Both the position numbers and the translations under genes were made by a program. A stretch of 59,975 bases of DNA, the filler included, from Asterionella formosa (Eukaryota): assembly GCA_002256025.1 (NCBI GenBank). It is 11 parts of 11 records of this genome, joined end to end, with 100 filler letters (N's around TTAATTAATTAA, not from the genome) between each part and the next. Parts side by side here need not be neighbours in the genome. Positions count along the whole stretch, not along the records: positions 27,205 to 32,589 come from NKIB01013091.1; 10 more parts are not named here. One strand, written 5' to 3'. This document shows, piece after piece, positions 1 through 59,975 of this stretch (within the stretch, counting starts at the first letter, position 1; each line of letters starts with the position of its first letter). The notes beneath the pieces are model-generated. The model was not told the DNA's origin. It worked only from the letters and a program-made list of their open reading frames with translations, and searched no databases.

Positions 1-30
1 CGAGAACAACAATTAATCGATATTAGCATA

Positions 31-1326
31 CTATTTTGTGGTACCAATTTCATCTGCATATTCTATGTTGTGGTCATGTGTTCCAACTTCAGATGAATTT
101 TGAGCCTTTTGCATTGCTTGATATTGTCGTCGGTGAAGCTCCATGGCGAATGTATGGATTTGATTGTCATATTTGACATACTCCCTGAGAATTTCCATGA
201 ATTCAGGGTCTTTCTCGAGTTCTAAAAGGACAGCAGAGGAGGACAGGATGGACTTATTGACTTCCTTGCTCTGCATTTTTCCACTTTTATCTTTCATGCC
301 GAAGAACTCAAACATACTGGTCAGTTCATTGTTGCGATCCAATGTGTATTTCATTAGTTCCATCGATTCTGACATTCGCTCAACAATTCCAATAACGATT
401 TTGGATTGAAGGAGGTTAACCATTGTCAGATTCACGCGCTGCTCTCTAGTGAGCTCAATACCCTGGTTACTAAAATGTTCGATTTGTGTGGGTGAAATCA
501 AATACGAGCTGTACTTCTCATAATACTTTTTCTTCGACCTTTCGTTGATGACGAAGGCCTTAATCTTGAGTATGATTTCTTCCATCGTTAGTTTCGGATT
601 TTTGTACAGAACTCCACTCACGTATTTTCGAGAGGCGTCTCTAAGAAAGACAAGGTACTGTGCATCCACTTGTTGGCCCTTGTGGTTTTTCCACCCAAAG
701 TCACTACCCATGGGCAAGTGTCCACCCAAAATATCAATGTGTTGTTCAAGATATGTTGCATTTATTGACTCGCCTTCGGGGATGGGTAGCATGTTCTGCT
801 CTCTTCCAAAGGCTTTCTTGAGTATACACTGATTCCCTGCGCGGCGACCTTGGTTGTTTCTCCACGTGGTTCTCATTCTGAGAGAGTCCACTGACAGTGA
901 GGTGCACGATACGACAATGGCCAATCCAGCATTGCAGTGGTGAGAATACGCCTGCAGTATTGAGCGTATCGTCGACCCGGCAGTTTTGAAAACGTGTACA
1001 AAGACCAACTTCTTGTCAGATCTATCCTGATCTTTGCATTGCCATATCTGTTCCAATGAAGGGTCGTATTGCTGGTCGATATCGGGCACGACGAAGTTAG
1101 TTGAATTGTTTACCAAGTGAAATTCAGCACGCAACAGTTGGGCTGGTCTGCGATACAAAATTGCTTCTACAAAGCTGTCTTCCCTTTCAATCGATTCTGG
1201 TGATGCATGGAAAGTAATTAGCCAGACTGAGACTACCACAAAAGCGAGCAACGACACCTTGTTGACAGTTCGTTCCGGAGGCTTGACTGTCTGATTTCTG
1301 CCACGTATATTCTTTCCCGCAGCCAT
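31..1326 (-). CDS. Type II membrane (Golgi-type) sulfotransferase family protein
   Basis: 5'-PSB-like motif FVHVFKTAGSTIRSIL, 3'-PB-like FLRDASRKYVSG and a single N-terminal TM helix (VSLLAFVVVSVWLITF). ORF is open from 1440; ATG at 1326 (MAAGKNIRG) is the more likely start. Confidence 0.75.
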   Translation of the reverse strand: MAAGKNIRGRNQTVKPPERTVNKVSLLAFVVVSVWLITFHASPESIEREDSFVEAILYRRPAQLLRAEFHLVNNSTNFVVPDIDQQYDPSLEQIWQCKDQDRSDKKLVFVHVFKTAGSTIRSILQAYSHHCNAGLAIVVSCTSLSVDSLRMRTTWRNNQGRRAGNQCILKKAFGREQNMLPIPEGESINATYLEQHIDILGGHLPMGSDFGWKNHKGQQVDAQYLVFLRDASRKYVSGVLYKNPKLTMEEIILKIKAFVINERSKKKYYEKYSSYLISPTQIEHFSNQGIELTREQRVNLTMVNLLQSKIVIGIVERMSESMELMKYTLDRNNELTSMFEFFGMKDKSGKMQSKEVNKSILSSSAVLLELEKDPEFMEILREYVKYDNQIHTFAMELHRRQYQAMQKAQNSSEVGTHDHNIEYADEIGTTK

Positions 1327-4300
1327 TTGCAAGGACTGCTGATGCTTGGACAATTTCAAAGTATTAGACAAGGTGCAGCGATAAATTGTGTCTGAACTCG
1401 CAAGAATCATTTGAGCAACACATGGACTTGATATCTTCATTCAATCCAAAGCCCGTTCAAAAATGTGTTTTATACTACAAAAGTATGTTTAAATATCGAC
1501 GGTTACCATACCAGGTATGATCTTGTTATATTTTACGTGGTATTTAGCATGCAGGTTACTGGTATCTTATACCATCGTCCCAGGGACACACATGATGTGT
1601 GCTGCAAGGTATGAACTACCGTACCCCTCGTAGTCTACCTAACCATATGGCACATGATAAGGACTTCTCGGAATACCGGTATGTGATACCGTTACTATGA
1701 TAATATCTACCGGTATTTTTTATACCGATTCCTGGTATATCGGTATGCTGAAGGCATACACGCCCAAGGTGGTCTCATGCCTGCGAGTACACATGTATAC
1801 GAGATGGCATGGTGCTGCGTACCAGGGTCTGGTTGAGCCAATTCACAACCTAATAGCTATCATCACACCATTCACTTACCTCCTGCCCATCATACAAAGA
1901 AATAATTTTTTTTAATATTTTCTATCTTCACATCGAAATTTGGAATGCATCCAATATTGCCAACCTTCAAAAAATATTTTCTAGATTTCATATGTTTGCA
2001 TTTTGCTTGCTTGGTAAAACAATTCACGCCAATTGCCCCTCAGTTTGTCATGCCTGGGATTGCCCAAATTGGCAGGGGGTCTACTTAAGGAAACCATTGT
2101 ATACACGCTACAGATTCGATTATTATAAAATATCTAGTATTCACCAAGAATCTGTTGTAATATACATAGATTTTGTTTGACTCCTAAAACACAAGGTCGG
2201 AAATCCAACTTTGACATAGTCAATCATCAATCATGCCCAATTTGAAGCTGAATGTGTTAATTGATGATGCCGGTAGCGATTCATCTTCAATCAGATGCTG
2301 TTTTTTGTTGGATTACTTGTCTTTTTGTGAGATTCACGTCGTTGCATCATACCTACTTCATCACAGTAGCGCCAAAATTGCTGTTCCTCCTCATTCAATT
2401 GATCTCCTTCTGAAGTCTCATCATTCATCGTCAGATTTTTTAGAAAGTGATGATTCAGATGATTGTTCATCAATAATATCTTTGATAGAACTTTTGGGAA
2501 CCAAGATTCTTGGGTTGCGACAGTAAGGGGTCAATTTCGAGCCATTATTGTCACTTTTTCACTCGTATTTTCAGAAGTTATGATCAGTTAGCTATTATTC
2601 AAAAAAATCATTTTTTACTACATAAAGATCAGATCAGCCGGATATGATGTTTCGGAAGCAAATTTTTATTGTGCTTTTGAGCTACTCCAAAATATCTATT
2701 TGCTCTGTTTTCATTCAATTTTCATCTAATTCTAGCTGACATACTGATTATTCTACAATGATGACAACGGGAAATAGCAGCCGGCGTTTCTCGCAAATAA
2801 CAGTCATGAAGACTGTTAAGCGCAAAGAGCCAGACGATGATAACCAGCGTGCTGCTATGTCATTGTGTGCACTAGAAAGGGAAAAGAAGATGGGGTAACA
2901 AGAGGACCAAGCCTTTGCTGGTCTATTAAAATTAATCATGTCCCTGATCTTTCAACAGTGATCAAAACAAGCAATAATCAACGGTTCGAAAGGCGTTACA
3001 AAAGATTTGATATTTTAATGCTATCATGAGACCAACCTTCAGCTTTGAACCGTTATATAATTCATTACATAATGGTATTATTTTGATCTCATTTTGCAAG
3101 CATATTTGTTGCGACTGTAGCAAGTGAGACTGCATTTGTCAAGGCTATATTAAGAACCCTTCTGCATGTGTAGGACACAAATGAAGCTTGTGCACTCCAT
3201 TGATGATGCTGGAAATGTTTAAGATTCATCATTCTTATGGTCCTCCAATTGCTTGTACATACAAAACACTGCTTAAGCCACTATGACAAGTTGACAAACC
3301 ATGCTATGCTTGCTAACCTTTGTGAAATCTCAGTTGATGAATAAATTTTTTCACATCTTTAACTTCAATTGTTGTCGTTCTACTCGTCGTCATATTTCTT
3401 GTGCAGCTACTGAAAAACTGTCAAATCTGTTTGTAACATTGTCGTTTTGAATTGTGCTTCTGTAAATTACAAGAAAAAAATCCGCAATTGGCGATTTACG
3501 TTTTCGTTGTTAATATAGTTCTTTTACAATAATTCTTCGACAACTGTATTTTTATGTCGTGCTTGATATATGAACAAAATAGGTTGTTCTCAATTTTCGT
3601 GGAGAAATTCGCTATTTTCATTATGGTCAAGGCTGAGACAACATGATGCTCAAGCCTCTCAAAACAACTAAACTACAGCGTTTTATACATCATAGGTACA
3701 AAAGATTTAATCTATTTCAGTAATCACATACCAGAGGAGGCTGCTAGTACTATGGGGGATACCTCGTGTACTCTGATGATGATCCTAGCCATAGTTAGTA
3801 ACAACTACATGATTTTGGTGCTGCCTGGCAGTTCCGAATTCCAAATCCCAATGATTTAAACAAGCAATAATGTGGAAAAGTCCATTTCAAGATAATGACC
3901 GGAGATTGCAGGTATAGTCCAGTGTTCATGCATACCCTTGTTATTTACAATATGAGTATAGCCCTTGTGGTTGATAAATCGATTGGATGATCAATCATTA
4001 TTTACTATGTCTTATTTGGTAATCTGCAATAGTTGAACAAACCGACATTGATATTATAGGCATATCTACTGTTGATACTGCAATGAACTCTGGTACCTCT
4101 CGAAATTGCAAATCCATGATCAAAAGCATCAGGAACAAGGGCAAGGTGCAGTAAACGATGATATTTACTATCAAGACAACATAGCTACTAGTCTTCTCGT
4201 TTCCAGCACTTTGTATCACAAGTACTTGTGGAGATTGCTACGAGCTGAATACAGGTATCCCTTCCTATCTTCAGCATTTTCATCCCAAGATCATAGCATA

Positions 4301-5145
4301 CCTTTCATCCTGACCAATTCAAGATCGTCGCACAATGATGTTGACAGGAGCAAATTGATAAAAGATTCATGATAAGGTAGCATTTGATATATCTACCAAA
4401 ATCTATCTATGAATATATGCTTTTTTATTAGTGAATGAATAAGGTCAAATTCTATTATTTCTGTTAATCTGTCTTGTTAGTTTACTATTGACAAAACGAA
4501 GAATTACTGGACTTTCAAAGCAAGAACAAGGTCGATTCTAGCTATCAATAAGGGTATATCATTTTCAAACCAATGATAAGAAGAAGGAAAAGTCAAATTG
4601 ATGTAAATACAAGCATCTTCGGATAGGAAAAATAGAAAATCAACACAATTGAGATATCATAAGTTTAGCAAGTCATTCCTCAAGTATTTTAGAAAAACAT
4701 GAGTGCAGAATGCCAAACTGGTACTGCATGATAAAGCTCGAGATAGGATACAGTATATTCTGCCATAAATATTATTGAATGTTGAAAATGATTCAATCTA
4801 GTATGCACTCTTGAAAATGGGCTAGATATCTGGGAAAAAGTACATGATAGGGTTGTGGTATAATTTTAACAGCAGTACCCTTGTGTGCATAGTGTTCCTT
4901 AAACATGACGTGATGTCAGGTCATGAATTCTTTTGGGAAGAAAGGGTAGTGTTGCAAAAGTCAAGTTAATGATTAATTAACTTCTTCGTTTACCCTATTA
5001 TTTCCCGCAAAATCAATAACAAAATGGACAAAACAATAGGGACATCAAAAAGTGCTCCAGATTGCTCACTTGCACAGCAGCTAAACAAGTAATATATTGA
5101 AAGTGTGGAGCATGGTATTTGATCAGTTTTCTACTAATGATTCAA

Positions 5146-5245
5146 NNNNNNNNNNNNNNNNNNNNNNNNNNNNNNNNNNNNNNNNNNNNTTAATTAATTA
5201 ANNNNNNNNNNNNNNNNNNNNNNNNNNNNNNNNNNNNNNNNNNNN
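5146..5245. other. Artificial contig linker N44-TTAATTAATTAA-N44 (stops in all six frames). Also at 10645-10744, 16134-16233, 21620-21719, 27105-27204, 32590-32689, 38069-38168, 43547-43646, 49025-49124, 54502-54601
   Basis: Identical 100-nt spacer occurs ten times. Intervening contig lengths do not increase (5399, 5389, 5386, 5385, 5385, 5379, 5378, 5378, 5377). Confidence 0.98.
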
Positions 5246-7525
5246 CAAAACCGATTTAACATGAATGATTTAACTCCCCAGGTGAAACAGGCCATATTGC
5301 ATGATGGAAAACTGATTGATGTTGTATGTTTTGATTTCATGGCTCAGGTTAAGAATCTCTTGACAAATGACACACTAATGTCACCACAAAATGTGTCATT
5401 TGATTTCGTCAATCCGTGTAAAGCACCACAACCCACCAGTGTCAGATCCGAATTTCACACTGGTACCTGGTGGATAGATGCGCATGAATATTTATGTTCT
5501 AAGCCAAATGACTTCCTTGTTCCACTCATGTTCTTTATTAACAAGACACACACGGTTGAAAAAGGAAAGTACACAATGGAGTCTGTCCTAATGTCACTTG
5601 GTATATTTACTACCAATGTGAGAAATAAGGTCAATGCATGGCGGCCAATCGGATTGATCCCAAAGCTGACTCATCAAGTCTATCTGAAATCCAGTCCCTA
5701 ACCCCTGATCAAAAGGAATCCGATTATCACGCTGTCCTTGGTGTGACTCTTGAGGGGGTCAAGAATGTCCAACAAGCTGGTGGATTCAAACACATTTTCA
5801 ATTTCGGAGGCAATCAATTTACACTTAATGTGAAAGTTCCGGTTGGTCTAATTCTCGGTGATGCTGAAGGTTTAGATGGACAATGCGGACGAAAGAAAAC
5901 ATATCTAAAGACTGCCAGAATGTGTCGTGAATGTGATTGTCCGTTTGATCAAACGGACAATCCATCTCATGAATGCAGTCCTGTAGGTCAAATTGATTAC
6001 GAGGAACTATTAATCCGGGGCATAAAAGATTTATTGGATAATGTGAGCCAAAAATTCATCTATCCCTTTTGGTGGCGATCCTCTTGGTGTTAATGGGCAC
6101 GTTCCTCCTGAAAAACTCCATTCCTTTCAAGAAGGAATAATGGATCACCTCATGGAGCTATATTCTTGTATGATCGGGCGCCCCAAAACAGTAAAGGGTA
6201 ATTCCAATCGAAAACTGTTTGACCAGTTGTTCAACAAAATATCTAAACTCTTCCTTCACCAGAGTGACCGAGACCTTCCTCGTTGTTCCTTCAATTCCGG
6301 CTTTCATGGTTGCAAAACGAAAATAACTGCTAACGAAAGAATCGGAGTGATGCTTATTGCCTGTGTTGTCATGGCATGTGATGCTGGAATCAAAATCTGC
6401 CGAGAAGAAAGTGGTATGACCAATCAAGAAATTCGAAACTTTCAAGGTCTATTCGAAGGGATGCTCTGCTGCAATGCCTGGTTTAGTAAAGAGAGTTTTG
6501 ATGTGGGAAATTTACCACAGGAACACCAAAGCGTTGTCAACTATTTTACTAAGCTGGTTAAAGAATGCCCGAGAACAACAACCTCTCAGGGATGGAAGCT
6601 TGCGAAGTTTCATCAACAGATGCATACTGTAAGAAACATTCATCGTTTCGGAAGTCCACAGGTTTTTAATGGAGGCCCAATGTAAAAGAATCTTTAATTC
6701 TTGTGTAAATTACCAGCCAGGACTTTCCAGAAACGCAAAGATGTGATGGATATTCAAAGTGGGGCGAGAATGGTGGAGAACATGGTGATCGGAACCGCTT
6801 GTAGTCAGTTTCTTGGCGAAGATATTGGAGATTTACAATACAAGTTGGAAGTTGTCCCAGTTGACATTGGAATTGTGAAATCCAAAACAGGAGGTACTCG
6901 ATATTCTCTTCTGATTGAAGAAGATGGAAATGGTGAATTTGAGATTGCCAGGGTTTCATCATCATCAAGTAGCATCTGCAAAACTGAGGTTGACCGAGAT
7001 CTGGTGCGAGTTCTAGGCGCACAACTCCTTCCTTTCATTTTGTCAATGGATATTGAAGTGCTGTGCGACCACACTCGTAGTGACAACGTAATATTTCATG
7101 CCCATCCAAGCTACCGTGGAGGTCATTCCTGGTATGATTGGGCAGAGTTTGCTTGGTTAGATGGAGAAACAGGAGTTGAGTCAATTGTGCTTGGCCAGAT
7201 CTACGGTTTCATTGAATTGGGATTAGGTCCGTCTTCGATCAATTTCACTGATCCAAGATTACCATAATCCTTGAGAAATCAAAGCCCCGGTGTCTTTGCA
7301 ATTATTCACTCTTGTAAATATGCCTCAGAACCTTTGCACAACTACTCAAGGTTGCTGTTAGGGGCTGATCTCACATTGGATCGACATGGAAACAAAGGAC
7401 TTTTGTTTGTTCCCGCGGATTGCATTCATTCTCCTGCTGTTGTTGTTCATAATTTAGGAGCCTCTCCAGGTAAGGTGATTCAAATCAAGCAGCAGTCTGC
7501 CTGGGCATCCCTATTCCATTTTTGA
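5246..7525 (+). pseudogene. Plavaka-like (CACTA-related) transposase, disrupted by frameshifts and stops, 5' truncated by contig edge
   Basis: Consecutive ORF pieces carry Plavaka-type blocks: EFHTGTWW, PLMFFI(N/D)KTH, SLGIF..RNK..AWRPIGLIP, ILGDAEG..CRECDCP, PPEKLHSFQEG, KFHQQMH..IHRFGSP..NGGP and FHAHPSYRGG..WYDW. Breaks near 5690, 6070, 6683 and 7265. Confidence 0.7.
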
Positions 7526-7749
7526 TTTGCTGGTTGATGCGATTGATTGCATAAAGCAATCTATGAAAGAAATGTTAAGAAAAAATTTGTAGTTGATGAT
7601 GTGGAAACGATTAATATTACTACAAAACCAACAAACAAGGGAAGTAAGGTAACATATAATTATCAATTTTTATAGAAATCATTAATCTCTTTGATTCATT
7701 AGTAAGGTAGTAGGAGATGCTAAACATTCACTCATTTACTCACAATGCA

Positions 7750-10644
7750 GATTCATAGTCAGAATCAATCACTTTGGATTTGTCCTCCTCATCTAACTTG
7801 GAATTCGATTTTTCACCACCAGTAGAGGTTTCACAACTAGTTGAGGACACAGCAGACGACGAGGTTTCAGAGGAGGATGGGGTTGTAGATGGAGAACGTA
7901 AAAGATTCTCGCCATCGGCAGGGACATGGATGAGAACTTTTCCTGGGATGGAAACATTCTCAGAGAGAATAGAATATTTTTGAAGGCCTTTTTGGGGATC
8001 GTATTACCTTTTTCTTTTTGAGCAACATTAACTTCATTCTTTGCAAAGAAAGGTGCTGGGACAGTAGGTTGGATTCTTTTGACGGATTTTTCAACAGATT
8101 TGAGAAATTCCAAAGAAGGACCATCCTCGGAGACATTGGAACTATCTTCGTCTTGGCTTTGTGAATTCAGCTTGTTGGTGTGCTTTGTTGGAGGCACAGG
8201 TTTGGGTACCGGTTTGACATGATCCTTCTTCTGGAGAATAAGACGATGTATACCCTTCGTGACCTCATCATCCTTCTTGTCGACCGCAGGCACCTCCTTC
8301 ACACTTGATTTCTGAACAGACTTGAGAAATTCCAACGAAGGAACATCCTCTGAGAGAATGGAACTATCTTCGTCGTCTTTGCCTTGCGGAATCACTCTGG
8401 TGGTATGCTGAATCACGCTGGTGATATGCTTGGTTGGAGGCACAGGTTTCAGACCAGGTTGGACATGATCCTGCTGGAGGGAGATAGAGTGTGGGAGCTT
8501 GATGATAGACCAGGTTTCACCTAAAGTTTCATCTGGGTTCGTATCTCACTGGAGGGTAAGATGTGGACCTTTCTCGACCTGCTTATGATCCTTGGAGTTG
8601 ATCCCAAGCAACTTCATATTCGATTTTTCAACAGACTTGAGAAATTCCAAAGAAGGACCAGCATCTGAGGCATCCTCTGAGGCGATGGAAATATCTGCTT
8701 TGTCTTTGCCTTGTCGATTAGCCTTGGTGATGTGCTTTGTTAAGGCCACAGGTTTGAGGGCAGGGTCCAATACTGGAGGTGCTGGTCGATGAACAAAAAC
8801 CACAGTGGTATTGCCACTGTTTTCCTTACGCGCATTTTTCTCTGATTGAGCTGCTGATTCAAGAATTGAATCATTAGTATTTGAATCATAATTCTTGGTG
8901 CTCCGGTCAAATCTCAAGTGGACAGGATTTTTGACTGGACTAGAAATATTGTTAAGCAAAGCTGGTGGAGTTGGGACCACAGCTTCTTTTGCCTTTACAA
9001 TGTTCTTTTCATTAGAAGAAATCAAGGTTTCTTGCTCGATGTTTTTACGTCCCTCATTGTTAATGTTGGTCAAAGGTGGTTCAGGTAGGACCTGAACATC
9101 AACAATTCTCTTGGAGTCAAACCTGTTGGAAACGCCAAAAGTAGGGTCTTGAAAACTGTGCATCCACTTTGCACTCTCTTTCACACCCTTGTTCCCAGTG
9201 AGAGGCGACTTGCTATTATTTTTCGTCAAATCTTCATTTGACGATGGGGACAACACTCGTTCCGCATACTGCAAGCACTCCTGACGAAATTGGTGGTAGG
9301 CTGCATCAGCCTGATAGAGCAAGCTTGAAATATTTGCTGTGTTAGTGACACCCTTGAAACTGCCTTGAGAGCTGAGCCTTTGAGTGGTGATTGCTCGGCG
9401 TGAAGCAAGAATTCCTGCTAGGTCAAATTGTTTCGACCTTATCCCATGGTGGGACAGGATGAGTTCCAGCTTGATCACATTCTGGTTACTTTTGTCGAAA
9501 TTGACAACAGAAGGTCGTTCAGGATTGACACAATGGAGGAGGTCATTCTTTGAGGCAGTTGCCTTTGACTCACTACTATCATCATCTGTTAGACTAATCA
9601 CATCATTGTCCTTGGAAGAAATTCGTGATTTCTTGGAAATAGAACTAGAAGGGGGCCAGGTAGCCTTTGATCGTTTCTTGATTATTGGCACAGCAACTTT
9701 TTGGGACTCCGGTTTGGAGACCAATTTGCTGGAGGTGGCAGCTGATTTGGAATCCGGTTTGGATAATGTTTTCCTGTTTATGGCAGCTGGTTTAGAGTCT
9801 GGTTTCGATACTTTTTTACTGGGAATCGCGGCTGGTTTGCAGTCCGATTCAGATTCTTTGTAAGGATTAGTTACAGGCATTGATGCAACATCTCGGCTCC
9901 TGGCTGTTGACTTCGCAGCGTTGTAAGCACCTGCCTTGGATGTGATGGCTTTGGTAGCATCATGCTTGGGAGTAGCCTTGGCAGAAGGCTTGAGTGCAAC
10001 AGCTTTTGCAGCAACAGCTCTTGGAAGAGTCTTCATCCTCGTCTTTGCAGCTTTCTTTGGAACACTCTTCTGCAACACTCGGGATTGGGCCTGTGTTGAT
10101 CCTGCTGTAACTATAGAAGCAGCCTTTTGCAAAGTGCCTCTCCTCGCACGCTTTCCGAGCGCATAAGAAGGCGCTTCCAAGCGGGCATACTCTGATCTGA
10201 TAGCTGCCTTCGCATTCATCACCTCTGTCAGGCGATGAATGCAAAAATAGAAATGTGTGAATGAATAAATGAATATGAATACAGCATATAAAGTAAACGA
10301 ACATACCTTTTGGTTGCTTGTAGATGAAACCCCCAATGGGAAGAAACATCGAGTACACATAGGCTTGCTCTTCCAATTGATGATCAAGAAGATCATAATG
10401 AGTGGCTGAAAGAAGACTCCCAGTTATATTTGTTCGCAAACGCACGATAGGAAAGGTCTCGAAATTTGCTGGTTCTGGCATATCAGGTCCATAATTGTAT
10501 GAATCAACATCGCCATCGTTCTTGTTCCTCTCATCATGAAGAAGGTTTTCAAGAGGATGATTGATCCTGTCCATCCAAGGAATAGGATTGCAGTGTACAA
10601 ATCCCAAGGATTTATACCACTCAACCGCATTGCCCAGCACCTGC
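7750..10644 (-). pseudogene. Large convergent partner gene of the Plavaka-like element: possible GNAT-like N-terminal motif, K/S/P-rich low-complexity body, three SLEFLKSV repeats
   Basis: GT-AG intron 10306-10225 joins the 10640 ORF (NAVEWYKSLGF) in frame to the 616-aa ORF. An in-frame TGA at 8548-8546 is followed by the same frame into ORF 8443-7793, with a probable frameshift near 7985. 5' end is cut by the linker. Confidence 0.55.
8085..8770 (-). repeat. Three diverged coding repeats (PV..TKH...D.S..SED.PSLEFLKSV.KS)
   Basis: Near-identical GA(C/T)TTGAGAAATTCCAA(A/C)GAAGGA at about 8097, 8318 and 8633. Confidence 0.8.
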
Positions 10645-11011
10645 NNNNNNNNNNNNNNNNNNNNNNNNNNNNNNNNNNNNNNNNNNNNTTAATTAATTAA
10701 NNNNNNNNNNNNNNNNNNNNNNNNNNNNNNNNNNNNNNNNNNNNATCATCATTTTGCAACACATTTTGCTTTGGTGTCAATTCTCCTATCCTACACCGTT
10801 AGTCCAAACCAGGATCTCCATATACCCATCAGCATAAGGTATCGGCAGACCACACATTTGTTGGACATTTTGCTACATTAGTAGACGATGCATATAGTTT
10901 ACCGTGTGTTGGAGAAAAGCATTCGGTGATAACCCCTTGCACTGTCGAATTGCTCAACGCCAGTGGCTGTTCAAGCAAGATATTCGAAGCGGGGCTTATT
11001 CAGGATCTGAA

Positions 11012-11977
11012 ATGAGCCAGAAATCGCTCAGTGTTACAATCATGTTGTTTTGCGTAGTAACTCGACGGACGACTAGCAGTGCGTTCACAATGTGTTCGGG
11101 CAACTCAATACGCCAAATGACATTTCGCACTTCATCCACGTTTCTTGATACAATTCAGCGAGACATTACCAAGGAACTTAACAAGCATCCTTCAGACCAA
11201 CCCCTACTTGCTCTGCCTCCGGAGACTCGCCAGTCCCTCAGCGTGGCCCGATCCGTGCAGTGGCGCATCGATGCCATTGACCGAAACAAGGATTGTCGCC
11301 GATGCTGGCTCCAACAGGCTCACTGTATATGCAGTCAATGTCCACCACTACAACCTCTGCCATTGATCAATCGCATTTTCTTTATCCTACACCACAAGGA
11401 AGTAGGACTCCTTGTGGATACTGCAAAACTTGTTTTGGCGGCCTACCCTGACCAGTGTCGACTTGTAGTAGGTGGTTTGGAAGACCAAGATGCTTTGAGA
11501 GAAATGCAGCAATCCATGAAACGAAGAAAGTGTTTGGTATTGTTTCCAACGGATGATGCCAAGACGTTTCAAGAGTTGAGTCAAGTAACGGAAGCAAACA
11601 TTGACGAAGATGACGGCGATTGGGATATCATTGTATTGGATGGCACATGGAGAGAAGCCAGACGACTGCATAGCCGCTATATCCCATTAAAGAAGGATGG
11701 AGGTCCTACTCGTGTTCAACTCAGTGATAGTGCTATCGCCATGCTCTCGTCCGTATCGCCAACGGGCGACAAAATGAATGCAGGCCATCAGCTACGACGT
11801 CATCCTACCTTTTGGCGACAAGTCAGTACGTTAGAAGCAACAAGACTAATATTGGATGACATGCTAGGAAACGATAAAACGGTCAATGATGTAAAATCTT
11901 GGAATATGCTAAGGAACTATCAGCAAATTGGAGATTTGGCCACCACAACCCAACTCGGACCGCCTCGAGTAGAATGA
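11012..11977 (+). CDS. DTW-domain tRNA-uridine aminocarboxypropyltransferase (TapT/DTWD2-like), probable plastid presequence
   Basis: CRRCWLQQAHCICSQC zinc motif, HHKE, LVLFP, VLDGTW (DTW motif) and STLEA. N-terminus MSQKSLSVTIMLFCVV...SSAF is followed by an S/T/R-rich segment. Confidence 0.85.
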   Translation: MSQKSLSVTIMLFCVVTRRTTSSAFTMCSGNSIRQMTFRTSSTFLDTIQRDITKELNKHPSDQPLLALPPETRQSLSVARSVQWRIDAIDRNKDCRRCWLQQAHCICSQCPPLQPLPLINRIFFILHHKEVGLLVDTAKLVLAAYPDQCRLVVGGLEDQDALREMQQSMKRRKCLVLFPTDDAKTFQELSQVTEANIDEDDGDWDIIVLDGTWREARRLHSRYIPLKKDGGPTRVQLSDSAIAMLSSVSPTGDKMNAGHQLRRHPTFWRQVSTLEATRLILDDMLGNDKTVNDVKSWNMLRNYQQIGDLATTTQLGPPRVE

Positions 11978-12571
11978 GCGTTTTATGGTTATAATCATGT
12001 CTCAAGTCAAATGAATTGCTGAAAAGGTGCGGAAACCGATCCCGATGACAACGAGTGGAATAACAATGCGTTTCTCACATGCACGAGCATATCAACATCT
12101 GCAGGCTACTTTTGTGAAGATTCAAAATAGATTAATCTTGGAGAAATTAAAAAAAGGCAAATAAGGTTGAGGTACTATTCACTGTCTTGTCTGTTTCGAG
12201 GGCTACATTAGCCTTCTAATGCTGTCAATTTAGGATGTATAAACCAGTTAATTCCTTCACCCTACACTAACACGGATAGGATATGGTCACCATTCCACGA
12301 TCAGATTTGAAATTTAGATTGCTTATCGCGGTATCGTATCATACACGAATATCCTACCGCTAACTATGCATCAACTGTAACCCCGTTGTGATTGTTGTGC
12401 TGATTGTCTTTGAGTCAACCTAATTGTGACGTTGTTCCTAAGGAATTCTGTCCTTGGTAACTTGTTGCCATACACCTTTCGTGACATGTGCGTAAAAACA
12501 TCAAGAAGCACTTTTCTGCCATTTGACCGAACATCCTAGCAAGTTGCCTCGTCAAAGAAAATTTGCCAAAA

Positions 12572-14635
12572 TTACCTCGCCCTTCGATTCAAGATAGAAA
12601 CGGCATCTCCCAAGTCCAGGAATGCGAAGCCCTTGGCTCGCAACATGTACGTGCCTTCGTCCATTAGTGTTCCATCTTGCGAAAAAACAGAAAAATGTAA
12701 TATGTTGGATTCACCAAAGGAATGGGACAACCCTAACAATGCAATCTTTAAAGCACCCATTCGTTTGATATCCATCGTCATGAATTGAACCACGTCCATG
12801 AGCCTCATGGTAAATGGTTGCAAGTTAGTGGAACCAAACAAGCCTTCCATGTCTCGTGCGAAAACCATGGCTCCTTCTAGAACAATTTCAGGAGTCATCC
12901 CATGAGCATCCAAGGCAACCTCTAAAAACTTGTCTACTAATCGATTCGTCACGTTGGCTTGAATGGAAGCAGGAGCAAACAAAAGATCTTCAATTGAACA
13001 ATCTTCTCCGCAAAGGGGTCTACTACAAACTTCCGTGATTCTGGAATAAATATTGGCAGTGTCCTGCAAATCAGGCGATATGCTGTGTGTTTCGTACGTA
13101 TCAGCTGTCATCAAGACATGGGAGAGGCGCATAAGGTACGATGCAAGCTTGGCACGTTCCATCAAAACAATTTCGACAAGAGAATTGGCACATTCGTCCA
13201 CCAATACATCCACCAACCGCTCCAGCGACCTCCCAACGCGTGCCAAATCATGATCAACGTCGGCATGTCCAAATCCTTGTGTCGTTGTCCCGTACACAAG
13301 TTTCGTCGCCGCGAATTTTGTTCCGTTGATCAATTCAAACCACCCCAAAAGGTTCTTTTCCAAATCTTCGGTTGTTACTAACTTTCGCTGTTTTAGTAGG
13401 CTCTTCAAATCAGTTGCTGTCTCATGAATTGCGTCAAGAAATTGTTGACAGATTGGCACACCGACATGGGAAATGTAGGGACTGGCTATAGCAAACAAGG
13501 CAGCCTTGGCCTGAAACGAATGTACAATGGCACAAAATAATTCTGCTCGAGGTGATAGACCTTCAGTGCTTGATGATACTGGGGAATCAAATAGAAGCGA
13601 CAGATAGTATTCTCGTTCCCTGTCTAACCACCACAACCACACATCTTGATCCTCGGCAATTAACGACTGGGCGAGCCCAAAAGGACGACAAGGCAGTATG
13701 CACCGTAAGTAAGAATCAAAAATAAATATTTTTTCAATTGCACCGGAGACCAAGGTTGGATTGGCGATAATCGCGTCGTTTCGAAAAAACCGGCGTTGTT
13801 CGAAAACAAAATGACCTAGTCTAGCAAGTTGATCAAGATACTGAGTGACCAAAAGATCTGCATCCACTACAATGGGTCCCAAACCTTCCTCAATCATTTC
13901 CCATGGTCCTCCTTCTATAGCATTTTCCCGAAGATAGTTAAAAATCCATTCTGGGAGTCGATCTGTCCTAGTCGATGAAATGCGGTCCTCGGAGGGTTCC
14001 AAAAAGTGGAAGCGCACCTTTTCGACAATGGGACGACATAGTTCCACCACGACATCCAGGGTGGACTCCTCTGGAACCTTCGATCCCTCCATATGAGTCG
14101 ATACTTGCCTATTGCATCGCTGCAGACGACTTAGCCAATAACAGCACGATGACACCGATTCCTGGTCAGCATGGAAGGTAGTGGATTCTTTCGTAACTTG
14201 GGCACATGCCAGCGCCGATGGATACCCGAGGTTGAGTAAGAATCGACGTAGCAAACGTTTGATATTTCCGCGACAATATTTATGAAGTGGAATATATTCT
14301 TGAGTGTGCAGTGTCTGGAGCAAATTGCCGTACGGCGTATTCGGCATTGCCTTGTGGCGACACAGTAGAATGGCAAGTTGCTCACATCGGTTGGCGTCAT
14401 TCATGAGGGTATCGGTATCAGGGAAACTCTCGAGAAAGGTTGAAACATCTTTCGCGAGCTCCAAGCAATCCACATTGGCTTGAAGGGCTTTCAAGCTTTC
14501 CAATGGAGTCGCTTCGAGTTTCCCGCCATCCTTTTTAAGCCCCGCCAACGCTTGTTCGTTTTTGGCCAGTGCACTTTCAGCAATGGCGAGCTCTTTGCTC
14601 AGCCAGGTACTTGTAATGTCTTCCGTGCTGATCAT
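12572..14635 (-). CDS. RINT1/TIP20-like vesicle-tethering protein
   Basis: 687-aa helical ORF with N-terminal coiled coil and family-like motif RFHF....T.R.PEW (RFHFLEPSEDRISSTRTDRLPEWIF), plus WL..ER. Confidence 0.6.
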   Translation of the reverse strand: MISTEDITSTWLSKELAIAESALAKNEQALAGLKKDGGKLEATPLESLKALQANVDCLELAKDVSTFLESFPDTDTLMNDANRCEQLAILLCRHKAMPNTPYGNLLQTLHTQEYIPLHKYCRGNIKRLLRRFLLNLGYPSALACAQVTKESTTFHADQESVSSCCYWLSRLQRCNRQVSTHMEGSKVPEESTLDVVVELCRPIVEKVRFHFLEPSEDRISSTRTDRLPEWIFNYLRENAIEGGPWEMIEEGLGPIVVDADLLVTQYLDQLARLGHFVFEQRRFFRNDAIIANPTLVSGAIEKIFIFDSYLRCILPCRPFGLAQSLIAEDQDVWLWWLDREREYYLSLLFDSPVSSSTEGLSPRAELFCAIVHSFQAKAALFAIASPYISHVGVPICQQFLDAIHETATDLKSLLKQRKLVTTEDLEKNLLGWFELINGTKFAATKLVYGTTTQGFGHADVDHDLARVGRSLERLVDVLVDECANSLVEIVLMERAKLASYLMRLSHVLMTADTYETHSISPDLQDTANIYSRITEVCSRPLCGEDCSIEDLLFAPASIQANVTNRLVDKFLEVALDAHGMTPEIVLEGAMVFARDMEGLFGSTNLQPFTMRLMDVVQFMTMDIKRMGALKIALLGLSHSFGESNILHFSVFSQDGTLMDEGTYMLRAKGFAFLDLGDAVSILNRRAR

Positions 14636-14789
14636 AGTTGGGTTTACTTTCGGTGTTTAATATGTTGAGACAAAGGTATATACTAGGATCGAGAGTGTCA
14701 GATGATTGTGTGTGGGTGGGTGCAGTGTAATAATAATATGCTTATGTAGGAATTCTCGGTCTGAAGTCTGGTCAGTATACCCTTCCCCC

Positions 14790-14832
14790 CCCGTACCAGG
14801 TACCCTGGTACCAGGGTATCTGGTACCTGGTG
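14790..14832. repeat. CCWGGTACC motif cluster in the divergent RINT1-like/GGPPS intergenic region
   Basis: ccgtaccaggtaccctggtaccagggtatctggtacctgg. Confidence 0.7.
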
Positions 14833-15219
14833 CCATTGTCATGCCCATTACAATGCGGCGGTTTGTTTGCCGAATAGTATATACCGGTATCAATATAATT
14901 TACCGAAGACTATTATTACCTGTAGTGCGTCAATTTTATTACCGGTAAAATCAAAGATGAATAACAATACCACCACTGCTGGTTGACCATAATACATTCA
15001 CGACAAGCAACAAATAAAAATTAGGTAATGTTTCGCTACGGTACATACGACGGCATGATTTGGAGTGCTAACTCTTTTGAAGATTGATTTTTATTATTTT
15101 ATTAAATGCATTTTTCCGATTTTATTCATTTGTTCTGGCTTTGTGATTGCATTATTATTGCTTGACTCCGCACGTTAGTCTTCCCAGAAGATATCAAGCT
15201 GCAAACGAGATCAACAAGA

Positions 15220-16133
15220 ATGTCAAATGCATCAGGAGCACATCGACTCGATGAGTCGCTATTAGAAGCATTCCGCTACATCAGTTCTGCTCCAGGCAAG
15301 GACGTTCGGGGCCTTCTAGTGGATTGCTTCCAGCTTTGGCTCAACGTCACAGACAAGGAAAAGCTGGAACAAATCAAAGAGATCATAGGCGATCTCCACA
15401 ATGCCTCCCTCCTTATTGATGACATTGAAGACAATTCCAAGTTGAGACGAGGAAACCCCGTGGCACACAGCATTTTCGGAGTTCCAAATGTCATTAATAC
15501 TGCCAATTATGTATACTTCTTGGCTCTTGAAAAGTGTCAGAATTTACAAAATCCGCAGGCTACGAAGGTTTTTGTGGGAGAGCTCCTCAACTTGCATCGT
15601 GGCCAAGGTCATGATATTGTGGTGAGTTCATATAGCGTGCTGTGGACCGTGTTGGGATACTGGTACATGCTGCCTGTAGCACACCCGCAATCAGCCTTTT
15701 TTCTTGGGATACCGTTACTAACGCTTGTTTCATTTCGAAGTGGCGAGACTCCATTCAATGTCCCACAGAAGATGAATATTTTGAAATGATTTGCGATAAG
15801 ACTGGTGGTCTCTTCCGATTGGCCGTTGGCCTGATGCAAGCATTTGCTACCTCACATCAAGATTCTGATTTCAACTCCCTTGTCAACAATTTGGCCATGT
15901 ACTTTCAGATTAGAGATGATTTTATCAATCTGGCGGATGAGGAGTACATGAAGTCGAAATCGTTTTGTGAGGACTTGACAGAAGGCAAGTTTTCTTTTCC
16001 CATTATACATTGCATACGAAAGAATGAAAAAGATACGAGGTTGATTAATATTTTGAAGCAACGAACAGAAGATATAGATGTCAAGCGATATGCACAGGGA
16101 ATCATGCGAGAGGCGGGATCATTGAAATACACG
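15220..16133 (+). CDS. GGPS1: Geranylgeranyl diphosphate synthase (GGPS1/BTS1 type); exons 15220-15621 and 15741->16133, 3' truncated
   Basis: PGKDVR, FARM DDIEDNSKLRRG, SARM QIRDD and CEDLTEGKFSFPIIH. Removing intron 15622-15740 (GTGAGT...GAAG) restores GQGHDIVWRDSIQCPTEDEY. Confidence 0.92.
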
Positions 16134-16233
16134 NNNNNNNNNNNNNNNNNNNNNNNNNNNNNNNNNNNNNNNNNNNNTTAATTAATTAANNNNNNNNNNN
16201 NNNNNNNNNNNNNNNNNNNNNNNNNNNNNNNNN

Positions 16234-17314
16234 TATCGATTTGCAAGTTCCCAAGGTCAATACCCGTCGACACCAAGCACTTTTCACCCGTCAGTTTGCA
16301 ATTGCTCTCCAAGTGCAATAGAGTTTCCACCGGAGAGTCTTCTTTGACTTCACCACTCCTGCATACTAGAATAATGAGCACATGCTTCGATCTTGTATCC
16401 GTCAAAAGCGCTTTGATTATATCCACACTGGCAGTGTCTGCCCAATGGATGTCATCCAAAACGAAAATTATAGGATGCTTCTCTTTTGCAACAGCCCTTA
16501 AAAAGGCACGGCAGATCAATCGGAAGCGGGTTGAGCTTGGAGCACTGTAAGGCACAACATCCTGGTCCGAAAACGCGGAGCCTTTATCGTTTCCATCATT
16601 TATTATGATAGCGAGGTTTGAGATGAGCGATGTCATTCCTTTGCTGTCGTTTCCTAATGCCTCAGTGATCGCGTCTTTCATTTCGTCAAGCTCGTCGGAT
16701 TGCAATATCGCTTCACAAATTTCCGTAAAAGCATTCACGAGAGCAGAGAAGGGTTCATTCTTCGCCTGCAAATCGAACTTTCCGTACACGTAGTACGGTT
16801 CTTCGTCTCGTACTTGAACTGGGTTTCGAAGACTTTCGACCAACGCACTCTTCCCTGTTCCTGTAAATCCTTTGACAAAGACGACTTCAGAATCATGCCC
16901 TGGATCGCAAATACGCTGGTATGCGTTTTCCAACAGGGCGAGTTCATGTTCTCTGCCATAAATCCTAGATTCTGCAACGGAGAGTTTCCTGTCAAAGATG
17001 TTGTCTCTGTCAAAGAAATTTCCCATTGTAAGCGAGCTGATTACAGTTGTTCCATCAGAAGCCATACGAGGAAAAAGTAATAAATCTCTTCCGACAAAGT
17101 CATGAACATTCGAAGGGTTGAGACTCATATCGTAGTTCTCCAACGAAGACTGATTTCGTAATGGCCTCGTGATGGTCGCGTCCTCTGGAAGTATATTCCA
17201 TTTATTCTCGATTTGTCCCGTCGTCATGATCACTTCGGATGACGAATTATTGCTGTATTTCAGCTCGTCCTCATCGTCAACCGCAACAAGGGGTTCTGGA
17301 GTCATGGTTTCCAT
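16234..17314 (-). CDS. STAND/AAA_16-type ATPase domain protein, 3' truncated
   Basis: IYGREHEL, Walker A GFTGTGKS, GKFD..EPFSA and Walker B FVLDDIHWAD. ORF runs into the linker. Confidence 0.8.
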
Positions 17315-17415
17315 TGTATTAATTGATCTTTGGTTAATTTTTTTGATTGGTCTTTCGTTAATTTTTGTGATGGTGGACAAACAAAATATAAAGTCGATTT
17401 GAATTTCTGTACAGC

Positions 17416-18460
17416 ATGGAGTACTGGTACTCGGAGTACTACCTGTCGCGTTTTGTGTTATTTGTTGTAGAGTACCAGGTACCTGATACCATATACCAGG
17501 TACCAGTACTCACCTCATACCTATATACAGCTATATATATATACCCTGGTAAACCAGCATGCGGTTCTAATCATCATACCGGTATTTGCATTCAGTGTAC
17601 AATGTATACAGTGACCTTTATAGTGTATACAGTGCACAGTGTACAGTGTTATAATACGTAGACCTCAAAAGAACAAACTGCCCAGATGGATTACTGGTAT
17701 CAATACATACCAGGTGGTCAAGTGTGACTACCGGTATACATAATGGATATCATGGTGGGCGGCATGTAAAGTCTTCATTTGTCGTATGTACCTTGTAAGA
17801 TTATGTACATAGGCAGGCGACATTTACGTAGCCCATCCTCCTGATGACGAAATATTATTGTTGATGGCGACAGATGTGCGATCTCGTAGAGTTAAAATAC
17901 TAAGATAGTAGTTTTCAGTTCTGTATTCTGAAGTTGCCTGGTACGGTAGTAAGCTTATTGTGAGCGATCCACCCGCGTATCAATACAGATGTATATCGGG
18001 TTAGCATACCGGCGGGTAAATCAAAACGCTTTGAATTTCGGTACAACATGAAGTACCGGTACTCGGAGTATGAACTGTCGCGTTTTGTGTTGTTTGTTAT
18101 AGATACATAGAGTGCAAGAGTACCAGGTACCTGTTAGCTAAGTATACCTGGTACTAAACCAGTTTATTATACGGTTCTATGCATACAGTGTACCATGTAC
18201 AGTGTATTCATACTGTGTACTGTACAGTGTATAGATACTGTGTACTGTACCAGGTACAGTGTATACAGTGCACACAGTACAGTGTATGAAATACAGTGTA
18301 CAGTACAAAAGAACAAACCGCCCAGCTGGATTTTCAATTCCCGGTCGTCAAGTAAAACTACATAATGCATATCATGGGCAGTATATGAAGTCTTCATTTG
18401 TCACATAGACGAAATCTGATTGTTGATGACGACAGATGAGCGATCTCGCATACCGGGCGG
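17416..18460 (+). repeat. Diverged direct duplication of about 0.45-0.6 kb, GTAC/TACAG-rich
   Basis: Shared blocks ggtactcggagta..ctgtcgcgttttgtgtt (17426/18058), caaaagaacaaac.gcccag.tgga (17666/18306) and gacgaaat..ttgttgatg.cgacagatg.gcgatctcg (17846/18408). Confidence 0.75.
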
Positions 18461-19399
18461 GAGTCAAAATAGGCTAAATATGTATGCAGTACTTAGTTTT
18501 GTTACATACCTGGTACTGTATTCCGAAGTACAGTACAGAGTATGGTACCTGGTACCAGTTACTAGGGTATATACGGGTATTATATCTTACTAATGAAATC
18601 TTTGAGAGTCAGTATCAGGGGATGGTAATGATGATACTCGATAAAATATTTCAACATGCTGATGAGAGACTTCGCTGCCTGTCTCAAGACTTTAAATAAG
18701 CTTCTCAAACTCATGATGATTCATCCAGAAGATCAGGAGGTCTTGGCCAAGGACGATTTGAGGTTGATTGTCATTTACTTTATGCCCAATGTGTGGCAGC
18801 AAGAGTTTGAATGGAACAATGAGAAGAACACAAAACAAATGATTCGCTTAGTTTTGACTTACTTCAGAAGTCAACAATCATTCAAAGATCAACTCAAGCA
18901 CATCCTAGCACATCCTCAAGTAAATCCTCAAGCATGAGTTCTACCAAAATACAACATGGTCTTTGCATCACTGAAGGCAATCGTGAAAATGTCAAGAGAA
19001 CACGCTTGACTGGGCTCAATTTTCTCACACAAAATCGTCTATATAGTTGAAGTTGAAGATAATCATGTGATGCATCAGGAAACCAAGCGTGACTAGTGTC
19101 AATTTTTGACAAAAGATTGTCTTTGCTTGCATTGCTGAATGCAGTTGTGTGATGCATCCAGAAACAAACAGGTTAAGCGTCAATTTGTATGCGATAATTT
19201 TACACTAAGTGATAATGGAAGGGCACATACAATATTAATTCAGCCTTCCACGCATGGGATAGTGACACAATGGTCAAACATATGGCCTGTCAAGTTAACA
19301 TTACTAAACAATACTACATATTACTCATACATGATATACTGAAATTATTTGATCATATGATTGTCATTATAAGATGCATCACACAAATAAGATGTTTTC

Positions 19400-20540
19400 T
19401 ATTTGCAGACGGTAGTGTAGTTCCAATTATAAGAAAGCAAAATAGGGCAAATGCCATTCATTTTCCCTGGTCTTGCATGCATCGCAAAGGAAACCATATA
19501 ACCAACCTTTTTTAAATTGAAACTTTCAAACCAGAACTTGATATGATACTTTCTTCATGTGGTGGCCTCGCTAATTTAAAGCATTAAACCATAGAGACTT
19601 GACCATGATTCATGCTTCCTCTGCTACCAAGTTTCGGATTTTGGCAACTTACAACATCTGCATGTTGTTTGGTAGAGGCCATTCATATGAGATATCCTTT
19701 AATGGAAGTCTAATGGGAGCGTTTCCGGTAATGCAGGAGGTGGGAATTCATACTTTCTGTATCTGTTGCGGAAGCACCAGATCCATGTAAAATCTGATTA
19801 TCTTCAATGTGCAAGGGAAGGAGTAGGCGCCTTGCTTGCAATAGGTTCATCAGTGTTCACTGTGACTCCAGGAGTTGCTTTGTTGTATGAAAGCCTTGAG
19901 CTTTGTGATCCACTAGTCATGAGGGACGATAATTTTTGTTTGCTGCCAGCAGAGAGAGGAGGACTGCTGTTCCATGCTATAACCACCATGATGTTTCGAA
20001 GGAAGAGTGGCTTGTTGATGTGAAATCTGGTGACGATGCTAAATATCATAACACATAAATTTTATTTATCACCCATTTCAGTTATCACAATCACTGCACA
20101 CACCAGCCCACCAGGAAACAGCACAGATAGCTAGCCACCCTCAACCAAAATTAAGATTGGCTACGCAAATAGCACATCATGGTTTAACAGCAAAATTGAG
20201 GTTTTAAATCTCAAATTTGCCTCTTTTCCAGGTCTGTTTATCAGAAAAAAGATGCTTGTATAATTTTTAATGCCATATCACCAGGTTCGTTTATCAGAGC
20301 TTTTTTGTCAGAAATGCAGAGTTGGATATCTTTCCAGGAGAATCGTACATCACAAAGTCAAGGTAGCTCAGTATGTCAATTGTACTGCTGTAGTTTTTGA
20401 AGTGCTAAAAGACAGTAAGGAGCAAACAAAAGTTACTGGTATTAGGTCATTCAAGGGATTCATTACATAATATAAGTACTGGATAAAGCTAATGAAACAA
20501 CCTCCACACTATAACCACTTCTAGTCCATGAGGTCTTCCC
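19400..20540 (-). mobile_element. Highly degenerate Ty1/Copia (CoDi-like) pol remnant
   Basis: Broken motifs resemble the integrase C-terminus (IDILSYLDFVMYD, about 20345-20385) and RT (..PKLGSRG..VKSL[Y]GL, about 19585-19645). Many stops. Confidence 0.4.
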
Positions 20541-20680
20541 TATACCTGAAGATATCAAGGTGCTGTGTATCTTCCTTTTCCAATATGGTATTCCGGTACC
20601 CTGCATGTAATGGTAACACTTCTAATACTAGCAGGAGCAGTACACAGACTCAGGATTGAGCGGTACCTGGTAGTATCAGG

Positions 20681-20733
20681 TGATGTATCTAACTAGAAGT
20701 ACTATTATTATTTGTTGAATACATGAGCTTATT
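20681..20733 (-). repeat. Partial copy (3' end) of the 197-bp Gypsy LTR
   Basis: tgatgtatctaactagaagtac..tttgttgaatacatgagcttatt matches 48395-48443. A 5'-end fragment of the same LTR lies at 17961-18004. Confidence 0.7.
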
Positions 20734-22384
20734 AGTTAGGCCGTTGCTAAACGTTGAGCCAAACAAAAACCCAAAAACTTATTTTTGGATTGGTTTTGGT
20801 TTTGGTTTTGGTCAGAATGAAGAAAAAACGATGCTACCAGTTTTTGGGAAATCCTAAATGTTGTCAACCACCCATCTACTGTGACGTAGGATGACAAAAC
20901 CATTTTCAAAAAAGTAAAATATTTCTATTAGACTACTCTTACAAATGAAATATTATTATTTCTATTTGGGAATTAGTCAGTTTTTCCCGCAATTTGAGCG
21001 ATGCTGCTGTCTTTGTCATCCAACTACACACCAGTATGTATATATGCTATACCGGTAGTGCCGTATATATTAAATCTGCATTTGATGAGTTGCACAACCA
21101 TTTTACCTGACACTTAGGTCGATGTGTTCCGTTTGTACCAGCCATCTACATAAGACAAATTCTACACACGAGTATATGGAGAAAAGGAATCCAGAATCAG
21201 CTTGGATGTAATGCTTGATGTCGAAATCGAGCATCACATCATCAGCATATCACTCACACCGAGAGCGATATACTGGTAATTGCAGCTGGTACCACGATGA
21301 TACATGTCTCACCAGTGTACAAACGGTATGTACTAGTAGGTATATTTTGTGAGACAAGTGACGAACCTCAAAACTGACAAGGAAGATATTTAATGCTAGA
21401 ATATAATTAATAACATACATTAGTAAGTGGAAAGGATTAATAAGTTCAATTATATAGCAGCATTATGAATCATATGTGGTTGAGAACAAGTATGTTCATT
21501 GCTTTGGTCCATCTTTCTTTGTCTACTTCGCAACAATTATATTAAAGTATGTATGGCCGTTAGTGGAGACCAAAATGCAATGCAATCAAGATTTAGTTGC
21601 CTTTCTTTTTTCCTTCCTCNNNNNNNNNNNNNNNNNNNNNNNNNNNNNNNNNNNNNNNNNNNNTTAATTAATTAANNNNNNNNNNNNNNNNNNNNNNNNN
21701 NNNNNNNNNNNNNNNNNNNAGAAACGAAACAGAAGGGTAACCCTGGAAACGGGAGATATGGAAACTAAGGATCTAATGGAAGATAACAACATGTCACATG
21801 AGTTCAGCAATGGTGGCAGGATGCTTACTGCTCAAGTGCAAGCTAATCATCAAGGCATAAATGATGACCAAGCATTTGGCGACGAAGATGCCAATGACTT
21901 CGGGGAAGGATACAAGTCAGTGCAAGAGTCAAGGGGAGGAGACAACAGATTATTTGGTCAGCTGAAAAATTGTAGAGCAGGAGCAAGGACTGTTAGTGAT
22001 CCAGATGTGATACTTGGCAATAAACACTATGGGGAAGACAGTGAAATCCCTAAGAAGAAGGGTGCAATTTTTAATTTAAAAAAAAAGAAGAAGTCAGATG
22101 GCTTGGATCTTATGGAAAGGGACCCATTGGGGATAGGTTTAGTGAACCCACTGATAATTACATAATTGAACCTACAGTCTACACTACCAGGAAGTTGCTG
22201 TACATTTGCCAAAATGATGAGTTGGACATCCATTCGAAATTTGTAAATGTCAATGTAATATTACCATACTGGGAGTCTAATTTGAGCGCCTGACGCATTT
22301 CAGTTTTGGCAAAATGACCGCAGCTTGCTGTATATCCTACGCCAGTCTAGTGTTGACAATGAGGATGGTGCCATGTTTGATGGC

Positions 22385-25300
22385 TTTTTTAATATACCAT
22401 TGTATATATGATTTATATTTATATATGTCAATCATTTTTATATCGCTGTTATCCTAGCCTATTCCCAGATTCGGCTTTGTTGCGCTCCGTGGCCCATAGT
22501 GAGGTGGGGCGGCGGAAGATGTGTTGGTGGTCACTCCCTTGAGTAGGAGTATTGGTAAAAATTCTGTATCTGCGGTCATGGTTCCTACGATACATGTAGC
22601 TGAGTTGTTCATGTCAGTTTGGGAATGGATTCGTAGTGTGGATTGTTTGCAGTAGTGCTGGTGTCTGTGTTCTTGTCTCCTGTGTCTTGTTGGAGAAATG
22701 CCTGTATAAAGATTCCTGTCCCTTTTGTGATAGTTGTTTGGATGCGTGAAAAATGTATTTAGGTCTTTCCAAAAACCTGATTTTTTGTTTCAGTCCGGAT
22801 TTGAGGAGATCCTGTAATGATACGATTGAGAAGAGATGGGAATCTCATCTGCATATTTCGTCTTGATGCTTGCAGTAATGTTTAATTTTCTAATCGAGAT
22901 GGAATTGTGCTACGCTTAGGTTGCTGTTGCGATTAAGAATTTCGTTTCTGTCTGTCCCTGATCTGTGCACTACTATCCATAGATTTGAGATAGCTGATGG
23001 TGCTCATGACTCATGTGATTTTCCTGAGACCATTTTGTTGTCAACATCGGAACTATTTGCCACATTGGTCCAAATCTTTACAAAGTACCCTCGCAGAGTG
23101 AATTACTTACCCAATGATGCTCCCTGATGTTTAAGGGATTTATAGATAATCTGTTTTGTTTTTTCCGAAGTAAAAGGGACGAAGCGTGGTGTGAAAGCCG
23201 TTTCATTTTGTGACGTCAAATGCCTGATGTAATCTGACCATATTGGCATCACAGCATTTGTCAGGCCCGACAACCTGATTCCCATTGTATATCTTGCCTT
23301 GGGACTTCCGCAGCTTCCGCATGTGACGATGTGTTCATTTGTTGCTTGGCACCCACATTGTGGGCATGAGTCCACCTCGCCATTGTGAATAAGTATCCTT
23401 CTGGTGCCTGTGGGTAACCAGCCATGCATGTACTTAGTATCATTGTTTTTTATTCCTATAGTGTGTTTTTTACGGCTGATTTCAGACTGTGCCAGTCTAT
23501 TTAGTATGATTCTGCAGTATGGTAAATCTTGTGTTTCCTCCTGTAACAAAGTGTCCTGTACTACTGATGGCCTTTAATGTGCGAGAGGATCTGTGCACTG
23601 ATGAAACTTTGGATTCCCCTGTCTGCAATGAGTAAACTTGCATACTTTGTGGGGAAATGTCTAGATGCCCTTCTTGGACCGCCTGTAGCTGTGGTTGGTT
23701 GTATTTGCAGATATTGGGAAACGAGGCTGTCTGCCTGAACATTTATCGCATCGATGCAGTAGAGGGCGAACTCTGTGTTGTAGCGACATCGTCTTGCTTG
23801 ATGGGCTTTGATCCAGTGTATCTTCATTTCTATGTACAATTACTTGGACATATCTGCGAGGATTGAAACGATTTCAGCGTTTGAAATCAAATCTTGCAAT
23901 ACTAGTTGCCGCACTGTTGCTCCATATGTACTAAGCGTTGGAAGTGGCTGATATGCTATGAAATGCAATAAATTCCTGGAGAAAAAGCATTGTTGAAGCC
24001 AGCCCAAAGAGTTCAGCCCTGTTGGAACTGTTTTGGGCGAGGTCGCCATCAACTGGACTGGAGCACTGTGCGCATTTTTCGGAGATCAGTGTGTTTGTGC
24101 GTTTCAGCCGCATTGTACATGTGAAGGAGCTTCTTTTGTCCTGCTGCATTGAGCCATCAGTCGCAATTTTGCATGGTAATCCAAGTGTAAGACGGCGGCA
24201 AAGTCTGGCCTCCATCATATTTGTAAGACTGCGATTTCTATGTAGTCGTTGTTTGTGGGTGTCCAATCCTTTAACATGTTCCCTGAAGGTTTTATGGTCT
24301 GGTGGCTCTCGTTTTGCCGTTATGACACAGGACATAAAAGTAATTGATCCCCAAGGACCAACATCACATGGAACGCAATGATCTATTGGTGGCGGTCACA
24401 CCTTTGATGGAGTGCCTCCTGATAAGTTAAATCTTGGAGCTCCCATTACTGGTTCATTTTCATAGTAGCTATGCTGTCCATAATGTTGTGTCTACCTCCT
24501 GAAGTTTCCATAATCTTTTTTCTTTTGATCAAAAAATATTGCCAGTGGATAGTAGGAGTGCCTATCCACTTCCCTAATGGTTGACGGAGCCTGAGGTGGG
24601 CCTGCTTTTTGGATCCTTGAGTGAGTAGGTGGTCAGTAATTGCCTCTTTCCAGTTGTCTTGTTGTTGGTGCGTTGGTTTTGGTTGTTTTGGACAGGTCCA
24701 TGGTGAGGAGCTTTGTTGTGCAATGCAAGTGCACTCCACTATTTCTGGGCGAAGAAGGGGGGAGCAGCCATCTGCAGTTACTATATCTGCCAGTGAGGTG
24801 ACTTGGAGATACATCCTTCATGCATTAAGATGTAACATAACAAGGTAATCTAATATGCCTTGCTTTGTTGAGGAAGAGAGACATGATCATCTTGTCATGT
24901 ATACATTGTGTCCTAGGCTGCCATCTTCTTGCACATTCTATGCAGAGATTGTGCATTCCCATGAAGTTCCTTACTAGCTGAGTGGCCCATCCTGATGTGG
25001 TATAGCCAATATGAATCTTCGGATGGAGGAGAAAGTCATCATCCCTGCTAAACTCGAGCTGGATGAACCTTAATGAAATATCCATCAACTTCGATATTTC
25101 GTCTTGCGCATATTGGTGAAATAGGCTCTTGTTCCTTGTTCAATTATTTGACTCTGTTGGGTCAGAGAATGTGATTCCCTTTGGTGCATGTGTTTTGTAG
25201 GCCAACAGCAGTTCTGCACTGCACCTATGGAAAGCCAAAGTGCTGGAGATGCTCCACTTCCTTGCTTGTCCTGGTGTGCCTGCTAAAGGCTTGGTGGCAG

Positions 25301-26400
25301 TGCTGCTATAATGCCCTGCAGAGGTCCCATAAACAGTTTTCACAGTATATTTCACCAGTCGAAGTGTGTCTGAGTGTGCAAATACCACTTCTGATGAAAC
25401 TCCCAACCTTCTTGCGCCGATCATGGCCAAGTTAACTAGGATTCAGTCATAGCACCAGGCAGCTCGCAGCGTCATTGTCGAAAAAGGGCCATGTTTGTTT
25501 GTTGTTGATGGCACAATTCGAAGCTCATTGTTTTTTTGAGTAACATCTCCATTGTGCCTCTGTTTTTCCGTGATCCCTGCATGTCTTCTCCAAGACTTCC
25601 GTGATCCTCTGCCCATCCCACCATGCGGCATCCCCATATGAGTTTGAGGAAAAAATTGTAGTCAGCCTCGAAGAGGTCATGTTTAATACAAAGTCTGGTG
25701 ATCTTGGGATTGCCTTTGTCCTTTTCTATCATTACTGAGGTTGTGTTTCACCATCTTGACGGAGAGAACACTCTTTTTACTAGTATGTTGATCATTTTTG
25801 GATAGCCTTGAGTGAGTTCTAAGTCCTGGAGCGCCACTTGTAGTGGCCAAGGTGTTGGTTACTTGGTGATGTAGATGTTGTTTCTTTCCATTCTTTTGTT
25901 CCCTTCCTAAAACCATCCTCAGTGATTTCCATGTTCATTTGCGGTTGTCCTTGTAGCTCATCTGGTACCACCATTGCTGCTATCAATTGTATTACTTCTG
26001 GGGAACATGCATCATCGAGATTTTGAAACAACTTACCCTCTAGTATCTGGTCTGCTGCTTCTGTCATCCCATTAAATAAGCCCAGTAGGTCTCATGTAGT
26101 TCCATGACCAAACTGCGCACATGAGGCTTTTCTATCTTACCTTTCTTGGCAATGTTACAATAGTGCGTTTTTGAGAGCATTGGATTCAAATTCTGTTTTC
26201 CATGAAGTGACAATTCCAGCACTGTCATAGATTGGGACATGTACCTTTGATCATAGGGCTCCTTGTCAAGGATTGAATATCTGCTTTAGCCGTTTAAAAA
26301 CTTCCCTTGAGTTTCTGCCTGAATGATTGTTTCAACCTTTTTGTTTCCTTTCGTGCAGTTTTGGATGCTTTGCCTTGAACAGCTGCTTAACTCCCGCTTT
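22385..26400 (-). mobile_element. Degenerate non-LTR retrotransposon (LINE) with RT and RNase H, possibly Ambal-like
   Basis: RT pieces (TSTSPSNQHLGHYK; IEKDKGNPKITRL..LFEADYN; QGSRKNR), MYLQVTSLADIVTADG, RNase H pieces (IATDGS, SSNRAELFGL, HWIKAHQ, NVQAD) and a C-terminal CPQCG...HIVTC knuckle. Many frameshifts. Confidence 0.85.
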
Positions 26401-26479
26401 GGACATCATCACATATTCTTGGTGAAATGTGGTGCTCTTTCCATGTTGAGGAGGCATTGATGTTTGCGATACCCTACAG

Positions 26480-27104
26480 GCTGTGATTATGGTTATTCCT
26501 GTTTGTAAATATTTTTTATAGTAGCGCATTAGTACTAGCCTTGCTACAGGATTGTATTCATTGCGCTCCATGGCCCTGAAAAGTTTGGGCGGCGGAGGTT
26601 GGATGGTGGTGGTCACTCCCTTGTGTAGGAGTTTGGTAAAAAAATCGGTTCATCTATGATCAGTTCCTGGTGTTGAGATACCGCTGTTTGCATACATGGG
26701 TCTGTAACCTGGGTGTTGTCTGTTGTTTGTGTTCTAGGTTACTCTCCCGGATTCCTTGTTTGGTTTAAGTACTGTCTTAGTGTCTGGATCTGATTTGGAT
26801 GCGTGGACATCGTCAATAGCCTTACTCAATTTACTGATGCTGTTGGGTGGATCTTGGTCATTTTGGTCCATCTCCATGTCTTTCTTGTCAATTCTTGTGC
26901 TTCTTTCATCTTTTTATTGTTCAGTATGTACCGAACAGGTACGGTGGGACGGAAACGGTCTGTCTGGATCTGATTTGGATGCGTGGACATTGTCAATAGC
27001 CTTACTCAATTTACTGATGCTGTTGGGTGGATCTTGGTCATTTTGGTCCATCTCCATGTGTTTCTTGTCAATTCTTGTGCTTCTTTCATCTGTTTATTGT
27101 TCAG
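26480..27104 (-). mobile_element. 3' end of a second, related LINE copy
   Basis: 26532-26645 aligns with the 3' tail at 22450-22561. Confidence 0.6.
26781..27104 (+). repeat. Near-perfect direct repeat (two units of about 144 bp, period 180)
   Basis: tgtctggatctgatttggatgcgtggacat...ttattgttcag at 26781 and 26961. Confidence 0.9.
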
Positions 27105-28678
27105 NNNNNNNNNNNNNNNNNNNNNNNNNNNNNNNNNNNNNNNNNNNNTTAATTAATTAANNNNNNNNNNNNNNNNNNNNNNNNNNNNNNNNNNNNNNNN
27201 NNNNAAAGCTGGTATAGGAGCTCGGAAGAAACATGGTCAAACCCACATAATTTGATGAGCAGAGCATCATCATGCTTGCTGTTGAACAAAGTCCAGAAAG
27301 GACTTGACAATGGATGCTGTAGTGCATGGTGCCGGATTTGGCCATTTCTTCTTCTGACCTCATCAACAAGAACGTTGGCGTCTTGTTGCTGACTGAAGGA
27401 TCACACATTGCTAACAGAAGCAATGCGATAATATTGTCATCATTGTCCGGAGGAGATGAGAGGAAATCCGACATTGTCGGCAACTGATGATGATGAATAT
27501 ATAGAACTCCTGCATACAATGAACAGGTAGGATAGCATAGATGAGGATGCAATCATACGAAAATTTCACTGTTAACAATTATAGTTAAATATATACTTTA
27601 TGTCAGATAAGTAATATAAAAATATCTCGATTATCAAACCGTAATGACGACATTATGTATCAAATCGCCAAAACAATTTTTGATTTAATACATACATGAA
27701 ATAAAAATTTTGTATTATCAGGCAGAGCGTGCCAAAATTATATCTTAGTGTCTTTTATAACACAAATTGTTGTACTAATAGCCCAAAAATTTGTGTTTGT
27801 GTTGCCCAAATTTGGTAGCTCAGGTTTGCACCTCAAATGTTATTACATAAATACATAGTAGCTGTGGATGACCACCAGTGTGATGATCAGATATCAATTG
27901 ATTGACAATCTAAATGTGTCCCTTTTCTATCTGGAATATACTGAGTAATTACACCATGCTAATAATATGATGATTCGAATCTTCACTCATTGGATATTTT
28001 GGATTCCTCCTTCAGAAGAATTTTTGTTCCATTTCTATCCCGCAACAATCTTCATGTGTATGCTGAGACAAACAAGATGGATTGGTTTTATCCATGCATT
28101 CTCGGTGCCAAAATACAATAGAGGGAACACCAACACTTCAAATGTCATCTCAAGGGTGCAATATAAATTTAGCATCCTAATATCTTCCTATAGTTAACTA
28201 TTTTCATTTTAATTATCAAGCAATTTTTGGGTCCCCCTTCTGACATGAAATGACTGCCTACCATGATGACATAATGAAAAAGTAAAATAACTTTCTGAAA
28301 AATAGGGAACTCATTGTAAGCAATTTCAGGCATCACTCTCACAGCTACAGGGACGATGCTGAAGAAATGCTTATGGCCCATGAGTCCCATTCTTCTTGCA
28401 GCATTACAATTTTAAAATGCCCCACAATTTTTGCTGGAGTCAAAAATGGGATGAAAATAGAGGATTAGTATACAATTTGTCAGTCAGAATGAAAAAAATG
28501 TTGTCAATGCCCTGGCATCTTTACCTAATATGTTCATGTGAAGTGCTTCATGTGGGTTAGGTTCTTACTATTAACTATTCTGTGGCAAGTTCCGATGTGA
28601 AATCTACTTGGAAATGTTGGATTGAAAGTCAAAATTTAGGGCACTCGAACAGTGGCTGGTGAGGCTCATTTAGGAAGG

Positions 28679-31600
28679 TTAAACCTCCTTGGATTTAAGA
28701 CTTCGCCGTTTTCGATGGGCATCCAATGCAAATCGATGACTTTCGTCTCGCAAGGACCTCAGTAGAAGTAGCCCTGGCGAGTCGGGGGAATTATTCACAG
28801 GGATGCTATGACCAGGGACAAATATTTCTTCTTTTGATTTCGCCAAAGCGCAAATGGGAACATGAGTGCATTGAGATGAGATCATGACATGGGTGTTGTT
28901 CTCAAACTTAAGTATGATTTCTTCCTCCAAAATATCTTCTTCCTTCACTTTTGAGGGCACGTGATATCCCAAATACGGCAATGCTGGAGGAAACACGCCG
29001 GCCTTTGTCATGCCCTTGATGGCCGCTCCGAGCTGACCAACCCCTCCATCAATAACAACAAGGTCAGGGAGAGCCCATGGGTCATCTTGGTGGACTAGCT
29101 CGCCTCTTTCATGTTCCCAGACGTGATGAAAACGTCGTTCGAGGACTTCTTCGAGGCTTGCATAGTCGTTGTTCCCTTCAACGGTCTTGATATTGAACTT
29201 CCTGTAAAGCATAGGGGAAGGCTTCCCATCGATAAAAACCACCCGTGAACCAACAGCAACCTCTCCCTGGGTATGGCTGATATCATAACACTCAATTCTA
29301 CGTGGAGGTTTTTCCAAACAAAGCATGGATACGAGTTCCGACATGGCAGTGCCATCAATTGAAGACCTCGTTGCGCCCACGACCGTACTTTGCTGCCACT
29401 CCAGAGCTGCTTGGTTTGCATTGCCCAATGCGAATTCCAATGCCCGAGCATCGGTTTCTTTTCTTGGACCCCGAGTTGCCGGATTTCGAATCTTCAGATT
29501 GGCGCTACTGTTGGGTTCCACTTTGGTTCTTGCTATCTTGACAGCCTTCTTAAGTTCGTTTTCGTTTTCGATTGGGAACTGTGACAAGATCTCATCCGGA
29601 AAGAAAGTAAATTTACATCCACCGCTTTCTTCTCCCGAAGGATAGTGCTGTCGTTCAAGGACGGCTTGAATCACGGCAGACATGTCCTCTTCTGTCGAAA
29701 AGCCTGACTGGAGCTCGCAGGAGTAGGAAAAGCGACCAGCCACCAAACCCTCTCGCATTTGTACCACATGAACCAACAAATTGTTTTCATCGTTTTCGGC
29801 ATGTCCAATTGCAACAACATCTCGACACTTGTTATCGGCACTAGTAAAGAGTAAATTGGCCTCTTCGTATTCAGAACGCATCTCCACTAATTGACTGTTG
29901 TTAGCACCCGCTTCGAATACCTCAACCATTGCTAGATTAAACATCTCTGCGTACTCTGTCTGGGTACAGTCACCGTGACGGGCTGCAAACGACTTTGCTC
30001 GAAGGCTGTAAGTTTCTTCGATTTCTCCCAGAAGTGCATTTATCTCCTGGAAGTGAGGATATGGACCAAAGTATCTATATTTCGAAGCTTTCTCTCCAGT
30101 TTGCCTTCTTGGAGATGAAAAGAAGCGAGGAAATTTATCTCCTATGGATGCACAAATATATGGATAAGTCTCATCATCTTTGAGAAGCACGTTGTAAAGG
30201 GGTTGATGGTGCTTGATAAGATTTGACTCTAAAATCAACGCATCGCGAACGCTTGGTGTAAGAACAAAGTCAAGGGTGGTAGATTTAGCAATCATTGTCT
30301 TGATCCTAGAGCTGTGCTTGGCATTCGGTGATAGGTATGATTGGACACGATTTCGAAGTTTTTTTGCTTTACCAATGTACAGAATGTTGCCTTGTCCATC
30401 CTTCCAAAAGTAGACACCAGGTTTTGAGGGTAAATTACCAGTAACGACGGAGATCCTGTCAGCGGTCAGTGGTAGAGGAACTTCAACCCTTTCTGTTTCT
30501 TGTAGACATTTTCGAGATTTCGTCGAGCCATCGGAGCGGTCGAAAGCCTCAGTCTGCTCTCGTTGATCTTTGATTTCGTCTCGTAGTAAATCAAAGATTG
30601 ACATCATTGTTGAGCCTTCCGTCGATATTGGCTTGCATCCAATAGCTTCATTGTATGCCAACTGCTTCTCCCGTCGTCGCTTGGTATCCTCAATAGTTTT
30701 CTGCATGCTATCAGTTATTCTGTCCGCATAAAATATTGCAGCTCCGTTCGAATTTCTCGCTGCTCTCCCAATAGTTTGAAGCAAAGCGGTGTGAGAGCGA
30801 AACAAGCCTGCAGAATCGGCGTTGAGGATGGCAACGAGAGAGACTTGAGGAAGATCTAAACCTTCTCGCAGCAAATTAATCCCAACAAGGCAATCCACTT
30901 CACCATTTTGGAGTGATCTGATTGCATTAGAACGTTCGTGTGTTGTTAGATCACAGTGAATAAACGTAGCCAAGACCCCCTCCTTACCCAAGAAAGTCGC
31001 AAGATCCTCTGCGTCCCTCTTGGAGATGGCCATAGCCAACGTTCTTTCATTTCGGCTAGCTCTTTTCTTGATTTCATTCACCAAATCAGCAAGCTGACCT
31101 CGCGAAGGTCTAATATCAATCTCCGGGTCGCAAATAAATGTTGGACGGATCACCATTTCGACTGGAGGTCGCTGACTCTTCTCAAGTTCGTAATTTGCAG
31201 GTGTCGCTGAAACGAAGACAGCCTGACCAACTTGCTTCCAAAATTCCTCCTCTTGTAGTGGTCGATTGTCCATTGCTGATGGCAGGCGAAATCCATGCTT
31301 CACTAACATCTCTTTCCTTGATCGATCGCCTCGGTACATGGTCTTAAGCTGTGGTAAGGTCACGTGCGACTCATCCACGATGAGCAACCAGTCTCCATCT
31401 GCAGACATTTTTAAATAGTCGATCAGGGTATCAGGAGCTTCTCCTGCCGCTCGTTTGGAGAAATGTCGTGAGTAATTTTCAGCTCCGTTACAAAATCCAG
31501 TTTCTCTTAGCAGGATTAAATCATTTGATACGCCCATCTGTAACCTCTTAGATTGCTCCTCCATCTTTAGGAAGTTCAACTCTTGGACTCGATCTCGCAT

Positions 31601-32589
31601 TTCGGCTTCAATGGCTAGACAAGCTTCTTCTCGTATGTCTTCATTAAAAACATGATGTTTAGCAGGGAAAATACGAATTGAAGACGCAGTAAATTTTTCT
31701 TCTTCGAAGTCGATTCCATCTATGGATGATACTTGCACTGTGTCCCCTACGCCGTTGAATCGAACGGATAGAGGAAATCTTTCTTGTGGCGGCCAGATCG
31801 ACAGAACGTGACCTGCTGGTCCGGCAGCAAGTTGATAGTTCCCACGGAGCATCTCGCCTGGATCCTCAGGTCGTGTGTATAGCATTTTTTCCAAATTTGC
31901 AATCAGATCAAGTGAGCGCATAGTATCGCCAACAGTCATGATCGTTGACGCTGCGAGATATTCTGCCGGCAGTCCTAGTCCATATATACACGATACACTG
32001 GCGACTATTACGACATCTCGCCTCTCAAGTAAAGCCCTGGTTGCGCGATGTCTCAATGCGTCAATTTCTTCATTGACCGACGACTTTTTGCCAAAATATT
32101 TCCCAGTAGTTTCAAGAAACGCTTCTGGCTTAAAGTAGTTGTAGTAACTAACAAACAACTCGACCGCATTCTTCTTGAGAAAGCTACGAAGTTCTCTTGC
32201 CAATTGGGCTGCCAATGTTTTGTTGTGACATAGCACCAGTGTCGGCTTGTTTGCGTGACAAATAACATGTGACATGACAAACGTTTTGCCAGTTCCAGTG
32301 ATCCCGCGCAAGGTTGAGAATTTGTCCCCCTCCTCCAGCTGCTGAATGAGTTGTCGAATCGCTTCTGGTTGGTCACCGGTTGGTTCATAGGGAGCTGTCA
32401 CTTCAAAGGGACGTGTCAAGGGTCTAAGCGAGGGATGCGAAGATTCGGTTTCGCCTGCCGCCACAAAGAATGATCGAAATTTGCCGCCGACAGCTGCGAC
32501 GCAGAATGATAACGGCGAGGGCCGTGGATACAGGCGATTTCGGCGTAACGATGATTGAAATGCTCGCGATGCAGTAGAGAATGAAGAAG
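28679..32589 (-). CDS. uvrB/uvrC: UvrB-UvrC fusion excinuclease with N-terminal plastid-like presequence, 5' truncated
   Basis: UvrB motifs: PTGDQPEAI, GITGTGKT, HNKTLAAQL, FVSYYNYFKPEA, DESH, RLPSAMDNRPL, SATP, NLLREGLDLP, QTIGRAARN. UvrC motifs: GIY-YIG LPSKPGVY..ILYIGKAKKLRNRV, YFGPY, RIECYDISH, DYASL, PDLVVIDGG, LAK, LRDESHRFA. One uninterrupted frame, open upstream to the contig edge. Confidence 0.93.
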
Positions 32590-32689
32590 NNNNNNNNNNN
32601 NNNNNNNNNNNNNNNNNNNNNNNNNNNNNNNNNTTAATTAATTAANNNNNNNNNNNNNNNNNNNNNNNNNNNNNNNNNNNNNNNNNNNN

Positions 32690-32746
32690 TGGAGCAAAAG
32701 CATCGGATAACACCAGCAAGAAGGCAACGGTTGAGAATGCATTCAT
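32690..32746 (-). CDS. N-terminus of an unidentified plastid-targeted protein (truncated)
   Basis: MNAFSTVAFLLVLSDAFAP: signal peptide plus ASAFAP-type motif, cut by the linker. Confidence 0.55.
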
Positions 32747-33483
32747 CGTGTTGGTCGCACAGACGCGGTATTTGCTTCTTTCTGATTTCGGAAAATTATT
32801 GACTTCTCGTTGGTTTTGATTCACACCATCAGCCATCGTGCGAAGCGATGGGAAGATCGCAAAGATCCACCAGCATGATTGGCCTATGTTTATGGTGAGA
32901 ACAGATCGTCACTGTCATACGGTACCTGGTGGTACCAGGTACCTGGTAGAGCATCATGCAAACGCACTACCAGTACCTGGTACGAGGTACGAGGTACACA
33001 CATACCGGTATGCAGTGCCTCCTGCCGCAGTATCAACTAGTATTGCCCCTGAAATGAAAATTACTTATGTAATGGAAACAAAAATTACTTATGCACCACC
33101 AATGCTCGAATGCCTGTGCAAGTTGCGGTACTTCCGAGAAAATGCCCCTGGTACCTGATCACCCTGGTGCAGACAGACGAGGATGGATACTGGTATGAAT
33201 CTACCGGTTTGTATGTATGGCGGTGATTGCGACAAGATACCGGAAATATATAATCAAGATCTTTCCGGCTCGCCGACAGGCATATATCAATCTCCCTTTG
33301 TGGCCTGATAAGAAAGCCTTAACATCTCCTTCCTTTAACTTTATATTCATCGCTGAATATTAATACTTCGCCGCAATAAAAGGACTATACATGTTAAAGA
33401 CAAAGAATTGAAATTTGAACTACCAGTACTAGTAATATTTAGTCATGTGCCAGTCACAACATGAAAAATTCCACAGACACATA

Positions 33484-34135
33484 TCAGTCTGGACTGGAAG
33501 AACTCAATACTGCTTCCATGGAAGGATGTAAAAAACAGTCAACACAATGATAGACACCAATGGAGCATATACAACATGTCTGAGTCTTTCTAGTATTGCA
33601 GTCTACACATGGACTTTGGGGGTGGGAACTGTCAGCACCCACAACCTCTGTCCCGAAAAAATTCGTGCCTTTGGGTAGCTGGAAAACTCTGTGATCAGCA
33701 ATTTTTGTCAATCTCGACGACCTTCGAGGCAATTCTTCTTCTTTGTAATAAGGATTACATACCAATGCCTCTGCCAAAAGCTTGTGAAAACCGAGCATGC
33801 CATCAACCTCCTCGTTGCAGAAGTGTTTATATGCCAGCATGGCATTTACTTGCTTCTGTGACTGACAAAACACTCTATTTGGCCACCATTTCGTCGCCCA
33901 TACCACCTCCAAACTGATTGGGGAATGCCTCTTTGCATTATGATCATCAACAGCATGCCGAAACTTGTAGTAGTTGTGGATAACCTCAGTATACGTATGG
34001 TGTTTTTGGCGCTTTGTTCCTTGTACCAACGAATTTCTCATTGAAAGATTGCCAATTGGTTCTAAGGTCCCATATGTAGACATTAGAGACATCACGTAGT
34101 CTGGTTCCTTCATGCAATATAAATGGAAGGCCTAT
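33484..34135 (-). mobile_element. piggyBac-like transposase C-terminal fragment
   Basis: MKEPDYVMSLMSTYG, YYKFRHAVDDHN..RH..ISLE..WATKWWPNRVF and a C-terminal Cys-rich region (CVDC...CICSIGVYHCVDCF). N-terminal part is missing. Confidence 0.75.
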
Positions 34136-36220
34136 CGAACACCAGCCAGTCTATACTGCAAAAATGAAAGAAGCACAAGTTGAATGCCCAGCTATGGATT
34201 CAAGTTTCAGTAGTGCAATGTAAAGCATTAGAAGCCAAAAGTAACATTTCATCTAATTACGGTTTTCAGTTTACTAGTATTGATTGAGAGGATGCAATGG
34301 TAGAATGGCTGCCAAACGGGCGGAGGCAAACACTGAGAATCCTACTATTTTTTCTCCCCAATGATCCCAAACCTTTCTTGAATGTCACTTGCTACAGAAA
34401 ATGGAGAACAGCCGCTATAATCCGTTGATTGTCGCTTGCTGTACAGTGCCACTGACCAAAACCTCCAGAAATCTCAATGAGTTGCTTGTTTCTTGACTTG
34501 AATGCAAAAGGGATCGAAACCAGTGGAAAAATCAAAAGGGAACTAAAAATGCTCTGCAAACATCAGGACAATTGTGAAAGAGAAATTAAGGCTCTTGGGA
34601 GGAGAAGCAAAGGGATAATTGCTTCTGGTCTTGCGGGAACAAGAAGAATTGATTGACCCAAACAATGTTGACAAATAGATACCTACGGGAAAAGGAAGCA
34701 ATGCTTTCGGCATCATCAATCTGTACACAAGCCTGTGCCACCTGACGTCGTCAATATAGCTACCTCGACTTCATCAATGAAGAAGTCGATGGGTGAGTTT
34801 GTGAGAAAAATCGGGGTTGAGGTTTTCTTGACGCCAACGTGGACCTGCTTTGCTGAACTCCTTGCAGATGAAGGCATTGAGTGACCTGGGCCTGTGCAGC
34901 CAAGAAAGGATATGAAAAATCTATGACAAGGGTGGTGAGATAGTGTTTAGGAGGGGGTAGCAAAAGTTATCATAGCTGAACGCATTCGAAATTCGTATTG
35001 ACAACAAATGGTGGCATACCATGGCTACTCTCGGCTGACAGTTGCCAAGTCAAGTACAAACACAACAAGGGTGCACAAAGACAGTCCAATTTTAATCGAC
35101 TGGCTGATACATAGTTTTGAGACTCACCATTCTGCAATGGGGTGGATTTTGATCATTGCTTTTTTCGAAGCACAATCAATTCGAGTGCTGTCCAGTAAAA
35201 CAGCCAATGAGAACAATTGTGGCGAAGAAACGCAGAACAGATCAAGAGATTTCATAGGAATTAAAATAATAGGGCATGTATCATGATGCACTACTCCTCA
35301 TGTAGACTATATTTGATCATTTCCATATTTCATACTGCTATACAGGTGCATGGATGACTCCTCCCGCCCTTTCATTAGATATGCAACCATGTTGCGATAA
35401 TTCTACAGGACCTATAGGATTGGTGGTAGTCTGGTGGTCATCATTTCCGCATTCTATATACCAGTAGGAGTCATGTATGCATGCATGCTGCGATAATTCT
35501 TACAAGACATAAAAATTTGTTACCTTGGGGGTTGTCACTTCCGTACTGTATACATGGGGGGAAGGGGTCCCATTGCATGCATGAGCAACCACTCCGGTGT
35601 AAACTATGATCTTTAATCGATAAATTTTTATTCCTTCATCCGATACCTTTGATCATAGCATATTGATCATATGATAAACGGTGTCGTTGATGAGAAAATG
35701 AAAAATAAAAATTTATTTTCAGGAATCAGGATTAATTGATATTAAAAATATGATCAAATGATCCTAAACACATGAGCATTTTCAGTTTTCCGCTGCACTA
35801 TTGTGGCATTTCCATGATAGATAAAATTCCCAGCAAGTAAACAGTACTACAAGTAGGCCATATGAATTTTGGTCAATATGTCTTTATAGATACTATATGT
35901 ATGATTTCGAAAATTTGAAAAATTGGTGATGACTCCTGTTTATTAAGGGGCTTAATTAAATCAGCCACTGACTTGTAGGTACAAGAATTGACACAAAACA
36001 AATTGAAAAAACTCAACAGGTCGTGGAAAACTATGAACTCATCATGCATTGTATCTATTTGAATTATGTATAATCAAAATTGATATAAGTATACACAGGA
36101 TGTGCCGTATAATGAGCGTGTTTTTTTAAAGCTATGCAAATGTTCAACTATTTATACATTTAAACTTCTTACCAATCTTTATATAGATGTATTCATGGCT
36201 GAAAAATTTGAAATCATGTT

Positions 36221-36562
36221 TTCATGTTCCTTGTCATGCATACACTTTGGCTTGCTCCTGAAATGAAGGATCATCACACATGATGACACGGAAAACGAAA
36301 GTGATAATACAGCACAGTGATACTTGCGGCTTATAAGAGAAGGGCGGAATCAATTGATGGTAAGTCAAGAGCAAATGCGTTTTATGTTCCTTGTCATGCA
36401 TACACTTCCTGAAATGAAGGATCTCAAGCAACACATGATGCCAAAAACTGAAGTAACAATGCAACAAAATGATACACCATGCGGCTAAGAATGAGTAAAT
36501 ATGATGGAGAAGGGCGGAATCAACAAGCTGTGCATAGCATCACGGTTTGTCAAGAGCAACTC
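36221..36562 (+). repeat. Two diverged tandem units of about 160 bp
   Basis: atgttccttgtcatgcatacactt...cctgaaatgaaggatc...gagaagggcggaatcaa...gtcaagagcaa occurs twice. Confidence 0.75.
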
Positions 36563-38168
36563 ATGCCAATATGATCAATTGCTGGGATTACAAATACGGA
36601 ATGACTCGCCCCCTTTCAGTGATTCAATAGCTCCTTTTCGATTTGGTGGCTGGCCAACCATCAATGGCTGTGGACGAAAGAAATCGGTAAGTGCTGCCTA
36701 TCAGCCATTTTTGGATCAATCCACAACTGTTAGAAAAACTGACACATATGTGTTGCTTCTTTCAGGATAATGGTAGACAAACAGTATTTGTAAGTTACAA
36801 AGAGCAGTGTTGGAGCCCATTTATTGATCGATACTTTGCTTCTCATTCAATCTTCAACTGACACATTCTTTTACATAAATATGCATCAGTTACTTCCTCA
36901 ATTTATGGTAAGTGAGGATAGAAGCGAAATTCATGCTGTTGTGTAAGCAAAACATGAACAGCTAACAATGAATTGCTTCTCTTTGTTAGTATGGCTGATT
37001 GGAACAACGAGACGGATTCAATAGTAATAGGAAAATGCGTGAATACAAACTCAGATCCGTCAGGAGTAAATGTAACAAAGCAGGGGAACAACGGCAAGGC
37101 AACCAGTACAACAACCTTCAGAATTGGATTGGGGGGAAGGTGGAAGTGAAAGCTGAAGCACCAATCATTGCGATGAGAGCATTGTAGAACATTCTGTATC
37201 CACTCAAGATATAGAAGCATAGAACCATTCTTAAATATTATTCTAAATTTCGATCAATTTTATCCTATTTTAGACAGTGATATCGATGAGAATTACGATC
37301 ATGCTAAGATAGATGTATGACAAAGTATACACATCATATGACCATGTTTAACTAATGATATGAGGATGCAATGGTATTATAACTATGATAGTATCATCAT
37401 ACTTGAAGCTCGGTAAAATTTTACTGCATGATCATAATTATATGATATATTGATCATATTTTTGATTGAAAAACTATCATATATGTAAAAATCCTGTGCC
37501 ACTTAGCGTACGATACCCTTGATCCTATATTCATGATAGTTTTTATTTACAGATGTTGAGCTCCCTCCGCAGAACTGTCATTCCTTCAAGTCGATGACTT
37601 TTTCCAATTTTCAGATGATGATTTCGGACCCACAGTCAGGTTTGAATGTACTTGGATAGGCATGAAATGACGGCACCTTTGCCCATGGTCAATTTTTGTT
37701 TTCGCACCATCCTGCACAAACCTTTTGAGATTTTTTCGGCTGGTAGGCTTCTCATGTATCTGAATTTTTTCAAATCTATAAGCTTATTGCCATGCATACC
37801 TCAAGAAACCTACAGTTCTGTAGATTTAGAATAACTTTTCAGAAATGAAATATTCGTTGAATTGAACTAAGTGCAAGGGATTGATAATTCAGACTGAATC
37901 CAGTCTATTAGACTGAAATCAGCCTAGCCGGAAAGAATCCCTTTTAGATTCTTGAGACTACCTGGTAGGTGACCAGGTACGGTATTCCAGGTACTCACCA
38001 GTTATCTGACAACTGGCACGACCTTGTACCGGTACCTGGTACCAGGTACTCCTGCTACCTATAACTGGNNNNNNNNNNNNNNNNNNNNNNNNNNNNNNNN
38101 NNNNNNNNNNNNTTAATTAATTAANNNNNNNNNNNNNNNNNNNNNNNNNNNNNNNNNNNNNNNNNNNN

Positions 38169-38560
38169 TGTTGATGAGGTTTTAATCCTATTGGATAATC
38201 CTACTACCTTGGATAACCATGGACGAGGTCCTTATTCTATTTATTCAAGTATATGCCGATGGTACAGTTACTTTTCAACAAACTATGCATACTACAGAAC
38301 GAATTAATATCCATTACATCAAACCTTTTCAAAGGTAAAAGGTTTTCCCTTGGTGTGGGAGAGTGAGCGATCTTGCGCATCAATACAGATGTATATAGGG
38401 TTAGTGTTATATCATATATGAATAAGAACTCAATAATGAGAGAACTCGACTAACCCTCATTGTATACTTTGGTGTCGACTTGGAGAACGAGTTACACACA
38501 AGGATTAACAAATAAGCTCATATATTCAACAAATACTACTACTTCTAGTTATATACTTCA
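38169..38560 (+). mobile_element. 3' end of a Ty3/Gypsy LTR retrotransposon: integrase GPY/F tail, PPT (about 38352-38363) and 197-bp LTR (38364-38560, TG...CA)
   Basis: Translation NHGRGPYSI..VYADGTVTF...ERINIHYIKPF*, purine-rich GGTGTGGGAGAG abutting TGAGCG, and a near-identical inverted copy at 48395-48695. Confidence 0.85.
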
Positions 38561-38758
38561 CCAGGTACCAGCCAGGTACTTCCTCACCTCCTATCATCAC
38601 ATACATACAAACGTACATACGTACATGTACCAGCCAGATGATGCCTACGTCAAACAAGGAATAAATGTTGTACCAATCATTAGCCGTAGCAGCACCAGCA
38701 GCAACACTAGCAGCAACAACACTAGTAGCAACAACAACAAACCGTCGACATTATCTAA

Positions 38759-39915
38759 ATGGAAATCTACCCGACTGACAACAACTACGATACTGAGCCA
38801 TTCGTATCCATGGCCGAGAACAAAATAACAGTAACAACAACAGAAGCAAATAATGAAAGCATCTCAATGGAGGATTCAAAAGTAAAAGAGAAAGAAAAAG
38901 AAAAAGAAAAAGCAAACGACATTGAAGTTGAAGCGAATGACAGTCACGATCTGATTGAAACAACAACAACAGCAGCAACAACAACAACAACAACAATGAA
39001 AGAACTGATAGTTGTCAATGATAGTACTGGTGATAATGACTCCCATCCAATCGTCCCTACAATCATGATGGAGGTTGAAACTGTCATGCCAACCAGTAAA
39101 GAAGTACAACTCGACGAGTTTCGTGTTCCTGCTCTTGATTCCAGATTGATTCACACGAATGGTCCAAGAAAGAAACTGTATGCTGCAAAAACAGTCCTGA
39201 AGGAAATCAAAATGAAAGGAGAACAACAAGGAGCAAAAGGTCAGAATGATAGTGGTACGTTGTTGTTGTTGTTATTTGTATTAGTATCATTATTATTATT
39301 AGTATTATACTGGTCTTGTCGTCGTTATCGTTGTTGTGGAATACAAGTAAATGAGACACACTATTTACTATAAATATCAGGAATGTACAGCATGAACCCT
39401 CACAACCTTGTCTCCTCGCCCCCTCATTTGAAAAAGACTCTAAACAAGTCACTGGATTGACTGCCACAGAAAACATGCCTACCATTTTGGAAGGACTTAC
39501 AGCAAAAGGTGTTGCATTGGATGACATTCCAATTGCCCATGCTCTCTACCTACCTCGTGATGGTGGTAATACTGTTCCTACCAACAACAAATCCAACAAA
39601 AAACATTCTACCAAAAATTCTCCAGCCAAGAAAAAGACACCAACCAAACATAATTCAGGTCCATTGGAGAAAGCTATTGAAATTTGGTGTGGTGTCCCTG
39701 AAGAACCAATAGAGGGGGGATGGACAGAAGGATGGCTATGTAGGAAATTTCAACGTCAAGGAGGACTTTCTAAAGGTCATTGTGATCGATATTGGTATTC
39801 TCCAAAAACAGGAAAGAAATTTAGGAGCATGGCAGAGATTAAGAGATTCATGCCCTTGTTGACGCAATGTAATGGGGATGAAAACATGGCATGGGATTTG
39901 TTCAAAAAGAAGTAA
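38759..39915 (+). CDS. Methyl-CpG-binding domain (MBD) protein; acidic low-complexity N-terminus, intron near 39255-39390 with unresolved boundaries
   Basis: C-terminal EGW..RKFQRQGGLSKGHCDRYWYSPKTGKKFRSMAEI matches the MBD consensus GW.R....R..G...G..D.YY.SP.GK.FRS..E. Confidence 0.75.
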
Positions 39916-40901
39916 TAGGTGCTACCATACTGTCATTTACATTCAAGTCACTTGTGTTACCATACTGCTAGTACAAAACTGCCTGAATGCAGAATAACAT
40001 GTCTTGCAATGAAAATTACAAGAATGTAAATTCTGAGAGTACTGGCGGCTCCTTTCTTAACATGTAAGATAGTCAGCTACATACAATCACCTACACACAC
40101 ACACACCCCCATTCCCTGTCTCAATAATTCAGTAAAGAACATGAAATGATCTCTCTTTTCCATGTCCTTGACAGCAGAATTGATATGATACCTTCTTTGG
40201 AATACTTTCTTCATTCTTGTCCAGTTCTGCTGCTGGGTTCCACAAGGAATCAATTTCTCCAGGAAAGCCTCCTTTAATGTTCAAAATTAAGCAGTAGTCC
40301 TCTTTGGTCATGTCAATGATTTCACAGCTGTCCTTTACAGCAGCAGTGTAGCAGAAAGCAAAGCATCCTCATGACAGCCCAGCAGATGTTTTGCAGAAAT
40401 GATGGACAAAATGTCCTTTCATGAGTTGGCAATCAAAGAGTGCTTGGCCCATGATATGGTCAAGGAATTGATAATAAAAAAGATGATGATCAGGGCATGG
40501 AGGATTTATTTAATACATAAAAAGAAAGCAGCACAAAAATTGAAACACATCAACAATGTTACAGCTATGACTCACTGCTTGCTGGATGAAAGGTCATGCA
40601 AATTGGATTGTGTGCTGAGGACAACCATAGTCACCTATATCTGTATCAAATAAGTTGTTTTCTGACACATGTTCAAACCACTCCCTTGCCAATAATCCAC
40701 CAGCATCAACCCCCTTGCAACCCAGTAAAATTCATAACCTCCACCTCCTCTTGCATGCAAATGTCATCATGACCCAATGTCTTGATTGCTTCCACACTAT
40801 CATGCAATAAGACAACAGAATGGGATGTACAACAATCTCGACATGTCCCAAGATTCCAATAAGTTGGACTGCATAGGTAATTGAAACCAGATATTGCCAA
40901 T

Positions 40902-40986
<85 letters not shown>

Positions 40987-41001
40987 GGGGGNNNNNNNNN
41001 N
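40902..41001. other. Poly-G run next to a 10-N scaffold gap (probable sequencing or assembly artefact)
   Basis: About 90 G immediately followed by N10. Confidence 0.7.
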
Positions 41002-42473
41002 AATGAAAACCCAAATTGCCAAAGTTCCCCCCCCCCCCAACATGCAACCTTCACCATAGTCAAACGTTTGTATTTTCTGGGTTGTTTTAGCCTGTTTTTC
41101 CTATAGGTAAAACATCTTTTTCGAGTTTCACCAATATACTTTTAGTCCCCTTCTATGTAAAATCCCACCAAGATCAGGAAACATCCTATGTCAAACTACC
41201 ATCATGGGAAGCCAAACTCAACTGCAATGTGAACAAACTTGCTACACTTGCACGGCATTGCATGCATTGCAACATAGGGGTTGGGTGGGCTTACATTCTA
41301 CAGCCTAGTCATGGAGCAACCTTACAGATTGGCAATCAGTGGATCATGAGTCATGTCTCCAAGGGACGAGGCGACTTACAGGGAGGAGTTAGCATGGTAT
41401 CTCATCACACGACCTGGTTGGGACACCAAGGAAATCTTCGACATGATTGATTGTCCGGCGCGCAATAGAGCAGCAAAGAAAATAAAAGGCTCTCAAAAAA
41501 TCACCCTGTTTGAATTGGAATTCGATTTGTTAATGTTTTCATACATTGTTCATTGTCCTCACCACACAAGGGACGCCCGCTGGATCACATGGAAACAAAC
41601 TATCAGAGCTCTCACAAATAAATACACCTGTACTTATGTTATAAATCACTAGTCTGTCCTGCTGATCTATCTGTTTGTCTGACACATGAAGTGTTGTGTA
41701 CTCAAGTGACTCGTTATTCTAGTCCAGTTAAACTACTCTAATCAAAAGTGTGTTATTTGGCATTCAAAGGTGCCTTTTTCCTTTCGTTTGCCACTCATCG
41801 TCATTGGCGTTTTTCATTTTTGTCGTGAATCGTGTTCATACAACCATCACACTATTTTGGCTATGGAAATAATCCACAGTAAATGATTAGCTGTGCACGA
41901 TTTTTTTCTTTTAAGTAACAGTTATAAATGGCTTTGAGCCACATTATTAAATCGTTTTCCGACAAATTCTAGAAGCAAGTATGCTAAAATCGATCCCCTC
42001 TTTCGCCCTTTGGCACGATATAAGTTAGTTCATTAAGCTACATGAGAATTAGATCATTTCTTTACTTGAACAAATTTTAACTGAGATCTCTCTATTCTAA
42101 AAGTGACCAAAACGGTCGAAGTGGCTCAAAGTCATTGATTGAAATTTTAGCATGAATGTAGTTACTTTTATATGGATGCAAAAAAGTAGAATCGCAAATG
42201 TGCAAGAAATTGAAGGTCGATGTAAAAAGGGTTGTAAGTTTTTTTCATGGTAATGATTACTTTGTAGTGATAGAGAGCAACCTTAACTCCAATGTCATAA
42301 CAATTAATGATGGCCTCAAACTAGCTCTTAAATGTTGGTTTCGCCTTATCACCATTTTGCTTAAACGAACGAAACTAATTGGAAGGAACTCTTCGCCAAC
42401 TCTCCATTCCAATGCTTAAAAAATTTTTAGCTGCTGGTAACAGATAAGGATATCTGGATCATTTCAAAGTCAA

Positions 42474-42543
42474 TCATTGTGATGGTGATGGTGATTGTGA
42501 TTGTGATTGTGAATGGTGATGGTGATTGTGATTGTGATTGATT
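42474..42543. repeat. (GTGATG/GTGATT)n hexamer microsatellite
   Basis: Directly visible in the sequence. Confidence 0.8.
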
Positions 42544-44090
42544 TTAACAACTGAGGGGATACCATAGGACAAGGAATTCTTGCAGGAGTAGATCTTGCAA
42601 CAGTTGCTCCAGCGGAAACAGCAGGAGTTCTTTTAATGAAATCAGAAGTTTTTGCAGCACAACTTTCTGACGTTTGAACTGCTTCAGCATTGTCTTGACT
42701 GTTTTCAAGTACCATGAATTCATCATTGACCTAATGCACCATCATTGTCTATCCCAAGGTCTGTAAAATCAACCTAAGCATCTGCTCTTTCCTCTATTTT
42801 TTGGATAGCATATCGGACCTCAGCAGGACATTTTGGGTCCTGAAGTCTTGCTTGCTTGTTCTTGTCCTCATGCTTCACACTTGCCAACCCAATCTCTGCC
42901 ATGCATTTTAGTGATTCTAGCAACTTCTGCCTTGGCTTCCTTGAACGGAATACCTCTGCCATCAATATGCCACTTCTAAATGTAGCACTCTATGTAATAC
43001 CAGTAGTCTATTGAGGTCTTCTAAATATCGGTACCAGTACCAGTTACTACTCTGGAGTGCCAGGCTACCTCGGTGTTGGCACTCCGAGTACCTGGTAGGT
43101 CTTCATATTAATCATACGTAAAATACATGGACGTAAAGAATTGATTTTCCAAGAGGGTACAACAATATACGACTAATCTGAGTTGAAATTTCAACCAAAA
43201 GGAAAGAAAAAATTCAACCCCCAGCGCAACCGGGTTGAATTTCTTGGAGGTCAGTACCTGGTACCAGTCAAAAACTGCTTAAGACCACTATATTACCCCG
43301 TTTTTGGACTAAAATTAGAAAAATGTTCAGCCGACCCCATTTAAAACCCTTTGAACAGAGGTCAACTAATGCATGCAAGCACTAGATAAATGAATCATTT
43401 TAACAATTGGAAGGATATATCTTGCGATATCCAACTTTTTAAGTCGTTCATTTTGCATTTTAGTGGTCTTAAGCCATTCATTTATTTTTCATCATGTATA
43501 TATACTTTTTAATGGTAAACGGTTAGAAAATATTACCTCGTTTTCCNNNNNNNNNNNNNNNNNNNNNNNNNNNNNNNNNNNNNNNNNNNNTTAATTAATT
43601 AANNNNNNNNNNNNNNNNNNNNNNNNNNNNNNNNNNNNNNNNNNNNTCAAATGAATTATTTGAAACATCAACTAATTCAGTCTCGCGTTCAAAATTCATT
43701 GTGAAAACTTCACATGAAACAGTTAAAACTTCACATGAAACCGTTAAAAGTAATCTTTTTTACGTGAAGAGTGGCATTAATGCATGTGAAGTACCACATA
43801 ATTAACACTCATACGTAGACGAAATTTCGAAAAGTGGCGTATTTCGCGGCTTAGATGAGCCACTTCCACTGGATACATGCTCTAATTGGTTGTGGCCCCC
43901 CTACTAGTACCATCACAATCTACTCTGTACTGAGTATAAAAAGACGCTCACAAACGCCCACAAGAGCCTAAGAAGTGGTTTTTTTTCTTTCTGACTTCCT
44001 GACTTTGTTGTTCCTTGACTTCATCTCCCAACAGTCAAGGACTCCGCTTGCCTCGTCGGCTCAGCGCTCACCTTCCCTCTTGGGAGAAGA

Positions 44091-44272
44091 GGGGGGATAT
44101 TGAACACTATCTTACTTTATCACAATAGCACAAAAACTGAGTGGAAAGACAGCAGATAGGGGAGACTTGACTATCTTACTTCATCACTATGGCACAACTG
44201 AGTGGAAAGACAGCAGATAGTAGGGGAGATTTGACCTATGACTGTAGAACCGTGGCAGCAGACAGGGGAGAT
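44091..44272 (+). repeat. Minisatellite of about 60-65 bp, 2-3 units
   Basis: ctatcttactt..atcac..aactgagtggaaagacagcagatag..ggggaga is repeated. Confidence 0.75.
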
Positions 44273-47200
44273 ATAATGCACCACAGAAACACAACTGATA
44301 TTTCAAAGCTTAAGATGGAAAAGGCTGTCCTATAATTCTTAAAATAACAACCCAATCACACAATAGTATACCCCAGACAGTGCCATATTAATGCCACATG
44401 CCAGAGGAACAAACCATTGGATGGTAGACTAATAGGAACCATGCACACTTCACAGCTGCCACATAAAGTGATGAGCAATGCATTAGAGTTGTTTGGAGCT
44501 TTATGATTGATGAAGATTATTGCTGTAGCAGATCTGTGCCAAATTGTGACACATGGGAATAATTACCTGTTGACCATAATTGTGGGCCACCAATTGAATG
44601 AAGGGGAGCAGCAGAGCGATAATGCAGCATACCTCTGATAAATTCATTCAATGGTGAACGTCAACAGTACCAGGCAGTATGTTGGAAGATACACATGTCC
44701 AATACGTATGTATGTGCCAGTTCTTGAATATATGGATTTGTGACAGAGAGCATACTGCTACCAGCAGCAGTATGCAGACCCAACAAGGAATGCAATAAAT
44801 TTGTAGCGCACAAATGAGTAGATCGTAAAAATTGGTAACTGTATTTCTCTGTGTCCTGTGGCATATGCTTTTGTCGTGATATGTTCAGCGCTTCTTTATA
44901 TTTTGCTTACTACTTTACTATATGGAATCTATATTCATAGTCTACCGGTATACTGGTACTTTAATCTTTCTTCATCACTCAATCTGTTCAATTGTCGACT
45001 CCGTCGTGGTTTGGTTTTGTGGCATGTGCTGTTGCTGCACACTGCCGCCATAATAATTTGTATGGTGCTGCTTTGATCCACACTCCGTAAGATTTTTTCT
45101 CTATGTCACTTAAAATTTGCTTGTGCTCTGCAAAATGGAACAACTGACAATTGCAAAGCGCAACCTAATTACCAAAATGACTGAATATGGCTTGCAAATT
45201 TCGAACATAAAAGCCAGCTTCATCGATGCAGCTCTGAAACTACTGAAAAAACGGTTCTGAAATTGGAAATTCCAGCGTCCCTGCAATCCTGTTTCTCGAT
45301 CCGTCAATCGTGGCACATCCGAAGTAAATCAGAGATTTATTTCGATTTCTGTTGTTGGACTGATTCTTTGGATGGCTTTTAGTTGTCCTGATTTTTCGAC
45401 ATCACAAGTGATTCTCTCTCAAGCATTCTCCCTCAGTAGTAGGACCATCAAAATTTAAAATTGTGGGACAATGTGACATGTTTTCAATGTAAAATTTGTT
45501 GAGTCATAATAGTACTAGCTAGTACTACTAGCTAGTAGTGGCTTTGTGAAGTTTTGTTAACCACCACTCCATGCTTTGCTGATTGTACCCTTAAAAAAAG
45601 TTTTTCACTTTAGCTTCTTTTAATCCAGGTTGAGTACATGATTTTTTGATTAAAAAGTGTAAGAAATGTAATATTTTGCTTGATAAACCCTACCTACTTA
45701 ACACTATAGGGTTTTTGGGCTATGCAACAACTTTGAGCTGTTCTAGCCTAGTTATCCTCAATTACCGGCAAGTTGCTGTCGTTTCTTTGAAACGAACAAT
45801 ATGATGCCAGAAGCGCGCTTAAGTTCATTATACATACATAGAGAACGTCATAAGAATTGAAATCCACTTTACCATGTAGTAGGTATAATGCCAATTTTAT
45901 TCCTTCTTTTTTGCTGGACCTGATTATATAGCTATCATACATATGCATGGCTGGATTCATGCTCAGGGTACCCGAGGTAGCCCTTGTAGGCACTGTAAAA
46001 TAATTATATAGCTGCAAAAATGCTATTCTTTTGTATATAAAGCACTAGAGTGTAGTTGTTGTGAGCGGCTGGAGCCTTGACCATCATGAAAAATGCGGTT
46101 TGCTACCTCCACAAAAAGTGAGAATGGCGTTTTCCTATTTGGTGCATATATCAATCACGACATGTAAAATACAACCATGAAGGATTATTGGAACAACACT
46201 AATAATGACAATGAAAATTGAACTTGCCAATGGCACATTTTTCATGTAATCTAGAGATCATGCACAATTCAAGCGAAAATGTTACAAAAAGAATGGACAC
46301 TTTAACAGTTAGGAGCTGTACAACAAATAATGCTACGACTAAATCAATAGCATGAATAATCAAGGCATAAGATTTGAAATAAGTTATTTCTCAACTGAGA
46401 GTTGACTGATTGCGAATTGGTAATTTGGATAGTTGTGGAAGCTGACAAATGATGATGACTAAATAAGATGACAACTAATACAGAACTTTTGTATCGAGGT
46501 AATGGTATGCATATCAGCTAATATAGCTAATGATGGTCCTGCCCATTTACTGCAACCATTACTAGGTACCTTTCAGGGTAAGGATAACTTTGGCCCTGGT
46601 AGCATTAGCTAAGAGGACTCAAACTACTTGAACTATTCCAAGTTTGGTTTGTCATTTATATAATAGATATAAATTTACTCTTCATTTTCCTGGATTAGAA
46701 GAACTCGAAAATTTGTAACTAAAAAAGAAACTACAGTTCACAAACCTACCTTTCCTTTACAAAATGACCATCTTGGTCCAAATGCCTGAGACAATGATGA
46801 CCAAAACAGGTTTAACAAGGCTGATGATTGATAACCAAAATGGCAAAAACAGCAGCATTCGAAATCTCGGGATAACAATGAAGTTCCAGTGCAGAAATAT
46901 GCAGTTTTCTGCACTTATACTATATGCATTTTTATTTTGCTTGATTTCATATTGGCCTTTTCAGTTGTGGCTGTCGAAGATTAGTTGTAACTTTAATGTG
47001 GGTCAATATTGTGAGACCAGGAGAATGTTCGGGGATAACCTTGCCAGAAGTGATTATGTTGCAGTACACTAAAGAGTAATTACTATTCTGGCATGCTGAT
47101 CTAGATTTAATATCCCTTGTTCCTGACGGTATTCATAGTTCGAAAGAGTGGCATATAGGTACAGGTTCTGTCGTAGATGGCAATATATTCCTGAGGACCA

Positions 47201-47359
47201 CCTTTACACAGATAATTCAAACGAGTCCTAACAAAGCTGACAACCAATGCATTATGGCACTGAGATCAGAAGGCATTTTTTAGAAATGCAAAACTAGAAA
47301 CTACCCCAAACACGACAGGTGGCCCTTTCTCATATTCCATTATGTTTCTAAATTATTGC

Positions 47360-47767
47360 TTACGCATCGTCCTCGGCCCGAAGCTTGGCGTTTCCATTGG
47401 TAACACGAACCGCTAGTTGCTCAGCTCTCTCAACGATTTGTCTGCGGACTCTGGAGGAAACACTCTTCGCTACAGTGGCGGCATAGGTTCGGTTGTGCAT
47501 CATCAGCATCTCCAACTCTGAGGCATTGTTGATCACAACTGTCTTGAAACCGTGAGGGTGGATGTTTCGTGTGCGCTTATCGGAACCGAATCCGATGCTG
47601 GGCATAGGAATTGCGCCCTTGAAACGACGACGGACACGTCCATCAATACCCTTTGGCTTTCTCCAAGATGAACGCTGGATGCGCATAAAGATGTCACTCT
47701 GATGGCGAGCGAACTTCTTCGTGCGCTTCTTCACAATAGTGCGCTTGACGATGGGAGTGACAGCCAT
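47360..47767 (-). CDS. RPL32: 60S ribosomal protein L32 (eL32)
   Basis: [61 protein letters not shown]. Confidence 0.97.
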
Positions 47768-47777
47768 GTTTGTCGTT

Positions 47778-48034
47778 CTGATGGATTTCGAGAAAGAAAA
47801 ACGTTAGAAATTGGAATTGAAAGTAGAGCGTTGCGGGCAGTGACATTGTAACGGTGCTCATATCCCAGTCGCCATGTCCGAAACATCGCGGCTGTTTTGA
47901 TGCATCAGTATCAGGCAGAAGACCAAATCACCAACTGTTGCCGCTGACGTGAATCAGTACGGAAATTCGGAACTTGGAATAGAGCAGTCCTTGGGAAAGA
48001 AACAACACCTCCTCGAGCATCATGGTCAACACAC
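47778..48034 (-). other. Predicted 257-nt 5'-UTR intron of RPL32, preceded by a pyrimidine (TOP-like) tract
   Basis: Minus strand reads CCTTTTTTCTC...AGAAAG|GTGTGT...TTCTAAC (branch point)...pyrimidine tract...CATCAG|AACGACAAACATG. Confidence 0.6.
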
Positions 48035-48394
48035 CTTTCTTGCGGTTCGATGAGAAAAAAGGACCTTGCACGGCATATAATCTACAAGCAAGATGAGTTG
48101 ACAATGTTGAGTAAGAGGTAACTTTCTGTACAGTAGTCGGATGGGTCATGATGTTCAGGGCAGGCTCTAGCCAACAATGAATAACGCACGGCGGCGAAAA
48201 TCTTGTATGGTCTGTACATATGACCGTCGGTACCTGGATGTACCTGGTACTAATCCAGCTATTACATACAGGTACATAAAATGTACCTTGTAACCCTTAG
48301 GCCGTGGAATGCCTGCTATGTAGACTCTGGTATTATACAGGGATACATGCCATGTGCAATACAGAATACTACTGGTACCTGGTGGAGTACCAGG

Positions 48395-49024
48395 TGAAGT
48401 ATCTAACTAGAAGTAGTAGTATTTGTTGAATATATGAGCTTATTTGTTAATCCTTGTGTGTAACTCGTTCTCCAAGTCGACACCAAAGTATACAATGAGG
48501 GTTAGTCGAGTTCTCTCATTATTGAGTTCTGATACATATATGATATAACACTAACCCTATATACATCTGTATTGATGCGCAAGATCGCTCACTCTCCCAC
48601 ACCAAGGGAAAACCTTTTACCTTTGAAAAGGTTTGATGTAATGGATATTAATTCGTTCCGTTGTATGCATAGTTTGTTGAAAAGTAACTGTACCATAGGA
48701 TTCGATAGTGATGTAGGAATAACAATACGTCAAGTATCTCCTGGATTCTTTACAAAATACATGAAATGTATATGATGAAAATTGATAGAGGGAAAATTTA
48801 ACAGATGTGTTTGGTTTGTTGATTGAGAATGAGATGAGTTGTTTGATTGAGAATCAATTGTATATCCAGCAATTGTCTATCATGTATTGAGTAATATTCC
48901 AGAGGATATTGAATATTGTCTGCCAAAATTGGATGATTGAGGGAACAGGTAAACAAAGGTTCATCATCTACTTCAATTGAGAAAGTAGAAATGGATGTTG
49001 ATGCTGAAGATTTCGGTCCAATAT
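48395..49024 (-). mobile_element. Second copy of the Gypsy element (LTR 48395-48591, PPT, internally deleted pol)
   Basis: Reverse-complement match to about 38259-38560. Upstream sequence translates as a pre-integrase region (..LNHP..YPL..RIVIPTSLSNPMVQ). Confidence 0.85.
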
Positions 49025-49124
49025 NNNNNNNNNNNNNNNNNNNNNNNNNNNNNNNNNNNNNNNNNNNNTTAATTAATTAANNNNNNNNNNNNNNNNNNNN
49101 NNNNNNNNNNNNNNNNNNNNNNNN

Positions 49125-49252
49125 TGTGTATCACCAACGGTTTTTTTGGTCTGATCACCGGTGTATCATGGGTGTATCACTGATACAGTTTTTGGACCCC
49201 TGACCAATGCTGTATCACTGATCAAGCCGTTGATCACTGTGTATCACGTCCG
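49125..49252. repeat. TGATAC/GTATCA-rich DNA-transposon terminus; second copy at about 59850-59975
   Basis: Near-identical block of about 125 bp, gtgtatcaccaacggttttt...gatcactgtgtatcacg, at the ends of two contigs. Confidence 0.75.
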
Positions 49253-49687
49253 TTGCCACTGATAAAATAACTGTAAATACGCAAGCACAACACTATTAAA
49301 TATTGCGCCAACTATTTTTTGTTATATATATACTACGGTACTCTGTATACATTACCTTTCAGCTTCGTGAGTCATACAAGAATCAGTAGTCCGCTCATCT
49401 CTATACCAATCTTCCGACATCGACTATATCTCGATTAATTGGCGCAATGAGCAGCAAAGTAGTGGGTACGGCTGAAACTTCTGATGCTGCCTCTATTCGC
49501 ATTGATTCGGAAGAGAAGCAATGCGTTGTAGCTGATGAGGACGTCGAAGATATTGTTGAGTTGTCTACTGCTGATCCAACCGACATTGACGAGATGGTTC
49601 CTCCACCTGAAATGAAAATACCTCCAACTGCTGACACACTCGACATTGACGAGATGGATCCATCCGAAAATGTCGTACCTGCAACTA

Positions 49688-49897
49688 CTATTGCCAGGAG
49701 ATTCTTTCGTGGTGCCACTTGTGCCTTCGTTGTCGTCGTCGTTCAGATGACTGAAGCTGCCGTTTACAGCGTCGCCTTTGTCGTTTGGATGAGTGTTCTT
49801 TTTCCTCTGCTTCCTTAGTTAAATGACAGAGGAAGAAGAAATCAAGATCACTACTGTCATCGTCATTATCATCAAGTAAATCAAATGGCGACGACAT
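49688..49897 (-). pseudogene. Possible N-terminal fragment of a PIF/Harbinger-like transposase
   Basis: Acidic start (DDNDDDSSD), basic patch and W.HER. TGATAC motifs nearby at 50050-50170. No catalytic core is visible. Confidence 0.3.
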
Positions 49898-51295
49898 GAT
49901 TCATGCAAATGTGTGTTTTTAATATTATATTTAGTTTCCCGGTAATTATATTTTGTTGTTGCTTGATATCAAGACCATCATTATATTCTGGAGGGATATA
50001 CACATGATCTTCGCCAGCCTGTTGCCGTTGAAGATTCATTTTACTCCATGATACAATGTGATCACAAATTAGTGATACAGTGACACTTTTGGAATGAATG
50101 AAATTCAGTTCAAATCGAGTTACCGTTGCTGATACATTTTCAAAAAAATTCAAATTCCGTGATACACGAAAAAAAATGATAAGAACGACCCTTAGGTATA
50201 TATATGACTCACAGTCAAATGAGTTGTGTGTACCAAGCAACCATCAATCACACAACATTATTCTGGAATAATGCATTATTCTGGAATAATGAGCCAGATG
50301 ATACTGGTAGACTACCACATTTGGAAAACTGATTGTTTGAATCTAATGATCAATGGTTATAAATCTGTGGTCTATGAATGTGAGGTAGACATCATGGGTC
50401 TATCTATGAATGAATGATCAAACAAATACAGACAAAATTTGGAGATTAGTTCACTTGATTATTCAAATGGCTGTACAAGTCTAATAACTAGCTCAGTAAA
50501 CAACAAAAAGAATATAGTGATAAACGAGAAATGAACATTTCTGTCTAATGTCTTCTTTGTCTAATGATAGACCTATATTAAAAAGGTAATACTTTAACAC
50601 ACTGGGTGAAGAAGTATGTAGTAATATAAGTTTTTATTTTAGTTAACCCAAATTAGATCACCTAAAAATCTACATGGATACAACAAACGCCATACATAAT
50701 AAAATAGAGTTCTGATGAATAGAACTTGACTGAGATCAAAAGAAATCTTCACCCTCTTATGCAGAATTTTACCCTCTCCCACATCATGCAAAGAAAACCT
50801 TTAGTGATAAAATGGCTTGATGCGATGAATGCTCATTATTTCTGTAATATGCAATGCACGATATGGAGGAAGTGGATTCACAAATCAGGGTTCGATATAG
50901 ATTTGATCAACAAATGGTTATGGACAGCGACAGATCATTCTTCCTGCTGCTTCCAATGGAAGTTAGAATTAAAAGACATACTTTACAGCAGAAGCGCTTG
51001 TGAGTGGAAACTGCGGATCTAGCTTTTAATACCTGTAATCAAGAAAATACCTCCAATTACAACAAACGTTGTGGGGAGTATTCGCCTTGCACCTGTATGT
51101 AAAAGTGGCCATGGAAGATGTCCTAGGCTTCATAAGAAACCAGAATGATTATGAAGGAGTGTAAACCCTGGCACAAGTGCAATTTCTAGCTCTATTAATG
51201 TACTCTAAAATTTAGTTGTGAAATCAACAATATGCAATGCACATTGGAATGTAACTGTACCATTTCCATGTATGTAGTATTTGAATAGTATGGTA

Positions 51296-51550
51296 GGGGG
51301 TATGGCTCAGTTGGTTGGGTCCATTGTTGCCTTTGATTTGAAGTTGTATGGTTCGATTCCCGCAATCTTTTTAGAAGCAATTGTTGGATTCGACGCCCAT
51401 AGTAGTCCTCACCATCCCGCGTGGCCTTTCCTGGTGTGCAAGTAAATGTGGATTGCCCCTCCCTACAAGCAGTGTGCCGCCTTCCTAGGTGGTCGGAGTT
51501 GTGGCTAAGACAATCAGCTTCTGAGAAAAATGGTTGGGGAGGGAAGCACA
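51296..51550 (+). mobile_element. tRNA-derived SINE-like repeat, copy 1
   Basis: A-box TGGCTCAGTTGG and B-box GGTTCGATTCC in a degenerate tRNA-like head, followed by about 190 bp of body shared with copy 2. Confidence 0.55.
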
Positions 51551-51784
51551 CGGACTTGTTGGCCTGTTGTGCTATGAAATTCCACGTGTAACTCTGTGGT
51601 CTTAGAAAGCGCGTTATATTGCTCTACGATGGTATCCTAGCTACTTTGTATGTATGTTGAGAATAAAATTTACTGTGCATTTTTAATAGCCCATTCGTAC
51701 TCCCCTGTTTCTATAGGCAAGTATTCATTGTGCTAGTACCTGCCAACAGCCATGTGCTTCCATAGTTTTGTAAGCATAGGTGAG

Positions 51785-52027
51785 TCCCCAACCACCTCTT
51801 GCAAAAAGTGATCATCTGAGCCACAGCGTTAGGGGAAACTCCGACCGCGTAGGAAGGCGGCACAAGCTGCTTGTGGGGGGGGGACAAGAATCCACTATTT
51901 CTTGTTGCAAACCAGGCAAGGCCATCAGGGATTTTGAACCCAACAATTGCTTCTCAAAAAATTGCGGGAATCGAATCACACAACCTCAGATCAAAGGCAA
52001 CTTGCTAAACCACCAAGCCTTTCCCTT
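51785..52027 (-). mobile_element. tRNA-derived SINE-like repeat, copy 2 (inverted)
   Basis: Minus strand AGGCTTGGTGGTTTAGC..GTTGCCTTTGATCTGAGGTTGTGTGATTCGATTCCCGCAAT..GAAGCAATTGTTGG.. aligns with copy 1. Confidence 0.55.
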
Positions 52028-53327
52028 GTATGCTGAGAATATATAGGTGGCTCGAAGAAAAATGGGTCCTCATTTATATCCATTTTGCTTGAGATGGCCA
52101 TAAGTGAAAATCGAAAAAGCCGAAAACACTTTTTTGAAATGTTGTTGCCAATTTTAATGTTCCTATATATATATATATTATAGACACCGATCACTTTTTC
52201 AACAATGCAACATTGAACTTTCTGGGTTACCGGTAGTACTTGCCCTCCATTAATTATACTACTTTGGTACACGGCCTACAGCCATTCCCATGCTGCTGTT
52301 GCTTTTGCTTTAATCACCCTTGACCATGGCGCATTCCGCCCATTCTGCTCCTCTTGATATTCCTATGGCTGATACTGTCTCCTTCACTCCTGCTCATCCC
52401 AAATGCAAATCCTCCAAGTCTACATTTGAAACTTCGGCCGAAACCGGAAAGCCCTGCTTGGGTGCACAATCCCACTGAAATGTAAACTTGTTTACCCTAT
52501 CTCGCCTCTCTGAAGCAACCTCCAACCGCTGCTCTTGACCCCCTTCACATTTCCACACTTGCCGCTTCAGTCCACAACAACAAAAAGCGCTCGTTTCATC
52601 CCTCTACTCCAAATGACATCTCCGCCAACTCCCTTGACACTACTGCTACAAAGAAGCTCAATGTTATACCTTCATGTCAACCACCCCAAAGTAATTGCAG
52701 CACTCCTCAAACCCCTCAACACCATTCTGCCCTACATTTCATCCTGGTAATCGCCTGCCAGGATTCACAATTCAAAATTAAATTCACCAAAATGGCAATA
52801 CAGTTTGCCAAATGTTTTCTTTGTCTCTCAAGATCCTTCACTTGCTCTCACCTTATGTCCTCATCAGGCTGCCACTTCAATTGATTCTTCAAATTCCAAC
52901 TCTCATCTCAAACAATTCTCCCAAAATGGCTGGCCATGCAGTTTCCATACTTCCTTTCTACTTCTTGATTGGCTTTCCTCTCTGCTGTCAGTTCCTACCT
53001 ACACTGGCTTGTCTACACACACTCTAAGAGCCTTATGTGGGATCCTTGCCCTTGCTCACCATCTCTACAGTTATTTCCTAGTCTGCAACCTCTAAGAGTC
53101 CCTCTATGGACTTGCCCTCATTCATCGTTCCTTTGGGGTCAATTTGGGCCCCCTAGTGCAACTCCACAAACTCCATATCTCAATAAAAGTGTACTTTAAA
53201 ATTTTCTTATTCTACTATTATATGCATGGATATGTAGCTTAGGGCAAGCCACACAATAGGGCAACTTAAACTTGTTTGAACACCACTCATAAAGCAAACC
53301 AACAAAATCTTCGTTTACTGTTTACAG

Positions 53328-54189
53328 CTATAGGCCAAATGTGGAACCGGTTGAGAATGACTTGACCTTTGGAGCAATGTTGGCGCCACCAAGGATCAAT
53401 GCATCCATTTCCTTCTCCGTGAAAAGTGGCCGTCCATACATTGGGGGTAGTAATGATCCATCCAATGTAGTAACTGCATGCGGTTTGACTGGTTTATTTG
53501 GAGCAGCAGGAGTTGGACTCAGCTGTTGGGCCCAACCTTCCTTTCCCAAAAAGTGAATCGATGGTTTGCGACCACTAACGGGGGGCACTGACAGAGTAGG
53601 TGCTTCTGCCTCGTTGGCCACTGCGGCTTCCGGTTCTAAGGTGGAGGTTGAAGGAGCGTTATCTCCGGAAGAAACGGTTGCTGAAGCCTCGGTATCAATC
53701 TCATATAGTTTGGCCCCAACTTCCACTGTTTCGTCACTATCAATAGATTACACGAGAATGTTTCATTAGTGATGCTGTGTTTGTTGCACGGCCCGTAAAA
53801 ACATGAAAAACATGAACTTACACGGCGCCAAAGTGTTGGGGCACAACTCCATCCATCTCTGCCTTGATGTCCACAGTAACTTTATCAGTCTCGATCAAAG
53901 CAACCACGTCGTCTGCTTTAACAGCCTGGCCAACGCCAACAACCCATTCAACAATAGTTCCCTGAAAATGAACATGACATCATCTTCAGCACAAAGTAAA
54001 CGAGAAACAACATCACCAAACATGCAACGAATAAATGCTTAACCGCACCTCTGTAATGGAATCACCCATTGTGGGAACTTTGATGGTCTTTGTGGCCATC
54101 AACAGAGGGGAAGTTGGGCTAAAGATGGCGCGGCGGGAACGGAGAGCCCCTTGCCCAAAGACTCGATGCGATCGGAGCATTCGTAACAT
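53328..54189 (-). CDS. Mitochondrial lipoyl-domain protein with Kgd4/MRPS36-like C-terminus (about 229 aa; exons 54189-54049, 53961-53822, 53736-53328)
   Basis: R-rich presequence MLRMLRSHR.., then lipoyl domain IKVPTMGDSITE|GTIVEW..IETDKVTVDI..V|DETVEVGAKLYEI across two GT-AG introns (87 and 85 nt). An A/P/S linker leads to KPSIHFLGKEGW and YGRPLFTEKEMDALILGGA. Confidence 0.85.
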
Positions 54190-54344
54190 TATCTATCGAT
54201 TGATTGCTTTAGTAATACACAAAGACGATTCTTGACCGCCAAATACCGGGTACATGCAGTGGTCCAATTATGATTGAGTATTTGCGCAGACGCTTCATTC
54301 GTCTCGCGACGAAGAAGATGCTTTGATGTGCAATGCCCGAAGCT

Positions 54345-54445
54345 AGCTACCTCGTACCGGTGCCGGTACCGGTACCGGTACCAGGTACCACCGGTAATTC
54401 AATACCGGGTATACATGGTACCTGGTACCATGGTACCAGATACCG
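54345..54445. repeat. Dense GGTACC/CCWGG motif cluster upstream of the lipoyl gene
   Basis: gtaccggtgccggtaccggtaccggtaccaggtaccaccggta...ggtacctggtaccatggtacca. Confidence 0.8.
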
Positions 54446-54601
54446 TTTATATGCATCATAACATGGATGATAACCGAAACATACCAGAATCCACACATAC
54501 CNNNNNNNNNNNNNNNNNNNNNNNNNNNNNNNNNNNNNNNNNNNNTTAATTAATTAANNNNNNNNNNNNNNNNNNNNNNNNNNNNNNNNNNNNNNNNNNN
54601 N

Positions 54602-56119
54602 AATTATGATCAGATGTATTTTCTTCAGCTGTTTGTATGAGAGCTACAGAATTCTTGTTCAGTGCATCCATAGCTTCAAAAATTTTGGCTTCAAAAAATT
54701 CAACAAAACTGACATTCTCTTGATACTCTTTAACCATCACATTTTTGTGACACTTCATTGCTTGCTACTTCAGTTCGAGCTTCCTTTAATTTTTCGCGGT
54801 ACATACTTACAACATCCATTAGTTCCTTCTCTCGTTTTACAAGAAAAGTTACTCGAGAAAATTCTGCATTAGAACTTTGAAAGCCAAGTGTCATTTGTGT
54901 ACGGCGCTCATTTGCTTTTGAAAGTTCTATAAGCGCATTGACCACTTGTTTGGATGTGTTTTCAAACTCGTTGCTGCCATATTTTCTACTTTTTCTTCGT
55001 TGAACAGGTAGCTTGGCAACATCATCCTCTGCAGGAATGTGAATAAGACTGTCCATAGCAACACCATCACTTAAACTTGGTACTGCATAGGCACAGAAAT
55101 GTGGCATCTGTTGAAGCCATAAATGATAGTACAAACAATAAGGCCGGTTTTGAGTGAAATTGTCAAAGTTACTGTGTTGACCAGAAACTTTGTTATTATT
55201 GAAACAGATCTTGTAATGCGCATTTCGAAATTCCATAACCTCTGAAAATTGTTTGCTATCCAACATATCAAAAGTGAGGGGATAGTTATCATAAATTCCA
55301 TGGTATTCAAACTGCTTGTGTTTGAATGCCATGGATCCAACTGTATCATCGTCTATGTCTATGTAGGTATCCAATAACTTGTCCCAAACTGCTTTATGGG
55401 GAAATTTACTTGCATCCAACTCACACATAGTTGTTGTATTGCCTAGACACAAAACGTCTTGCCGATGTTTCTCATCGAAGAAGACATTTATTACTCGATA
55501 GTATGTGCCATGCTTCTTAATATATTTGGGAGCAGTTGCAGCATTTCTTTTCCTCTGATTCTTGGTAGGTCGTCCCTGTTTCTTAATAATCTGGTGGGAT
55601 CTTTCAGAATCGTCATCCAATAAAATATCAGCAGGAACTGGAGATGTAAATGCAGACAATTGGGAAGGAGATAAATCGGAATCTGTACTTGAGTCATTGG
55701 CAATATATATTCTCTGGTAGTAGAAAGTTGCTTTGATAGTAGCAGGCGAGGAGACTTCCTTGTTGATGATTCAGGAGTAAAGGGAGCGCTGTCTCTTTTC
55801 AGATACTTTTTGGTTCTTTCGATGACTTCTTTTTGTTGTACCCCATCACGTCTCGAATATCAAGAGTCTTTAACCAATTCTTAATGAGTGTAATTGTTAT
55901 CATCTTTGTTTTGTTTCTGTATCCGGCGATTTTAAAGTGAACGCAAATACAACGAAGTTGTTGTAGCGATATCTGTTGAATGAGCATGTCCTTTATCGTT
56001 GTCAAAGACCCTTCCTTGTCAATGAAGAAATCAGCAGGAGTGATACTTGCAACCCACTGGTCATCCTGTTTCCTTGCTGCAGAGTAAGTTACATTGTCCA
56101 ACGATTCAAATGATGCCAT
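54602..56119 (-). pseudogene. Fragmented ORF, probably a transposon-associated (Harbinger ORF2-like) DNA-binding protein
   Basis: Colinear ORFs 56119-55799, 55659-54730 and 54758-54602 with a basic N-terminus (LRCIC..FKIAGYRNKTK), YRVINVFF and a C-terminal coiled coil. Family assignment is tentative. Confidence 0.4.
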
Positions 56120-58567
56120 TGCGCAAGTCGTTTACAAGTGATGAAAAGCACTATTTCATGAGTAGCTAGTGATAATAATAATTGCTCCTGAGAATACCTC
56201 CTCCCAAAATTCATTTCTGTTGTTGGCGTTAGATATAAAAATGGTGTCTTTGTTGATTAATTTAAATACATGACATTTGTTAAATTTATAAAATTAGTGT
56301 TGCTTAACGCTGTATCTGCAGCGATACACACAAATACACATTTCGGAGCAAGAAAAAATTTGTTTCTGGAAGCAACATATCACCCGGATATGGGAGATGC
56401 AAAAAATTGGGCCGAGCAACATTTTTTTATTTTTGTATCTCTGTTAAGATTGACCCTGATGGCAGTGAAGGGTTGAAATGGTGACATCACACATTAAGCA
56501 AAATTTCTACTTAAATCAAAACTAGTTTAAGCAAAATCAATGGAAGCAAATGGCAGAATAAGCAAAACAGATTGGTCTCAATATTTAGGCTTAAAATAAG
56601 ATTAATCTAAATATAATTCGGAACAACAAGCCGGCCGGTTGATTAATCAAAGGGCCGTCAAAGAGATACACATGCATCAACTTGCAAGTGGAATCACCAT
56701 ATTGCCGGGACGACGACGTACGTAGCACTTTAAGCAAAATTACCGCAACTTGGAGGTTCCTGTGGTACTCCGAACTGGTGTAGTGTATCGCATATCAGTG
56801 TGACTGTGAGGAGAAAGGCCGGCGTACGATACATAAACCAAACCACAGCAACCCCCAAACCAAAAAACCACAGAACAACACAGTTTTTGTGATGGAAATA
56901 TACGATGAGACGCACGGACCAATAAGAACAACCGGTAAAAATGAATATTTATTGTGTGTGTGGCGCTGGCAAGGTACCCCTGGTATGGTGGACTAATTTT
57001 GACCTACCATGACGTTTTGAGTTTTGATGCCCAATGACTGATCAAGGTTGGTTTTGAACAGTCATTAATTGATTAATCACTACATATCAAATCTAGAGAA
57101 GGAGTTGACCGGAAAGGCTTTTGTAATTCAACAGAAAGGAGAACCGAAATTTTGGCGCCACTGTGACAAAGCAAGCACAATGCGACAATATGAATCCCAT
57201 AAGAAGTCAAATTATCCGACAACCAGCCAGATCCACTTGATGGAGCATCGGTACTACTTGAGACATCAATGAACAGAGTTTGTATAAATTGTAGCATGCT
57301 GGAAGATAGCAGGGATGTAAATAGTGGAATTGCCATCAACACTTTACAGAAAACCATCATTTTGTGCCTTTTTGTAGCTCATCCTACTCTCTTACAATTT
57401 CGGCAATCCATTTTCCTTAAGTAAATGGCAGTCCACAGGGGGCAATAGATAACAGGAATTCATTTCCCTTAAATAAACGGCAGTCCATTTTGGCAGGCAA
57501 ATCTATGGGCTATTGAAAATATTGAAGGGAGTTTGGCAGTCCAAAAATGGAGCATATTTTCATGAATTGTAAAATTGTGTTTCTATGAAGTGCAATTGCA
57601 GGATTGTGAATTCAAAAAACTGAACATAAGAACTATACATTATATGTTTTATTTTAAGGGAAATTGGCTAGTTCGCCTAAAATTTACAATGCCCTAAAAT
57701 TTACAAACTATCTAAAATAGGTTTTCAATGTTATTTGAAAGGGCAATGTAGTGGCGAAAAGCGCACTGATAGCTAGGTTTGTGAATTGCCTAGTTAAGAA
57801 CCTACTCGAGAGGATCCAGTGCCACTCATTCGGTCAACCTAATCATGCCTCCCAAGCCTCAAACACAAGAAAACTCGCAGGCAGTCTTCACCCTTGGTCA
57901 TGTCTTACCTTCAGCAGTATATGGTGGGGAGGGGAAAAGTGGAAAAACAAAGCAACGCGCGTATCAAATCACTGGACCTTTCACTATGTGTGATTATCGG
58001 TCCTTTGGCATACCAGGGTACCAAGAGTAGCAGACTTAAGCTAGAGTACCTGGTACGGAGTACCAGTTATTACCCTTCTACTGGTTCTCATTTGGTCATC
58101 ACTGTCCCTATCATTTGGGCCCAGATATTGCTTGTGCACATTGTCCTGTTCAGCATAGAAAGGTATTGACTTGACATTGTCATTAACCAGTAACCTGTGT
58201 TATGCGACCTGTCCAAAAGTGCAGTGCAACTTATGTTCACTTTGGTGCCTGTATTGTACAAAGTAGTAAAAAGAAAAGTCGAATGATGCTTTGATCAATA
58301 ATTATTGCTTCCACTATTTTTCTGCAAGGTTGGCTCATTTCTTGTGTGCCAAAGAATTGATAATCTTTCATATGCTTCTACATATGAAATAATTTCTATT
58401 CACAAGCAGAACCAATGGTAATCACCCATTGTTAGCATGAATGTATTAGTTTGTCTATAGTCAGGGTTAAGTCAACCCACCTTCAAGTTCACTCACCTTC
58501 AAGTTCACCTAGGAATGGACAAAAGCACGCACGAAATACATGATAATCAAGAGTCAAAACGAAATGA

Positions 58568-59557
58568 CTAGGACGCCTTTGACTTGGTTTCTTTCATAGC
58601 TTCTTTCTCAGTCTGAGTCAATAGTTTCCCCTCCTTCGCCTTCTCCTTTCGTTCACTAAACCTATCATTCAGCGTGTCCGCAACTGGTGCCATTATGGCC
58701 GTGAATTTCGCAAACTCTTCTGCACAGTCAACAATGCGATCTCGAAAGTCTGATTCCTTCATTCGTCCATTGTCGTCAAATTCTTGCCATGCCTTGGCAA
58801 TAGATGATTGATTTGTACAACACGGCATTCTCATCCATCGAGCGAGAATGCGAAGGGCATTGACGGCGTTGAATGATTGACTTCCACCATTGACTTGTGC
58901 CACCAGGCATGTTTTGCCTTGAGTGGGTCGGACAGAACCAGTTTTCAGCGGAATCCAATCTATTTGGTTCTTGAACGCACCAGTTATGGTTCCGTGCATT
59001 TCAGGGGAGACCCAGACGTGTCCATCCGACCATTGGGTGAGGGCACGAATCTCTTGCACCTTGACATTCGTCTCCAATTCAGGATCTCGAACAGGGAGTC
59101 CTTGCGGGTTGAACACGCGAACATCACACCCAAGCAACTCCAGGAGTCTTGCAAATTCAAATCCAAGCTTACGACTGAATGAAGTTTCTCGGAGAGATCC
59201 ATAGAGCACTAGAATTCGAGGCGGTCTCCCCAGGGGCATCTGGACGTGATCACTTTGTGTGATGTGGCCTTTGACTTCGTCCTGAATCCAGCAAGGCGAT
59301 CCAGCCTCACTATTCTCGTAGACTGCGCGGTGAGCGAGCCAACCACCCGTATATGTATCAAGGCTTGATACAATGGCATATCCAGGATGTGAATGACTAT
59401 AGAAATCAAAAGTGTCATCTCCCGACCAAATCGAGGCGTCATGGCTGGCTTCAGCACGGATGGATGTCAACAAAGGTCGAGATTGAGCATTGTAGGAAGA
59501 CAAAATACTTTGCCTTGAAAAATGAAGGGAAATGGCAACGAAAGGCACAAATATCAT
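58568..59557 (-). CDS. arsH: ArsH, NADPH-dependent FMN reductase / organoarsenical oxidase, with N-terminal extension
   Basis: PPRILVLYGSLRETSFSR, WVSPEMHGTITGAFKNQIDWIPL, VRPTQGKT, QVNGGSQSFNAVN.LR.L.RWMRM and NQSSIAKAWQEFD..GRMK. No intron is needed. Confidence 0.9.
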   Translation of the reverse strand: MIFVPFVAISLHFSRQSILSSYNAQSRPLLTSIRAEASHDASIWSGDDTFDFYSHSHPGYAIVSSLDTYTGGWLAHRAVYENSEAGSPCWIQDEVKGHITQSDHVQMPLGRPPRILVLYGSLRETSFSRKLGFEFARLLELLGCDVRVFNPQGLPVRDPELETNVKVQEIRALTQWSDGHVWVSPEMHGTITGAFKNQIDWIPLKTGSVRPTQGKTCLVAQVNGGSQSFNAVNALRILARWMRMPCCTNQSSIAKAWQEFDDNGRMKESDFRDRIVDCAEEFAKFTAIMAPVADTLNDRFSERKEKAKEGKLLTQTEKEAMKETKSKAS

Positions 59558-59799
59558 AGTAGTTAGGTCAATGGAGTAAGAGTCGAAGCAACATGCAAGA
59601 AGTCGTGAAAGAAAGGATCACACAGATTCAATACAGTGGCTACTTATTTAGGCATACCATTATCGCTAGTAGCAGCAAGTTGCGTTCATTTTGCTATATC
59701 TAGTTCCACGTACGACTTCGTTCCTTTATTCCAGCCAATTCCAAATTAATACATGTCTCTTCTTGAGGCCGTTCTTACCATTCTGTTATTTGTTGTCAT

Positions 59800-59975
59800 T
59801 GGTGTATCATCGCCGAAATATGATACAAAAATGGCGGTTTGGTTTTTTTTGTGTATCACCAACGGTTTTTTTGGTCTGATCACCGGTGTATCATGCACTA
59901 TCACTGATACAGTTTTTGGACCCCTGACCAATGCTGTATCACTGATACAGCCGTTGATCACTGTGTATCACGCCC
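59800..59975. repeat. TGATAC-rich transposon terminus ending ...CACGCCC
   Basis: Matches 49125-49252. Confidence 0.75.

Follow-up and report, generated by a model that had tools for sequence, protein, structure and literature searches.

A freshwater diatom, Asterionella formosa, carries a genuine, expressed nuclear gene in which UvrB and UvrC, two proteins of bacterial excision repair, are joined in a single chain. Given a leader that follows the plastid pattern and a conserved UvrB-UvrC catalytic set, we consider the best reading to be that this polypeptide is imported into the plastid and carries out excision repair of chloroplast DNA, a role that we regard as probable and whose location and activity we infer.

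The window (that is, the whole stretch of DNA analysed, 59,975 nucleotides with filler included) consists of 11 separate contigs of ~5.4 kb each, joined by linkers of the form N44+TTAATTAATTAA+N44 according to the N-run map. As the gene's own contig is only 27205-32589, nothing else in the window counts as a genomic neighbour of the gene, and the window ORFs assigned to DTW, STAND/AAA_16 and FMN reductase, which lie on other contigs, were rejected as gene context. The locus comprises the following features.

27205-32589, no strand assigned: contig carrying the fusion gene (N-run map)
28682-32589, minus strand: fusion coding sequence, 5′-partial (translation, N-terminus of P0002, collinear RNA contigs)
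28679-28681, minus strand: stop codon (ORF list, RNA contig)

The frame (28682-32589, minus strand) contains no stop and runs off the contig end on its 5′ side, and translation of 28682-32587 gives a stop-free protein of 1302 residues (P0001). The ORF list enters the gene as 28679..32464 with a GTG start and 1261 aa; upstream of this GTG, the frame remains open as far as 32587/32589. The original prediction of a single frame of ~1300 aa that joins UvrB to UvrC and stays open to the contig edge therefore stands, in that both halves are matched by profiles and the edge is real, with the N-linker starting at 32590. Judging from the N-terminus of a 100%-identical protein (P0002), the contig lacks the start codon and ~10 (or 33) codons at the 5′ end of the gene, and the complete polypeptide would have about 1310-1335 residues. 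A peptide past the gap (MNAFSTVAFLLVLSDAFAP, 32690-32745, minus strand) was rejected as the true gene start, given that it lies on another contig and that the P0002 N-terminus differs. From its N-terminus to its C-terminus, the protein divides into the following parts.

32408-32587, minus strand: visible presequence, residues 1-60 (translation, P0002, family leader scan)
30623-32407, minus strand: UvrB core with domains 1a, 2, 1b and 3, residues 61-655 (Pfam, NCBIfam, structure-sequence match, conservation)
31655-31951, minus strand: UvrB domain 2, residues 213-311 (Pfam PF17757, alignment)
30443-30622, minus strand: B-C linker at the place of the bacterial UvrB UVR domain, residues 656-715 (alignment, predicted structure)
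30173-30442, minus strand: UvrC GIY-YIG 3′-incision nuclease, residues 716-805 (Pfam, structure match, conservation)
29822-30172, minus strand: remodelled middle region, residues 806-922 (alignment; motif definition from PMC10085695)
29408-29821, minus strand: UvrC central RNase H-like platform domain, PF22920, residues 923-1060 (Pfam, predicted structure)
28727-29326, minus strand: UvrC C-terminal RNase H-type 5′-incision nuclease, PF08459, residues 1088-1287 (Pfam, structure match)

Against the NCBIfam UvrB equivalog NF003673, the UvrB half scores 750.3 bits (cut-off 743; residues 61-683), and against TIGR00631 (UvrB) 739.1 bits, slightly below the cut-off of 750.1; it matches Bacillus caldotenax UvrB (2fdc) with 588 bits over residues 61-689, and Pfam recognizes ResIII (69-194), Helicase_C (500-612) and UvrB PF12344 (619-655). 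The SF2 ATPase motifs are present (Walker A GTGKT at 98-102, DESH at 405-408 and motif VI QTIGRAARN at 604-612), as is the β-hairpin (VSYYNYFKPEAF, 146-157), which has aromatic residues at its base and aligns to the hairpin of 2fdc. Domain 2, which in bacteria is the contact domain for UvrA and Mfd, has diverged: the segment is present in the alignment and scores 17.7 bits against PF17757 (cut-off 22.9), and its identity is 0.16 between diatoms and bacteria versus 0.24 among bacteria. Relative to the other domains, it shows no greater relaxation among diatoms than among bacteria, and drift of this kind speaks neither for a UvrA partner nor against one; the proposal that domain 2 had relaxed and that UvrA had thus been lost was withdrawn, as the bacterial control is equally conserved in relative terms. 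In bacterial UvrB, a C-terminal UVR domain (domain 4) docks UvrC. The fusion protein has no Pfam match to this domain (PF02151), the UvrB profile match stops at position 608 of 653, and the GIY-YIG domain sits in the alignment where bacterial UvrB carries UVR. Between the two halves, linker residues 683-711 are predicted to be disordered (pLDDT <50).

The UvrC half spans residues 716-1290 with both nuclease sites included and scores 314.8 bits against the NCBIfam UvrC equivalog TIGR00194 (cut-off 285.45). Pfam places GIY-YIG at 723-799, UvrC_RNaseH (PF22920) at 923-1060 and UvrC_RNaseH_dom (PF08459) at 1088-1287 (E 4.8e-42), and the expected active-site residues are found in both the GIY-YIG domain (Y726, Y737, G739, R747, E787 and N799) and the DDH triad (D1102, D1180 and H1284). 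The predicted structure of residues 656-1302 has a mean pLDDT of 86.4 and resembles the UvrC RNase H domain 2nrr (TM 0.87 on target) and the GIY-YIG domain 1yd6 (TM 0.89), with a low-confidence acidic insert at ~1196-1240 inside the C-terminal nuclease.

Conservation across the family separates what has been kept from what has been lost. The 13 catalytic residues checked are invariant in 72/72 full-length fusions, among them the helicase D, E and H, the GIY-YIG residues Y726, Y737, R747, E787 and N799, and D1102, D1180 and H1284; the Walker A lysine is present in 69/72 and gapped in the remaining 3. Four modules are absent from all 13 aligned fusions: from UvrB, the UVR domain; from UvrC, the Cys4 block, one half of the UVR hairpin and the terminal (HhH)2. 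In place of the Cys4/FeS block, which is present in 4/4 bacterial UvrC, all 13 have a 19-residue gap and lack the Cys motif (tested as CX6-14CX3H/QX3CX3C; PMC10085695). The UvrC UVR hairpin retains its first helix, whereas the second is removed by a 15-residue gap, and Pfam gives no PF02151 match at this position. The protein stops 18 residues past H1284, without (HhH)2; all 13 fusions end at that point, whereas the four bacterial UvrC proteins continue for ~60 residues. In the one bacterial enzyme tested, Deinococcus radiodurans UvrC, removal of (HhH)2 weakens the 5′ incision, which is partly impaired, while dual incision is kept (PMC10085695).

We suggest that the chain would be read as a bipartite plastid leader, a UvrB damage-verification ATPase/helicase, a disordered tether predicted to be roughly 30-60 residues long, and a UvrC with both nucleases. 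Once the protein had entered the plastid stroma, its UvrB part would be loaded on damaged plastid DNA and would clamp the lesion strand behind its β-hairpin; the tethered UvrC may then cut on both sides, 3′ with the GIY-YIG nuclease and 5′ with the RNase H-type DDH site, after which a short damaged oligonucleotide could be removed. The covalent link may stand in for the UVR-UVR coiled coil through which bacterial UvrB recruits UvrC, and this replacement would be the reason why UvrB has lost its UVR domain and UvrC one half of its UVR, the Cys4/FeS block and (HhH)2.

The same losses could also be taken to indicate an organellar enzyme of another kind, namely a helicase-coupled, structure-specific nuclease that acts on stalled forks, flaps or R-loops, or degrades damaged plastid DNA, rather than excising lesions. 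Such an enzyme is assumed to work without UvrA and without the UVR, FeS and (HhH)2 modules, and all four accessory modules are indeed gone from every aligned fusion, domain 2 has drifted off the bacterial form, and in relatives from haptophytes and pelagophytes UvrB is accompanied by the RNase H-type nuclease alone, with HRDC added in one of them, so that the module set must be considered plastic. However, a UvrC without (HhH)2 still cuts twice (PMC10085695), and the β-hairpin aromatics, both nuclease sites and the helicase motifs, which together form the full dual-incision catalytic set, are strictly conserved. We therefore regard this nuclease reading as rather unlikely and retain lesion excision as the preferred role.

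The leader bears on where such excision would take place. The visible presequence contains the peptide SSFSTASRAFQSSLRRNRLYPRPSPLSF and no acidic residue ahead of residue 46, which bears out the acid-free, basic, Ser-rich segment that had been described after the F. In diatoms, an ASAFAP-type motif after the signal peptide marks the plastid import route, with an aromatic +1 residue (F or W, less often Y or L) following small residues. The N-terminus recovered from P0002 adds upstream residues and runs, in order, through a Met, a hydrophobic stretch, small residues, F and a basic stretch that is rich in Ser/Thr and free of acidic residues. Its alignment to P0003, the closest relative, places the likely signal-peptide cut at an S-S/F step right at the contig edge; of the cut site given in the original prediction, the small residues followed by F hold, but the cut itself is probably one motif upstream and not at S-R-A/F. 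The hydrophobic core is only ~7 residues long and satisfies a crude hydrophobicity rule only (a 7-residue Kyte-Doolittle mean of >=1.6 after a Met). Across the family, a strict rule (signal peptide, then F/W, then an acid-free stretch) is passed by 40 of the 59 usable N-termini, with F at +1 in 26 and W in 14, whereas 200 shuffles yielded 7.6 on average and never more than 14 (of 59). Per 20 residues, the segment after the site contains 0.20 D+E, 3.42 R+K and 4.17 S+T; the corresponding values for the mature part are 2.78, 2.55 and 2.59. The remaining 19 of 59 members fail the strict rule, in some cases probably on account of faulty gene models. Together, the Met and hydrophobic stretch in P0002 and the 40 passing members are consistent with a signal peptide at the full N-terminus. 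A Thalassiosira pseudonana plastid/mitochondrion proteome supplement has no entry for 'excinuclease', UvrA/B/C or GIY-YIG and thus lends no proteomic support, a blank that annotation wording or low abundance could account for.

A mitochondrial destination, alone or alongside the plastid (for example by way of the two in-frame Met codons), where the protein would serve the repair of mitochondrial DNA in place of or in addition to that of the plastid, is quite improbable in our view, as the signal peptide followed by F/W that recurs across the family (40/59) is a mark of the plastid route. What favours a mitochondrial or dual destination is an additional in-frame Met, located 21-23 codons ahead of the hydrophobic stretch in both P0002 and P0003, together with the description of dual targeting as ancestral and common in ochrophytes (PMC5462543); this upstream Met may, however, be 5′ UTR read through by the ORF caller.

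Transcripts document the gene directly. A poly(A) RNA contig (X4, 4563 nt) spans 28525-32589 uninterrupted and connects 28433 directly with 28525, which defines two further features.

28434-28524, minus strand: 3′ UTR spliceosomal intron, 91 nt, GT..AG (spliced in the poly(A) RNA contig, retained in the DNA contig)
28300-28433, minus strand: second 3′-UTR exon (RNA contig)

The RNA contig extends ~132 nt below 28300, and two metatranscriptome contigs (X8 and X9) cover 28554/28559-32589. The RNA contigs are collinear across 28525-32589, with 0 joints and 0 indels, and the B-C junction (30442-30541) is spanned without indels by three RNA contigs (two studies) and one DNA contig. The stretch is present in 20 of the 24 listed runs, 8 of which are RNA, from 13 studies. 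The gene had been described as intronless, which is true of the coding part, but the 3′ UTR has one intron; this eukaryotic gene structure and the spliced poly(A) transcript confirm the nuclear encoding of UvrB-UvrC that had been proposed.

The fusion is also widespread. We found it in diatoms (Cyclotella, Cylindrotheca, Seminavis, Nitzschia, Pseudo-nitzschia, Mayamaea, Thalassiosira, Epithemia and Amphora) and in the bolidophyte Triparma, and in addition in MMETSP transcripts and in the prasinophyte green alga Pycnococcus; orthologues with 49-55% identity lie on megabase contigs (1.3-4.8 Mb) of named diatom genomes. Although the window strings together short metagenome contigs and JGI annotates relatives as 'excinuclease ABC subunit B', the notion that the frame derives from bacterial contamination or from a chimeric assembly of adjacent uvrB and uvrC genes is refuted to the point of a negligible chance by these diatom-genome orthologues (and MMETSP transcripts marked complete), by the identical junction in RNA and DNA contigs from three studies and by the GT..AG intron spliced in poly(A) RNA, and the closest stand-alone bacterial UvrC is just 31-34% identical.

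In a UvrB tree that contained no labelled cyanobacterial UvrB, all 34 algal rows form one clade (UFBoot 100 / SH-aLRT 99), within which the B-C fusions (23 rows) form a clade of their own (100/95), and in a UvrC RNase H tree 22 B-C rows group with one reversed fusion (97/97). By its placement in these trees, the gene belongs to an algal UvrB-type clade with further members among red algae and pelagophytes and in a brown alga, a green alga and a haptophyte. In a quick tree, seven short UVR-less UvrBs adjoin the algal clade (SH-aLRT 97), and the named relatives of one of them (55-58% identity) are Planctomycetota; in the careful tree, the join has a bootstrap of only ~20-22, too low to name a bacterial donor. 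A genome-contig scan returned two loci, both in Flavobacteriales MAGs, too few for sampling.

Whether plastids have nucleotide excision repair is an old question, and a 2024 paper states that 'all eukaryotes lack UvrABC genes' (PMC11228841), while a 2006 GIY-YIG survey counted eukaryotic UvrC at 0/318. We found no account of an algal UvrB, an algal UvrC or their fusion in the literature, although subscription journals or supplements may mention one, and the main text of Dorrell et al. 2017 contains neither 'uvr' nor 'excinuclease'. In the diatom gene, the full catalytic set of UvrB and UvrC is encoded in the nucleus, expressed, conserved and preceded by a plastid-type leader, and as diatoms are genetically tractable (Phaeodactylum and Thalassiosira), the plastid repair question becomes directly testable. 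A natural single-chain UvrBC without UVR docking domains, FeS block or (HhH)2 also offers structural and single-molecule studies a minimal construct with which to follow how DNA passes from UvrB to UvrC, and the gene family marks algal lineages through a diatom-prasinophyte link and two independent fusion orders. More tentatively, and with considerable doubt, we raise the possibility that diatom chloroplast genomes are kept by a minimal one-chain excinuclease that needs no UvrA (that is, a hard-wired form of the E. coli UvrBC route), as one branch of an unreported plastid Uvr system of red and brown algae, haptophytes, pelagophytes, diatoms and a prasinophyte in which UvrB and UvrC were fused at least twice, in opposite orders. 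If true, such a UvrA-free plastid excinuclease would serve diatoms and hence much of ocean primary production.

Compared with bacterial UvrB and UvrC (2fdc; Thermotoga maritima 2nrt/1ycz; D. radiodurans 8b0q), the diatom protein has the helicase motifs, β-hairpin, GIY-YIG residues and DDH triad in common, but combines in a single chain what bacteria divide between two proteins, is missing the UVR domain of UvrB, the Cys4/FeS block and (HhH)2, has a halved UvrC UVR, carries an import leader and is encoded by a nuclear gene of eukaryotic structure. Stand-alone UvrBs of Porphyridium purpureum (P0305), Cyanidiococcus (P0431) and Cladosiphon (P0288) fall in the same algal clade (100/99) and, according to database entries, are nuclear-encoded, have long N-terminal extensions and are unfused to UvrC; the red algal proteins (P0305 and P0431) keep the UVR domain (Pfam), whereas Cladosiphon has merely a UVR-like C-terminal stretch, seen by eye, and we found no paper on the red or brown algal proteins. 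The reverse-order fusions (Prymnesium parvum P0291, Aureoumbra lagunensis P0326 and P0314) place the UvrC RNase H nuclease before UvrB and belong to the algal clade but lie outside the B-C clade; no GIY-YIG was found in them at E<=1e-5, and P0291 carries an HRDC domain after UvrB. The only plant 'uvrB/C' candidate, AT2G03390, has been cited as a possible sign of excision repair in plastids (PMC4824065), yet it matches the short UVR motif alone, has its own YccV domain and is without helicase or nuclease, and hence is no homologue of the catalytic parts of the fusion. Finally, the E. coli UvrBC complex, which is reported to find UV lesions without UvrA (PMC5814901), resembles the fusion as a UvrB-UvrC unit that acts as one lesion-finding and cutting entity; UvrA-free lesion finding is a feature of the E. 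coli complex, which is non-covalent and a minor back-up route, whereas the algal fusion is covalent and fixed in its lineage.

The ORF track places the UvrB–UvrC fusion gene at 28679..32464 on the minus strand (GTG start, 1261 aa), and the same frame is open upstream as far as 32587/32589, where an N-run starts, as the original prediction had it. Translation of 28682–32587 gives a stop-free protein of 1302 residues (P0001). In Pfam, its first half matches ResIII, Helicase_C and the UvrB-specific PF12344, and its second half GIY-YIG, UvrC_RNaseH (PF22920) and UvrC_RNaseH_dom (PF08459, E 4.8e-42). In NCBIfam, the UvrB equivalog NF003673 scores 750.3 bits over residues 61–683 (cut-off 743), TIGR00631 falls below its cut-off (739.1 versus 750.1) and the UvrC equivalog TIGR00194 scores 314.8 bits from residue 716 onward (cut-off 285.45). 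Against solved structures, the UvrB half matches B. caldotenax UvrB (2fdc; 588 bits, residues 61–689) and the UvrC half matches the GIY-YIG fragment 1yd6 and the C-terminal fragments 2nrr, 2nrt and 8b0q. Pfam, NCBIfam and structure matches thus confirm the prediction that a single frame joins a UvrB core to UvrC nuclease domains.

Of the 24 public runs listed, 20 contain the stretch, among them 17 with half or more of its words and 8 RNA runs; the 20 derive from 13 studies of freshwater, lake or algal metagenomes. Among contigs from four runs aligned to 28300–32589, a poly(A) RNA-seq contig of 4563 nt (X4) covers 28525–32589 unbroken, differing at 5 letters and lacking indels, two metatranscriptome contigs from another study (X8 and X9) cover 28554/28559–32589, and a DNA contig from a third study (X6) covers 29797–32589. 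Three RNA contigs and one DNA contig therefore run across the junction at which the halves meet (residues 683–716; window 30442–30541), which answers the question of whether reads or transcripts cross it. X4 also connects 28433 directly to 28525, and the skipped 91 nt have a GT start and an AG end on the minus strand, which identifies them as a spliceosomal intron; it lies in the 3′ UTR, 154 nt beyond the stop codon, and is retained in a second DNA contig. The visible coding part has no intron, as originally described. The gene is eukaryotic, and we regard the fusion as almost certainly real and expressed.

N-runs of the form N44 + TTAATTAATTAA + N44 recur every ~5.4–5.5 kb along the window, and the pieces between them slowly decrease in length; this regularity and the falling lengths show that the window consists of 11 separate metagenome-bin contigs placed end to end.

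Linkers, starting at 5146, 10645, 16134, 21620, 27105, 32590, 38069, 43547, 49025 and 54502 (span 5146–54601)
27205–32589, contig carrying the UvrB–UvrC fusion gene

Gene-neighbourhood readings across the linkers are thus void, and nothing outside 27205–32589 is a neighbour of the fusion gene. A peptide at 32690–32745 (minus strand) was rejected as the start of the gene because it lies on another contig past the gap. The ORF there begins MNAFSTVAFLLVLSDAFAP and stays open up to the end of its contig; with an apparent signal peptide and A-F-A-P, it resembles the leader of another, putatively plastid-targeted protein, the body of which is missing. On a different contig, an ORF at 16178–17380 (minus strand) has AAA_16 / STAND-type NTPase matches (E 3.6e-31).

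Proteins with both halves numbered well over 60 among the matches listed in the first search. The fusion occurs in the diatoms Cyclotella cryptica, Cylindrotheca closterium, Seminavis robusta, Nitzschia inconspicua, Nitzschia sp. Nitz4, Pseudo-nitzschia multistriata, Mayamaea, Thalassiosira profunda, Epithemia and Amphora (several of these named-diatom fusions sit on contigs of 1.3–4.8 Mb), and also in the bolidophyte Triparma and in MMETSP transcripts marked complete. Across 72 full-length fusions, 12 of 13 checked catalytic residues are invariant (D, E and H of DESH; Y, Y, G, R, E and N of GIY-YIG; D, D and H of the RNase H site), and 69 have the Walker A lysine, the remaining 3 being gapped there. 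In a wider search of 1.84 billion cluster representatives, with Pfam scans and cluster names, the same fusion was found in the green alga Pycnococcus provasolii (P0418). This prasinophyte shares the UvrB-then-UvrC order with ochrophytes (clade support 100/95), possibly another case of the debated green–ochrophyte gene link. The reverse order (UvrC RNase H nuclease, then UvrB) is found in the haptophyte Prymnesium parvum (P0291, with a C-terminal HRDC domain), in the pelagophyte Aureoumbra lagunensis (P0326) and in P0314; no GIY-YIG was detected at E ≤ 1e-5 in these three, which represent a second, independent joining of UvrB and UvrC modules in algae. Stand-alone, nuclear-encoded UvrBs with N-terminal extensions of 200–390 residues occur in Porphyridium purpureum (P0305), Cyanidiococcus (P0431/P0283) and Cladosiphon (P0288). 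In the red algal proteins (Porphyridium purpureum and Cyanidiococcus), Pfam still detects a UVR domain, implying a separate UvrC partner in these algae; for the brown alga Cladosiphon, all that was noted, by eye, was a UVR-like stretch at the C-terminus.

The N-terminus is recovered in P0002, a protein of 1335 aa that is 100% identical over the whole query and adds 33 residues upstream; its 4563-nt source contig is probably the same RNA contig as X4. P0002 has two in-frame Met codons as candidate starts and reads MVLPFLFYQPSSFSTASRAF from the second; at the corresponding position, the closest relative (P0003, 72% identical) has MAFSLLLSRASAFQAGSRA. This alignment places the likely signal-peptide cut behind a pair of serines, so that F is at +1; the S-R-A/F step originally proposed lies one motif further downstream. 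Of 59 fusions with a Met-initial N-terminal extension of at least 35 residues, 50 pass a looser rule (Met, hydrophobic heptad, one of A, S, G or C, then F/W/Y/L; shuffles: mean 19.4, maximum 27) and 40 pass a strict rule (F or W only; 26 F and 14 W; 200 shuffles: mean 7.6, maximum 14). Acidic residues number 0.20, basic ones 3.42 and Ser/Thr 4.17 in the 20 residues after the site, compared with 2.78, 2.55 and 2.59 per 20 residues in the mature part. We take this pattern to be the ASAFAP-type bipartite leader signature for import of nuclear-encoded proteins into the stroma of four-membrane plastids; unlike these leaders, that of Pycnococcus (primary plastid) is simple and Ser-rich. Against a plastid destination stand the short hydrophobic core of the Asterionella leader, the 19 fusions that fail the strict rule and the lack of a matching entry in the T. 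pseudonana organelle-proteome supplement. Nevertheless, the leader pattern in the 40 fusions supports the predicted import as far as sequence goes, and we consider the fusion likely to be plastid-targeted.

In a UvrB-domain tree (81 rows, 581 columns; careful IQ-TREE search under LG+G4, with bootstrap values not fully settled), the 34 algal rows all group in a single clade (UFBoot 100 / SH-aLRT 99), within which the 23 rows with UvrB before UvrC form another (100/95) and the diatoms a starred group of 12 (97/96). The set had no labelled cyanobacterial UvrB, and the bacterial sister of the algal clade is not fixed by the tree: 7 short, UVR-less UvrBs joined that clade in a quick tree (SH-aLRT 97), a placement with a bootstrap of only ~20 in the careful one, and the named relatives of one of them (55–58% identity) are Planctomycetota. 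A group of short bacterial UvrBs of 583–650 aa comprises P0316, P0328, P0342, P0355, P0363, P0373, P0384 and P0448–P0456; relatives of P0316 are ~600 aa long without a UVR domain, and one is named Thermoguttaceae, its nearest full-length relatives being Planctomycetota. In a UvrC RNase H tree (61 rows, 175 columns), in which long branches advise caution, the 22 UvrB-then-UvrC rows and one reversed fusion group together at 97/97, separate from 37 bacterial UvrCs; among stand-alone bacterial UvrCs, the nearest are only 31–34% identical and represent several phyla (Chloroflexota, a cyanobacterium and Peptococcaceae). Together, the two trees indicate that both halves point to one ancestral fusion.

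When 13 fusions were aligned with 2 bacterial UvrBs and 4 bacterial UvrCs, all 13 proved to lack the same four elements: the C-terminal UVR domain of UvrB (its place occupied by the GIY-YIG domain), the UvrC Cys-rich block (a gap of 19 residues without a Cys motif), the second helix of the UVR hairpin of UvrC (a gap of 15 residues) and the (HhH)2 tail, the chain ending 18 residues after the catalytic His. Consistent with this, Pfam found no UVR and no HhH in P0001, whereas the nearest bacterial UvrCs carry PF02151, PF14520/PF12826 and PF27096. An AlphaFold model of residues 656–1302 (70-row alignment; mean pLDDT 86.4, pTM 0.69) matches, in Foldseek, the UvrC RNase H domain (2nrr, TM 0.87 on target; 3c65, 0.80) and the GIY-YIG domain (1yd6, 0.89). 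Its low-confidence stretch (model residues 28–56, that is, P0001 residues 683–711) is read as a flexible tether. The RNase H-type domain also holds a lineage-specific insert (pLDDT ~51) that is variable or absent in other fusions.

28968–29102, minus strand, acidic insert of ~45 residues inside the RNase H-type domain (P0001 ~1196–1240)

Orthologues are public under automatic names (for example, 'Excinuclease ABC subunit B' and 'UvrABC system protein B'), and a full-text literature search found no paper describing an algal UvrB, UvrC or fusion, although subscription journals and supplements could mention one. A 2006 GIY-YIG survey counted 318 UvrC and 0 eukaryotic ones; the main text of an ochrophyte plastid-proteome paper does not mention UvrB/UvrC (PMC5462543), the plant 'uvrB/C' is a UVR-motif protein only (PMC4824065), and a 2024 paper states that 'all eukaryotes lack UvrABC genes' (PMC11228841). 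The fusion is a bacterial-type excinuclease contracted into a single chain; it is encoded in the nucleus, very probably sent to the plastid, and belongs to a broader family of algal Uvr genes that appears to be undescribed.

Domain 2, which contacts UvrA/Mfd in bacteria, shows the lowest conservation within the UvrB half (consensus frequency 0.44 versus 0.71–0.80 in 72 fusions). A special relaxation in fusions was rejected, given that the bacterial control has the same ratio (0.24 versus 0.42–0.48; diatoms, 0.30 versus 0.58–0.65). The domain has drifted from the bacterial form (identity 0.16 diatom-to-bacterium versus 0.24 among bacteria), which indicates nothing on UvrA. We lean towards the fusion performing lesion excision on plastid DNA, and the repair role originally suggested is supported to the extent that sequence can take it. 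The covalent tether would render the UVR–UVR docking contact between UvrB and UvrC redundant, which would account for the disappearance of both UVR parts. When it lacks (HhH)2, D. radiodurans UvrC still incises on both sides of a lesion, with the 3′ cut intact and the 5′ cut partly impaired (PMC10085695), so the missing tail is compatible with function in the fusion. In E. coli, the UvrBC complex can locate UV lesions without UvrA (PMC5814901), and by analogy a UvrA-free mode is conceivable for the fusion.
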